Part shown: piece by piece, positions 1-64,000 of the stretch
Numbering within the stretch: the stretch's first letter is position 1
Layout: each line of letters opens with the position of its first letter
Assembly (NCBI GenBank): GCA_976551045.1
Contig: CDPCPM010000023.1
Coordinates: 9,734,001-9,798,000, forward strand
DNA length: 64,000 bases
Direction: 5' to 3'
Origin: Glaucostegus cemiculus
Lineage: Eukaryota
Made by a program: the position numbers and the translations under genes
The notes under the pieces: generated by a model
What the model was told of the DNA's origin: nothing
The model's database searches: none
What the model saw: the letters and a program-made list of their open reading frames with translations, nothing else

Positions 1-3000
1 TTGGACAGGTTTAGCTAAGAGAGCTGCACACATTGGATGATGTGACGAATAAAATGTTGCACTCTTGATAACCCAAAGTAGAAGTGATCCTATGAATAAA
101 CGAGATCACAGCTCTGATTACCTAGTTACCTCAAATCAAACTTCCAGTTCCAGGCCTCTTATACTAACTGTATTTTCCAGCAGTGTGCTACAGTGCAGGT
201 TTTCTTTGTTATTAATGGTTTGACGTTCAGAGAGATGTATTGAAATCAGGTTTGGAAAGAGTGAAGGATGGGAGAGCATCAAGATAGCTCAGATGTGCAC
301 ACACCCACACACCTGAAAACAGGTGTGTGCACATCAAAGATCTTTTAATGAGTTCAGTCAGTATCTGCATTTTGTTTTGAATGGGGCAGCCACTAGACTG
401 TGATTTGAGTCCTTTGGCTTTTTACATTGGTATTCAGCTGAGGTTCAGTACCTGCACAGCTGTCTCTGAGTTTCAACTCGCCCTCCCTTTGTCAGAAATT
501 CTCATGTTGATAACCTGCATTCAATCATGTACAAAATATAACACTTCACCTTGGTGGGGTAGGAGAGATGGGTGTGTAAATTCTTAGCTGTCTTTTCAGC
601 TGGTATTGGAGAGAGAGATTTACATCAGACGATAAAGGATAGAGACAGTGCTGCAAAAGACTGGATACAGTGGGATATGTGCACAGAGACTGTGTTATAT
701 TGAAGATTATGGGTCACATATATGGACAGAGAATATTGTAACAATCAGTGTTACAAAGGTAGTAATATGACCAAAAACATTATAACAGCAAAGGTTACAA
801 TGGGAGGTGTATTTCAAGGGGTTATAGTGAGACATACATAAAAAGTATTGCTACCATATTGGGAGGCAGTGTTTTGGGTAATTTATACATACTGTAAGTG
901 GGGTCTTCGTACACTTTCTTGAGGTTCAAGTCTCACAGGTAAAGCCATCACTTACGGCACTGTACCTTTTTGTCTGCCTGCACCTTTTTGTCTGCCTGCA
1001 CTTCCTCTGTAACTGTAACACTTTATTTTGCATTCAGTTATTGTTTTCCCTTGTGCTACCTCAGTGCACTGTTGCAATGAAATGATCTGTATGGATGGCA
1101 TGCAAAACAAAGTTTATTGATACATGTGTCAAGAATAAACCAATTTATCATTTATTTGCCTCCCCTAGGGGCCCTCAAGAAGGTGATGGTGAGCACCTTC
1201 TTGGATTGCTGAACTCCATGTATGCAAGGTACACCATAGTGCTATCAGCTGAACATCGAGACTTTGAGCCATTTACCACGATGGATGGGTACAGTGTTTC
1301 CCCAGTCAAGATAGTGAGGGCCCCACCTACCCATTAACTTTGTCTTTCAGGTGGTTGAGGTCAACAGGTGTACTGGTGCCAGTGAAGATTCACTGCTATT
1401 GTTGAGGTAGAACAAATCAAATTGATGGAAGACAAACTTCTTTTGAGAACCCCACTTGTGCAAAGGGCTAGTGGATTATCTACCTGCCACTCCCAGCTGA
1501 AGACCATTGAAAATACTTCAACTTTCTCCTTACATTCACTTATAGACAGTTTAGAGGATGGGAATGTTCCTAGCATTCATGCTTCCCATTAGTCCTTTAT
1601 TTGTCCATTGCTGTTTGCAAATGGATGTAGAAAACTGTACAGCCAGTTAGAGTGGTGGACATAACATATTATTTATAACAGGTTATTCAGAATGCGTAAA
1701 ATTGTTACTATAATTGAAAGGATTATTATTGAAGAGTTTATTTTTGTTGTTATGTTGGAGAAGATTATTATGAAGTGAATAAAGAGATTGTCTTATATCA
1801 GATAGGGTTACAAGTATTGCAAGTACTTATAACAGACAGGGTTACAAATACAAGCAGTATTACAGGGAAGGCCACTCTGAGCTACAAGATAAAAAGGTAC
1901 CTGTGCAAGTATGCAATAGAGGTAGAGAGACAAGAAGGAATCCCATGACACTGCTTTTATTTTAAAAAATGTCTATGTATTCAATTTAATGATAGGGGGG
2001 AAAAAATCACAAACACTCAGGCATGCATCAGCATCACATTTACTTAAAGGCTGCTGTCAGCGCAGGCTGCATGCAGAGGATGATACAGAGGCTCAAATAG
2101 CATGTCTTGCCTTCATCTTTATTTAGTGATAGCTCTTCATATTTTGGGAGGAGTTAACTAAATGGTAAACCTTGCTCCTAAGTGGGCGCATCTCTCTCTC
2201 TCTCTGGTCTCATGTGGATATTTTACAAGTACAGGTCAGATTTACGTTCGATACACAAATTGCATCAGCTTTTTAATGAAACAGAAACAACACTTAGGTC
2301 AAAGAGAAGTTCAAAAATAAACTGTGGGTATAGAAATAGATTGGAAAATGAAAGATAAACCAACCAAAGGAAGTAACACTGAAAGAGTTCAGAAGGGAAG
2401 TGAGACTGGAAGGATATTTGCTAGAAGTTCGAGAAGCAGAGGTCAGAAAATGTGCAACAGGTGTGACAGTTCACCATAGTCAGGTCAAGCATTCTGAGCC
2501 ATAGGATTTGGCTGTGATCTGCATGCAGGACCCCATCCATTCACACTCATGATGATGCAGGGACCAATGGAATTTGAGGAATAGAGTGCTTGAGGTTGTA
2601 GTAGGAAAAAATGGGGCGAGGTGGTGGAGTGTTAATAAGTAGACAAGGAGAGAAGAGGAGAATGGAGGAAGGCATGGATAGGATCGGGGGAATTGGGAGA
2701 TCAAGGGGCTGGGGAAATGATGACCACTGATATCAAATGGGGTAATGGAGTTGGGAGTGATGGAGGAGCTAACACACACAAACCCTGCAGACACTATTGA
2801 AGCTGCTGGACTTGTGTCTCAAGGAAGATCCCAACCAGGCATGATGTTCACAATTACAAGCAGGCTCTCCTTCAGCCAGGCACTGCCACATAGATAAGAA
2901 TCCAAGACACTACTCTCCACCCCCAGCCCCCCTCACCTGCAGCCTCATACCTTTCTCTCAACCCTTGCCAACAACCATCTTAATTGGGGTACCGGCAAGG

Positions 3001-3421
3001 GTAGAAAATGGGGAAAAGCCACTTAACCGGGAGGGTGGCAGCAGGTTAGTGTCTGCATTTTCAGGAAGGAAGAGAGAAGGTCAAGAATGGCACGTAAAAG
3101 GATCAAAACAAGAACAGAACCATCACAAGGTGCTCACACCTCCCATGATCTCAATTGGTGGATCAAGGTGTGGAAATAAACAAGATCTGTTCTAGGGGGA
3201 AAAAAATTGCTCGTCGCCTCTGTTGATTTTTTTTGACATTTTTGTGGAATATTGAAGTTGCTGGCTTGAGTTAATATAACATCTGTTTTTAGTATTAATA
3301 AGGCCCTCTCCGGAACTAACTGTGTAAGGCCAGATGGGGTCGTGTAGCTTTTAATTCAGCCTGTTTCTGAGGTGAGTTAACCCTTTTACTGCCGCAGACC
3401 TGCCTATCTGACAAATATCGG

Positions 3422-3660
3422 CTGCAACACAGTGGTAGCTCTACCATCTCCAAGTCAAGGCTTTCAGGCTTCAAGCTCTACTCCAAGGACTTGAGCGTAA
3501 CATTGAGGCTGACACACTAACGCAGCACTAAGTTGCCATCAGTCGGGCGAGAGGTTAAACTCAAGGCCCTTCTGCCCTTTCAGGTCAAATAATAGTACTT
3601 TAAAGAGGAGCAAAGGTGTTGCTCTGGTGTCCAAATCAACAGTTATCCAAAATCCAATGC
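3422..3660 (+). mobile_element. DeuSINE (SacSINE1-like) relic
   Basis: CTCCAAGGACTTGAGCGTAACATTGAGGCTGACAC..GTTAAACTCAAGGCCCTTCTGCCCT..GAGCAAAGGTGTT resembles the shark DeuSINE consensus as I recall it. Confidence 0.65.
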
Positions 3661-3669
3661 TGTGACAGT

Positions 3670-4005
3670 CACACTGATCGTGACCTCATGGGGAAAAACA
3701 AGCAATATGATGAACAAGTCATTAGCAAAAATACAAGGATCACGTTGACAGTAACCATGTGTGAACAGGAAAACCTACTACTTCCTATATAAAAATATCA
3801 AAATAACATTGACAGCATCCTCATGTAAAATTGAGAATCAAACTAACAAAAGTCTTATGCAAAAGCACCAGAAATACATTGACAACACCTAAATTGTACT
3901 GATCGTGACTTTGTTTAAAATATGTGGATCACACTGAAGTAACTTTATGAACAAGCACAAGAATTCCACTTACAGACACCTCATGCAAATGTAAGAATCT
4001 CACCA
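3670..4005. repeat. Old degenerate minisatellite (~35-40 bp period)
   Basis: Recurrent CACACTGA/CATTGACA...CTCATG..AAA motifs. Confidence 0.55.
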
Positions 4006-6478
4006 GGCTCTTCCAAGCATCGAGTTTGTCACCAGTGTTAATCTTCTCTATTCAATCAAAATACAGTTCCTAAATATTCAATATTGTGAAACTCCATTGG
4101 CAATTTTTCCAATCTATCCTGCCCAAAAGGAAACATGGAATCAGATTTGCCTCTATTTTGCACATGCCAGACATTAATTTCCATTAACTTGAATGAAGTT
4201 GAATGTTCAGGTTTAATTCAACAATAACAACCCTAAAATTTTCATCTCTATAATCATTCATAAACGTTGAAGGGAGCCTGAACAAATTTGTCTACTTCAG
4301 TGGCAACTGACTGAACATGGTTGAAATGATAACCACAGATGACAGAAGGCCAAGTTACAGGTTTCTCTCCCAGAAAAGGTTTCCTGCTTTTTAAGCGAGT
4401 TTGAGTCATCTCATTCTGGATTCTGGTGGGCACTATAGCTGCCTATAAGCTCAGCACATTTTACTCAGAAGACATCAAGATTACTGACATGGAATAGTTA
4501 CGTTACTGAAATAGAGTCATTACCTAAAGCTGGGAGAGAGACCTTTAACTCTCAGTAGCAGTTTTGGCAAAATCATAAGATGTGTCTCAACATGAGACAC
4601 ACAGTGTTATCTGCAAAAGTGTATGTTACAATAGCAAGCAGCAAGCACTGGTGAAAGTAAACAGGCTCCATTCTGATGGGAGGCAGAATAGATCTACTGG
4701 AAAGTCTGGCATTCTGTAAACATCTGATAAGAGAGATGTTAGACCAAGCAAGATAAAGCAGATTCATTCTGGTCTAGACACCAAATGGAGATGCCCACAA
4801 GGAGAGTGAAATGCCCTCAACATCCTTTTTACATGGGTCTCTTTAATTCTGCCTTGCTTAAGCTTATTCAAACAGGCTCCCGTTCCCAAGATGGATATTA
4901 ACCTGGCCATTTTTGGGTGATCAGAAGTTCTCCCTAAGCCCAGCTGTAACTACCTCTCCTCCACACAACCACTAGCACTGCCACAATTGTCCATCTTCAT
5001 ACTGTGCTGTCTATCCATGTCAGCCTGGAAACCTGTAGACTCTGGGTAGGAACGCATCTTCCGTTGCTTGCACTAAATATGTAGTAACCTATCAATAGCA
5101 ACTTCCCTCTGATACCAAACATCAGCAACTGGAGTCAAATATCAGGAGGGAGCACAATGGGAAGTTGATGCTCTGGCACTTGTTTATCCCTAGCCACCAA
5201 ACATGATCCCTACTCCATAGTTACCCAACTGGATGATTCTAACCTCTGGCACAATAGGTGATTCTCCTCACTTCCAAAATGTTATAACTAACGTGCAAGA
5301 ATGTTCCAAGAAGGCTGTTAAATAATGTGAATTGCATGTGGAGTATTCCCAGGGTCTTGGTGACCAATCTTCACTATCTAAAGGCTTTGTCAATCTAGTA
5401 GTGCTGAACTTGTAATGTAACGAGAAGGAGGTTGGTGACGTGACTGAGTAAAAAAGCAGCTCAACAAAATATAAACATCCCACTGCAAAACCTTAAACAC
5501 TGGGACAAATGAGCAGCATAAATTGCTGGTGGTTCAGATTACTACCATTGTCTCATGAATTACTGAATATTTTTCCCACTTAAGTTTTGAGCAATCTGAA
5601 GTGAAGTAAATGGTATATATTCCCCAAGGATACAGCATTAGTCATTCCCAGGTAACATCACAAACCACATTGTTTCCTCTTTTCTTCATGTCTCTGCCCA
5701 ATTTTTCAGGATCAAAGTCCCGTGACGCTTTTATTTGCATAACGCCCATCCCTGTATTCTGCCTGCCGAGGCTGTCAATGCAATGCCAAATTAGACGCAA
5801 TTCTGAGCTGTTGTCTTGTTCCCTGGGAAATTGTTTGAAGCCAGCCAAAGTCAGTTCTGGGGCAGGTACAACCAACGTTTGTGCTGACAGACTGGTTTTA
5901 AAGCCAGAGCTCTGAAGTTAAAGACCAGTGTCATACAATAATTTATTCCACCCATTCTCTTGAAACTAAGCCTTTGAACATAAACTGCTTTAAACAGTTC
6001 CTGTTGCAGGGATATTAAAAATGTATTGGTTTCTTTGCCAGAGATACAAAGTTATTAGATTCTAGAAATACCCTCAGTCCAAGTGTAATAATCCCCTAGA
6101 GGGGGTACTCTGTTGTCCACCATTTTAATGTAATCATAATATCAAAATGAAACTGTTGACCTGTACAAGATACAGGGCTACGATGAGGAGTGATTACAAA
6201 GTAGGGCATGGATCTGATATCTCCATAGTAAAGAATCCTGACAAAGAAAAATACTAAAATAAAGTGCCAGAGCTGAAACTATATCCCGGGAGGACATAAT
6301 TTCAGGAGAGAAAGGGAAATAAGTGGTTGTGGAGGTGGGGACAGGTGAAGGAAAGTAACTGGAAATGATACAACTTTAAATATATGATTCTGCAATCTCT
6401 CACAAGAATATACAAGTAATCTTGAGCAGGTAGCTTAGATGCATGGACGTACTCCCAAATGGCATGGTTGCCATTATT

Positions 6479-6780
6479 GGCAGGCACGGTAGCATAGTGG
6501 TTTGCACAACGCTTTACAGTACCAGCAACCCGGGTTCAAATCCTGCCACTGTCCGCAAGGAATTTGTATGTTCTCCCTGTGTCTGCGTGGGTTTCCTCCG
6601 GGTGCTCCGGTTTCCTCCCACATTCCAAAGATGTACAGGTTGGGAAGTTGTGGGCATGCTATGTTGGTGCCAGAAGCATGGTGACACTTGTGGGCTGCCC
6701 TCCAAAAATCACTATGCAGAAGATGTATCTCATTGTGTGTTTAAATGTACATGTGACTAATAAAGGTTTTATCTTATCTG
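6479..6780 (+). mobile_element. Young tRNA-derived V-SINE (HE1-like head, Rex1-like tail)
   Basis: A-box and B-box (GGGTTCAAATCC); V-domain TCTGCGTGGGTTTCCTCCGGGTGCTCCGGTTTCCTCCCACA; tail GTACATGTGACTAATAAA plus TCTTA repeats. Confidence 0.85.
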
Positions 6781-6799
6781 CAGGTTTAAAACAGACGAG

Positions 6800-7150
6800 T
6801 ACTGACTCTACTGTTGATGAAGTAACATGGAAGCAAACTATAGTGGACTGGATATCGTGCTGGCACGTGGTTGGTGTGTTCACAATGTTCCAGCATCTTG
6901 TGCAGCAGCAGCAACCTACTTAGAATGATGGTAACACAGAACTAACTTCCATCAGCATGGAGGAAAAGGGCAATGGGTGTATTGGAGCACCACACCTACA
7001 GCGTTTCTTCCAAGTCACGCATCATCCCAATTTGGAAATATATTTCTGTCCTTCATCATCACTGGATCCAAATCCCCAACAGCATTGTGGGAGTACGTTC
7101 ATCAGAAAGACTGCCATGGTTCAAAGCTGCAGCTCACCATGTTGCTGGCA
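6800..7150 (+). mobile_element. 3' end of an old CR1/L2-group LINE (related copy ~24630-25020)
   Basis: SSKSRIIPIWKYISV-type terminus shared with ~24830-24930. Confidence 0.5.
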
Positions 7151-7787
7151 ACACACAAATTCCAAAAGTTAATTGGGAGAATAGTCTGGGTTGTGTAGCC
7201 TGGCAGATATTGGGAACTGGAAAATTCCTGGCAAGGACAGGACATTCTAAAGCTTGGCATGATAGCAGCCTGGTATTGGCACCATTGCAGGGAGGAATCT
7301 GTGTACACTGAATAAGATGATTGCTTCAGTTCCATTTCCTGTACTTGTCTTAAACCAGTTCTTAAACAGGCACTCGTCTTTGCACAATCCTCCACTCTTC
7401 CCTGCCCCATTTTCTAGGGATAAGCTAGCAAGCAACATCCATTGTGAACCCACCAACTGCCACAACTAACATAACTACTTTCTCCCACATCATTCCCAGT
7501 TTTGCCGCCACCATCACATCTATTTCCACCTCCCATGCCAATGCTTCAAACTGGTCTTCCTCTCACCCAAGAATTGCCCTTCGATCTCTTGGCTGCACCC
7601 ATTCTTTCCCACCCTCCCCAAACCTATTTATCCCTCCCAGAACTTCTGAGGACATTCATGGTGTTCTCTGTACTCATCTTCAATCCCATCAGTCTCCACA
7701 TCCAGTAGATCAGGCTGCACGCTATCCAGCACCTCCAGCGTAAGACAAGGAATGAATTTCAGAGATAAAGTAAACGTCGTAGTGGGT

Positions 7788-8090
7788 GGTATAGGGGTGT
7801 AGCTGGTAGATTTGCTGCCTCACAGCTCCAGTGACATAGGTTCAATCCTAATCTATAGTGCTGCGCGTGTAGAGTTTACACATTCTCCACGACCACCAAG
7901 GTTTCCTCCCGCTTCCCAGTCATGCGGGTTGGTAAATGGCTCCTTGTGTGCAAGTGAGTGGCCGATTCTGAGAAGAGTTGATGAGAATGTTGGGATCAGT
8001 GTAGGGATTAGTGCAGCTGGGTGTTTGGTGGCCAGCATGGACTCCGTGGACCAAAGAACCCCTCTCAGAGCTATCTGGTTCTATGATTCA
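7788..8090 (+). mobile_element. Older HE1-type V-SINE with CR1-like tail (related copies 22848-23210 +, 11400-11570 -, 21355-21440 -, 44515-44760 -, 56200-56530 -)
   Basis: tRNA-like head (CTGCCTCACAGCTCCAGTGAC..GGTTCAATCC), decayed V-domain, tail resembling the CR1 3' hairpin plus TTCTATGA. Confidence 0.75.
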
Positions 8091-10029
8091 AGGCTGCCAC
8101 AGACAGAGCAGTTGGCTCAATGGACCGGCAATAAATCTGTAGAAATTGTTCTTTTAAACCCAGCCGTCCTACCAGGGCCCAAATACTCCTTCCAGGTGAA
8201 TAGGAACTTATTTATACTTCTTTCAGTATGGTGTAGTGCTTCCACTGCTTGTGTTGTCTTCCCTAATTGGGGAGATGAAATACATTCCTGCAGACTACCT
8301 TCATTCGTGCTGTAAGCATGGCTCTGAGCTTCCACCCCATTCACTTAAATTCTCAGTCCCATTCTGCCCTCTCAGCCCTCAAACTCCTATCCTATTTGAA
8401 TGAAATTTAATGTGATCTCCTGGGATGTTCTAGCCTTGTTGGTTATGGTTGTATGATTCCCATTTATACCCTCAGCTCGGTCAATCTTTAATTTCCTGAC
8501 TGTCACAATACCATTATCCCTTTACCTATTTAATTTCTCCAGCTACCTGATCACAGACTTTACTTCACCACATTCTTAAAATGTGTTTTATCGCCAACAT
8601 CTGCAGCTCTGATTAAAGATCATCAACCTGTAATATTAACCATTTCGTGCCCACTGCCTGACCTGCAAAGAATGTCTGGCATTTTTTTTGTTTCATACCA
8701 AAAAGTACTTAAAAAAAAACTTGTGGTAAAGGTTGAACTTTAAGCAAGTCCCACCCAATCCAATAGAAAAGGCAGACTGCATCTTATAATGAAGCAGTAC
8801 TTGAAGTAAGTTTGCCATTTATCAGAGGGGCTTTGACATTCTGCTGATATCCTGAAGCTTCCTTCACTGCTTGGATCTGAATGTTAAGTAAAGCTTTCAC
8901 CAGGTATGGCATTTAAAAATTCCAGTTTTTGTGGGACGATTCCTCTTCTTGCCCTTTTCCACCAAAGCCAAAGGTCTTTCCATTGACAGGTCCAATTCCA
9001 ATCCCACTAGATGACCTTGGTAACCAATCCTGGCCTGTCCATGAATAGTGAGCACACAGTGATCTGCTTTTCACCACACTTAACAGGTCTCAGGTTCAGC
9101 AGATGTCACCTTGGAGCTCTTGAGTGGTCAGATTGAATGTGACACTCATTTACGGCCTTCTCAGTGGTTCACCTGTCCTTTGCCTCTCCAGGAAGCAGAT
9201 TATCATCTAATCATCACACGGTTTAGCATAACTACAGCTATGCCTTATGTGCATACTTGTAAATATACACAAATTACTGTTGCTGAATTTTCCTTTCTTC
9301 TGAATCCATACTCACAATTCTAGTTTCCAATATCTGTCCACCTTGCCATGGTGTTGCCTGCCACCTGAATCCCTACCTTGCCACCAAACTTGTGCTCATC
9401 TTACCACCGACTCCCTCCCACCTCTTGTTATATACTAGCACCTCTGAAAAGATTGTTCTCTATGATAAACGCATTGTGAAACTGCAAATTGCTACTTGGA
9501 GGAGCAATTGAAGTACAACCATGCTGTTTAGAGAGAGACAAGTACAACCAAAAGATATACATAGTGACAAACAAATGGGCAAATACAGCCAGATAGAAAT
9601 TCTCACAGGTAGGGTCCCATGCACATTTGCACTGGTGGTTTAAAGGACTGGCATACCAACAGGCATGTAAATAGGCAGGCATGCAAAGAGATATACACAT
9701 GTGCACAGACACAAATCTATGCAGATACACATGATACCTTCATATGGAATAGAACAGTTAGACCTACATGCTAAATGGTGGCACGTGTTATTCAGAGGTG
9801 AATTTGTTATGGATTTCAAAAAGGTACTAGGTTACATTCCAAGAAAAAAAACAGGACACACACCAGGATTAAAGAAAGGACACACTGAACACAGCAAGAA
9901 CAAACCAAGGATGTATAAACTTGAAAACATCTCAGTCATACAGGAATAATAAGTTGGGGGAACAGAGCAAAATAAAACACACAATAAGCTAGGAGTGCTC
10001 AAAAGCACATTATAAAGAAAGGATTTACA

Positions 10030-10420
10030 GAGATGACCACAAGGTCCCATGTGCTTCACAGTTGATGAAATATTTTTGGTGTGCGGTCACTTGTGATATG
10101 TAGGGAAAATGCAACAGCTATTTTATCTGCAGCAAGATTGTTCAAACAGCAATGAGATGAATAAGTAGTTAATTTGTTTTAGAGGTGTTGACTGAGAGAT
10201 GAACATTGGCTTGGGCACTTAGGTAAACATTTACAAAGCATGCTGAGAGGCCTCTTTTTCACATCCAAGTGAGAGGCCAGAACTCCATTAGGTTTAACAC
10301 ATCCTGAAGCATTAAGACAATGCAGCACTCTCTCAGCACTGCAGAGAAATGAGGACCAGATTCCAGACTTGAGACAGTGGAGTGGGATTGAAACCCTAAA
10401 TCCTTTTTATTCATAGGAGA
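10030..10420 (-). mobile_element. DeuSINE (SacSINE1-like) relic; another 3' part at 25228-25425 (-)
   Basis: The minus strand shows the head GGGTTTCAATCCCACTCC, CAGTGCTGAGAGAGTGCTGCATTGTC and Deu-domain-like CATTGCTGTTTG..CTTGCTG. Confidence 0.65.
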
Positions 10421-13400
10421 GGTTGCTCCCAGCAAACTGTTTAAACAACTGTAACCTGCCAGGAACAGGAACAAAATAGGTACACAAGAATAAGCTATGA
10501 ACCAATCAAAATAAACAAGGAAAATAACCAAGGGCAACCCAGGCAGCAGGAACTGGGGAAAACAGCAGGTCAGCTCGCCCAGGAACTGGCTGGTTGCCTG
10601 GCCTCGCCATCCATGGTGCCCCAACCATCTAGATCTAGAGTGCCAGCTGAGCTGAGAGCCGGCTTATGAAGTGGAGTGCAACGCCAACGGCAACTGGGCC
10701 TCAGGTGCTGGATCCTGAAGTCGTGTCCCTTGGATTTTTCACAGCATGGTGCCATCGAAGGCCCTTGAGACATTTTTCTGTCTCTGATAATCATTTAAAA
10801 TAATTTATACAATGTTAAATGTTTTTAAAAAATCATTACAGTACTTCAAGTACTAGAAATTAAAAACATTAAATAGAAAAATGAAATCAGTTTACCCACA
10901 TTTACCAATTTACTCAGGGTTGGCAATCCCATTCAAATGAATGGAATCATTTACCCCTGGCACAACTGGTGGGAGCAGAGGGGCCACGTGCAAAGTGCAT
11001 GCAATCCCTCAACACAGCAGTGCTCCACTGAAGACCTCAGTGGCAAGCCCAGCAGTGCGACAGGTGGCCAGATGCACCAGCATCCAACCTCCAGCTCGTG
11101 TCTGACTTCGCAGTTTCAACGTGCAAGCAAAGTCGGGGACAAACTGGGAGGAGCGAGGAGGATGTTGCTGGCAGTTCTCTGCAGAACTCTGGGCTAAAGG
11201 CGAACATCATCCAGTCCACTGGCAGTAAAGGAGAACAAACAGAGGGAAATGTAAACAGAAACATGTTATTCAAACCAGGAACAGAAGCAAATGAAATAGT
11301 CTCAAACTGGAACACTGCAAGGATGCTCATATTTTCTTACAACATAGACTCAGGGCTGAATGGTCTCCTTCTATGTCAGCTCTCACAGCAATTCCATTCC
11401 CCACTTACTTCCCTGTGACCTATCCCCCCCCTCACATGCCCATGAACTCCACCCTGATTCTCCTGCCATCCAGCTACACCAGAGGTAATTTACAGTGGCC
11501 CAGTTAACCTACCAACCAGCAGATCTTTGGGGTGTTGAAGGAAACCAGAGTACTCCAGGGAACAAACAAACCAACCACAAACCAAGAACCAAGGAGGCCT
11601 CTCTGTGACTGGTGAAGTAGTAAAGGTGGCGATAATGAGGATGAGACTGCGGAACAGTCATTTTCAAGGACATGTCAGTTCAAGCCACTAATGGCTGCGA
11701 GTTCAATACAAACAATACCAACTGGGAGCAAGATAAGGCCACTCAGCCCCTTAAGCCTGCTCTGCTATTTAGCTACATCATGACTGAACTGACTTTTACT
11801 TCAATTCTCCATTCCCATTTACCCCCAGATAAGCCTTCACAACCTCATTTAACACCATTCTATCTACCTTTGCTTTAAAAATACTGCTGTGGAAAAAAAG
11901 AGACAAGACAGGGAAATGCACAACCCTCTAACAGGCATGTAACAAACTGTCCTGATTTTACTCAAGGCAAATAAAGTCAGTGAAAAATACTGTGTGTAGA
12001 TTTTATGCACATCTGCATATCTGTGTTTGGCACTTGCACATACCCACCTTGTACATACATCTTTGTATTTACAAGTGTTCTTCATTTGTAGGAGGCAGTC
12101 AGTCATCCCATTGAGTCAACGCCGGCTTTCTTAGCAAACTCGGTCTAATTCACCCACTGATTTCCCCATAACTTGTTCTCTCTGACATGCCCATCAACTA
12201 CCCCTGGTAAGCAGTGGAATGACCAATACTTCAGAAATACAATTGGGCTTCCTAGTAATAGGAGCAACACACGAGCAGATTTACTCAACCACAAGAGAGG
12301 GAAGGAACAGTTTCTAACAACACTCAACCAGATAACAAGGAGAGGAAAATTTAATTTGACAAGTTTGCAAATTATCCAAATTAGGGCCATTGGAAATGCA
12401 TCAACACCCACTCCAATCATGTTGCACTGTCACCTCCCACACCAGATACTCCCCACACCTCCAGAGGACGAACCATTGCACCCCTATCCTCCCTCACTCA
12501 GATGGTTTGGCTCCACCCCCACCCATCTAAGCTTTATCCATCACCAACACTTTTAGACCAATAGCTGGGATCTACCTCTATATGGGTTTCCAGGTTACAG
12601 AATTCATTAGTACTGCCTCAAAGTCAATTTCAAACGTGTGTGTAAAATTCGCGACACTAAAACATGTTAAAACAACATCTGTTGCCAGCTCCACAATTCT
12701 TACAACAATCCATAAAATGGGCCCTCCTTTCAGAGTAATGTCCAACATATAAATTAAACACAGCACACCAGCTGAGTTAAACAGTCACCAACAAGGTATA
12801 CACAGCGGGCTTCCCTTAGCTCCCACATGTTGAATGTAAACCACCGGACTCTGTCTTCCAGAAACACTGATTGCAGCTAGCTTATAGAAATATCAATAGT
12901 CTTATACATATTACTTGGTTTAAATATGACTTTAATTGAGGACCACGGCAGATGAAAACATGTGACTATGTGAGTGAGTGCGCATCTTTGAGAATGAACA
13001 CACATTTGTGTGTATTGATACGAAGATGTGTCTGGTGAGATGCTGGGTGTGAGAATGGAAGTGTGCGGATGTGATTGATAAGAATTTGAGTGCACATGTT
13101 TGTCTATGCATGCGTCACTGAATGCCTTTATGCCTGCTGTTTTTATGTATATTGTTCTTTTGTGCACAGATGTCACTTTATGACCGTTTATCTGTGGCCC
13201 CGTGTATCTTCCTTTGCATCTCTGTGTATGGTTTTCTATTTGTTTCTGTATGCGCGCTTGTCTGTGTCTTTTTCCTGTGCCTGTTTCCTTCCTATATGCC
13301 TATCATCTTTCTTTGTGCATCTTCATAAGCTTTTATCCCCTCTCTCTCTCTCTCTGGTGTTTGTTTCCGAGTGTCTGTATCTTCTTGTGTTGTTCTGATG

Positions 13401-13639
13401 GAGTGTATGTTTATTATATATGCATATGAATATGTCTACATACACACGTGTGATCTATATGTGTAAATATGAACACACATGTGTATACCTGTGTACACAT
13501 ATGCATGTGAATGTGTGTAAATCCGTATGGGTATGACACAGATGTATGTGCGTATGGTGTATACAATGTGTGTGCATCCTGGAGAGAATGGAAGAGGAAA
13601 TGAACAAAAGAAAAGATTTAAAGGGATGGAGACGGAGCG

Positions 13640-14215
13640 AGGAAACTCAGTGCCCGGGCAGGGGAGCGAGCAGGTTAAACTGGCCACATACCACATTACT
13701 GAGAAAATCAGCTTCGTTCAAATCTTCCAAATCCACAAGGCTCGAAGCCGCGAAGAGTTTCTCTGCCCCGAAGTTATCCAGGATATCCATAGTGGCCGAG
13801 GAACGGGGGCTCCGCCGGGGAATCCCAACTTCGGATCTTCCAGCTGTTTGTTGAAGCTGGGGCCGGGGGTTTGGGGTGTGTGGTGGTGGGAGGGAGGGGA
13901 AGCCGCCTCTTGATCCCCTGTCCCTGTCCGCTGCCACCGCCGGCTGGGGGCGGGGTGGGGGTGGCCCCACTCTCCAGGGGACAAGGCTGTCTCCCCGATG
14001 CCCAGTGGCCGCCGACCGGTGTCAGGCTCCTTCGCTCCTAGTGAAGGGGGGGGTGGAGGGGGGGGGGGTGGGGGGACTGCGAGCTCTTCTGGTGTCTCTC
14101 TGGTGTTTGAGGTGTGAAGTGTTCACAAGCTCAGCGGGTTCTCCGAGCTGCTGTCTATTGGATCTCTCCTCCCTCTCCCTCTCCCTCTCCCTCTCTCTCC
14201 CGGTGTGAACTCGCT

Positions 14216-14248
<33 letters not shown>

Positions 14249-14590
14249 CAGCTCACACCCCCTTTCACGGCACTCCCCCCACCCCCACCCCTCAAAGACA
14301 CGCCTTCTCTTTCACAATTAACCCTTTGAGAGCTCCGAGCAGCGCCCGTTAACTTTTTGTTTTGTTTAAACGTGTTAAAGAGTTAGCACCGTTTGACAGT
14401 TGCTTCGGAGGGGCGGCGAGGAAGAGGGGCAGGAATTTCGCCCCCTCAGCCCAAGCTGGCGAGCCTGCCTCCTCCAATAGAAATCACTCGCTAGCCACAG
14501 GTTGCTACGCGACGCCACTTTAGCCACGGGTAACTAATTTCGCTGGCGCCGCCTCCCACTGTACAGGTAAACATGCTTCACGCGTCCTAA
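13640..14590 (-). promoter_or_regulatory. CpG-rich promoter and 5' UTR of CREB3L1
   Basis: Local CpG and GC enrichment against a CpG-poor background. GC boxes (GGGGCGG ~13947 and ~14410), CCAAT at 14474 (+) and 14158 (-), CT microsatellites 14163-14245. No minus-strand ATG between 13791 and 14571. The transcription start site cannot be determined. Confidence 0.75.
13692..13790 (-). CDS. CREB3L1: First coding exon of CREB3L1/OASIS (ER-anchored bZIP transcription factor), 33 codons MDILDNFGAEKLFAASSLVDLEDLNEADFLSNV; remaining exons lie beyond the left edge
   Basis: The peptide matches the vertebrate CREB3L1 N-terminus (human [34 protein letters not shown], recalled from memory). Strong Kozak context GCCACTATGG, phase-0 donor GTG|GTATGT at 13691, inside a CpG-rich island. 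No exon-2-like peptide (..AEHSYSL..) was seen in 1-13690. Confidence 0.9.
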
Positions 14591-16169
14591 CCAGGGATCA
14601 GAAAACAGCCACACGGTCTGAGCTGTGTGTCCACTCCTGCACATGGATGCAGCCACTGGGATGTTTACAGGAGCACCATGCACATCAACTGGGTCCATCT
14701 TACTCAAAGGTTTCAGTTACCAATTAGAAGCAGGATTGGATACATTGGGATTCCCAGTTAGCTTCGTGTGGTTAGTGGCTGACCTACTGATGGAGAATGC
14801 ACCATGCAGAAAATGGGCAACCCTGTGTGTGAAGAATAACAGAATAGGATAACACAATAGCTACAGCATGGAAGGAGACCATCTGATCTGTCAAGTCTGT
14901 TCTAGCCATAACAGAAATCTAGCTGGCTCACTCTCCTGTTCACACCATTCCCAGCAAATTCTCTCCCTTCATTCCCTTATCCAGATCCTACCTCCATTAA
15001 TACTCCTAGCAGTGCGTTCCATACACTAACAATACTGTGTAAAACAAACTTCCATGGCCTACTTCGGGATCTTCTGCCATCCTTGCTCACTCTTCTAACT
15101 GTCTTCAATGCATGTCCACTGGTCCAACTGGAGTAGTTTCTCTCTGACTTCCACCAGTGGGAACAGTTTCTACTCTATTTATAGACTTCATGGTGTTAAA
15201 TATTTCTATTAGTTCCTCTCACAGTTATCTATGCTCCAAAGAGAACAACCCCAGCTTTTCCAGTCTGAGCACATAACTAAGTCCCACATCCTTGGAATCA
15301 CTTTGGTAACTCCCTTCTGAAACCTTCACATCTTCCCAAAAGCATGGCGCACAGAATTGGACATGATACTTCAGCTGATGTACAAACTAATACTTCAGTC
15401 TCTTGTTTAGTGCCCTGGTTGCTGGCGCACAAAGCAAATTCACTGTGTCTTCCCAAAGGAAACATCCATTGCAGTGAGCCCATGAAACTAATTAGAGAGT
15501 AGGTGGATCCCACTGCTGTCCTCAAGTGAGTCCCAAACGGGGAAGCTCTCACATGACCTCTGGTGGCTGACCGGGGGATGCCAATCGTGCTCCCTGGGGT
15601 GATACGTCCCTGCGGGGTGAGAAACGAGGGAAGAGGGGAACAGAGTACTGCATCCTCAAATGAAAAGAGCAGTGAAACTTTATGGAATTCTATTGTTCAC
15701 AAACTCTAAAAAATTACTGCTTACTTGCAAACAAGACATGAAAATGTAAGAAGTAATTATGAGTTTTTATTAATGGTAGTGATTCACAAGTATCAGCAAG
15801 CATTTTTGTCTCAGAGTTGGAGTAGCCCTACTTCCTCAGCCTTCAGAAGGGGACAGGAGGGTGAGTGGGAGAATTTGGCACTGGTGTGTGTGTGTCTGTG
15901 TGTTTATATGTATGTGAGGAAAGGGGGGCAGCTTTTCTCCTTTTCACATCCAGGCTCATGAAGGTGCAGCTCAGCCCGATCCAGCCCTGGGAGCAGGTCT
16001 CCCCGGCCTGCCCACTGGCACAACAGCTGATTGCTCGAAACCTCCACAGGTGGTCCACCATGTCCACCTTTTCTCCATCTCTATGATGGTTACCGACCTG
16101 GGCCCACACAGGGTGATCTCTTCATCCACTTCCCCCTCACACTAATGTCGCTGTATGTCTTTCCAGATG

Positions 16170-16735
16170 GGTGTGTGCAACAGAGAGGTACAGTGTGTAT
16201 GTGTGCAGGAGAGAGAGAGGGTCAGTGTCTGGAGGACAGAGACAGTCAGTGTGAGGGAGAGAGTTTCAGTATGTGAGGGAGACAGTGTATGAGGGAGTGG
16301 GATCCTCTCTGTATGGGACACAGAGACGATCAGTGTGCAAAGAAAAGAGAGTGTATGAGGGAGAGAATGTACAAGGGAGAGAAAGCCTCTGTGTGTAGGG
16401 GACAAAGTAAGTCAATATGTAGGGGAGAGCAGTGTGCGAAAGAGAGAGTGTGCGCGAGAGAATGAGTGTGTATGGGAAAGAGAGAGTAGGAGGGAGAGAA
16501 ACCATCAGTGTGTGGGAGACAGAGAGAGTCAATGTGCAAAGAGAGTGTGTGGGGGACAGAGAATCAGTGTGTTGCAGACAGAGTCAGTATGTGAGGTGGA
16601 CAAAAAGTCTGTGCAAGGCGTGTGAGGGAGAGAGGAGTTGAATATGTGAATGAGAGTCAGTGTGTGAGGGAAAGAGAGAGAGGGGTTGAGTATATGAGGG
16701 AGAGAGATTCAATGTGCAAAGAAGAGAGACAGTAA

Positions 16736-16770
<35 letters not shown>

Positions 16771-16800
16771 TGTGACATAAGTATGTGAAGGAGAGTCAGT
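16170..16800. repeat. GA/GT-rich low-complexity tract ending in (GT)n(GA)n; similar tracts 12960-13580 and 20380-20800
   Basis: Direct inspection. Confidence 0.85.
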
Positions 16801-17859
16801 TGGTGAACAAATGTGTGGGGCAACACTGCACTAAAACACCAGGCCAAAAGATCGTGGTTTAGGCCTAATGATGCATAATCCACAATTTCCACAAAATCAC
16901 AATTTAGATCCCTTGGTTATTCGCAAAGATTTTACAGCTGCTTTCCTGTGTAAAAATAGATGTGCATATTTTGAAACTGAAATGGTCTTTAAGTCCAAAA
17001 TTGTCTGTGTTTATTTATTTCTGCTTCTATTTTTGAACAGGAGCATAAAATACAGTAATTCAAATAACCCAGCAAACCCTGGTGGCTTTAATTAATCTGT
17101 GGGTCAAACAGAACTGTGCCTGGACACAAAACCAAAATATTTTGGATGTTGGAATTCAGAATAAAAATAGAATATGCTGGAAATACTCAGTAAGTCAGGC
17201 AGTGTCTGTGGAGAGAGGAACTGTTTCTAGGACAGCTTTTTGGTGGAAAAGAAGTGTTTGAATGCTGATTATTAGTTCAACCACAAATCAAATAACAGCT
17301 TGCAGTGAGGAAGTGAAACCTTGTGAATTCTGAATCATCACAGTTTGCCTCTTAAAAACAGCAGCTCCCCCACGGTTTTGACAACATAGTTGTATTTGCA
17401 CATTAATTAAACATTGAACTTACTACAGAATCTTGTATCAGCCATGAATAACATGTACCCCTTAGTAATGTGGATTATTTAAGGATGTCATTCTTGCATC
17501 AAATCAATCATGTGTAGGATTTCATACTATTGAGTAGTAATTTCATTATTTTTTTCCTTTCTGCCCCTTTTGTCTCTTCTCTCTAAATCCAATCTTTCAT
17601 TGAGTCAGTATGTAATTTGCCACAGTATTCACCCACTCTAATTCATTCCCCATGCTTCTTCCAATGCTCATTCTTCACTCTTTTATTTGCATTGTTTAAG
17701 GAGATGTGCTGTTTGACCAGATGCTCACTGAAGTCCCAGATGCGCAGTTACCCTCGCACCACAATCAGCTCACACACTCAGCAGTTTTGTGGGCAGGTTT
17801 TTGCGAACCAACACGTGAATAAACATGTCTAAGAAACCAGAGCAATCTGCTCGATCCAA

Positions 17860-18620
17860 GGCTGCTGATCAAAGATCATTGGCAGAGGATGTAATGTAGA
17901 CAGGAGCATAAGATTACAAAATGACAATGAAAGATTAAGTGAATATACCAAGCCATGGCAGATGTACAGATGAGATCATCATTTTGGACCAAGAAAAAGA
18001 TAGGTCTGAGTATTTTTAAATGGTGAAAAGCTTACAATATTGATTCAAAGAACTTCATTGGTATATATTTATACTCAGATTACTAAAATATACCAGGAAG
18101 GCAAAGATAAAGATTAATAGAATGTTAGTCTATATTTTTAGAGCACTATAACATGAAAGGGACACATTTACACAAAGCCCTGGTTAGACTGAATGACTGT
18201 GTACAGTTTGGGCATTGCATCTTGGCTCTGGAAGGAGAGCACTGCTGATTCATCAGAATATTGACATTCATTCCAAGGCTCCAATTAGTAAGAGAACTTG
18301 TGTGAACTAGGCTAGTATTCCCTTGAAAATAAACGGCAAAGGGACAATTTGATTGAGTTTTTCGGATCTTGTAAAGAGTGGATGAGCTAGATAGAGGGAA
18401 GTTTTTTTTTTCTGCTGATGGGGCAAGCTAGTCATAATGTTGAAATCAGAGCTGAGCCATTAAGGTAAGAAGTTAGGAGACATTTCTTCATCCAATGAAT
18501 GGTAAACAGGTAGAGATATGAGACACAAAAGAAGTATATTCTTTGATTATTTATTATATCTGAACCCAATAGGATCAAGGTAGACAAAGTACACAGAGGC
18601 ATGGAACTAAGGCAGATCAA
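17860..18620 (+). mobile_element. Highly decayed CR1 fragment (others ~14840-15420 -, 20025-20210 +, 48780-49000 +, 49270-49700 +, 60880-61330 +)
   Basis: Nucleotide resemblance to the C-terminal part of the intact ORF2 in this window. Confidence 0.65.
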
Positions 18621-19747
18621 TATTCAGACCTGAAGGGTTAAACGGGTGACCAATCCTGAACCTATGTTTCCATGTTGTAAAAGAAGGGACTGCTGCAATG
18701 AAATTTGTACTACTTTCAGATCAATGGCTTTTCATCAGAACAGAATGAGAAGACCGGTTTTTAAACAAGGCGACATATAACATAATTATAAGTCAGAACG
18801 GGGATAACAGGGTAATTACACTGCCAATCAGAGAACATATCCACTGGTAAGTGACAAAGATTGAATTAAGCTATTTAATTTATAAGGAGCTATCCTCCAG
18901 CTACTGCATTATCTGGAAAAATGATCCTGCTTTTATTGGGAGAAATTACTAAAGTTTCATTCTTTAAATAAATTCTATCTTCGAAGTAAATTGATGCTGT
19001 TTGATGTCAAATAAAGGGTTGACTGTAGGCTCATACATGCCACTCATTAACTAATACAGAGTTATCAATATGGACTATTTAAACAAATATAGGGTCAGGG
19101 CAAAGGGGACAGAGATTGAACAAAAAGAGAAGATGTGATAGGCTGTTGGGCAGGCATGATGACATTACAAAAGATACTGCAAGGCAAAGGGGTTTTAATA
19201 AAAAATAAAGTTGGATCTAAAGAAGGTGCAAATAGTTAAAGCCATATCACAGAGTGAGAAGGGAGCACAGAACATCTTGCGAAGAATACTTATGTGCCTG
19301 GGAATGTGACAGAAGAAAGGTGAGTGGACACCTGTCCATCGGCCGAGAGGGGATTCCCACCAGCCATAACTCCTCCACTACCATTTCCTGAGAGAAAGTA
19401 GAGTTAGTGGCTAAAACCTGAAGTTATTACACACTGTACAAAGGCTGGAAGGATGTAAAATGTCTGGATGAGACGCAGTTCTTTGACCTTGCATTGAGCT
19501 TCATTGAAAAAGTATAGGATGCCAGAAACCAAACAGGAAGAATCTGGCAAGTAACTAGTGTGTAGGAGACATGCTTGTGGCCTGAACAGAAGTGCTGTAC
19601 AAAGTGTCTATCAATCTGTATGTGCTGTTCCTGATGTGGGGGATACCATTTAGTTAGTCGCAATTATGGCATATTGAAAGAAGTAGGTTGCCATTTCACC
19701 TGAACGAATGTTTTCTGTCTTAGATGTTGTTTTGAAAGGAGATGAGA

Positions 19748-20015
19748 TCAGATATCTTTATTAGTCATATGGACACCGAAACACACAGTGAAATACATCT
19801 TTTTGCATGATGATTTGGGGGGCAGCCCGCAAGTGTCGCCACGCTGCTGGCACCAACATAGCATGCCCACAACTTCCTAACCTGCACATCTTTGGAATGT
19901 GGGAGGAAACCAAAGCACCCGGAGGAAACCCACACAGACACAGGGAGAACATACAAACTCCTTACAGACAGTGGAATGGAACCTGGGTTGCTGGTGCTGC
20001 AAAGAGTTATGTTAA
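19748..20015 (-). mobile_element. V-SINE, same subfamily as 6479-6780
   Basis: Reverse-complement match to the V-domain and tail. Confidence 0.85.
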
Positions 20016-21040
20016 CCATCTCTGAAGTGGTTACCTCAGGGATCACTGCTGGGACCTTTGCTGTTTATGATATATATTAATAACTTGAATGCAAATGCAG
20101 GAGGTATGATTAGTAAGTCTGTGGATAATGTGAAAATTGGTGGCTATAGATAGTGAGGAAGGTTGTCTCAGTCTACAGCAAGATGTAGATCTGATGGAAA
20201 GTTGACAGGACAAGTTTCCTCTCTTTCATTTACTTGTTAAACTGCTGAATGTGGCTTTAACTGTGCATATTTGGCTGATAGCAGCAAATAAATCTTGTAT
20301 TATTTTATTATTTCTATTAAATAACATCAACAGACATGAGGAAAAGGATATTTAAGATCTGTTAAGAAAAAAAACATTGTTGAAAATAGGAACAAAACCA
20401 TAGACTGAACTGAAGTCATAAGAGAGAAAGACACAATAAAAGGCTGAGACAAATCCAGGAGAGAGATGCCAGAGGCAAAAAGACAGATATGGAGATAAAG
20501 TGAGATAGAGATAGTGAAATGGAGATTGTAAGCAGGATAAAGATAAAGACAGCGCAAAACAAACAGACAGAGACAGAAAATGAGAGGGCAAGAAACTAAA
20601 GTGGGGTATTGACAGAGGGAGAGAGAGAGTTAGCAGATGCACAAAAACAGAAAGTGAGATGGAGACAAAGAATGCGATGGATAGAGAGACAGAAAGAGGA
20701 AGATGGAAATTGATAGAGAAACAGATTGAAATAAAGACAGCTAAATAAAATTGTAAGGACAAATAGCAAACAAATGATTGAGAAATGACTATCAAGAAAT
20801 AGAAACACACAAGTACTTCATGCATTTTTATATGAAGTTCCTCTTCAAGATATCAGCAAGTTGCAAAGATTTAATTGATGACAATATTAATAAAGTTTCA
20901 GAGAATAAAATAGCAGGCATGGCAGAAGAAAGCTAAATCTTAATGTACTAAAAAACTAAGTGCCATGCTATGTAATAAAGTTTTCATATTGCATTATGTC
21001 CATGTGCATACATGGAGATGTCAAAAATGATCGTTTTAGA

Positions 21041-21326
21041 GGCAGGCATGGTAGTGTAGCAGTTAGCATAATGCTTTACAGTGCCAGTGACCCGGGTTCA
21101 ATTCCCGCTGCTGTTTGTACGTTCTCCCCACATGTCTGTGTGGATTTCCTCCGGGTACTCCGGTTTCCTCCCAGGTTCCAGAGACCTACAGGTTAGGACG
21201 TTGTGGGCGTGCTATGTTGGTGCCGGAAGCGTGGCGACACTTGCGGGCTGGCCCCCCAGAGCACTACGCAAAAAATGCATTTCACTGTGTGTTTCGATGT
21301 ACATGTGACTAATGAAGATCTTATCT
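21041..21326 (+). mobile_element. V-SINE, same subfamily as 6479-6780
   Basis: GGGTTCAATTCCC B-box, V-domain and GTACATGTGACTAAT tail. Confidence 0.85.
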
Positions 21327-22442
21327 AATTATTGCACTAATATCTCCAACTGCACATACACAGCACAAGAGGTCAGGATTGAATCCAGGTCACCGGAGCC
21401 ATGAGGCAGCAGCTCTAATAACTGCACCACTGAGCTGCCCATTCATCACAAGTAGCTGTGTTTCAAAACACTGGAGCACAGAATATGATATTTCAGTGGC
21501 ACAATCTTATTCAAACAAAAAGTCAAAAGGGAAATTCTTCACAGTTTTCAGGCTTGGCTTGGGATTGCTCCCTCACAAAAGGTTCCTTGAAAAGAAGGTG
21601 CATTAGCTATCCATGCCAGGGAGGAATCCTGCCCATTTTGTTGTAAGTAGTTCATACCTATCAGAGGGAGCCAAAATAAAAAGGTGCAGGGAAGAATTTT
21701 CAAGGCTGGCAAGAGGAAAAACTAAGAGCTGTCATATGTGGAAGAGGAGAGACAGGACAATCCACGATGTGGATAAAAAGATAGTAAGTTCACTCTAGAA
21801 CAAACAAAATACCTACTGGGTTTTTACGACAAAATGCCATTTTTTAAGCATCATCTATAAACCCAACATCAAAACACGGGAACCACATCAGAAGAAATGG
21901 TATCTCGGCAGGTACAACATCTGCCACCGAGGAAAACTTGTCCAGGCAGCCAGCATTGGTGCTGTTTACGGTCTATCTCCAGACAGGCCACACCCAGCCT
22001 GAATGTTACGGGACCAGCCCCAGACATTTCAGCGTGAGCCAAATGCCCTTTTAATTGACCACTGGCATTTTACGAAACAAACCTTGCTGTGGGTGGAATG
22101 TGTGTAGTAACAGTGCTGCACTGATATGCAATGGCACAGAGTGACAGGGTATTTACAGCAAGGAAACAGGCCATTTGTTACAGCAGGGCCATGCTGTAAC
22201 AAACCTTCTGCCGCACAATATCTGTTTGCATGCCTCTGACATCAGCACACAAAACAATTAACATAACAGGCACAACAGCTCATCTTCACGGCTTAAGAGT
22301 CAGCAGTACCAGCTTCAGAGTCCAACTGGCCGATGGCCACTTCTGCAGGGTACCAAGCTTGGAAACTGCAGGTACAGCAGAACCCCCAAAATGGATGGGA
22401 AGAATCAGCTGTGAGGAAGAAACCAAACAGTGTTCTTTATTT

Positions 22443-22506
22443 AATTTTATTCAATTAGTTTAAATAAATTTTATTCAATTAGTTTAAATAAATCAGTTTA
22501 AATAAT
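22443..22506. repeat. AT-rich 25-bp tandem duplication
   Basis: AATTTTATTCAATTAGTTTAAATAA x2 plus a partial copy. Confidence 0.8.
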
Positions 22507-23404
22507 TTTAAATGTGTGTGTGCCTGCTTCAGTGTTTTAATGTTTGAAACATTTTACTTTTTATTAGTCCTCAGAAGACTGGGACTGAGGTCACACAGGA
22601 AGGAGCAGCATTTCTCATGGGCATGTGGAGGGCAGCTTTGGCAGCTGGCCAGTCGACGGGAGGTCTATTTACAGACTAGCCCTTCAGTCCTCAGTTAAAA
22701 TGTGGCCTGGTATGGTGAGGGTCTACCAAGCTTCCCACCCAGGTGGGAAATGGGGCCCACAGGTCCATTGCCTGCATTAACAATATGTTGGAGAGTGTTT
22801 ATATTCTACATATTAATCAGTTAGTGGCCTACTGGCAAGAACAAACAAAGGGTGGCTCGGTGGCACAACTTGTAGAGCAGTTACCTCACAACTCCAGTGA
22901 CCCAGGTTTGATCCTGGCCTCCAGTGCTGTCGGCAAAAAGTTTGCATGTTCTCCCTGTGGACTGCATGGAGATCTGATCTCCTCTCCTATCCCAGAGACT
23001 TGTGGATTGGTAGGATAATTGGCTACTGTAAATTCTCCCCGGTGTTTGTGAGTGGCAGGAAAATCAGAGGGCAGTTGGTGGGCACGTGAGAGAGAATGGG
23101 TTACAGGGAGACAAGGGGGGGGGATGGGATTAGTGGGAATGCTCAGAGCCAGCAGAGCTTTAATGGTCTGACTAGCCTGCCCCTGCATCATAAGAAAATA
23201 TGAATATAGGTAAAGTATGAATAAATATGAATGTGGCCTCTTAGTGAACCCTCCCCGGCAGTGGAAAGATCAGGGAAGAGTGCATCACTAGCACAGGTGT
23301 CCACAACCAACAAGCTTTACTTTAGCAGCCTGCCTCTACAATTGTCTTTTGTGCATTTTCCTTTGCATTTTCTTCCTTCGATTGCTGCACAGTCCTTCCC
23401 TGCC

Positions 23405-23527
23405 TTCTGATACACTGTATTTCCCTATTTCTTATGTACTGTCCGTCCCTACTTGTGATCTACTGTACTTCCCTACTTCCGAAGTACTGTATTTCCTTAC
23501 CTCTGATGTACTGTACTCCCCTGCCTT
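23405..23527. repeat. Minisatellite, ~5 x 24 bp (TTCTGATGTACTGTACTTCCCTAC)
   Basis: Direct inspection. Confidence 0.85.
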
Positions 23528-25535
23528 CTGCCACAGTTCTGGATTTTCAAAAGCCAAACAAAAATCAGCTGAAGGAAAAGGTGAAATACCATTTCAGTTT
23601 ACGACGGCGTCTGGAAACAATGGTTTATTCATCCTTGCTTGATTTATTTTCCTTCTCCTTTTAGCTTAGCAGGGATGCTGGAAAATTGTGTGAAAAGTGC
23701 CATTAAATAATTGCGGACACATTTTATACCATGAACAGGAAACCACCAGCAGTTCTAATGCATGTGAGACTCAACCAAGTAACTGGACTAAGTGCAAAAT
23801 GGACTATGATCCATCTCTGCAACTGTCTTTTGATTAGTTGTTGTCACTTAATTGCCTTTTAATAGAATAGAGGCTGATCGGAATACATGGGCCATTGCGT
23901 CCTGCATTCACTGCCACACATCCCTTGAGTCTAGTGTAAACAGCAAAGAATCATTTTTACTATGGTGTTTCTTGATTTTTTTTATAATATTTTATAATGA
24001 GATGGTGTTTTTTAGTGTAGGCTCTAAGGAGCACAATGCCCAGTCTGTACCTGTCAGTAAAATTAACAAAAGTGTTACCTTAAAGTGTCCAGGAGGGTGC
24101 AATAAATACCACTCCGCACAGATGTCCTGGCCCATTGCTTACAATACATTTCCATTCACCAATATCCCCACATGCTCTTGAAGTTTGACACTTCCTCCCT
24201 CCCATGATAAGTGTAGATGCAGTGGCCTGTTTCTATGCTCCATCACTCGAGGACTGCCATCCCCAGGAGATATCTTGATTTGACTCGACAAGGTCTTGGT
24301 CTGATCCTTAAAGATCTGACAATGCCTCACGCACTACAATGGACCCTACCCAACAAAGGTTCACTGCTAGCTTCTCCAGGGCAAGTGAGGATGGGCAATA
24401 AATGTAGATGCAGAGAAATGTATAAATTTTTTAAATACCTTTTTATGTTCACCCCTCCTTCTACTCTGGCGCCTTTTTTTTTCCTCCAGTAGCCTAAGGT
24501 CATTACCAGGAAGAGGACAATGATGATGAAAACATACCATTATCATCCAATATCGAACAGTATTAACACTCTGCATAATATAAGTAATGCCTGATGCCCA
24601 GCGCTGTAGCTTAAGCAGCAACCACTTAGTACCTGTCAGTTTTCAAATGCAGACAATAGGTGCCTGCTGAGGGATTGGAATGCCTGTCGGCTCCTATTCT
24701 TCCAGTAGCTTGTGCTTCTGTCATTTTTCCTGTCCTGTATTGCAAGGGAACTGCCAAGATTCTGGGAGCAGCTCCCTTGTGCAAATGCCAGGCAAGGGCA
24801 GGAGGCACATGGAAATACCACCTCCCCTCGTTGCCTTCCGAGTGACCTCCAGGAATTCCTATCCTGACTTGGACAAAGATGGCTGTCCACTCCTCACTGT
24901 TGGGCCTAAATCCTGGAACATTTACCATGCAGACTGCAACAGTTTAGGGTGATGTCTCACCATCACTTTCTCATGGATATTACAGGTAATATTTGATGAC
25001 CATGCATGCCATGTATGAATACAAGATGGAAAGGCAGAGCTAAATATTAGATTATTACTAGCAGTGAGCAGGTAGTATAGAATTCCTCGATTTCATGGCA
25101 AAGTTTCCAGATTTCAACCAACTGGATTATACCTCTCCAGCCCTAACAGACAATTGTGCACATTTGGAGTACTTACAGACTCTTCCAAAGGAGATGCACA
25201 TGTTCATGTGGTCACACACAGTGTTCTAAAAGAAAGTACATTTCTGCATTTAATGCCTTAGGATATTTCAAAGTACAACAAAGCTACTTAAGTAATTTTG
25301 ATATGTAGACGTTGTTGTAATGCAATAAACACAGCAACCAATTCACACATTGCAAGCTCCTACAAACAGTAATGAAGTAACTGGCCAGATAATCTTTATT
25401 GGTAATATTGGTTGTGGGATAAATGATCATCATACTCTAAGCTCCTCTATTTATCTGTGTATTTTGCTATTGTTTCACAGGATATAATCATCACTGGCAA
25501 GATTAGCATTTTTTGAACAACCTTAACTGCCCTTG

Positions 25536-25943
25536 TGTTATGATTCGGAGTACTGGCCCTTGATTTGGTTCCTTAGATGCCTTGTTGTACAGCACATGGA
25601 TTCCATGCTGGACTGATTGCATAATGACACACACCTGAGCCCCATCAGGGGCCTAGCATAAGTACCTGGGTTTCTCTAGCACTAAGGGCCAGAGGATTGG
25701 TCAACTGTCAGGTATATGTTGTCTTCTAGCTGCTTAGAGTGGTCTACTCCAGAGCAGTCCTGTGTTCTCTATTCCTGCTTGAAGATTCAGCTTGTGTTGG
25801 GATTACTACTCAGATCTCCAAGGCAAGATTCCTTCCAGTTGCTGCCTGTGTTTGGTCCTGAGGAAGTATCCTGACTCCAGTCTTATACCAGTGTGCTGCA
25901 TTTGGGTTCTCTGTGAGCTTGCTCTTCAATCAACATTGTGACA
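25536..25943 (+). mobile_element. Solo LTR (Gypsy-like), 408 bp
   Basis: Termini TGTTATGA...TTGTGACA; exact 5-bp TSD CCTTG (25531-25535 and 25944-25948); GTGCTGCATTTGGGT near the 3' end; interrupts an older repeat. Confidence 0.8.
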
Positions 25944-25994
25944 CCTTGAGAAGGTCAAAATGAGCTGCCTTCCTAACTGCAGTCCAATGTGAAA

Positions 25995-26480
25995 GCCAAA
26001 GTTGAGATTATTGTCATATGCACAAGTACATGTATGCACAGGTGCAATGTAAAACTTACTTGCAGCAGCATCACAGGCACATAGCATCATATAAGCAGCA
26101 TTCACAAGAAAAACATAAATTAAACATAAATTATACATAATTTTTACAAGAAAGAACACAATTAGAACAAAACAAAAACAAAGGCCATTTTAGTGCAAAG
26201 TCGTCATAGTGTTGCTAAACTGTAGTGAATTGAGTTTTGCCAGTTGGTTCAAGAACTGAATGGTTGAAGGGAAGTAGCTGCTCTTGAACCTGGTGGTGTG
26301 GGTCTTCAAGCTTCTGTACCTCCTGCCCAATAGAGCTGTGAAAAGATGGCATAGCCCGGATGGTGGGGATCCTTGATATGGTTGTTGCCCTCTTGAGACA
26401 GCGCCTCCTGTAGATACTACCAATGATGGCGAGGGATATACCCATGATATACTGGGCAGAGTCCACTACTCTACAGCTTT
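25995..26480 (-). mobile_element. Rex1-type LINE 3' end
   Basis: RVVDSAQYIMG..RRRCLKRA and GRRYRSLKTHTTRFKSSYFPSTI; 3' UTR ends GTGCATATGACAATAA. Confidence 0.8.
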
Positions 26481-27314
26481 GCACTCATCGTACTCTTGAC
26501 ATGTGCACTGTAGATGAAAGGAGGGCTTTCAGGTATCAGGAGAAAATATACAAAGAGACACATAAAATGCTACAAATTCCAGGTCAGAGCTGCAGGAAAT
26601 GCCCAGTTCAGGCAACGTCAATGGAGAGAATGACAATATTACAGATGAATGACATCTAGTAAAGTTCAGAAGGATCTAGGAGTTTCAGTGGCATGTTGTG
26701 ATGAGGACATTGTGATCTGCAACAGGATTGAGTGACTGGGCAAAAACCTGACGAATGGAGTTTAATGAGGTCTGAGGTCATGCACTTTGGTAAGAGGAAT
26801 CAAAAAGCAGATTACTGAGTTTATTAAAAGGCAGTGAGTGAGACTGCAAATGAGTGAAGTTCAGAAGACAGGTGTTCTAGTACATAAATCACAAAAAGTT
26901 AGCTTAAAGGTCTAACAAGAAGTTAAGAAGGCAAATGGCATGTTGGCCTTTTTAGCAAAGGGGTTGGAGTTTAAGAACAGGGAGGTTTTGTCACAGTTGC
27001 ACAGGGTGTTGGTGAGGCTGCACCTGGAATACTGCACGGTTTTGGTCCCCTTACCCAAAAAGAATATGGTAGCATGGAGGCAGTCTAAAGGAGATTGACC
27101 AGGCTAATTCCTGTGATGAGATGTCAGATAACTTGGGTTTGTATTCTTTGAAGTTTAGAAGATTGTGGAGTGACCATATTCAAAGGTCTAAGGCCCTAAG
27201 GGGGCTTAACAGGGTAGATATTGAGATGTGTTCATTAGGAGGAGAGTCATGATCAAGAGGACGTAGCTACAAAATAATGGGCCAGTCAATTAAAGCTGAG
27301 GCACATAGAAATTT

Positions 27315-27490
27315 GAGCGAAATGCTGGAGGAACACAGCAGGTCAGGTAGCATCTATGGAGGGAAATAAACGGTCGATGTTTCGGATCGAGACCTTTCCT
27401 CAGGACTGATGCTACCTGACCTGCTGAGTTCCTCTTGCATTTTGTGTATGTTGCTCCAGATTCCAGCATCTGCAGAACCTTTTGTGTCTC
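27315..27490. mobile_element. Short fold-back Penelope-derived insertion with a 14-bp TSD, inside a CR1 fragment
   Basis: Inverted arms 27320-27354 and 27408-27442; TSD GCACATAGAAATTT (27301-27314) and GTGCATAGAAATTT (27491-27504). Confidence 0.75.
27371..27408 (-). ncRNA. Minimal type-I hammerhead-ribozyme-like motif (decayed)
   Basis: CAGUC-CUGAGGA-AAGGUCUCGAUCC-GAAAC-AUC-GACCG: CUGANGA and GAAA core, short stem II, stem I CAGUC/GACCG with one mismatch, AUC in place of GUC. Confidence 0.6.
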
Positions 27491-28069
27491 GTGCATAGAA
27501 ATTTCTCCTGTCAGGGGGCTGGGAATCTCTGGAATTTTCCATCCCAGAAAGTGGTAGAGGCCAGATCATTATATATATTTTTTAAGTTGGAGATAGATAA
27601 ATATTTGAAAGATCGAGGAATCGAGGGTTATGAGGAGCTGGCACAAAAGAGGATTTGAGGCCAAAGATCAGCCATGATCATATTGAAAGATGGGGCAGGT
27701 TAGAAGGGCCTCGCGGCCTATCCTCCGACTTTTTTGTGTACAGTAGGACTGGCCAGTTGTGTTACAAACAGAAAAAGTGAGTTACCTGAAATTGTTGAAT
27801 TCAACATTGAGTCCTGAAGGCTGCAATGTTCTCAAGCAGAAGAAGAGGCATGGTTCCTCAAGCTGCACTGAAACAGTGCAGACAGATAGGTCAGAGTGGG
27901 AATGGAATACAGAATTAAAGTGGCAGCTGAATAGTCTTCAGTTTGAAACATTAGTTCTGTTTCTCTTTACACAGATGTTACCTGACTTGCTGGATGTTTT
28001 GAGGATTTTCTCTTTTTTTTAGATTCTCATATCTGCAGGTTTTATTGATTTTCCTGAATACTACACTTA

Positions 28070-30858
28070 TGGCTTTTGTCCAGCTCTGCAATCTTCAGCA
28101 GGATTCACTCCATTCCATCCTCGCCCACTTACTTCCAAATAATTTCCCTAGAAATTTCCTCTCACAGCTCCAAAACTTTGCATTGTGTTACTGAAAACCT
28201 GGTTAGCCACAATTTTCTGCACATTCCTGGGTGTCTTAACACCTGTTGGGAGGTTTGACTCCTCACTGATTGGGAGGTTTCTGCTCTCCCCGTCACCTTT
28301 ATTTCTCGTGTAAATCTTAACAACATCAGCAATGGTGCAATACACAACCCCACCAGTCTGAAAAACACAACAGTTCCTATTTACTCAAGGAAGAGTCAAT
28401 CTCAGCATTAGTTTCCCCACATCTCTAGAATTAAGCGCCTAGAAATTTATCTCTGCATTGCCCAAATATATACCATTATGCAGATGTAGTGTTGATGTAT
28501 TTTGTGGGCATTTCTAAATGAGTCCTACTGAGGCATCAGTCTCTTGATGTGAATATTTCATGTACCCTAGTATTGTTTCTCGGATGTCTGACTCACTTAA
28601 GTGATGTCAGCAATTATGAAATGCCCAAAATTTGTTTTGTTCATGCTTTACTGCAGGAGCAGAGGGACGTCAGGGACTGTTGGGTACACTGCTTCACAGA
28701 GACATGGCTCACTCCCAGCACTCCGGACACAGTGCACCAGCCTGAGGGCTTCACCATCTACTGCAATGGACTGGTCAGCGGCATCCGGTAAAGGCAGGGG
28801 CGGCGGCGTTTGCTTCATGATTAACCATCACGGTGCGCAGACGCGGCAGTTCTGTCACAGTCCTGCTCCCCTGACCTGGAACATCTGGCAGTCAAGTCTC
28901 ATCCATTCTACCTGCCAAGGGAGTTCTCCACTGTCATCCTGGTAGCGGTGTACATTCCACCCCTGGTAAATGTCAAGCTGGCACTGGAGGAGCCGAGCAC
29001 TGTGATCAACAGTCACGAGACAGTGCACCCTGATGCCTTCCCGATCATCACGGGGGGACTTCAACCAGGCCAGTCTCTGATGAGCTACCACCAACATGTC
29101 ACCTGCAGAACCAGAGGAGCCAACACGCTTGATCACTGCTACCTCACCATTAACAACGCTTACCGTGCCATCCCACATCCACACCTTGGCAAATCTGATC
29201 ACCTGGCTGTACTTCTGCTCCCGACATATGGGTAGAGACTGAAGACTGCAGCACCAGTGGTGAGGACTGCAAGGTATGGTCAAGCGAGACGGAGGAGTGT
29301 TTACAGGACTGCTTTGAATCAGTGGACTGGACCATATTCAGGGATTCATCTTCGGATCTGAATGAATATGCCGTGGCCGTCACTGACAGGAGTGAGACAA
29401 ATCGGCTGGTTCAGTGGTGTCGCTAAAACAATCCTGCAGTCAACGTCAGCAAGACCAAGGAAGTGATTGTGGGCTTCAGGAAGGGGAAGTCGAGAGAACA
29501 CACACTAGTGTTCATTGGGCGGTCAGTGGTGGAAGGGGTGAGCAGCTTAAAATTCCCAGGTGTCAACATCTCAGAGGATCTATCCTGGGCCCAACACATT
29601 GACGCAATCATGAAGAAGGCACATCAGTGGCTCTACTTCATTAGGAGTTTGAGGAGATTTGGTATGTCACCAAAGACTCTTGCAAATTTCTACAGATGTA
29701 CGGTGGAGAGCATCCTGACTGGTTGCATCACTGCCTGGTATGGAGGCTCCAATGTGCAGAATCACAAGAGGCTGCAGAGGGTTGTAGACTCAGCCAGCTC
29801 CATCGCGGGCACAACCCTCCCCACCGTTGAGGACATCTTCAAGAGACGGTGCCTCAGGAAGGTGGCATCCATCATTAAGGACCCTCACCATCCGGGACAG
29901 ATCTTTGAAACCAGCACTTAAAGGGACATGCCACTAATATAACCAACACTCTTTCAGCTATGTGGGAGTGTCGCCAATGATGGGAGGGAGCAGAAGATTG
30001 TTCCTGGGGGAATCAGATGACAGGCCAGGGAAGAACAGTACTTGTGAGAAGCATGTTCTTTTGGTAGGGAGTGGGATGGGATGTATGGAGACCCTGCAAG
30101 TACTCTTGGCAGGAAATCGTAGAAAAGTCTCTGTAGGAGCATTATAAGAGTGTCTGCACTATGGAGAAGCCTGCAAATTCTCACACCTGCTTTGCCTGCT
30201 CATGTGGAAAAGCAGATGAAGGCTCCTCTGTTTGAGTGTGAAGTTTAAATAATGGCTCTAAGGTAGCAGAGAGCAACAGATTGTGAGGAGTAGCAGAGAT
30301 CAGAAGCAGCAGCCTGGAATGATCCTGAGGGTGGGAAGCTGAGACTGACTGTGACCCTGGCCACCCCCGCCCCTGCCCCCACCCCCCCCCCCAAGGCAAA
30401 GCAAGATGAGATTGTATTTGAGATTGTCGGAGGTCAGAAATCTCAGTATGGACAAAGAATGCAATTTGAATGTAGGGCTTTTAAATTGCACAGGGTGTGT
30501 ACAGGGCTTAGTAAAATCTGTGAGTAAATAGGAACTGTTTTTTTCATACCAGTGAGACTGGAAATCTCACTACAGAGGACCTCTGTGTATTGCACCACTG
30601 TTAATGTTATTAAGATTTACACTAGAAGTAAAGGTGCTAGGGTGAGCAGAAATCTCCCAACCAACAAAGAGACAAATTTCCCAACAGGTGCTAAGACACC
30701 CAGAAATGTGCAGAAAATTGTAGTAACTGTATTTTCAGCATACAATGTGAATTTCTGGAGCTGTGCGAGCAAATTTCTGAAGAAGTGATTCAGAAGTGCG
30801 TGGGTGGGGATGAGATGGAGTGAATCCTGTGGAAGAATGCAGTAGCTGGATAAATCAT
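28070..30858. mobile_element. Non-autonomous DNA transposon with ~320-340 bp inverted repeats (28070-28388 / 30520-30858), a Myb/SANT-like relic (~29975-30180, +) and a nested Rex1 fragment; Harbinger-related
   Basis: The arms translate to the same pseudo-peptide on opposite strands (KIYTR.KG..SRNLP...PTG.KTPRNVQKIV). Inner ends AACAGTTCCTATTTACTCA and TGAGTAAATAGGAACTGTT are exact reverse complements. Internal frameshifted EKHVL..WQEIVEK. Confidence 0.7.
28650..29900 (+). mobile_element. Rex1/Babar-type LINE fragment with an internal deletion of most of the RT
   Basis: Endonuclease motifs CFTETWL, GGGVCFMIN, VYIPP, TRGANTLDHCY, GKSDH are joined at ~29387 directly to the post-RT region SKTKEVIV..LYFIRSLRRFG..FYRCTVESILT..KDPHHPG. 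Confidence 0.85.
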
Positions 30859-31072
30859 CTGTGATTTGAAAGGCCTATGCTCAACGAGGTAGTCACATTG
30901 AGATAAGAGGATCACCAATCTCTGCATCCTGGAAGCTGCAGAACGTGATTGGTTGGACCAATTTTGGCTAATAAACTTTTGTGCTCTGTGACCCAAGTGA
31001 AAGATCTTCCTGGTAGAAGATAGTAAAACTTATTCACTCCAAAAATGATGGATAGTGCTTCTTTCCCTAATT

Positions 31073-31690
31073 AGAACATAGAATATAGAAAAACTACAGC
31101 ACAATTCAGGCCCTTCGGCCCACAAAGCTGTGCCGAACACATCCCTACACTAGAAGTTACTGGGCATTCCCATAGCCCTCTATTTTACTTATCTCCATGT
31201 ACCTATCTAACAGTCTCTTGAAAGACCCTATTGTATCTGCCTCCACCACTGCTTCTGGCAGCCCATTCCACGCACTCACCACTCTCTGAGTAAAAAACTT
31301 ACCCCTGACATCTCCTCTATATCTACTCCCCCAGCACCTTAAACCTATGTCCTCTTGTGGCTACCATTTCAGCCCTGGGGAAGAGCCTCTGACTATCTAC
31401 ACGATCAATACCTCTCATCATCTTATATACCTCTATCAGGTCTCCCCTTATCCTCCTTCTCTCCAAGGACAAAAGGCCGAGTTCCCGCAACCCGCATTCC
31501 ATTCCGCTCCGCATTCCAGGCAGCATCCTCGTAAACCTCCTCTGCACCCTCTCTATGGCTTCCACATCTTTCCTGTAGTGAGGTGACCAGAACTGAACAC
31601 AATACTCCAAGTGGGGTCTGACCAGGGACCTACATAACTGAAGCAATACCTCCCGGCTCCTAAATTCAATCCTGCGACTGATGAAGGACA
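31073..31690 (-). mobile_element. CR1 3' fragment inserted into the Gypsy RNase H region
   Basis: ORF LVRPHLEYCVQFWSPHYRKD...RGDLIEVYK; 3' hairpin GGGCCGAAGGGCC and TTCTATG-type tail at ~31073-31090. Confidence 0.9.
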
Positions 31691-32759
31691 ATACTGTTCT
31701 CCTTTATTGAAAGTGTGGGATGCAAATTATACAGTTTTGTCCAGAACATGTCTAATAACAGCGGGCAGTCCATGGTTTAAGGCTAAACGTGCAAGCTTCA
31801 ATGTCCTTGTCATGCCATGGTGTGACAGTAAGGATCCTCTCCTTAAGCTTTGTTTGTGTAAGTTTTGTGCTGTCTGCCGATTCTCATTCCATCTCTGTTA
31901 TTCATTTTTTTTCAATCCGTTACTGCAGTAGCTTGGATACCATTGCTGAATCAGGTAACAATCTTGAGTAATAGCAAACCATACCAAAAAGGACTGAGCT
32001 CTGATTTGTCTTTTGGTCTCTTCCCCTTTTCCAAAGGTTTCAGCTTTGTCCTTGACAGATTGTAAAGCATTGATGTCTGCTTTTTACCTGACATGGGCAA
32101 CTTCTAGTTGGACTGAAGAACACTTAGGTTATATAAATTTCACACTACAGTGGTAGAATTGTTTGAGGTGTCTTCTAAAGTGCCCAGATTGTTTTCCTTG
32201 GCAGCAATGTTAATGGGATCACTTTGGTTACACAGGCTCTGGTTTATGCCTTGTAGGATCCTGTCCATTGTCAACTGGAAAACTTTCTGTGGCAGCTTAA
32301 TTCCAAAAGGCAATTTTGTATAAAAGTACAGACCTATTTGCTTATTTATGGTAGATTAATACTGATTTTCTTTGCATGTTGGAGCTCAGAGAGTCTAACT
32401 TTATGAAGAACTTGGTTCCCACCAGTTCTATGCTAAGGTCTCATGACATTGGAACTGGGAACTGCTTGTCATCGACCAGCCAGCCACGGGTAACTTTACA
32501 TAATCTGACTGTCTTGTCAGCCTCAGATACTAGCATGATCAGGGCTGCCCATTTTCTCTTACTTGCCTTCACTAGGACCCCTCACTTGCCTGATTCTTCA
32601 TCTGACTGAACTTTTTGTGAATACAACACTGATTACAGTTAACAAGATATTGGTATGCTTTTGGGCTCGATGTGTACGCCTGTCTTGCTGACAGTATTGC
32701 CAGTAGAAGCACCCTCCAAAAATTTCTTCATGTTTGTCTAATTATGTTTCAAAATGTTA

Positions 32760-33164
32760 AGGGATATCACGAACCGGTTCCAGAATATCCTGAGGGGAGA
32801 GGGGGAACAGCCAGAGGTCTTGGTACATGTTGGCACCAATGACATAGGCAGGAAAGGAGAAGGGGTCCTGAAGGAAGAATACAGAGAGTTAGGAAGAAAG
32901 TTGAGGAGAAGGACCCCTAAGGTGGTAATCTCAGGATTGCTGCCTGTGCCACGCGCAAGCAGTAGCAGGAACAGAAAGATTTGGCAAATAAACGCGTGGC
33001 TTAGTGACTGGTGCAGGGGGCAGGGCTTCAGATTCCTGGACCATTGGGACCTTTTTTGGGGGAGGGACGACCTATACTGCAAGGATGGGTTACACCTCAA
33101 CTCAAAAGGGTCCAGAGTCCTGGCGGGATTATTTAACATAGCTGTTGGGGAAGGTTTAAACTAA
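32760..33164 (+). CDS. CR1 ORF1, C-terminal SGNH/GDSL esterase-like domain (5'-truncated)
   Basis: Motifs VLVHVGTNDIGR and DGLHLN; ends GEGLN*; no internal stops. Confidence 0.85.
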   Translation, partial: RDITNRFQNILRGEGEQPEVLVHVGTNDIGRKGEGVLKEEYRELGRKLRRRTPKVVISGLLPVPRASSSRNRKIWQINAWLSDWCRGQGFRFLDHWDLFWGRDDLYCKDGLHLNSKGSRVLAGLFNIAVGEGLN

Positions 33165-33247
33165 TCAAGCAGGGGGATGGGACCCAGAATATTAGGGTAA
33201 AAGTAGATAGAGGAAGGCAAGAGTTAAATAAAAACAGGTCAAAGTTA

Positions 33248-36200
33248 GTGCGTGATCAGGATGGCAAGACGGACAGGCAGGTGATTAATCAAGGTAACAT
33301 GCTGAATGACAATAGTACAGTAAATGAGGATGTTAGGTCACAGAATGTTAGACGAGAGGTGGAGGCAGATAAAAAGAAGTCCATGACAGTGAGCAGTCAG
33401 GATCGAAAGAAGGGCGAGGAAATGGAAATTAAGGATAAGTTGCTCAAGAAAGGAAGCGCAGCAAAATCAACAGTGGTTAATGAGCTAAAGGTATTATACT
33501 TAAATGCACGTAGCATCAGGAACAAGGCAGATGAACTAGCAGCACAGCTGCAGATTAATAAATATGACATTGTGGCAATTACTGAGTCGTGGCTGCATGA
33601 TGGATGTGACTGGGAGCTCAATGTCCAGGGGTACACAGTGTATAGGAAGGATAGGCGGGAAGGTAGAGGGGGTGGTGTGGCCATGATGGTTAGTAATGAG
33701 ATAAAATCAATAGAAAGGAAGGATATTAGGTCAGATGAAGTGGAAACTTTATGGGTGGAGCTAAGGAATAGCAAGAGTAAGAGGACAGTTGTAGCTGTTG
33801 TATATAGGCCCCCTAATAGCAATCAGGAGGTAGACCATAAGTTGCGGTTAGAGATAGAAAAGGCATGTCAGAGTGACAATATCAAAATAATTATGGGTGA
33901 CTTTAACATGAAGGTGGACTGGGAAACCCAGCAAGGCAGCAGTTCTCAGGAGAGCGAGTTTGTTGAATGTTTACGGGATGGCTTTTTGGAACAACTTGTT
34001 GATGAGCCCACCAGGGGATCGGCTGTTTTGGATTGGGTGTTGTGTAATGAACCGGAGGTGATTAGAGAACTAAGGGTAAAGGAACCATTAGGAACTAGTG
34101 ACCATAATATGATTGAGTTCAGAATGAAATTTGAAAAGGAGAAGCTGATGACTGGAGTGTCGACATTTCAGTGGAACAAGGGGAATTACAGAAGGATGAG
34201 AGAAGAGTTGGCCCAGATTGATTGGGAATATAAGCTCGCTGGAGGGACGGCCGAACATAAATGGGTGGAATTTAAGCAAGTAATAAAGAAAATGCAGGAC
34301 AGACACATTCCAAGAAAAAAGAAGGTTTTAAATGGAAAAAGGGCACAAATGTGGATAACGAGAGAGGTGAAAGCTAAAATAAGAGCAAAAGGGAGGGCAT
34401 ATAAGGTAGCGAGAAAAAGCAGAAAAAAGGAAGACTGGGAAACTTTTAAGAACCTACAGAAAGAAACTAAGAAGGTCATTAGAAAAGAAAAGAGAAATTA
34501 CGAAATGAAATTGGCAGAAAATATTCAAAAGGATACTAAGAGTTTTTTTAAATATATAAGAAGCAAAAGAGAGACGCGGGTTGATATAGGACCGATAGAA
34601 AATGAGGTGGGAGAGATTATTATGGGTGATAAAGAGATGGCGGAGGTGCTAAATCAGTATTTTGCGTCGGTCTTCACGGTAGAAGATATTAACAATATAC
34701 CGGTTAGTCAAGGGTCTCGAGGGACGGAATTAAAGACAGTTAAGGTTACGAGAGAGAAAGTGTTGGGGAAGCTAAATGGGTTAAAGACTGATAAGTCTCC
34801 GGGACCAGATGAGATACATCCCCGTGTACTGAAGGAAGTAGCTCTAGAAATAGTGGAGGCATTAGTGATAATTTTTCAGGAATCGATAGACGCTGGAGAG
34901 GTGCCGGAGGACTGGAGGGTCGCGAATGTAGTTCCATTGTATAAGAAAGGTGGGAGACAGCACAGAGGAAATTACAGACCTATCAGTCTTACATCTGTGG
35001 TGGGGAAGATACTAGAATCGATCCTCAAGGATGAGGTGATGGGATACATGGAGGTGCAAGGCAAGATAGGTCCTAGTCAACATGGATTCGTGAAGGGAAG
35101 ATCCTGCCTGACCAATTTATTGGAGTTTTTTGAAGAAATCTCAGGCAGGGTGGACAAGGGAGAGGCCGTAGATGTAGTGTATTTAGACTTTCAGAAGGCA
35201 TTCGACAAGGTGCCGCACAAAAGACTAATTAGTAAGATGAGAGATCACGGAATAACGGGCAGGATAACAGAATGGGTGGAGAGTTGGCTGGATGGCAGAA
35301 AACAGAGGGTGGGAATAAAAGGATCATGTTCTGGTTGGCTGCCGGTTACTAGTGGTGTTCCGCAGGGGTCGGTGTTGGGGCCCCTTCTTTTTACCTTATA
35401 TATTAATGATTTAGACGAAGGAGTCAATGGGTTTGTGGCCAAGTTTGCAGATGACACTAAGATTGGGGGAGGAGTGGAGAGTATTGAGGAGACAGGAAAG
35501 TTACAGAGAGACTTGGATATTCTAGGAGAATGGGCGAAGAAATGGCAGATGAGGTTCAACGTGGAAAAATGTGCAGTTGTACACTTCGGAAGTAGAAATG
35601 GAAGGGCAGACTATTATCTAGAAGGAGATAAAATTGGAAGCACAGAAGTACAAAGGGACTTAGGGGTGCTCGTACAGGATAACCTAAAGGTTAACCGCCA
35701 GGTTGGATCGGCAGTAAGGAAAGCGAATGCTATGTTGGCATTTATTTCGAGGGGTATAGTATATAAAAGCAAGGAAGTGTTGATGAGGCTATATGGGGCA
35801 CTGGTGAGGCCTCACTTGGAGTACTGTGTGCAGTTTTGGGCCCCATACCTTAGGAAGGATGTGCTGATGTTGGAGAGGGTTCAGAGGAGATTTACTAGGA
35901 TGATTCCTGGGATGAAAAAGTTTACATATGACGAGCGACTGTCGTCACTTGGACTGTACTCGTTGGAGTACAGAAGAATGAGAGGGGACCTAATAGAAAC
36001 GTACAAGATGTTGAAAGGAATGGATCAAGTGAATGTGGTCAAGCTGTTTCCCTTGGTGGGGGAATCCAGGACTAGAGGACACAACCTTAGAATTAGAGGA
36101 AGCAGGTTCACAACAGAGATAAGGAGGAATTTCTTTAGCCAGAGGGTGGTGAACCTGTGGAACTCCTTACCACAGAGAGCAGTGGAAGCCAGATCATTGG

Positions 36201-36283
36201 GGATATTCAAGAAGGAAATAGATAGATATCTAATTGGTCAAGGTATCAGGGGATATGGAGATAAGGCAGGGATTTGGACTTAG
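33248..36283 (+). CDS. CR1 ORF2: AP-endonuclease plus reverse transcriptase, ~1011 aa uninterrupted (frame open from 33137; first ATG at 33299)
   Basis: Endonuclease motifs YLNARS, ITESWL, GDFN, SDH; RT motifs YRPISLTS, YLDFQKAFD, PQGSVLGP, FADD; CR1 C-terminus RPHLEYCVQFW. Confidence 0.95.
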   Translation: MRDQDGKTDRQVINQGNMLNDNSTVNEDVRSQNVRREVEADKKKSMTVSSQDRKKGEEMEIKDKLLKKGSAAKSTVVNELKVLYLNARSIRNKADELAAQLQINKYDIVAITESWLHDGCDWELNVQGYTVYRKDRREGRGGGVAMMVSNEIKSIERKDIRSDEVETLWVELRNSKSKRTVVAVVYRPPNSNQEVDHKLRLEIEKACQSDNIKIIMGDFNMKVDWETQQGSSSQESEFVECLRDGFLEQLVDEPTRGSAVLDWVLCNEPEVIRELRVKEPLGTSDHNMIEFRMKFEKEKLMTGVSTFQWNKGNYRRMREELAQIDWEYKLAGGTAEHKWVEFKQVIKKMQDRHIPRKKKVLNGKRAQMWITREVKAKIRAKGRAYKVARKSRKKEDWETFKNLQKETKKVIRKEKRNYEMKLAENIQKDTKSFFKYIRSKRETRVDIGPIENEVGEIIMGDKEMAEVLNQYFASVFTVEDINNIPVSQGSRGTELKTVKVTREKVLGKLNGLKTDKSPGPDEIHPRVLKEVALEIVEALVIIFQESIDAGEVPEDWRVANVVPLYKKGGRQHRGNYRPISLTSVVGKILESILKDEVMGYMEVQGKIGPSQHGFVKGRSCLTNLLEFFEEISGRVDKGEAVDVVYLDFQKAFDKVPHKRLISKMRDHGITGRITEWVESWLDGRKQRVGIKGSCSGWLPVTSGVPQGSVLGPLLFTLYINDLDEGVNGFVAKFADDTKIGGGVESIEETGKLQRDLDILGEWAKKWQMRFNVEKCAVVHFGSRNGRADYYLEGDKIGSTEVQRDLGVLVQDNLKVNRQVGSAVRKANAMLAFISRGIVYKSKEVLMRLYGALVRPHLEYCVQFWAPYLRKDVLMLERVQRRFTRMIPGMKKFTYDERLSSLGLYSLEYRRMRGDLIETYKMLKGMDQVNVVKLFPLVGESRTRGHNLRIRGSRFTTEIRRNFFSQRVVNLWNSLPQRAVEARSLGIFKKEIDRYLIGQGIRGYGDKAGIWT

Positions 36284-36563
36284 AATAGTAGGTTTTTTTT
36301 TTTGTTTTTTTTTTTTTTTTTTTCTCCCCCCCCCCCCCCCCCACCTTCCCTTCCCTTTGGAGCAGACTCGATGGGCCGACTGGCCTGCTTCTGCTCCATT
36401 ATCTTGTGATCTTGTGATCTTGTGATCTTCATGGACGCAAAATACATTTTCCAATGAAATTTCAGTTTCCTTAGCCAATTTTTGTGCGGTACAGTCAGTC
36501 GCTATGCGTAGTCAATTGCAATTATTGGCAGTTCTAATTGTTGGCCACTGTAGGTTTTTAATG

Positions 36564-36850
36564 CAACACATAAAACGCTGGAGCAATTCAGGTGGACCAG
36601 GCAGCGTCTGCAGTCTCCTGCGTTTACAGTTTGCTACTCTACTGTGAAGTCTCTTCAAGGTATTGCTGACTTTGAAGAAGTTCTCCTCCTCTCTTAGATG
36701 GTTCTGTGAGAACCTCTCTCGCTGATTCACCCTCTGTGGTTCCTGCTGCTCTCCTGCTCTTCAACATAGACGCTGCCTGGCCCGCTGAGTTCCTCCAGCG
36801 TTTTGTGTGTTGCTCCAGATTCTGGCATCTGCAGTCTCTTGTGTCTCTCT
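36564..36850. mobile_element. Short fold-back Penelope-derived insertion with a 16-bp TSD, inside the Gypsy protease region
   Basis: Inverted arms 36564-36609 and 36768-36814; TSD CTGTAGGTTTTTAATG (36548-36563) and CTGTAGGTTTTCAATG (36851-36866). Confidence 0.75.
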
Positions 36851-36894
36851 CTGTAGGTTTTCAATGGTTTCTTGTTGCTAGCCTATTCCCTGTG

Positions 36895-37370
36895 ATGATG
36901 GAGAGATCCAGGAAGGGAATGGAAGGGTCAGAAGCGGACTACATAAAAGTGAGAGCGGACTGGAAATTGGCAGCAAAAATAATGAAATTCTAGACCTGTC
37001 TGACTGCAGGAAGCAGCATTAATGCAGTCGTCATTTATACCAGAAAGAGTTGAGGAAGAGAGTTCAAGCTGGACTGAAATAAAAATTGTCCAAATATCTC
37101 ACAAAAAGACAAAGATAGCTTGGGCCCCTGTGAGATTCCATAACTGCATCTTTGTGCTGAAGAAAGTGACCGGAGTTGAAGGGGATGTTCAATGTAGGGA
37201 CAAACTCAGCCAGGGAAACGAGTGTGTTGTTTGGGGGGAACTGACTGGGCTTCTGTCCAAGAAAGGAGTGGCAGGTCAGACCATCCTGCTATGGGATGGA
37301 GGTTGGGATTGTATGTTCATGGTAAAGGTGATCCAGACCAGAGAATTGGAAACCAGGGAATCTCAAATGG
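36895..37370 (-). mobile_element. Penelope-like element RT fragment
   Basis: Minus-strand FNSGHFLQHKDAVMESHRGPSYLCLFVRY resembles the Penelope motif F..HFLQ.KG.AMG..MGPSYA.LF. Confidence 0.75.
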
Positions 37371-38284
37371 CTCTACCTTGTTTAACCTCAGTGATTTCTG
37401 TTTTCCTTCAGTAACGTGATGCTCAATACTTGCTTCCACAACCGTATCTCTTTCCTGAATAAACATCTCCATCGCTGATTATCCCACATTGATTTCAACT
37501 GAAAATCCACCCAGGATCACTGATATATTCAAACTATCCAGCATCTCTCAAAGCAGCGTTCTCATCACATTGTGAGATCCACACTAATGCCATGCGTCAG
37601 CACATGAATGCTCTTGACCTCTGCAAACTTTATCTCAAAGATGTCGGCGCATATTTGCACGTTATTTATCACCACATTTGGTGCTACAGCTACAACTGTT
37701 TTCCCTTCTTTGAGACAGCAAAGATAGAAAGCTCCAACAGCTCTTGAATTCCAATATTCTACTGGATCTTTATGCCCCATCATCTTCCTCTCACCACATC
37801 CATCTCCCCAGTTCCCATTCCTGTCATGTTTGCAGAATCCCTTCTGGTCATCCCGTCTCTGATCCCAAGTGATCAGTCCTCAGCAGAGGCCTTAGCTTCA
37901 TTTCCCTGACTGGCACGTAAAAAGTTAATGTGGATCTGGATGTTAGTATTATTTCGCTTGTCATCTGAATTCCCTTAATAGTGTGTTGTAACTTATAAAG
38001 AGCCATTTTTGTGAGGGCTATAATTGAGATTTCAAGGGCGAGGCTGTCTGGGGCTGGTGCAGTGTAATTTCACTAGGGTGCGAACGGTTCATTTTTCTCT
38101 ATTGTGGGTTTTGAGTTTAGGATACAATTTTTTTTGAAGCTAGAAAACTGTAGGTTCATTTGGGTATACTCTGACTTAAAATTGATGTAAAAGAGGGAAC
38201 AACAAATCAGCTGCCTGTTTTACAATTCTCCCAAGGTCAAGATCAAACCCTCTATCATTTTTTGAAGACATTTATTACAGTGAA

Positions 38285-39720
38285 CATACGAGCATACATA
38301 TTAAGAGCAGGAGCAGGGCACTTGACCCCTTGAGACTGTGCCACCATTTAATAAGGTCATGGTTAATTTGATTGTAACCCCAACTCCACATTCACATTGA
38401 TACCCAGTAACTTTTCGCCCTGCGCTTATTAAGAATTTGTCTACCTCTGCCTTAAAGATCTCCAAAGATGCTGCCTCAATTACTCATTTAGATTCAGTAC
38501 CCTCTGAGAGCAGAAGTTTTTCTTCATCTCTGTCTCAAATGGGCCGCCTCACAACTTTAAACAGTGATCCCAAGTTCTAAATTTTCTCACAAGAGGACCC
38601 CTCCTCTCCACACCCATCTTGTTAATTGTCAGGATTTAATATCCAATCATGGTCCTTTCTCACTCTTCTAAACTCCACTGGTCACAAACCCAGTCTGTCT
38701 AACCTTTCCTCATAACACAACCCATCCACTGCAAGAACTAATTCAAAAACGTTCTCTGAATTTCCTTCAAAGCATTTACATTCTTTCTTAGATAAGGAAA
38801 CCAGGGCTGAAGGATAACTTTGATAGAGGTATACAAAATATTAAGAGGAATAGATAGAGTAGACAGCCAGCACCTCTTTCCCAGGGCACCAATGCTCAGT
38901 ACAAGAGGGTGTGGCTTTAAAGTAATGGGTGGGAAGTTCAAGGGAGATGTCAGAGGGAGGTTTTTCACCCAGAGGGTGGTTGGTACATGGAGTGTGCTGT
39001 CTGGGGTTGCGGTGGAGGCAGATACGTTGGCCAAGTTCAAGAGATTGTTAGGTAACCACAGGGAGGAATTTAAAATAGGGGGATATGTAGGAGGAAGGGG
39101 TTAGATAGTCTTAGGCGTGGTTTAAAGGTCAGCACAACATTGTGGGCTGAAGGCCTGTATTGTGCTGTATAGTTCTATGGTTCTATAACCTCCCTACTTT
39201 TGCCTTTAATTCTCCAATCAATAAACAATAACGTTCTGTTAACCCTCCTATTTGCTTTCTCTTCATGCATGCCAGCTTTTTGTGAATAATGCACGAGGGC
39301 ACCCAGATCCTTCTCCATCTCCAGGATCTGCAGCCTCTCACCATTTAGATTATACACATCCTTTTATTTTTCTTGCTAAGATTAACAATTTTGCATTTTC
39401 CCACATTATACTCCTTGCCAGATCTTTGCCCATTCGCTTAATCTCTCTGTGTCCCCTTGTAGCTTCCTGACTTTGTCTTCACAGCTTACTCTGCTGTCTA
39501 CCTTTGTGACATCAGCCAATTCAGCAACCATACCTTTGCTGTCTTCATCCATTTAAATAGATCGCAAAAAGGTGTTCCCCCATCTCCTGTGACATGCCAC
39601 TCATTACGTCTTGCCTACAAGAAAGAGACACACTTATTCATACTCTAGGTTTCTTGTTAGCCACGCAAACCCCATATCCATTCCTAAATATTGCATTGTA
39701 AAACATGAGCTTTTATTTTC
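38285..39720 (-). mobile_element. Old CR1 fragment (-) interrupted by a younger CR1 3' fragment (+, ~38805-39187)
   Basis: Outer piece YNLNGERLQILEMEKDLGALV; inner piece IEVYKILRGIDRVDSQHLFP..FFTQRVV with a TTCTATGG tail. Confidence 0.8.
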
Positions 39721-40327
39721 CATAACCTGCCCATTCTATTAAACATTCCCTGAGCTGACAAAATGAAGTATTTGCTGCATTGATGGTCTGCTGTATCATA
39801 GTTTGCCTGTGCTGTGTTGTAGTCATCCGTCTGTGGTTCTGGAAGGGATGAGGACACTGGACCTCACACTTCTCCTTGCAATGCCTGCTATGTACTTCCC
39901 AAGGGCTCGTCCCACTGGAACATTAGAAAACCCGCAATGCCTTCCCCTCTGGAATGTCACAGTTTAGCCTAAGCTTCATGTTCTTTTCAGCCTCTTTACA
40001 GAGGCCATCTTCACTACTTTGGCTCCACGTCCTGTTCCTCCACTTGAAGAGCTTAAGAAGTGCCAATAAACATTCAATGAGTCATCAGCTTTCTGCTCCT
40101 ACCACAGTGCTGTGTGACTCTATGACTCTAGAATCAAATCAGCTCTTACTAAAGTCACAAACTACAACAGACGCGGCTGTCACAAAAGGTAAGCCGTCCC
40201 TCCACATTCTTCTTGACCTGAGCCCTTTGACACAGTTGAGGGCACATCCTCCTCTATACTTCTTTGCCACCGTGCATCCGGATGGGCCATGCTCACCTGT
40301 TTCCATTCTTGCTGTGGTATATTTCTA

Positions 40328-41830
40328 TGTAACTGTGTATGTGCAAAAGACATAATGGTGTTTTCATAGGGAGGGGCGATGCAAGCACACGTGTTAGTTG
40401 TTAGTCTGCAATAACGTGCTCACAAAATGTTCAGTAGCTCCTGATGTCTCCTAGAGATTACTGCAGCTGGTACTCATCACCTCTGCCAGTCTGGCTCGCC
40501 ACATTGCTGTTCTCTCCAAGCACTCTACAACTAGCGATGAGGAGAGTCACAACAACCAGAAAAAAAAACCTCGGGTTGAAGAAGCTCTTCGAAACACCCA
40601 CTGGACTTCCGTGATCAACAGCATTGACCACAGAACCTCAAAACTCTGCAAATGGGAAAAGGAAATGGCTAGGTGTTAAAGTTTTACTTTCTTGATAAGG
40701 ACATTGATAACAGGAGAAGGGAGCACACAGTAGTGAGCAAAGCACTGAGAAGCCTTGAGTGTAGCAGTGTCGCTGCTTGGTGGGAAAAAGAACAAAATGG
40801 CAGCTCGAGTGAAGACAGGATATACAGGCAGCCTACAAATGAGTACTTTGATCTTTCATGATGACAGTGGAAATGCACTTTACCGCTGATAATGTTATCA
40901 AAGTGAAGGACAACATTGGAAGTGCATCGGTACTGAATACTGCTGAAATAGAGTGTAAGGCTATTCTATTGACAAGCATTGGTTCTTAAACCTGTTACAT
41001 GCTTACTAATCCTGTAGCCCCACAGAATGTTAAAGGTTTTTCATTCACTGAAGTGGTGGTGAAATTGAAGGGTCGTGTCAATCCACAGCCATTTGAAATA
41101 TCAAGAAGTTATAAGTTTGGCATGGAGAATCGAAAACCAAGTGAAACAGTCAATGACAACATGGCTGTGGAACATATCCAGATATTCTTAAATTGTATGC
41201 TGAGTGTGGTTTGAATGATGAACAGATTCAGTTCAGCTTGTTAAGCATTTGGTCTTACGTCTGACCTGGCTCCCAAGGATGCAACCACGATGGAAACGGC
41301 AGCTAAAACGCCCAGGACTTTTGTCCATCACCAGGCACAAAATAACAGAGGTTTACAGACAGCAGCAAAAGACTCATTCCTGAAACAAGGTCAGTGCCAT
41401 GTCAGTACAAGCGGTGTGAATTCTTCCAACAGAAGCAATAGCAGCCATTCATCATGTCTGTTCTTTTAAGGCCAAGCATGACATAGTTCAGAGAAAACGA
41501 CATATAGTGACAGCACATAAATCCAAATCCAGAGCAGTACAACCAACGCAACGCTTGCACAGAGCGGAAATTATTCTAATGGGAAAATACAGAGAAGAAG
41601 TCTGCATTATTTGAAATTGATTCACATGAAACAGAATTTGAGATGTATAGCAATTACACCAATCATGGAAATGGCAGAAGGTACTAAGACTTCAAGATAA
41701 AAGTAAGAATGAGATAAAAAAAGATAGAACAGCAGATTGTTCTGTCACCAACAATGGATAATTCAGCCAGTCCAACAGAAAGCATTGTTGAACTTAAGAC
41801 ATACTCTGTTGAAGTACTGAAGTACTAGGT
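40328..41830 (+). mobile_element. Decayed Gypsy 5' portion: candidate LTR 40328-40529, PBS-like site, gag and start of protease
   Basis: Gag-like AILLTSIGS*TCYMLTNPVAP...FTEVVVKLKGRVNPQPFEISRSYKF (40960-41150), METAAK, ELKTYS. A TGT...ACA segment is followed by ACTAGCGATGAGGA, which resembles the TGGCGACGAGG PBS of fish Gypsy elements. Confidence 0.7.
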
Positions 41831-41887
41831 TAAATACAATGCATTATCTGTATCTATCATTCCCACCCTGCCTCCTGTAAGGCCTCC

Positions 41888-42070
41888 ATGAGGTGCCTCT
41901 GAGATGTCTCCCTTCTTTCTCAGCTGTGGTTTCCACTCCAATGTAGTTGACAGAGGTCTTGCCCATATCTCATCAATTTCCTGCAATCCTGCTCTCACCT
42001 CCTCTCCTCCTGAACAGAACAAAGATAGAGTTCCCCTGGTCCTTACTTTCTACCGCACCAGCCTTCGGGA
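41888..42070 (+). mobile_element. Penelope fragment (others ~7415-7745 +, 8380-8700 +, 19400-19740 -, 27775-27880 -, 37790-37970 +, 56555-56665 +)
   Basis: QNKDRVPLVLTFYRTSL; other copies show VLSRGLSF, the C-terminal LRTLQPSGLNVEFNNF, or the terminal repeat GCTGCCTGACCTGCTGAGTTCCTCCAGC. Confidence 0.7.
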
Positions 42071-42559
42071 TCTAGGATTAGGGCCAATGACTAACCAAGG
42101 AAGATGAAAATATAATCGACTAGCATCTGTGATTTGGAGTGGTGGTGAGAGCATTAGGTTGGAGTCAAGGCCTCCATTGTGAACCAGAGTGGATCTTGGG
42201 ATTGGCTGGCTTGGTAATCAGAGAGTCAGTGCACTTGACCCTGTGAGTTTCAATGACACTGGAGTATGGGGAACATTTGTGCTGTCCTGCGACTGGATTG
42301 GGATGGGGTGTGGTAGGAGTGGCACAACGTAATTAATGAGGTTTTAATAACATCCCCTGTCCAGTGGTATGTTGGGAAGACTTAGTTGTTTTAGAAGTTC
42401 CCAGAAATGGACACTGCTAGGAAAGTGTGGTCTGAGTTCAACAGCAGTGCTTCAGAAAGCACACGAGATGGGGAATGGCAATATCCTAAGTGTCCCTCAT
42501 GTGGAAATCAAGGTGCCGTGTCAAACTTCTGGAGTGATTCAAAGTGACATGAAAATGGT

Positions 42560-42861
42560 TGTTATGAATGCTCAACTTATGTAGAACCCTACATATGAAC
42601 GAGCTCCTATAATATTCAATCCAATTCAATTCAGGCTGAAGTACATACAAAAGCTCGTTCCTATGAATGGTAGAACTTGTTTCCTCTCCCCACTTCTAGT
42701 AATTGTTCTTTCTTATCAGTTTTATATTCTTTTGATGCCATTCTTGATAATACTGTGGGACTATGATTACCATAATCGAATGATTTTTGTGTATTTTTCA
42801 ACTTATGGACAAAAATCGACTTATATTGATTAACCCGTTCGTTACCTGGAGACAGCCTGTA
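42560..42861. mobile_element. Tigger/pogo-like MITE relic
   Basis: Right end GTTCGTTACCTGGAGACAGCCTG|TA resembles a pogo/Tigger TIR plus TA target; left TIR decayed. Confidence 0.45.
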
Positions 42862-43505
42862 CTGTGTTTCAGGCTGGAAAAAAAATCAATGTTCAATTGC
42901 ACAATGCTGACAAAAACAGGGTTAATTTTTATTTTCTCAGCATGTAGCTCTAGTTTAGTCAGCTGAATCAGCCTTTACGTTTTTTTTACACCAAAGACAT
43001 ACAACACTCCAGTCTTAAGGATGAGCAGCAGATGAAATGGAAAGGGTTCACTTTAGTCCATCATGACTACACTGGTTGGCATGGAGTCATGATTGTTGAG
43101 ACAGGGCTGAGCTGATGTGGGAGTGTTAAATGTTGATTGTGGTGTAAAATGTTCCGTTCTGCATGAGGGACACACATAATGACCACAAAATACAAAACAC
43201 TGAATCATAGTCATAACAGATAATGTAGAAAACATACAACACTAGAAGTTAATTTGCACAACGTCAAAAATATGATGTTGTACTGCTGAATATTGGGTTT
43301 ACCTGGAACAGATTTAATTTTTTCTCATATTTCAGGATGTTCTAGTGCCATTTGGGAAAGTCATCTCCTCATTTCTCAGTGGGATTTTTGGTCCCTTCAG
43401 CATTTGTTTCCTGGCGTAAAATTTCCCCAAGTTACGTCAAGAGCAGTGCAACATGCAAAACTCACATGCTGTGAATTCTTCAACCTCAATTATCCAAAAG
43501 CTAAT

Positions 43506-46500
43506 GGCCTAGAAATTGGATCACTTTGTATGCACAAATCACAGTTAAATGGAGTTAGCAGAACGTGATAACGCTTGAGCAGTGATTCCCTGGTGAAACT
43601 GTGCCTGTCAGAAAATTGGACCAGAGCGTCCATGATATTTTTGATTTTCAGTCAACACCTAAGGATGACATTATTTGTACAAAGCCTATTTCTGCCCGTG
43701 CAGTTATTACTTGGAGCATTCGTGTGCTACCGACAACTGTCATTGAAGAGTTTCAGTACAACTCGGAGCACATCGTGATAGTATGTTGCTTTTATTTCTC
43801 TTTCAAGTGACACCCTGCTGACATCAGGAGACTTGACTGGGCTGCTTCAGAAGTGACCGCAGGCAGCTCAAAATCATTAAAAGAATGTACTAACAGGAAG
43901 GCTTTCTCCAGCATTTAGCTGCTGAGATATTCAATTGGTGCTTCATTGGTAGCACCAGGCAGCAGTTCTTACCTAGAGGCACTAACCTGGGCATGGCTGG
44001 ACAAATAATGGGTGCCGTGGACACTGGGGGGCAGGAGGCAAGGACTTGTGAATAGCTAACTCCCACAGAGTATTTTGTAATACCACTTCTTACCTGGACC
44101 TCTCAATGAATGTGGTATTCGGATGCTCAGGATTTTCCAAGGGCATAATCACTGAGATTTGTGACGTTCCTTCGATAACATTCTTGTGCTGGGATAGCAC
44201 TCTCCAAGACAGGCAAAGTCACTTTGACTCTCAACTTCACTGCCACAATTTACTGCCGGTTGCCTCATCAGAAAGGTCCACCAGACAGTGTTCAGGAAGG
44301 TAATTCATCAAAGTCAATGTGGTGAGGAGCAAATGGCATCTCAAGTACTGGAATTCTTTGGCATTGACGGCTTCCCACTTGCACGGACAGTCATTGACCA
44401 AATTCATGGGTCCTTAAGGACTCCAGTAAAGAGGCTAGATCTCTTCCTCAACAAGGAAGATTTCCACTCCCACAAAGTGCTATTAGATGTGGGTCATCAG
44501 AAGATTTTCATGAAGTCATAGAGACATAAGCACGGAAACAAAGCCAGTGCCCATCATCAAGTACCCACCTGCACTTATTGTCCTCACATTCCTGTCAACT
44601 CCCCACGGATTCTACCACTTATCTACACATTAGGGACAACATACAGTGGCCAATTAACCTATTAACCCCCCCCATGGCTTTGGGATGTTGGAGGAAACCA
44701 GAGCCTTCGGTGAAAACCCATGCGGTCAAAGGGTGAATGTGCAAACACCATAGGGCCAGACATTTTCTATGGCCAGCGCAGCCCAGAAGGATGGATCCTG
44801 AAGGAGAAGCTGAGTCTTCACCATGGTGTGTTACATGATGTGCAACAGAGCAGTCTGAAGACAGCAGCCAGTGCTGGAGGAAGAGCAGCCGGGAGACTGG
44901 AAGAGGAACAGGGTGATAAACTGCAGGAACAGGAAGGTTACTTAGGGGAGTTCAAGCACAACTCCAACAGTTTCATCTCACAGCAGAGCAGAGGAGGGAG
45001 GCATTGACTCCATCGCTAAAACGGATTCCATGACAGAAAGACGCTTCTGATAAAGAGGCTGCTAAATCATATAGTCCTGGGCAGACAAAGTGACCCTCTC
45101 CAAGCTGCAACCGTTAATAGCAACATAGTTCACCAACAATCAGCCAAGGGAGTCCGGATGACATAATAATCCCTCACATCCTCCTTCACTGGACCACCTA
45201 CACAGATCAGAACAATGAATTAATCCCCAATGAAGTTACTGCAAGGGCTCACTGCAGCTGTTTCCAGTGCAGCTCACCCTGATGTATCTTTTGAGGACAT
45301 GAGGTTTATTTCATCGCTTTATTAACTGGGGATTCACACACCGGAAGGAAAGAGCCAGAGTCATCTCCTGTCAACTCCTCCTGTGGTGGCCTGGGATTGT
45401 CTCCTGGCCTTTTGACTGCATGGGACCTCCCCTCTGATACTTAAGTCGCTGACATGAATATCCAGGTGGCTTTCACTAAATTGAGAGTCTCCTTCCCGCT
45501 CTCCTGCAACTTCCTTCTCCTCCTGGGTAGACATTAGTGTGTGTCGCTACTGCTGAGCTGCCGTGTGGTGTGTGCTGGTGCCCTCCTCAGATTGGTGTGC
45601 AGCAGATTGCTGAGAGACACACTGAACTGAGTGAGGTCCCATTTGAGCCTCTGTTTCTGGGTATAAACCACCATTATGCTCTCTCAAACATCTGTGTAGC
45701 CAACCACATTTTTTGCAGGGCAGAGAATAGGCATTTAGTATCTGTTTATTGCAAAATTAGGACCAAGATCCAGAACAGAGTAAGTAAGCAGTTCTTACTT
45801 ACCCACAGTAACGCCAGACTTTACTGATCCCATTTTCCCTGACACAGCGTCATTTACAGAGTCAACACTGAAATGGCATTCTTCGTCCTCATTTGGACCA
45901 GGGACTCCCTGTGTGCCTGGCTTGCTTTGCCTGTGGAGGTGAGAATGAAAGTCACTCTCTGCTTCCAAGCCTCAGGCTGCAACTACTGATCTGTGCCACG
46001 TCTTCTAGTCTGCTGCTACCGCGGTGCTGCATTAGTGAGGTCAACCAAACCCAGACTGATGGAGAGGAGACTTCATCTAATTTTCCTTCAATGCAGAGTG
46101 GGGGAAGGGGGAGGGTGGAGAAAGGCAGAGAGCCTGCATCGGAAAATTCCCCAAAGTTCAGAGAATGTATGCAGGTCCTTGCAGAGACTTCCCTCGTAAC
46201 CTCCTGCCAGAAACATTCAATGAAAGCCCTGGAGGACCTCTGTGGCCCTCTTGCCCAAAGAACATGCCTTTCACTGTCATGTGTAAGTCCCTCTGACCTC
46301 TTTGGAGCACTCTCCCACTCTTCTCCCATAATTGCAGCATCAGTGCATTTAGTAGCAACACACTGCAGTCACTGGAAGGGCTCTTCTTTGTCTTGTGTTG
46401 AGCTGACTGCAAAGATCACAGCTGCTATACTACATGTAAGGCAGCTGCAAGAACTTGTAACACATGAATTGGAAATATCTTCCTTATACTGACAATTTCA

Positions 46501-47155
46501 GTTTTATGGCAACGTTACACAGGGAAGCCTGATAATAATAGCTCTGTTAGCCTTGTAATTAAGTTCTTGCTCTTTATGTGACTCTCACATTCAGCGTTAC
46601 TGTGACCTGCAGCATCATTGTAATGCCACGAATATGACTTGAAGCAATTCATAGATCCTTATTTCCTACTCTGATTGCATACTGCACCCCATAAAGCGGA
46701 TACCAGCCTACACTAGGTGCAGCACAGGCTCTTCAGAATGATTTTAAGATAGTTAAGATAGTTATTTATTAGTCACATATATGTCAAAACACACAGTAAA
46801 GTGCATCTTTTTGTCTTACTGAGAATGTACTGGGGGCAGCCCACAAGTGTTGCCACTCTTCCGGCACCAATATAGCACGCCCACAGCTCCTAACCCATAT
46901 GTCTTTGGAACGTGGGAGGAAACCGGAGCACCAGGAGGAAACCCACGCAGACACGGGGAGAACGTACAAACTCCTTACAGACAGCGACAGAATTGAACCC
47001 GGGTGGCCGGTGCTGTAATAGTGTTACGCTAACTGATACACTACTGTGCCACGCCTACACTACTGTGCCACTCCTTAGAGAGTTGAGTTACTTTTCCTCA
47101 ACTGCTCTTAGATCCTGAAGCTCAGGATGTGGAACAGTGATCAAAATCTCTGAAG
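43506..47155. mobile_element. Decayed two-gene PIF/Harbinger DNA transposon: DDE transposase (+) and Myb/SANT-like gene (-), interrupted by two SINEs
   Basis: Transposase relic SYLDLS..FSKGIITEIC (44088-44165) and FFGIDGFPLARTVIDQIHGSLRTP..FLNKEDFHSHKVLLDVGHQKIF (44355-44515), resembling HARBI1-type AGFPxVxGAIDxTH..NRKGFHS. Myb-like SAPKRS..ERHVLWARGPQRSSR..WQEVTREVSAR (46175-46320, -). Imperfect terminal repeats CTAGAAATTGGATCACTTTG and AACAGTGATCAAAATCTCTG. Confidence 0.75.
46746..47071 (-). mobile_element. V-SINE, same subfamily, inserted in the Harbinger relic
   Basis: V-domain and tail on the minus strand; 16-bp duplication of the head (TACACTACTGTGCCAC at 47037 and 47056). Confidence 0.85.
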
Positions 47156-47423
47156 ATGTTAGAAGAATTCAATAACTTCGTGTTACGAAGTACAAAAAAA
47201 AAGAGAAAGAGAGAAACAAAACAGGCTGCCGTGCCTCTTTCCTCTCTCTGTCTGTCTGTCTGTCTCTCTCTTTCTCTTTTTTTTATTATGACCTCATCAC
47301 GTTTGTCTTATCTTCTGTTGACGTAATATGTTCTTATAGGTGCACACACACACAAAAAATGTCTGTCTTAAAGGGATATTTGCCAGTAGTAAGCTACTTC
47401 ATAACATTTGATACTGAGAAGTA

Positions 47424-48670
47424 GGCCTGGAAATTACTTTTCTACTTTTTAGATGCACTATGTGCTGTGCTAACACTGTTTGCAAAGGGGTACTTAAAAT
47501 TGCAAATATGGTCTTCATTAAATAGTGTTGTTGGGTTCCCTGTTGTGACAAAGGGCTGTTTCAGCTTTGGTGTTTGCTAATGAACTGATGTGGTTCAATA
47601 TCACTCAGCTGCCAACACTTAGTCATGTAGCTGCAAACTTGGGAGCCAGTCTTTAAAGAGGAACATGCACCACACAGACACCAAGGCTGCAGAAAATGGT
47701 GCTGTGTGATGAATGTTTTCAGCAGGATTTGGAGGGTGGAGCGATTCTGTTCAATAAAAGGAACTTAGAGACTCTGGTGGGGTAGATACCTACAGGAGAG
47801 ATGTACAGTGTGCAAGGGCAGTGTGGAGACCGTCTAAAGCACGAGGGTTGCTTTGGAGGTCTTTACTAGGAGTTAAACTCTTACGTATGCATTGCCCGCG
47901 AGTGCCTGAACTGTCGGAAAACTTGTAATGATAGAAACTATTCCCAGTCTGTATTATCCTCTGGGCTGCAGGAAAATTAGATAGTCTTGAGTATCGAACT
48001 TAGGCGACTCTCATACAGCAGTGACCAGTGAAGATAGCAACGTCATAGGGATGAGCAGCAGCAGCCTGGAACTATCCTGATGCTAGGAAGCTGAGTGCAA
48101 CTGTGACTTTAACTTCCACGGGCAAAGTGATCAGGACGCGTGATGTTAAATTTGATATTGCAGGAGGTCCCAGATTTCAGTGAGAACGCTGTTGTTGAAG
48201 AATGGCCAGTATAGATTTTTCTCCTTGCAGCCATCCAGAAAAAAGTCTTGTGTCCCTATGAACCCTGTGTGGACAAAGTTTCTGGGGCCACCCTTTGGTC
48301 CCACCCATGTGGACCCCATGGATAACTGTGGGAAGCTCGGAGTTTAATGTTCCATTTCCAAGTCATCTAGCAATAGCAGCAAAAGATCAAAGTGGTTACT
48401 CTTTGATTGAAGAAATGTCACTGAAGAGGCTCATTATTAAGTGAACGGTAGCCTGGTAAAAAAAAATGCAGGTTGTGTGTGACTGGTCCTTTAAATGGCA
48501 TGGTTCAAGGGGGTGATCAGGTTAGTAAAAATTAGTTAATCTGTGAGTAAACAAGAACTCAATTTTTAGACCAACAAATTTGAGAAGCACATCAGAATGC
48601 TAAAAGCGAGTGTTGCATGGTAATAGTTGTTGTTGGAGCAAGTTTCACATCAGAACTTCATCTCCAGCAC
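47424..48670 (+). mobile_element. Harbinger-derived non-autonomous element with Myb/SANT-like relic (~47735-47935)
   Basis: Frameshifted FNKRNLETLV / RRDVQCARAVWRPSK..LW / CRKTCND. 48050-48190 and 48520-48570 are homologous to 30300-30450 and 30505-30550. Begins GGCCTGGAAATT, like the terminus at 43506. Confidence 0.65.
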
Positions 48671-51600
48671 TAATGAGATGCACGCAAAGTCAAGTTAAAT
48701 CTCCTACTTGGCACTCTGAGGACAGGAAATGATTGCAATTTTGCTCTTCTATGGATTGAACCTATTTTCAACTGGATTTCTTTCAGTGCTGAGGGAAATA
48801 AATTTCTTGACCAATGTTTCTTCTGGTGACGGAGTCCAGAACAACGAGGCATAAGATTTAGAACCATGTGATGTAGCAGTAAGGTAAGAAAGCACTTCTC
48901 ACTCAATGGGTGATGGAGATATAGAGTCTGTTCCCAAAAAGGTAGTGGTTCTCAACTGAGATTGCTCAATTTTTCTAGTTATGAATTAATTATCAATGAT
49001 GACCTAATTGATTGGTAGCACAGCTCAAACCTGTCACCATGCTTTTGAATAGCTGATGTTCCCTCCTGGCTTCTTTTATTCCTCACTCTGTTTCCATCAA
49101 GCTAGAGGGCCAGCATTGGTTCAATGAAGAACCCAAAAGAGAATGCCAGGAGCAGTAGTAGGCAGACCTAAAATGGAGGTGTCAACTACAGAACAGGACT
49201 ATATGTAAAATGAACAGCAAAAGCAGATTGCAGTTGGCAGAGTTACGCAATTTCACAGCTAACAGATCAGATTTTGATCCTTATTGCAAGAGGATTTCAG
49301 TACAAAAGATGTCTCTGTAATTATAAAGGGCCCAGGAGAGACCACACTTGGCTTCCATACCTAAGACAGGATAGACTTGTGATAGAGGGAGCACAGTGAA
49401 GGTACACCAGATTGATTTCTTGGATGGCGGGCTTGCGGTATGAGAAGTTAAGCAGACTGGGTCTATACTCTGTTGAAATGTATAAAATTTGTCTGGGGCT
49501 TGAAAGGGCAGATACTCACTGATGCTTCCCCTGGCTGGAGTGCCAAGTACCAGAGATCACAATCTCAAAACAGGGAGTCAGTCATTCAGAAACAATGAGG
49601 GTAATGAACCTTTGGAACACTTAACCCAAGAATTTTGTGCAGCTTCTTTCTTTGAATATATTCAAGGCAGGAATTAATAGACTTTTGGATATTAAGGGAA
49701 TTAATTCTAATGGGTTTCTAGAATTACTGAACAAATTATATTTCAGGACGAGCATCTTCCCCTGTATAGTCATGTTGACAGCAGGCTGATAATTGTGTTA
49801 CAATCAACTATGCAAAAGTTCTAACTATGGATTTTTAGGAAATGTTAACATAATTCCTTATTCTGTGGTGAAATGCCTTTACTTGAGATTGTTGGGAGAT
49901 TACAGTAAACTTAAAGTGACAGCTGACAGGGGCTTATCCTTTCCTTTCTCTCCCCACCCCCTCCAGGAAATGAGCTGGATCCTGTGTATACAACAACCAT
50001 CAGTCCGCTGATGATCAAATGATGCATGACTTATGGTGACTGACCAAGTCACCATTCCAACACTTGCAGTACCTGTCTCAGCTGCCAACCTCTGCTGGTG
50101 ACTGACTAGGTCACCTTCCTGAACTGCAGTGCCCTAATGGCTAAATGTTCTTCCTTTAAAAGATGTAACTCTGCTGTCCAGAAGCAATTGTAATTTCAGC
50201 TTCCCCTTGACCTAAGTTTTTAACACTGCCTCTCTTCAACTGGCCTGAGCAAACAGTACTTCAGCTCTCCACCCTCTCCAATCTTGGTATCAGTGTCAGC
50301 TATTTGAAACAATCTTTAACACTACAAAATAATAATTTTGAACTGTATTCAGGTTGGTCAAATGCAACTCCTATAAGTTTCTGTAGGTTACTGTCCGTCA
50401 ATAAAGTTTCAGGTGAAAAAAGTAGTAAGTGGACTTGCATACGTGCATGTCAGCTGGGGGAGAAAAATATCTTTAAAACTTTCCAGCACCTGTTCTCTAA
50501 TGTTGAACCTGTATGAGAAAAGATAACTCCTGCATGTTAGCATTTCTAAACTTTTATGAGAGAACTCAGGGATAAGGAGCCTACTTTACAACAGTATTGT
50601 GAATATTATAGCTCTGCACAATCAAATGAAAAGGAGGGGATCAGGTAAGTGTCTTCCTCTCTTTGTTCTCACAGCTTGTACAATTAGATATTTCACAGAG
50701 CCTTGGTTCTCTCAGAGTGTTCTGGGATATTGCACTTTCGGCCAATTACTGGACTTGTAGAGTCTCTTATTGTACAGCTCCTGCACAGCCTCCTCGCCCT
50801 GTTGACGGACATACAGTTAGCCATTCCTCCTTCAGATAAAGCTGCAACTTCCATTGAACACTGTGTTATTTTCTGAAACTTAAGAAAATTATTTCTGGAT
50901 CCTAGCTTAATTCTGGGATGGACTTCAGAATAATGTGGCAATGTGATAAGGCAGAATAAATTTCAGAAGAGTAACTTTTCCTTTCATTATTCTCATTCTA
51001 GTGCAGGAGGAGATGTACCTCAGTTCCGGGATTGGGTAGACGCACTGCAAGCCCCTGGAAGGAACTGGCTGAGAGGGAGGCTGGGAGCTTACGAGTAAGT
51101 GAGAAGGATGACAAAGGCCCTCAGAGTCTCTCAGAGGAAGCCCCGTGATCTCAGGAATGACCTCAGGAGTGGCTGAGAGAGAGAGAGGATAGAGAGCCAA
51201 CAAGTTACTAAAAAGGAGGTTGGAGACTCCAGGAGTTGGAGTGCTGGTAGCCTTCTGAAACATGGAGTCAACCTTTTGCATGATTCAGCCCACCGCATTG
51301 AGGTCTGATGTTGCAGAAACCACAATTTCCACAACATGACAATTTAGGTAGGTTTCATTGAAAGTATTTGCAGTAATCATATCCCAGTTGTTAATCTCAA
51401 TACCGCTGTCTGCATATATGAGCAGTACTCAATACACTGCAAGATTAGAAGCTGCCAATAGTAGAACGTGGGCATAAAACAGACTGAAACCACCCGCAAG
51501 AAGTTAATGGAAACTATCATATGAATAATGAATGCTGTGCGTAATTACATTGCTATGGTTTTGTTCTGGAGGCTCAAGTGACACAAGCTTTCATTTCTGA

Positions 51601-53029
51601 AGTTTAGCCTGTTACCTATAATTGTTTCCATCACCATCATTGAGAAGTACAGCGAGTCAATAAGGCCAGGTTGTGGATTTTAAGTGCAGACAGTAGAATG
51701 ACCCAAAGGGGGTGTATCTGCAGTAAAGCCATTATTTTGCTCTCTGATCATTTTGTCCTTTCATTTTTGATTGAGCTTCAGGGACGAGAATAGGAAATTT
51801 ATTACTCCTGTGAAATTTATTCCATCTAAGTCTCTTCGACATGTCTTATTGCTGGTATTCTTTGAGAGGACAGTTCCTTAGCAACTCTTGTCTTCATACC
51901 AGACAGCTCCTGAACTCCTACTGCAGTTACATAAACTGTTTTTACAGATCAGATTCTCAATGATTCCATGTGCCCTGAAAGTGTTGTAGCTCACTTTTGA
52001 TGCTCTGACATCACCCAAAGGTGATGGCATTGATCCCAGTTCACACTCGCCCCAGTCCACACTGAATCAAGTCTACACTGATTCCACTCCACACTGATCC
52101 CACTCTACCTGGTGTCACACAGCCTTGATCTAATGTATGTCCTATGTTGTAGTATTTTCCTCTTCTTTGCTTCTGATTCAAACCTTTACTCCTTTGTTAC
52201 TGGAGTCATTGCCTGCTTGCTGGATCACACTTTGGCCATCTGGACCTGTACCCTTTCACAAAGCTTAAGCCTGGTTGGGAGGTTGCGCAAGGAGTTTGGA
52301 AAGGAGCACAGACTTCTCCTGCCACAACGTCCACAAATCTCCTTGTACATTGGAGAGTGATGAAAAGTGGACCAAAAAAAGTGGCCAGTTTATGAAGTAT
52401 TCCTTGGGGCAGCTGAAGTTGAGGTCAATCAGCCAAGGTCTTGGCACTGGTGCCCTTTTAGAAGTTTGAACAACTCACTTTGCTTTCTGTGCACCCCTGG
52501 GACAGCATCCCTTTGTAATTGTGAATGAAGTCCAGTGTCTCTGCATCAGCCCCATCCCAAAAGACGTACACTTCATGATCAAATTTTGGTAGAATAATTA
52601 GAATGACCTGTAAAGAAAATAGGAAAAGTCTAATAATCCCACTGCTCCTTTGCCAAGGAACGTTCTCCTGGGAACAGGCTTCCAATAAACTGCAGAAAGG
52701 ACATACAATGTGCTGACCAGTTTAATTCATCAGTAACAGGAAATATGAGAAGAAATGTGTATTTTAAAACAAAACCAATTTGAATTCTCTTTCACCTCAG
52801 TGTTTTAAATTGGGGCATTCATGTTATCTGATGGGGCAGTACCTGCTCAAAGCTCCAAGAAGCAGTACTACAGAGCAGCTCCTCTTCACATTGTGAGTGA
52901 GTTTCAGCACAGCCCAGCCCTCCACTCACATAGGTTTGCCAATTGAGGAGATCTCACTCATGCTTCCAAACACCCCACAAGCCTCACATTTTTTTCTACA
53001 GGGCAGAGTAGAACCAGCTCAGTAACAAG

Positions 53030-54395
53030 CAATTTTTTATTTGCTCATGAGTAATGAGGAATGATTAATAAGAGATCTTGTGGTTAAAGATTCCCTAGGA
53101 GGCAGTGACCACAATATTATGGAATTCCAGATGCAGTTTGAGGGTGAACACTGCAGGACCAAAACCACTGTCTTCAACTGAAATAAGGGCAATTATAATG
53201 GTATGAAGGTGGGGTCGTCAAAGGTGGATGAGGAAACTAAACTAACAAACAAGTCAGTAGATGAACAATAGCAGATATTCAACAGCTGGTCTCCAATGTG
53301 CAGCAGGAATTTGTCCCAATTAGAAAGAGGGATTCCATGAGAAGGAGTCACAGTTTGTGGTTAACAAAGGATGACAAGGATAATGTTGAATTGAAATAAA
53401 GGGTATACAAGGTGACAAGGGCTAGTAGAAGGCTAGAGGATTGAAAAGTTTTTGGATCCAGCAGAAAATTATTAAAAAGCCTGTAAGAGGGAAGAAAATT
53501 GATTTTTAGAGAAAACTTACAATGTAATATAAAAACAAACAGTAAGAATTTCTGTGGATATATAAACAGGAAGAAGAAAGCTAAAATAGGTAGGAACCTC
53601 TAGAGAACAAGGCTGGTGAATTAGTAACAGGAAACAAAGAAATGGCAGATATATTCAATCAATTTTTTGCATTGGTCTTCAGCACAGAGGACACTACAAA
53701 TAGCCTTAAGATAACAGGTAAAAACCTCAGTCACAAAGGATAAAGAGAAACTCATGAGGCTAAACGCAGACAAACTGCCAGGGTCTGATGGCTTGTACCC
53801 AGGGGTTTCAAAGGAAGTGGCTAAAGAGATAGTGGACCCATTGATAGAAAACCTTCAGAGCTTGCTAAATTCAGGGAGGGTACCAGAAGATGAGAAAACA
53901 GCTAAGTAACTCCCTTGTTTTAAAAGATAGAAGGCAGGGAACCGTAGGCTTGTTAGTTCAACATCGATTGTTGGCAAGATGCTAGAATCAATAATCAAAG
54001 AAGAAATTTAGGAAAGATGAAGATAATCAAACCTAGTCAATGTGGTTTTAGGAAAGGTAAATCATATTTGACAAAAATGCCCAAATTCTTTGAAGATGTG
54101 GCAGGGAGAGTTGATAGAGGGGAACCTGAAGATGTAGTGTATTTAGATTTCCAAAAGGGATTTGGCAAGGTGCCACATAAGAGGCTGGTGCATAAGTTAA
54201 GAGCCCAAGATATTGGATGAAGTGTGTTATAATGGTTTGAAAACTAGATGTCACATAGAAAACAGACAGTTGGAATAGATGGGCCGTTTTCAAGCTGGAG
54301 GGATGTAACTGACAGAGTACCCCAAGGATTGGCTCTCGACTCTCAGTTGTTTAATATTTATATTAACGACTCGGAGGAAGGAATGAAATGTAAGG
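53030..54395 (+). mobile_element. Old CR1 ORF2 fragment (endonuclease end to RT) with many stops
   Basis: PLGGSDH; SQCGFRKGKSYLT..VDRGEPEDVVYLDFQKGFGKVPHKRL. Confidence 0.85.
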
Positions 54396-54459
54396 TTTCA
54401 TTCCTTCCATGAGTGATAAACCTCATGACGCGTGTCAGTGATAATAAATCTGATTCTGA

Positions 54460-54760
54460 TTCAGAGTACGAGGGATCATGGACAACTTCTATCCCACTGT
54501 TATAAGTCTATAGAATGGTTTCCTTGTACAATGAGATGGACTCTTGACCTCACAATCTACCTTATTGTGACCTTGCACCTTATTGTCTGCCTGAACTGCA
54601 CTTTCTCTGTACTGTAACACTTTATTCTGCATTCTGTTATTGTTTTTACCTTGTACTACCTCAATGCACTGTTGACATGAATTAATCTATATGAACGGTA
54701 TGCAAGACAAACTTTTCACTGTACCTCAGTACATGTGACAATGATAAATCAATTTACCAA
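54460..54760 (+). mobile_element. Rex1-type LINE 3' end and UTR (related copies ~950-1150 +, 56740-56962 -, 63672-63790 -)
   Basis: C-terminal FYPTVISL followed by a UTR ending TTTTCACTGTACCTCAGTACATGTGACAATGATAAA, shared among the copies. Confidence 0.75.
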
Positions 54761-54974
54761 CACATCATGGCAGCTGGGGCAGGGAAGATATGTAATGAAC
54801 ACCAGATAGAAACAGCCTTTGACCAAGTTTCCTGACATCAGGCTTCCTTGCCCAATTTCTGTGTTGATAAAGCCATGACAATGACAAGGATTGTCCCAAT
54901 CTCAGCCTCTCAGTGCAGAGTTCTGCTTTCTTCAGAAGAGCAAATGATTCTCCCTGTCTACCACTATTGTTCCA

Positions 54975-55130
54975 GTTTATTCTCAGGGGTAAACTGCAAT
55001 GATGGTCCAGTCTGGAGTTTCCATTCATTCTCAAGGATAACTCATATCCACTATCAAGCTGTGTAGAACTCCCATTCATTCACAAGGATAAACAATACTC
55101 ACCCAAAGTATGGAATTCCCATTGATTCAG
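54975..55130. repeat. Degenerate ~47-50 bp tandem repeat
   Basis: CCATTCATTCWCAAGGATAA recurs at ~55021 and ~55072, with partial copies on both sides. Confidence 0.6.
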
Positions 55131-57419
55131 CTTGATTTCTGATATAAGATCTATGTTCTATGATCGGAGAAGACGGGTTAGGGATTTGCATTCTGGAACT
55201 GTGGGATTCTAAATATCAGATAAACCCTGGGCCTCTTCTTTCAGGAAAGAAAATTGTCTGGTGAAGGGTTTAACTGATAGCTGCTTTTTGATTCTTTTCA
55301 TGATACTAATTAAAACCAGACAAATAATATTGCCTTCAGAGACAGTTGCACTCTGTCTACTGCTTCATACTCTAACTACCTTCCGTGTCAGTTAATGATG
55401 ATCTGGTTTTATCATTGGATATTTTCCTTCTGCTGCTCAAAGAGTTCAAAGAACCGACAGATGCCTTTGGGCTTGTGCACAACATGAACAGGAAACTTGT
55501 CAGCTCCAGGCTGCATCAATGCTGCTCCTGGCGTCACTCCCAATGAAGCCTATAGTTGTGGGAAAATGCCAGTTGGGAATCATCATCATTCCCAACAGCT
55601 GGTCCAGAACTGTTTCAAATCCCATTGGAATGCAGCATAGTTATGGGTCAGTTAGTGTTCTGGACTTCAGATGTTGTTGAAGCAAAGGGTGTACCAGAAA
55701 CACCAACGGCCTAGAAATTCGTCTACGCAGCTCCCAGAAACAGCTGTTGTGTGGATGAAAGTCCTGTTAATTTGACACACAATGCTAAGTGAGTTTATGT
55801 CAGTATTAATAATGTGAAGACTTTTTGGTGGGAGTTAATGAGGCATAGACTTTTTGGTGGGAGATTCTGTGTATCCTCACATTTTTTTTGTGGTATCCAG
55901 CTTGCCAAATGATGCTCGCAGTCGAGCAAGACCAAAACTTAGTTTCTGCCGAGATTTCAGGCAACGGTTCTGAAAGCTGTTCTCTTGCGGGAGATAATGA
56001 AACCCATTTAAAAGGCCAGGCATTTCTCTCCCGCCGATATAGGCAGAGCGCTGCGCACCTCTCTGCCAAACGAACCTCAAGCAGGCTGGCCCAAACTGGG
56101 ATCCCAATCGCCAAACCCTCAGGTGGTTTCAGAAGTATCATGCAGCCAGAAAAAATCCTACAAAAGGAGAAGTGGTTCCATATCCATCATATCAGGAGAG
56201 GAACAGAGAGATACAGGATGGAAACAGGCCCTTCTGCCCATCGAGTTCACACTGACTATCAACTATTTACATTAATCCTCAACATCTTGACTTTTATTCT
56301 CACATTCTTGTTGATTCTTGCTAGTTTCTACCACTCACCCACACAGAAAGGACAATTTACGGTGGCCAACTAACCTACAAACTGTGAGATGTAGGAGGAA
56401 ACCAGAGCAACCGGAGGAATCCCATACAGTTGCAAGGAGAATGTGCAAACAGGCTCCACACAGGCAAGACCCGAGATCAGGATTGAACTTGGGTCTCTGG
56501 TGCTGTGAGGCAGCAGCTCTACTGGCTGCGCAATCGTAATGAGAAATGAGTAAAACGCTGGAGAAAGACAGATGAAGAGTTTTGATCCAATATATCGACT
56601 GTCCATTTCCCCCCACAGACGCTGCCTGACCTGCTGAGTTCCTCCAGCAGCTTGTTTGTTGCTCCTTGAACCTTTTGTACAGACATGCCAACATGTGATG
56701 CTTGCTGCCTTGCAGAGATCAAGAACAGCCCCTATTTTTGGTATTGGTATCGGTTTATTATTGTCACTTGTACCGAGGTACAGTGAAAAACTTGTCTTAC
56801 AAACTGATTGTGCAGGTCAATTCTTTACACAGTGCAGTTACATTGAGTTAGTATGGAGTGCACTGATGTAGTAGAGGAAAAACAATAACTGTACAGAGTA
56901 AAATGTCACAGCTACAGAGAAAATGCAGTGCAGTAAGGTGCAAGGTCACAACAAGGTAGATCGTTTTGATAATTTTGATAAACGTGACTTGTGTATTTGC
57001 ATTAGGAAGGACCTTTGGCTGATATGTAAGGATCCTATGTGTACTCAAGTCCTTACAGAAACTTTCCTGGAAACGTCCTGCACGAGAAAGTTTCCTTTTG
57101 AGCAGAATGTGCTTCTTTACCCCCACTGGATGACTCAGTCAATCCATTCCTATTGTAATGCACATTCATTCCTTGCTAATGTTTCCCAGTAGATAAACGA
57201 TCTCTGCACTATGGCTCCTTTTTGTTATCAAAGCTGTGACAAAATCTATTGATGTGAGGAGTTCAACAATTAACACTTGTTATTTTTGAAATGGAGTAAT
57301 GCTACATGAAGGAACCCACTAACGATTAATTCTGTGTCTATTTTAGAGGTTTTTGAAACAATATTATGATATTGTTAATGATGCTTTGACACTGGAAAAA
57401 TGTCAAAGGTGACATTCTA

Positions 57420-57745
57420 CATCCATATCTTTAATGTAGTGAAGTATCCCATTTCACAGGACTACAAAGCAAACTTGACTCTAAGCCACATAAGCAGATG
57501 ACCAAGAGCTTGGCCAAAGAATTGAGTATTAAGGATCATCTGAAGGAGAAGGAGGTGGGGAAGTGTCAAGGTTAAGGAGCATATTCCTGAGCTTTGGGCC
57601 CGGGCTAAGGCTGCCAGTGGCGAACCACAGGAACAGAGGATGGATGCATGAGCAAAGCTGCAGGAAAGTTGAGCTCTTGAAGTAGGCAGGGAGCAGTTTA
57701 TAGAGTTCAAGAAGGGCAAAGGCATGGAAGGATTTAAATACAAGG
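57420..57745 (-). mobile_element. Old L2-like LINE 3' fragment (related ~61790-61990; another L2-like piece ~2330-2800)
   Basis: Mutual similarity of 57430-57600 and 61795-61950; composition typical of decayed L2 ends. Confidence 0.4.
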
Positions 57746-58787
57746 GTATTGAAAAGGAAAAATATATAAGGGTGTAAGGAACTAGAATTACAACAACTTA
57801 AAGATTACATCAACATAGATATGATGAGACAAGTAACTGCTTGTGTTATGAATTTAATGATTTTAAGTTCCTCAATGTAATATTCTCCACAAATCATTCT
57901 ACTGTTAACTGCAGACAAATTCATATCTAATCCAAATATGGAAATCTTATCTTCTTAAACCATAGCCCATCACTGCTATTGAATAGGGTTTCAAAGGACC
58001 AAATCTATTATATATCAAATCTATTACTGTGTTAGATAACTCAAGTTAACAGAGGTCTTCTGGTAGCCACCCACACACATTTCAAACTCTTGTCCAATAA
58101 ACCAGCCACTGTGACACTACTGTTCAAAGAACCCTGCTCAAACAGTCTTTGTAGAAAATCCTTCAGTGGCTAAAGTCATCGCTGCCACAAAGGAAGGATT
58201 ATTCACTTCTCTGCTTCCCCTTTCTCCCTGCTGCTCTGGCATACACAAAGTGCACATAAACAAGAGGTAAGCTCAGGTAAAGACAATGACGACAGTTGTT
58301 TATGATCAAGGAGTCATATGACACACTCCCAACTCTCACTGTTCCTATCATCTTCCAGGGATATCTGCTGTTAAGGAGTGTGGGCCCGGAGATGTGGGGA
58401 CCACCACTTGTGGCAGTTCTGTGCAGAGGTGTCCTCTTGTACACATTCAGCGGTAAATCAGCCCCTTGCATTTCAGTCTCAGGAAGTGACAGGACTGGCT
58501 TCTTTTACAACTGCAGCTCTTCGATTACCCTTGTTGCTGTGTTGGCATTGCAGCGAAGGGTAACAGGAAATTTAGGATGTGAGGCCTCTCTCCCTGAATG
58601 AAGCATTTTTTTTCTCCTGGATTTCACTTCTCCCCCTGCCACCATCCCCCACCCCTCCTCACCCAGAGAAAATGGTGGGATCAGGATCCTGCCCCCCTGA
58701 TCGACTCATGTTACCCCCACCTCCCGCGGTTGTTGAAGGTGGAGATTTTTTCTTATTATTCATTTTCTTTTGAGATTGAGTATTACT

Positions 58788-59117
58788 AGGCGGCCAGTAT
58801 TTACTGTCCATCCCTTGAAATGAGTGGTTTGCCAGGCCATTTCAGAGGGTCAACCACACATTGATGGGTGTGGAGACCAGACTAGATAAGACTAGCTAAC
58901 ATAGGCCAGACTAGGTAAGGATGGCAGGTTTTCTCCCCTTAAGGATATTAGTAACCAGATGGGTTTTTACACCCATCTGGTAGCTTTGCATTTTTTTAAA
59001 ATTCCAGATTATTAACTGAACACCGGCTGTGTTAGGATTTGAAGTCAAAACCCTGAATTGTTAGACCAGGTCACAGGATTACTGGTCCACTAACTTAGCC
59101 ACTGCACCACCGTACCC
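58788..59117 (-). mobile_element. tRNA-derived SINE of a third family
   Basis: Reverse-complement homologue of 59403-59690 (AAAAACCCATCTGGTT..CCTGCCATCCTTACC..TGTGGTTGACCCT..AAATGGCCT). Confidence 0.7.
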
Positions 59118-59402
59118 TGGTGAGAACAATAGCCCTGACCAGGATTTCCATCCCTCTGGGATTTTGCTGGAGCATCCAGGACTGAAGATTAACCTTGAAG
59201 ACAATGCCAGACGTAACATAGGAGGAATGAACTTTAATGGGCCATTCACAGAAATTGTGCTTTATTATTTTTTATGCATATTAGTTATAATATTGGTGAT
59301 GGACAGGTGATTTGCCATCCCATCAGGTAATAAAGGGCTTTACAAATGGGGTCGGAAGGAAGGTGAACTCTTCAGGCCGTTTTGTTTGATTTTGTTTGCT
59401 TT

Positions 59403-59690
59403 GATAGTGGTGTGGTGGTTATATTACCAGTGGTGGTTAAATTATCGGCGAAGTCATCCAGGGATCTGAGTTCTAATCTCATCGTGGCAACTATGGAATT
59501 TAAATTGAGTTAATGATCTGGGAAAATAACTAGTTAGTGGTAATGAAGTTGTTGTGAACACCCAGCTGGTTCACTGATTGCCTCCAGGGAGAAAAACCTG
59601 CCATCCTAACCTGATCTGGCTGTTATGTAATAATGTGTGGTTGACCCTGTAAAATGGCCTAGCAAAGCACACACAGTGTGAGGGATGGGC
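59403..59690 (+). mobile_element. tRNA-derived SINE of a third family
   Basis: A-box-like AGTGGTGTGGTGG, B-box-like GAGTTCTAATCTC; core shared with 58788-59117; AGGGATGGGC tail. Confidence 0.7.
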
Positions 59691-59724
59691 ACGTGTAGTA
59701 ACTGCTTGGGTTTTCACAAGGACT

Positions 59725-60612
59725 CATGAAAATAGGAGCAGGAGTGGGCTACTCTGCCTCTCAAGCCCTGCCATTCAATATGATCATGGTTGATCTATGT
59801 TGGTCTCAACTCCTCTTCTGTGCCAGTTCCCCAAAGCCCTCAATTCCTTGATCTTTCAAATACTTATATATCTCCACCTTAAATATATCTATGATCCAGT
59901 CCCCACCACCCTCAGGGCCAGAGAATTCCAGAGGTTCATTACCCTCTGAGAGAAGTTTCTACACACCTCAGTTTTAAGTGATCGATCCCTTATCTTGTGG
60001 TTATGTGCCCCTGTTCATGACTTCCCCACTAGTGATAACGTCTCAACATCTACCCTGTCAAGCCCCCTTCGGATCTTACACGTTTTAATAAGGTGACACT
60101 TCAATGCTTCTAAACTCCCAGGAATACAGACACAGACTATCCAGCCTTTCATCTCAGGAATTAGCCTGGTGAATCTCCTTTGGGCTGTATCCAGTGTTAC
60201 TACATCCTTTTTTTTAGGTAAGGGGACCAAAACTGTGCAGTATTCCAGGTGTGGCCTCGCCAACACCCTGTGCAACTGTAACAGTATCTTCCTGTTCTTA
60301 AACTCCAACCCCTTGGCAATAAAGGCCAACATCCCATTTGCCTTCTTAACTACTTGTTGGACCTGCCTGCTAATTTTTTGCGATTCATGCACCAGAACAC
60401 CTAGATCCTCTGAACTTGTCTCATTTGCAGTCTCCAGTTAGATAATAAACTGCCTTTTGATTCCTCTTACAAAGCACATGACCTCACACTTTCCTACATT
60501 AAACTTCATTTGCTAGGTATTCACTCAGTCACTCAGTCTTTCTCTACCCTATTGCAGAATCACAATGTCCTCATCACAACATGCCCTTCCACCTATTTTC
60601 GTATCATTGGCA
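59725..60612 (-). mobile_element. CR1 3' fragment
   Basis: ORF VKKANGMLAFIAKGLEFK..ARPHLEYC. Confidence 0.85.
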
Positions 60613-63600
60613 GCCTCTGAGATAGAGATCACAGGGTCGCCGGATGCTGTGCGGATTCGCAGAGATACAGTGTTATTCTCCCTTTCAAAGCATGTTAAAA
60701 GGCATTAGAGCTCTTTCACATGATAAAGCTGCAGAGTTCTGGAATTCCTCATTGCTTTTGTCCCATTCCCTGAATCTCAGCATCCCTCACATTGTAGGGC
60801 CCATACCTTCAATCTAGTTGCAGATTTGGATTCCTCAGGCTGTGCCTTACTTTACAAATCCATTTGCAAAGATGAGGTATCTTGAATGAATTCCCTTAAG
60901 AGGTAACAAGGAAGGTAGGTAAAGGAGGTGGGTTTGGTGCAGTTTAACTGGATTTTAACAAGGCTTTTGACAAGTTGTTACATGGTAAGCCGGTCAAAAG
61001 AAATAAAAACCTGTCAGATCCAAGGGAAAGTGGCAAATTGGATCCAAAGTTGGCTCAGCGGTGGGAAGCAAAGGTTAATTATTGATATGTGCTTTAGTGA
61101 CTGGAAGGCTGTTTCTCTGTGGATTAATGATGAAAGTAAGGGACTTGACAAAGAAGTTTGTAGATGATGGTAAAATTGGTTGCATGAGGAAAGCTTTAGA
61201 CTGCAGGAAGATATTAATGGTCTGGTCAATTGGGCAGACAAATGGCAAATGGAATTTAATCTAGAGAAGTGAGAGATATAGCTTTTAAGCAGGTTCAACA
61301 AAACAAAGAAATGTGCAGTAAATGGTCACTGCCTTGCATACTTGTGGCATGCATGTTAAGTTGGCTGCTGGCATGTTAGAGCCCATTCTGTGGCACTGCA
61401 CAAAGGCAAAACTGTATCAGTGTCGGCCCTGCTCACAAGATGAGTGGCTGCTGTGTTAAAATTGTCTCCTAATGGGCCACCTGCTGTCACCTCGCCCCTC
61501 CTGCATGGAGCAGAAATTGTCTCTTGCAAATGGGAAGAAGTGCAGGGGGTCCCCATTACGTTCTGGCCAACATTTGTCCAACTCACTCCTACTGTTGTGG
61601 AATCTTCCTGTGCCCAAATTGACTACAATTCAAAAGTGCTACAACAAGAAGTTGAAATATTTATCATGCCTTGAAATTTGCTCAGTTGGTGGAACTGAAT
61701 TAAGTCAATGTCTGAATACGGGAGGTAAAGTACAACATATTATACATCATGTTTAGTGCAATTGGCTAGGGATAAATCTCTAGGCTAGTGCCATTAATGT
61801 AGTAAAACCACCCAAGATATTTCACTGGTGGTGTTTTCAAAATCTGGTGCTAAGCCAAAGATGGATTGTGACCATAAAACTGGCAACTGGGCTAAGTTTT
61901 GTCCCAACAGGGAGGGAAATCTTCAGGGGGAGAATGCAAAGGCTTCTGGTTTTGAGGACTGAATGAAGATCTTCATTAGGATGCATGAGCTGAAGAAAGG
62001 TGCTATAACATGTGAGTCTTTTATCGTCCTCGTTATAAACACAAACCAGGGCAATGCACTACCTAGTTGTTTATTTCATTGGAAAATCCTAATCTTGAAA
62101 ACAGAATTAAAAGTGCAGGGATGAACTCATGCTGCAGGACTTTGCTGTGGCTGTCACAGAGCACCCGCACCTGTGCCTCAATATTGACTATTTACATAGC
62201 AGTCTTTCAGGTTTATTAATCCGTGGTGACGGAATTGGTGCTCCAGGTTCCCACGGAAACAGCACAGATGACTTGGAGCCATTAGAGAAATGGTTTGTGT
62301 CACTATTTTGATTTAAAGCAGGGGGACCAAAATAAAACCTGCCTGTCACTGTCTAGAGTGAGTCAGAGTCCTGCGTGGAATGACGCCAGCAGAAGACTCA
62401 TGAAGCACTAAATGGAAAGGTCATCTCCTGTGATTAGTAATAAAGGCTCAGATCTGGACAACTGGGATAAGCAAGGAACTGAACTCACCAAGGAATTAAT
62501 GAAACTGAACAAGTAATCTCTTCCATTCTTTCCTGTCCAGCGATCCTCAGTTGAATGAGCCGTGGGTGTTGGTGTCAAAATAATATGCACTTAAACCTTC
62601 ACTCCTTCCAAACATCCTAATCAGTCAGTCTAATGAACATGACTTATAAAAAGACATCAGGAAATTGCAGCACTGCAGTGGAGTCAGAGTACAGAGCTGT
62701 GAGCACACAAATGCCCAAACAGTGTTTGAAGGCCTGAAGAGTATCTTGCTCATAGTGAACTGTTGATGTTCCATTTTTTTTCCAATTTATCTTTAAATGT
62801 TCAGGCAACATAATGGCTCAGAAGTTCAGCCACACAGCAGCCACTTCTCAGGCATGAAACAGGCCCTGGTTGGCTGCGGCAGAAAACACATATCTGTTAT
62901 GAGCTGGCATTGCACTGCCCCTTGTAAAAGGAGATGATTATAGGCCCTGGAAGTTGTAACCCACTGGGGCTCCAATTCAAACATCCATCCTTCTCATGTT
63001 TTGTTCATGAGAATGACATTAACATGCTGTGAGATTGCACACATTGCAATTGTCTTTTTATAACAGGCCCCTGTAGCCCACCCACAGATATTAACCAGTA
63101 TAGCTGAGCGATGGAAGTCCAGAACCTTAGACTGAAACAGCTCTTATACCCTCACACTTGCAGATTAAGAACCAAATGCCTCCTTTGGTTGTCCTTAGCA
63201 AGACTTTAAAAAAACTTACTCCAAATACAAAGGTGCTCAAAGAACTCAAATCGTTTGCATGTCCAGCTAATCACCATCACAGCCAAGCATATCACCCTCA
63301 GTCCCAGCTGCCCCTATTTACCCAACCCAGACGTCTCCCTTCACCATTTAATCTCAGGACCGGTGTGACCAGCAGAAAAATTCACTTCAGTCATGCCTTT
63401 CCTCACCAGCTTAACGTAAGTGAACTCTGAGGCACAGTGCCTGGTGAGATTTGGGCATTGCTGTTCAGCCACAGAAACTGACATTGAATGCCCTTGAAAG
63501 AGAGTATTGAATTTTCAAAGCCAATGATTTTATCATGACTTGGGCTTGGGTTGTAATCTAATCAATGGGCCCACATGCTGGTGTAGGCAAATATCTTCCA

Positions 63601-64000
63601 AGTCACTGAGACTCACTCCAAGGTGTACATTAGTTGCTAATTATTAGAAGTGTTATAAGATGTTCCCATATCATTGGTTTTGGTTTATTATTGTCACTTG
63701 TACTGAGGTACAGTGGAAAAACTTGTCTTGCATACTGATCGTACAGGTCAATTCATTACACAGTGCAGTTACATTGGTTTAGTACAGAATCCAAGACCAC
63801 ATTGGCTAAAATGATAAACACAAATTTACTGAGTTGATATCCACAAGTGGACTACTGGAGCCTGTTAGGTGAATGAAACTGCAATATTATAGAATGCCTC
63901 TGCATGATAAGGGAATTCTCATGAACAGAACTTCATCAGGATTGGAGCTGTAGTGTGTCCCACTAGTTTGAATCTCCCTGGGTATTTAATTATCTCCTAT

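What the first reader, a model, noticed from the sequence alone, without database searches (positions are those of the whole stretch)
33137..33301. Candidate programmed -1 ribosomal frameshift fusing CR1 ORF1 to ORF2 (U_UUA_AAC directly before the ORF1 stop)
Seen: ORF1 ends GGT TTA AAC TAA (33153-33164), which places TTTAAAC (33155-33161) exactly in the X_XXY_YYZ phase. ORF2 is in the -1 frame. That frame opens after TAA 33134-33136 and runs without a stop through the heptamer (LIKQGDGTQNIRVKVDRGRQELNKNRSKLV...) into the 1011-aa endonuclease-RT ORF. The first in-frame ATG is only at 33299. A G-rich tract (AGGGGGATGGGACCC) starts ~10 nt downstream, about where a stimulator would be expected. 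Established: U_UUA_AAC is the coronavirus ORF1a/1b slippery site, whereas the well-studied LINEs (L1, SART1) make ORF2 by termination-reinitiation. Inference: this CR1 lineage may express a gag-pol-like esterase-ORF1/ORF2 fusion. I recall similar TTTAAAC-stop junctions in other vertebrate CR1s but know of no functional test; novelty needs a literature check.
Basis: partly seen in the sequence, partly recalled or inferred. Interest (0 to 1): 0.75.

Follow-up and report, generated by a model that had tools for sequence, protein, structure and literature searches.

The report
Slippery frameshift site in CR1 LINEs
This shark/ray-type CR1 jumping gene ends its first gene on a seven-letter slippery sequence that distant animal relatives keep or swap only for other slippery sequences, so its copying enzyme is likely made when ribosomes slip back one base, which would explain how one of the commonest vertebrate transposon families translates its second gene.

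Summary
Observation confirmed. A 5'-truncated CR1 copy ends its esterase ORF1 with GGT TTA AAC TAA; ORF2 lies in the -1 frame and is stop-free for 114 codons from the heptamer to the endonuclease. One copy proves little (P about 0.04-0.07), but motif-blind searches are strong: 14 of 15 CR1-type lineages with a readable junction have an in-phase heptamer within two codons of the ORF1 stop and ORF2 in -1, although synonymous sites between them are saturated. The heptamer switches class (U_UUA_AAC, G_GGA_AAC, G_UUA_AAC, U_UUU_UUA), and three lineages have no AUG before the endonuclease. Programmed -1 frameshifting is the best reading (0.85); no product or reporter was tested. The stimulator is open: the conserved G run at +10 forms no local stem and has no conserved distant partner; only the U_UUU_UUA lineage has a stem-loop. 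Some families also carry UAAUG-like starts. Ten literature searches found no CR1 frameshift report; a review states -1 frameshifting for Dictyostelium TRE5-A/TRE3-A; key 1997-2003 CR1 papers were not readable. This scan noted the same signal before on other DNA.

The parts
32725..32732 (+). candidate 5' target-site duplication TCTTCATG (second copy 36426-36433, overlapping the tail)
   Evidence: 8 bp, 4 occurrences in the window, so suggestive only
32758..33164 (+). 5'-truncated ORF1, C-terminal part of SGNH esterase, ending G-L-N-stop
   Evidence: PF13472 E 1.8e-15; profile hits ZfL2-1 esterase 4C1B E 5e-38; sister copies continue 5' of 32758
33155..33161 (+). slippery heptamer U_UUA_AAC in ORF1 phase
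   Evidence: conserved or class-switched in relatives
33162..33164 (+). ORF1 stop TAA, directly after the heptamer (CTA, Leu, in the -1 frame)
33172..33176 (+). G run 10 nt after the heptamer; candidate non-canonical stimulator or protein site; no local stem
33155..33481 (+). stop-free, low-complexity -1-frame linker from heptamer to endonuclease
   Evidence: 0 stops in -1 frame against 11 and 16 in the other frames over 114 codons
33299..33301 (+). first in-frame ATG of ORF2, 134 nt after the ORF1 stop; two out-of-frame ATGs (33177, 33261) precede it
33137..36283 (+). ORF2, intact, APE endonuclease + reverse transcriptase
36284..36400 (+). 3' UTR: T/C run and terminal hairpin (36358-36398)
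36401..36429 (+). 8-bp microsatellite tail (ATCTTGTG)x3.6

Best explanation
CR1 ORF1 ends on a conserved in-phase slippery heptamer with ORF2 open in the -1 frame, so a fraction of ribosomes likely slips back one base at U_UUA_AAC, bypasses the ORF1 stop and would make an esterase-ORF1-linker-endonuclease-RT fusion, while most would release ORF1p alone. Shown: heptamer, phase, -1 register, stop-free linker, conservation and class switching across lineages, AUG-less linkers in some lineages. Inferred: slippage, the fusion product, a Gag/Gag-Pol-like ratio, and a stimulatory role for the adjacent stop and the +10 G run. This 5'-truncated copy is probably silent; the signal belongs to its source element.
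For: (1) DNA, found with queries that did not select for the heptamer: 14 of 15 CR1-type lineages with a readable esterase end and endonuclease (window, L003 family, L010 family, L014/L154 family, L049, L053, L056, L058, L059, L061, L062, L064, L127, L128) have a heptamer within two codons of the ORF1 stop and ORF2 in -1; L054 is the exception. (2) Four heptamer classes: U_UUA_AAC, G_GGA_AAC (L049, L051), G_UUA_AAC (L053), U_UUU_UUA (L127, L128); Atkins 2016 lists U_UUA_AAC, G_GGA_AAC and A_AAA_AAC among the most shift-prone and U_UUU_UUA as the HIV site. (3) Third-position identity at four-fold sites between the window and nine other elements is 0.21-0.35, i.e. saturated; background heptamer rate 0.45% per codon; TTA is only 3-10% of Leu codons in the four bird-type ORF2s measured. 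(4) Proteins: of 126 esterase ORF1s with a complete tail (183 pooled), 79 end x-L-N, 11 x-G-N, 2 x-K-N; x is a residue that cannot end in T in 1 of 79 L-N tails, and x is Gln in 9 of 11 G-N tails but 0 of 79 L-N tails, the switch X_XXY predicts. (5) Linker stop-free in the 12 representatives that reach the endonuclease; no Met before its N-A-R-S motif in L003 (42 codons), L010 (37), L128 (94; 9 and 18 stops in the other frames). (6) L127/L128 have an 8-bp stem 11 nt downstream with 2 compensatory pairs, z -2.3 and -2.0. (7) One invertebrate host family: 19 of 20 copies keep the heptamer, 1/140 mismatches against 74/1203 upstream. (8) The junction is visible in published CR1 consensuses of crocodilians, bowfin, bullfrog, coelacanth and five chondrichthyans (motif-conditioned, breadth only).
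Against: No experiment, ribosome profile or peptide. No folded stimulator in the window or in the other U_UUA_AAC lineages (z between -1.6 and +1.3); no conserved long-range partner. The window linker has three in-frame ATGs. Four of eight bird-type loci have an ATG two bases after the stop (L056, L058, L059, L064) and three published shark consensuses read TTTAAAC-TAATG, which fits SART1-type reinitiation. L054 has a CR1-type ORF2 in the +1 frame without a heptamer; CR1-like elements with other ORF1 types lack it (L139, L146/L147) or have a stop right after it (L153). 34 of 126 protein tails end otherwise, and position -7 is also poor in E/K/Q/M/W (3 of 79). Representatives were chosen with intact linkers: 7 of 20 copies in the L003 family, L009 and L061 have broken linkers. 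Lineages share ancestry; the tree base is unresolved.
Confidence: 0.85

Rival explanations
1. Termination-reinitiation: ribosomes stop at the ORF1 stop and restart ORF2 at a nearby AUG (UAAUG, UAGNNAUG) or AUG-independently; the conserved motif and G run promote restart, giving a separate ORF2p.
For: Established for SART1 and L1 (reviews). TAATG in ScyCan_CR1-1a, SquAca_CR1-17a and -6c; ATG at linker codon 4 in four bird-type loci; the window reads TAATC, one base from TAATG. AUG-independent restart by L1 is recalled, not read here.
Against: Needs no heptamer upstream of the stop, yet heptamers are kept and switch class in phase. No Met before the endonuclease in L003, L010, L128 and in 13 of 13 open copies of the L003 family. 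In the window two out-of-frame ATGs precede 33299, one in strong context. First-Met position among shark-type ORF2s varies from 26 to 91 codons before the motif. May operate as a second route in some families.
Confidence: 0.09
2. The motif is a DNA- or pre-mRNA-level signal (internal promoter, splice acceptor, factor site) giving an ORF2-only transcript.
For: GTTTAAAC is a palindrome; YAG|G occurs at +9/+10 in several lineages; two Squalus consensuses carry GGTTTAAACTAR in the 5' UTR as well.
Against: Does not explain phase, constant -1 register, swaps to G_GGA_AAC and U_UUU_UUA, or the 94-codon Met-free open linker. No polypyrimidine tract in the window or bird-type junctions.
Confidence: 0.03
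3. Only the protein ends are constrained (Leu-Asn at the esterase C-terminus); codons and register are inherited by chance.
For: Asn is the last residue in most tails; lineages are related.
Against: Synonymous sites are saturated; the ZfL2-1 esterase aligns only to profile position 305 of 311, and L2-like esterases end differently; Leu swaps with Gly and Lys exactly as heptamer classes predict.
Confidence: 0.03

Closest known systems
Dictyostelium TRE5-A / TRE3-A (APE-type non-LTR retrotransposons)
   Same: A review figure legend says both require a -1 frameshift for ORF2 translation (PMC5911963, passages); same ORF1/APE-RT layout.
   Different: Different clade and ORF1; the passage names no heptamer or test (primary refs not seen). 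Here the site is a canonical heptamer plus stop, conserved across animals.
Viral and LTR-element -1 PRF (coronavirus IBV U_UUA_AAC, HIV-1 U_UUU_UUA, PEG10)
   Same: X_XXY_YYZ in phase, -1 polymerase ORF, structural-protein/polymerase fusion logic (PMC5009743, passages).
   Different: No pseudoknot or stem predicted in the U_UUA_AAC lineages; a G run at +10 instead; host is a LINE without protease.
Zebrafish ZfL2-1 (L2 clade, esterase ORF1)
   Same: Same esterase ORF1 (4C1B). I recall that Kajikawa 2012 (PMID 22405944; only its title seen) proposed ORF1 stop suppression for ORF2; L2-like loci here have ORF2 in frame behind one UGA (L052, L055, L076-78, L098).
   Different: Read-through in frame 0 rather than a -1 shift; recalled, not verified.
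SART1 UAAUG and L1 reinitiation
   Same: Bicistronic LINE, ORF2 dependent on ORF1 translation.
   Different: Separate ORF2p; no heptamer required; the window has no UAAUG.

Membership tests
CR1 clade LINE | esterase-type ORF1 | tested here: met
   PMC13343379 states esterase is the only ORF1 type in vertebrate CR1
CR1 clade LINE | ORF2 with APE endonuclease and RT | tested here: met
CR1 clade LINE | 3' hairpin plus short microsatellite tail, no poly(A) | tested here: met
CR1 clade LINE | RT phylogeny with named reference CR1s | not tested
   no reference set held; junction matches CR1-labelled consensuses by eye; endonuclease tree of own loci only
canonical -1 PRF signal | X_XXY_YYZ heptamer in the 0-frame phase | tested here: met
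canonical -1 PRF signal | downstream ORF open in -1 from the heptamer | tested here: met
canonical -1 PRF signal | nucleotide conservation beyond protein need | tested here: met
canonical -1 PRF signal | folded 3' stimulator (stem-loop or pseudoknot) a few nt downstream | tested here: not met
   window z -0.19 to +1.19; present only in L127/L128; pseudoknots not modelled explicitly
canonical -1 PRF signal | transframe product or reporter frameshifting | not testable with these tools
   needs bench work
SART1-type stop-start reinitiation | AUG overlapping or adjacent to the ORF1 stop | tested here: not met
   window reads TAATC; first in-frame ATG 134 nt away; met in some relatives
long-distance (3' UTR-paired) frameshift element | cognate pairing of the junction with the 3' end | tested here: not met
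   cognate no better than non-cognate or shuffled UTRs in six elements (best case L010: 3.8% of ORF2 25-mers, 15% of shuffles as good)
G-quadruplex-stimulated frameshift | predicted G4 at the +10 position | tested here: inconclusive
   G4 predicted in 2 of 15 junctions (L060, L064), not in the window; G-score in the top 13% of ORF2 windows in 13 of 15

The most novel reading that the evidence does not exclude
CR1 LINEs across animals make an ORF1-ORF2 fusion by -1 frameshifting that, in the vertebrate-type lineages, is driven not by a folded stem but by a single-stranded G run at +10 (protein-bound or quadruplex), i.e. a new natural stimulator class; and esterase-ORF1 LINEs as a group reach the same fusion by interchangeable recoding routes (-1 shift, UGA read-through, possibly +1 at GUU_UAG_C).
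Probability: 0.35. Interest if true: 0.88.

Novelty: new variant of a known kind. Interest (0 to 1): 0.72.

Why it matters
How LINEs translate ORF2 is a long-standing question answered experimentally for few elements (reinitiation in L1 and SART1). CR1 is the dominant retrotransposon in most vertebrates (PMC13343379 abstract). A -1 frameshift would mean ORF2p is made tethered to ORF1p at a set ratio, like Gag-Pol; ORF2 annotations that start at the first Met would be wrong; engineered or assay CR1 elements need the junction intact; and it offers a directly testable, possibly new type of frameshift stimulator.

Tried and rejected
No whole genome is held and the window has no second junction copy, so a genome-wide copy survey was not possible. 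Viral-contig scans gave no LINE loci; genome scans with the single ORF1 fragment and the G-N-type alignment gave only bacterial hits or nothing. No DNA was obtained for the x-K-N (putative A_AAA_AAC) protein class, so it stays inferred. No RNA holder listed. Contigs of two DNA runs of one sample: none of the 40 shown of 105 variant sites falls in 33132-33212 and depth peaks at 33142-33175, but 65 sites were hidden and a 1-nt deletion in the G run occurs in 9 and 8 contigs; not used as proof. Predicted ORF2 starts are confounded by truncation. Bacterial SGNH hits (L001-2, L017-21, many of L065-L125) and seven esterase loci without an ORF2 match were left out of counts. Kapitonov and Jurka 2003 was not held.

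Full report
Observation. The window holds one 5'-truncated CR1-type LINE at about 32758-36429. ORF1 (C-terminal 135 codons of an SGNH esterase) ends GGT TTA AAC TAA at 33153-33164; ORF2 (APE endonuclease plus RT, 1048 codons stop to stop) is in the -1 frame, opens after TAA 33134-33136 and has its first ATG at 33299. A run of five G starts 10 nt after the heptamer. The 3' end has a hairpin and an 8-bp microsatellite tail. Closest named ORF1 relatives are from rays and sharks at 59-71%. On its own the arrangement is weak: 46 stop-free codons before the ATG have P 0.04-0.07.

Relatives at the protein level. ORF1 homologues came (35 hits) and from an HMM search of which only the best 150 of 9987 hits were seen. 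Of 183 pooled proteins 126 had a complete tail after the catalytic D-x-x-H motif; 79 end x-L-N, 11 x-G-N, 2 x-K-N, 34 otherwise, five of these with an internal x-K-N. If the codons are TTA AAC preceded by T, x cannot be E, K, Q, M or W: this fails in 1 of 79, against 26, 21, 16 and 3 of 79 at the next four positions (1 versus 23, 17, 7 of 59 unique tails). In the G-N class x is Gln in 9 of 11 and always a residue that can end in G. L-N tails include a lizard and a swallow protein. Three proteins from frame-damaged copies read F-K-L at this spot, the -1 reading of TTT AAA CT.

Relatives at the DNA level. Animal DNA contaminating microbial assemblies was fetched with esterase or endonuclease patterns that do not include the heptamer (18, 77 and 36 loci, many bacterial, duplicate or truncated). 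Among 15 CR1-type lineages with both a readable esterase end and an endonuclease, 14 have an in-phase heptamer within two codons of the stop and ORF2 in -1: U_UUA_AAC in the window, three invertebrate-type families and six bird-type elements; G_GGA_AAC in L049 (also L051, no ORF2 held); G_UUA_AAC in L053; U_UUU_UUA in L127 and L128. L054 is the exception. ORF2 identity between the window and these is 32-44% and four-fold third positions agree at 0.21-0.35; in-phase heptamers occur at 0.45% of 8905 ORF2 codons. An endonuclease tree (22 rows; L147 and short loci left out) gives six groups carrying a heptamer and an unresolved base, so independence cannot be counted exactly. The -1 linker is stop-free in the 12 representatives that reach the endonuclease (window: 0 stops versus 11 and 16); L003, L010 and L128 have no Met before the N-A-R-S motif, the first Met lying 14-30 codons beyond it. 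These were chosen as intact: in the L003 family 19 of 20 copies keep the heptamer but only 13 of 20 keep an open linker, none with a Met; L009 and L061 are broken. The same junction is visible in published CR1 consensuses from alligator, crocodile, bowfin, bullfrog, coelacanth and five chondrichthyans, a motif-conditioned look at 400-letter cells.

Stimulator. The window's downstream RNA does not fold better than shuffles. The G run sits at +9/+10 in all U_UUA_AAC lineages, +12 in L049 and +7 in L053, always as GGG-type codons although GGG is 16-36% of Gly codons. It has no conserved partner elsewhere in the element and no cognate pairing with the 3' UTR; a quadruplex is predicted in 2 of 15 junctions. 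The U_UUU_UUA pair instead has an 8-bp stem 11 nt downstream with two compensatory changes (two sequences only). Synthetic quadruplexes stimulate -1 shifts (PMC3919603, abstract start in listing); Atkins 2016 knew no natural case. The G run's role is therefore open.

Mechanism. Most likely a minority of ribosomes slip -1 on the heptamer, read the stop as CUA Leu and continue through a low-complexity linker into the endonuclease and RT, giving ORF1p in excess over an ORF1-ORF2 fusion (0.85; all dynamic steps inferred). The main rival is termination-reinitiation: four bird-type loci and three published shark consensuses have an AUG at or next to the stop. It does not explain heptamer class switching or AUG-less linkers, and in the window two out-of-frame ATGs precede 33299; it may be a second route in some families. 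Related L2-like esterase elements put ORF2 in frame behind one UGA, mostly UGA-C (L052, L055, L076-78, L098), which suggests that the fusion, not the route, is what is conserved.

What is known. Ten searches of the held library found no paper on frameshifting in CR1. Seen as passages only: PMC11835228, PMC2881922, PMC13343379 (no 'overlap', 'start codon' or 'translation'; supplement searched with cut cells, no 'frameshift' or 'slippery'), PMC5006619, PMC5009743 (first 300,000 characters; no CR1; HeT-A gag frameshift mentioned), PMC3542737, PMC3905857, PMC5911963 (TRE5-A/TRE3-A said to need a -1 frameshift), PMC10275272, PMC4120745, PMC3708506, PMC3880073, PMC4316615. Not seen: Haas 1997, Kajikawa 1997 and 2012, Kapitonov and Jurka 2003, Repbase; an earlier remark there is quite possible. 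Earlier notes of this scan describe the same signal in other genomes; they are unchecked and not counted as support.

Verdict. Real, conserved and probably a programmed -1 frameshift; a new variant of a known recoding type in a very widespread transposon clade, with an unexplained stimulator and a simple bench test. Interest 0.72.

Noticed in passing
L054:961-975: CR1-type element with esterase ORF1 ending GUU UAG C and a Met-free ORF2 linker in the +1 frame; matches the closterovirus GUU_stop_C +1 motif (PMC3542737 passage). One copy only; could be an indel.
   Followed up: partly
L052:1316, L098:1326, L076:505, L077:1582, L078:2216, L055:1827, L147:1230: ORF2 in frame behind a single UGA, mostly UGA-C (UGA CUA twice): read-through-like junctions in L2-like esterase elements and in an element with another ORF1 type.
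   Followed up: partly
L149:395-410: CCCH-zinc-finger ORF1 is fused in frame to the endonuclease across a T7 run; looks like a U_UUU_UUA site with one extra T.
   Followed up: no
L153:95-130: In-phase A_AAA_AAC near the ORF1 end with ORF2 in -1, but a TAG three codons later closes the -1 frame.
   Followed up: no
proteins P0133, P0156, P0166, P0174, P0181: Esterase ORF1 lineage with conserved x-K-N 8-12 residues before the end: putative A_AAA_AAC class, no DNA found.
   Followed up: partly
L152:300-350: 2A-like peptide (LLLRSGDVDPNHGP) in front of the endonuclease, a known feature of some CR1-like elements.
   Followed up: no
window 36358-36398; L003 and L010 3' UTRs: The terminal hairpin shares the CTCGAT bulge and an inner hairpin between the window and invertebrate-type CR1s.
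   Followed up: partly
window 36293-36343: Long T run followed by a C run in the 3' UTR, not seen in the other full-length relatives.
   Followed up: partly
window 32733-32757: About 25 nt between the candidate TSD and the start of ORF1 homology, possibly extra 5' junction nucleotides.
   Followed up: no
window 22443-22505: AT-rich 24-bp tandem repeat with TTTAAACT(A/G) three times on the minus strand, no ORF context.
   Followed up: partly
L003-L016, L126-L161: Many prokaryote genome records carry animal CR1 DNA; one MAG holds at least 20 copies: host contamination.
   Followed up: yes
window 26756-27643, 28825-29921, 31166-31700, 38444-39552, 53011-54385, 59821-61269: Other decayed LINE fragments without an ORF1/ORF2 junction.
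   Followed up: no
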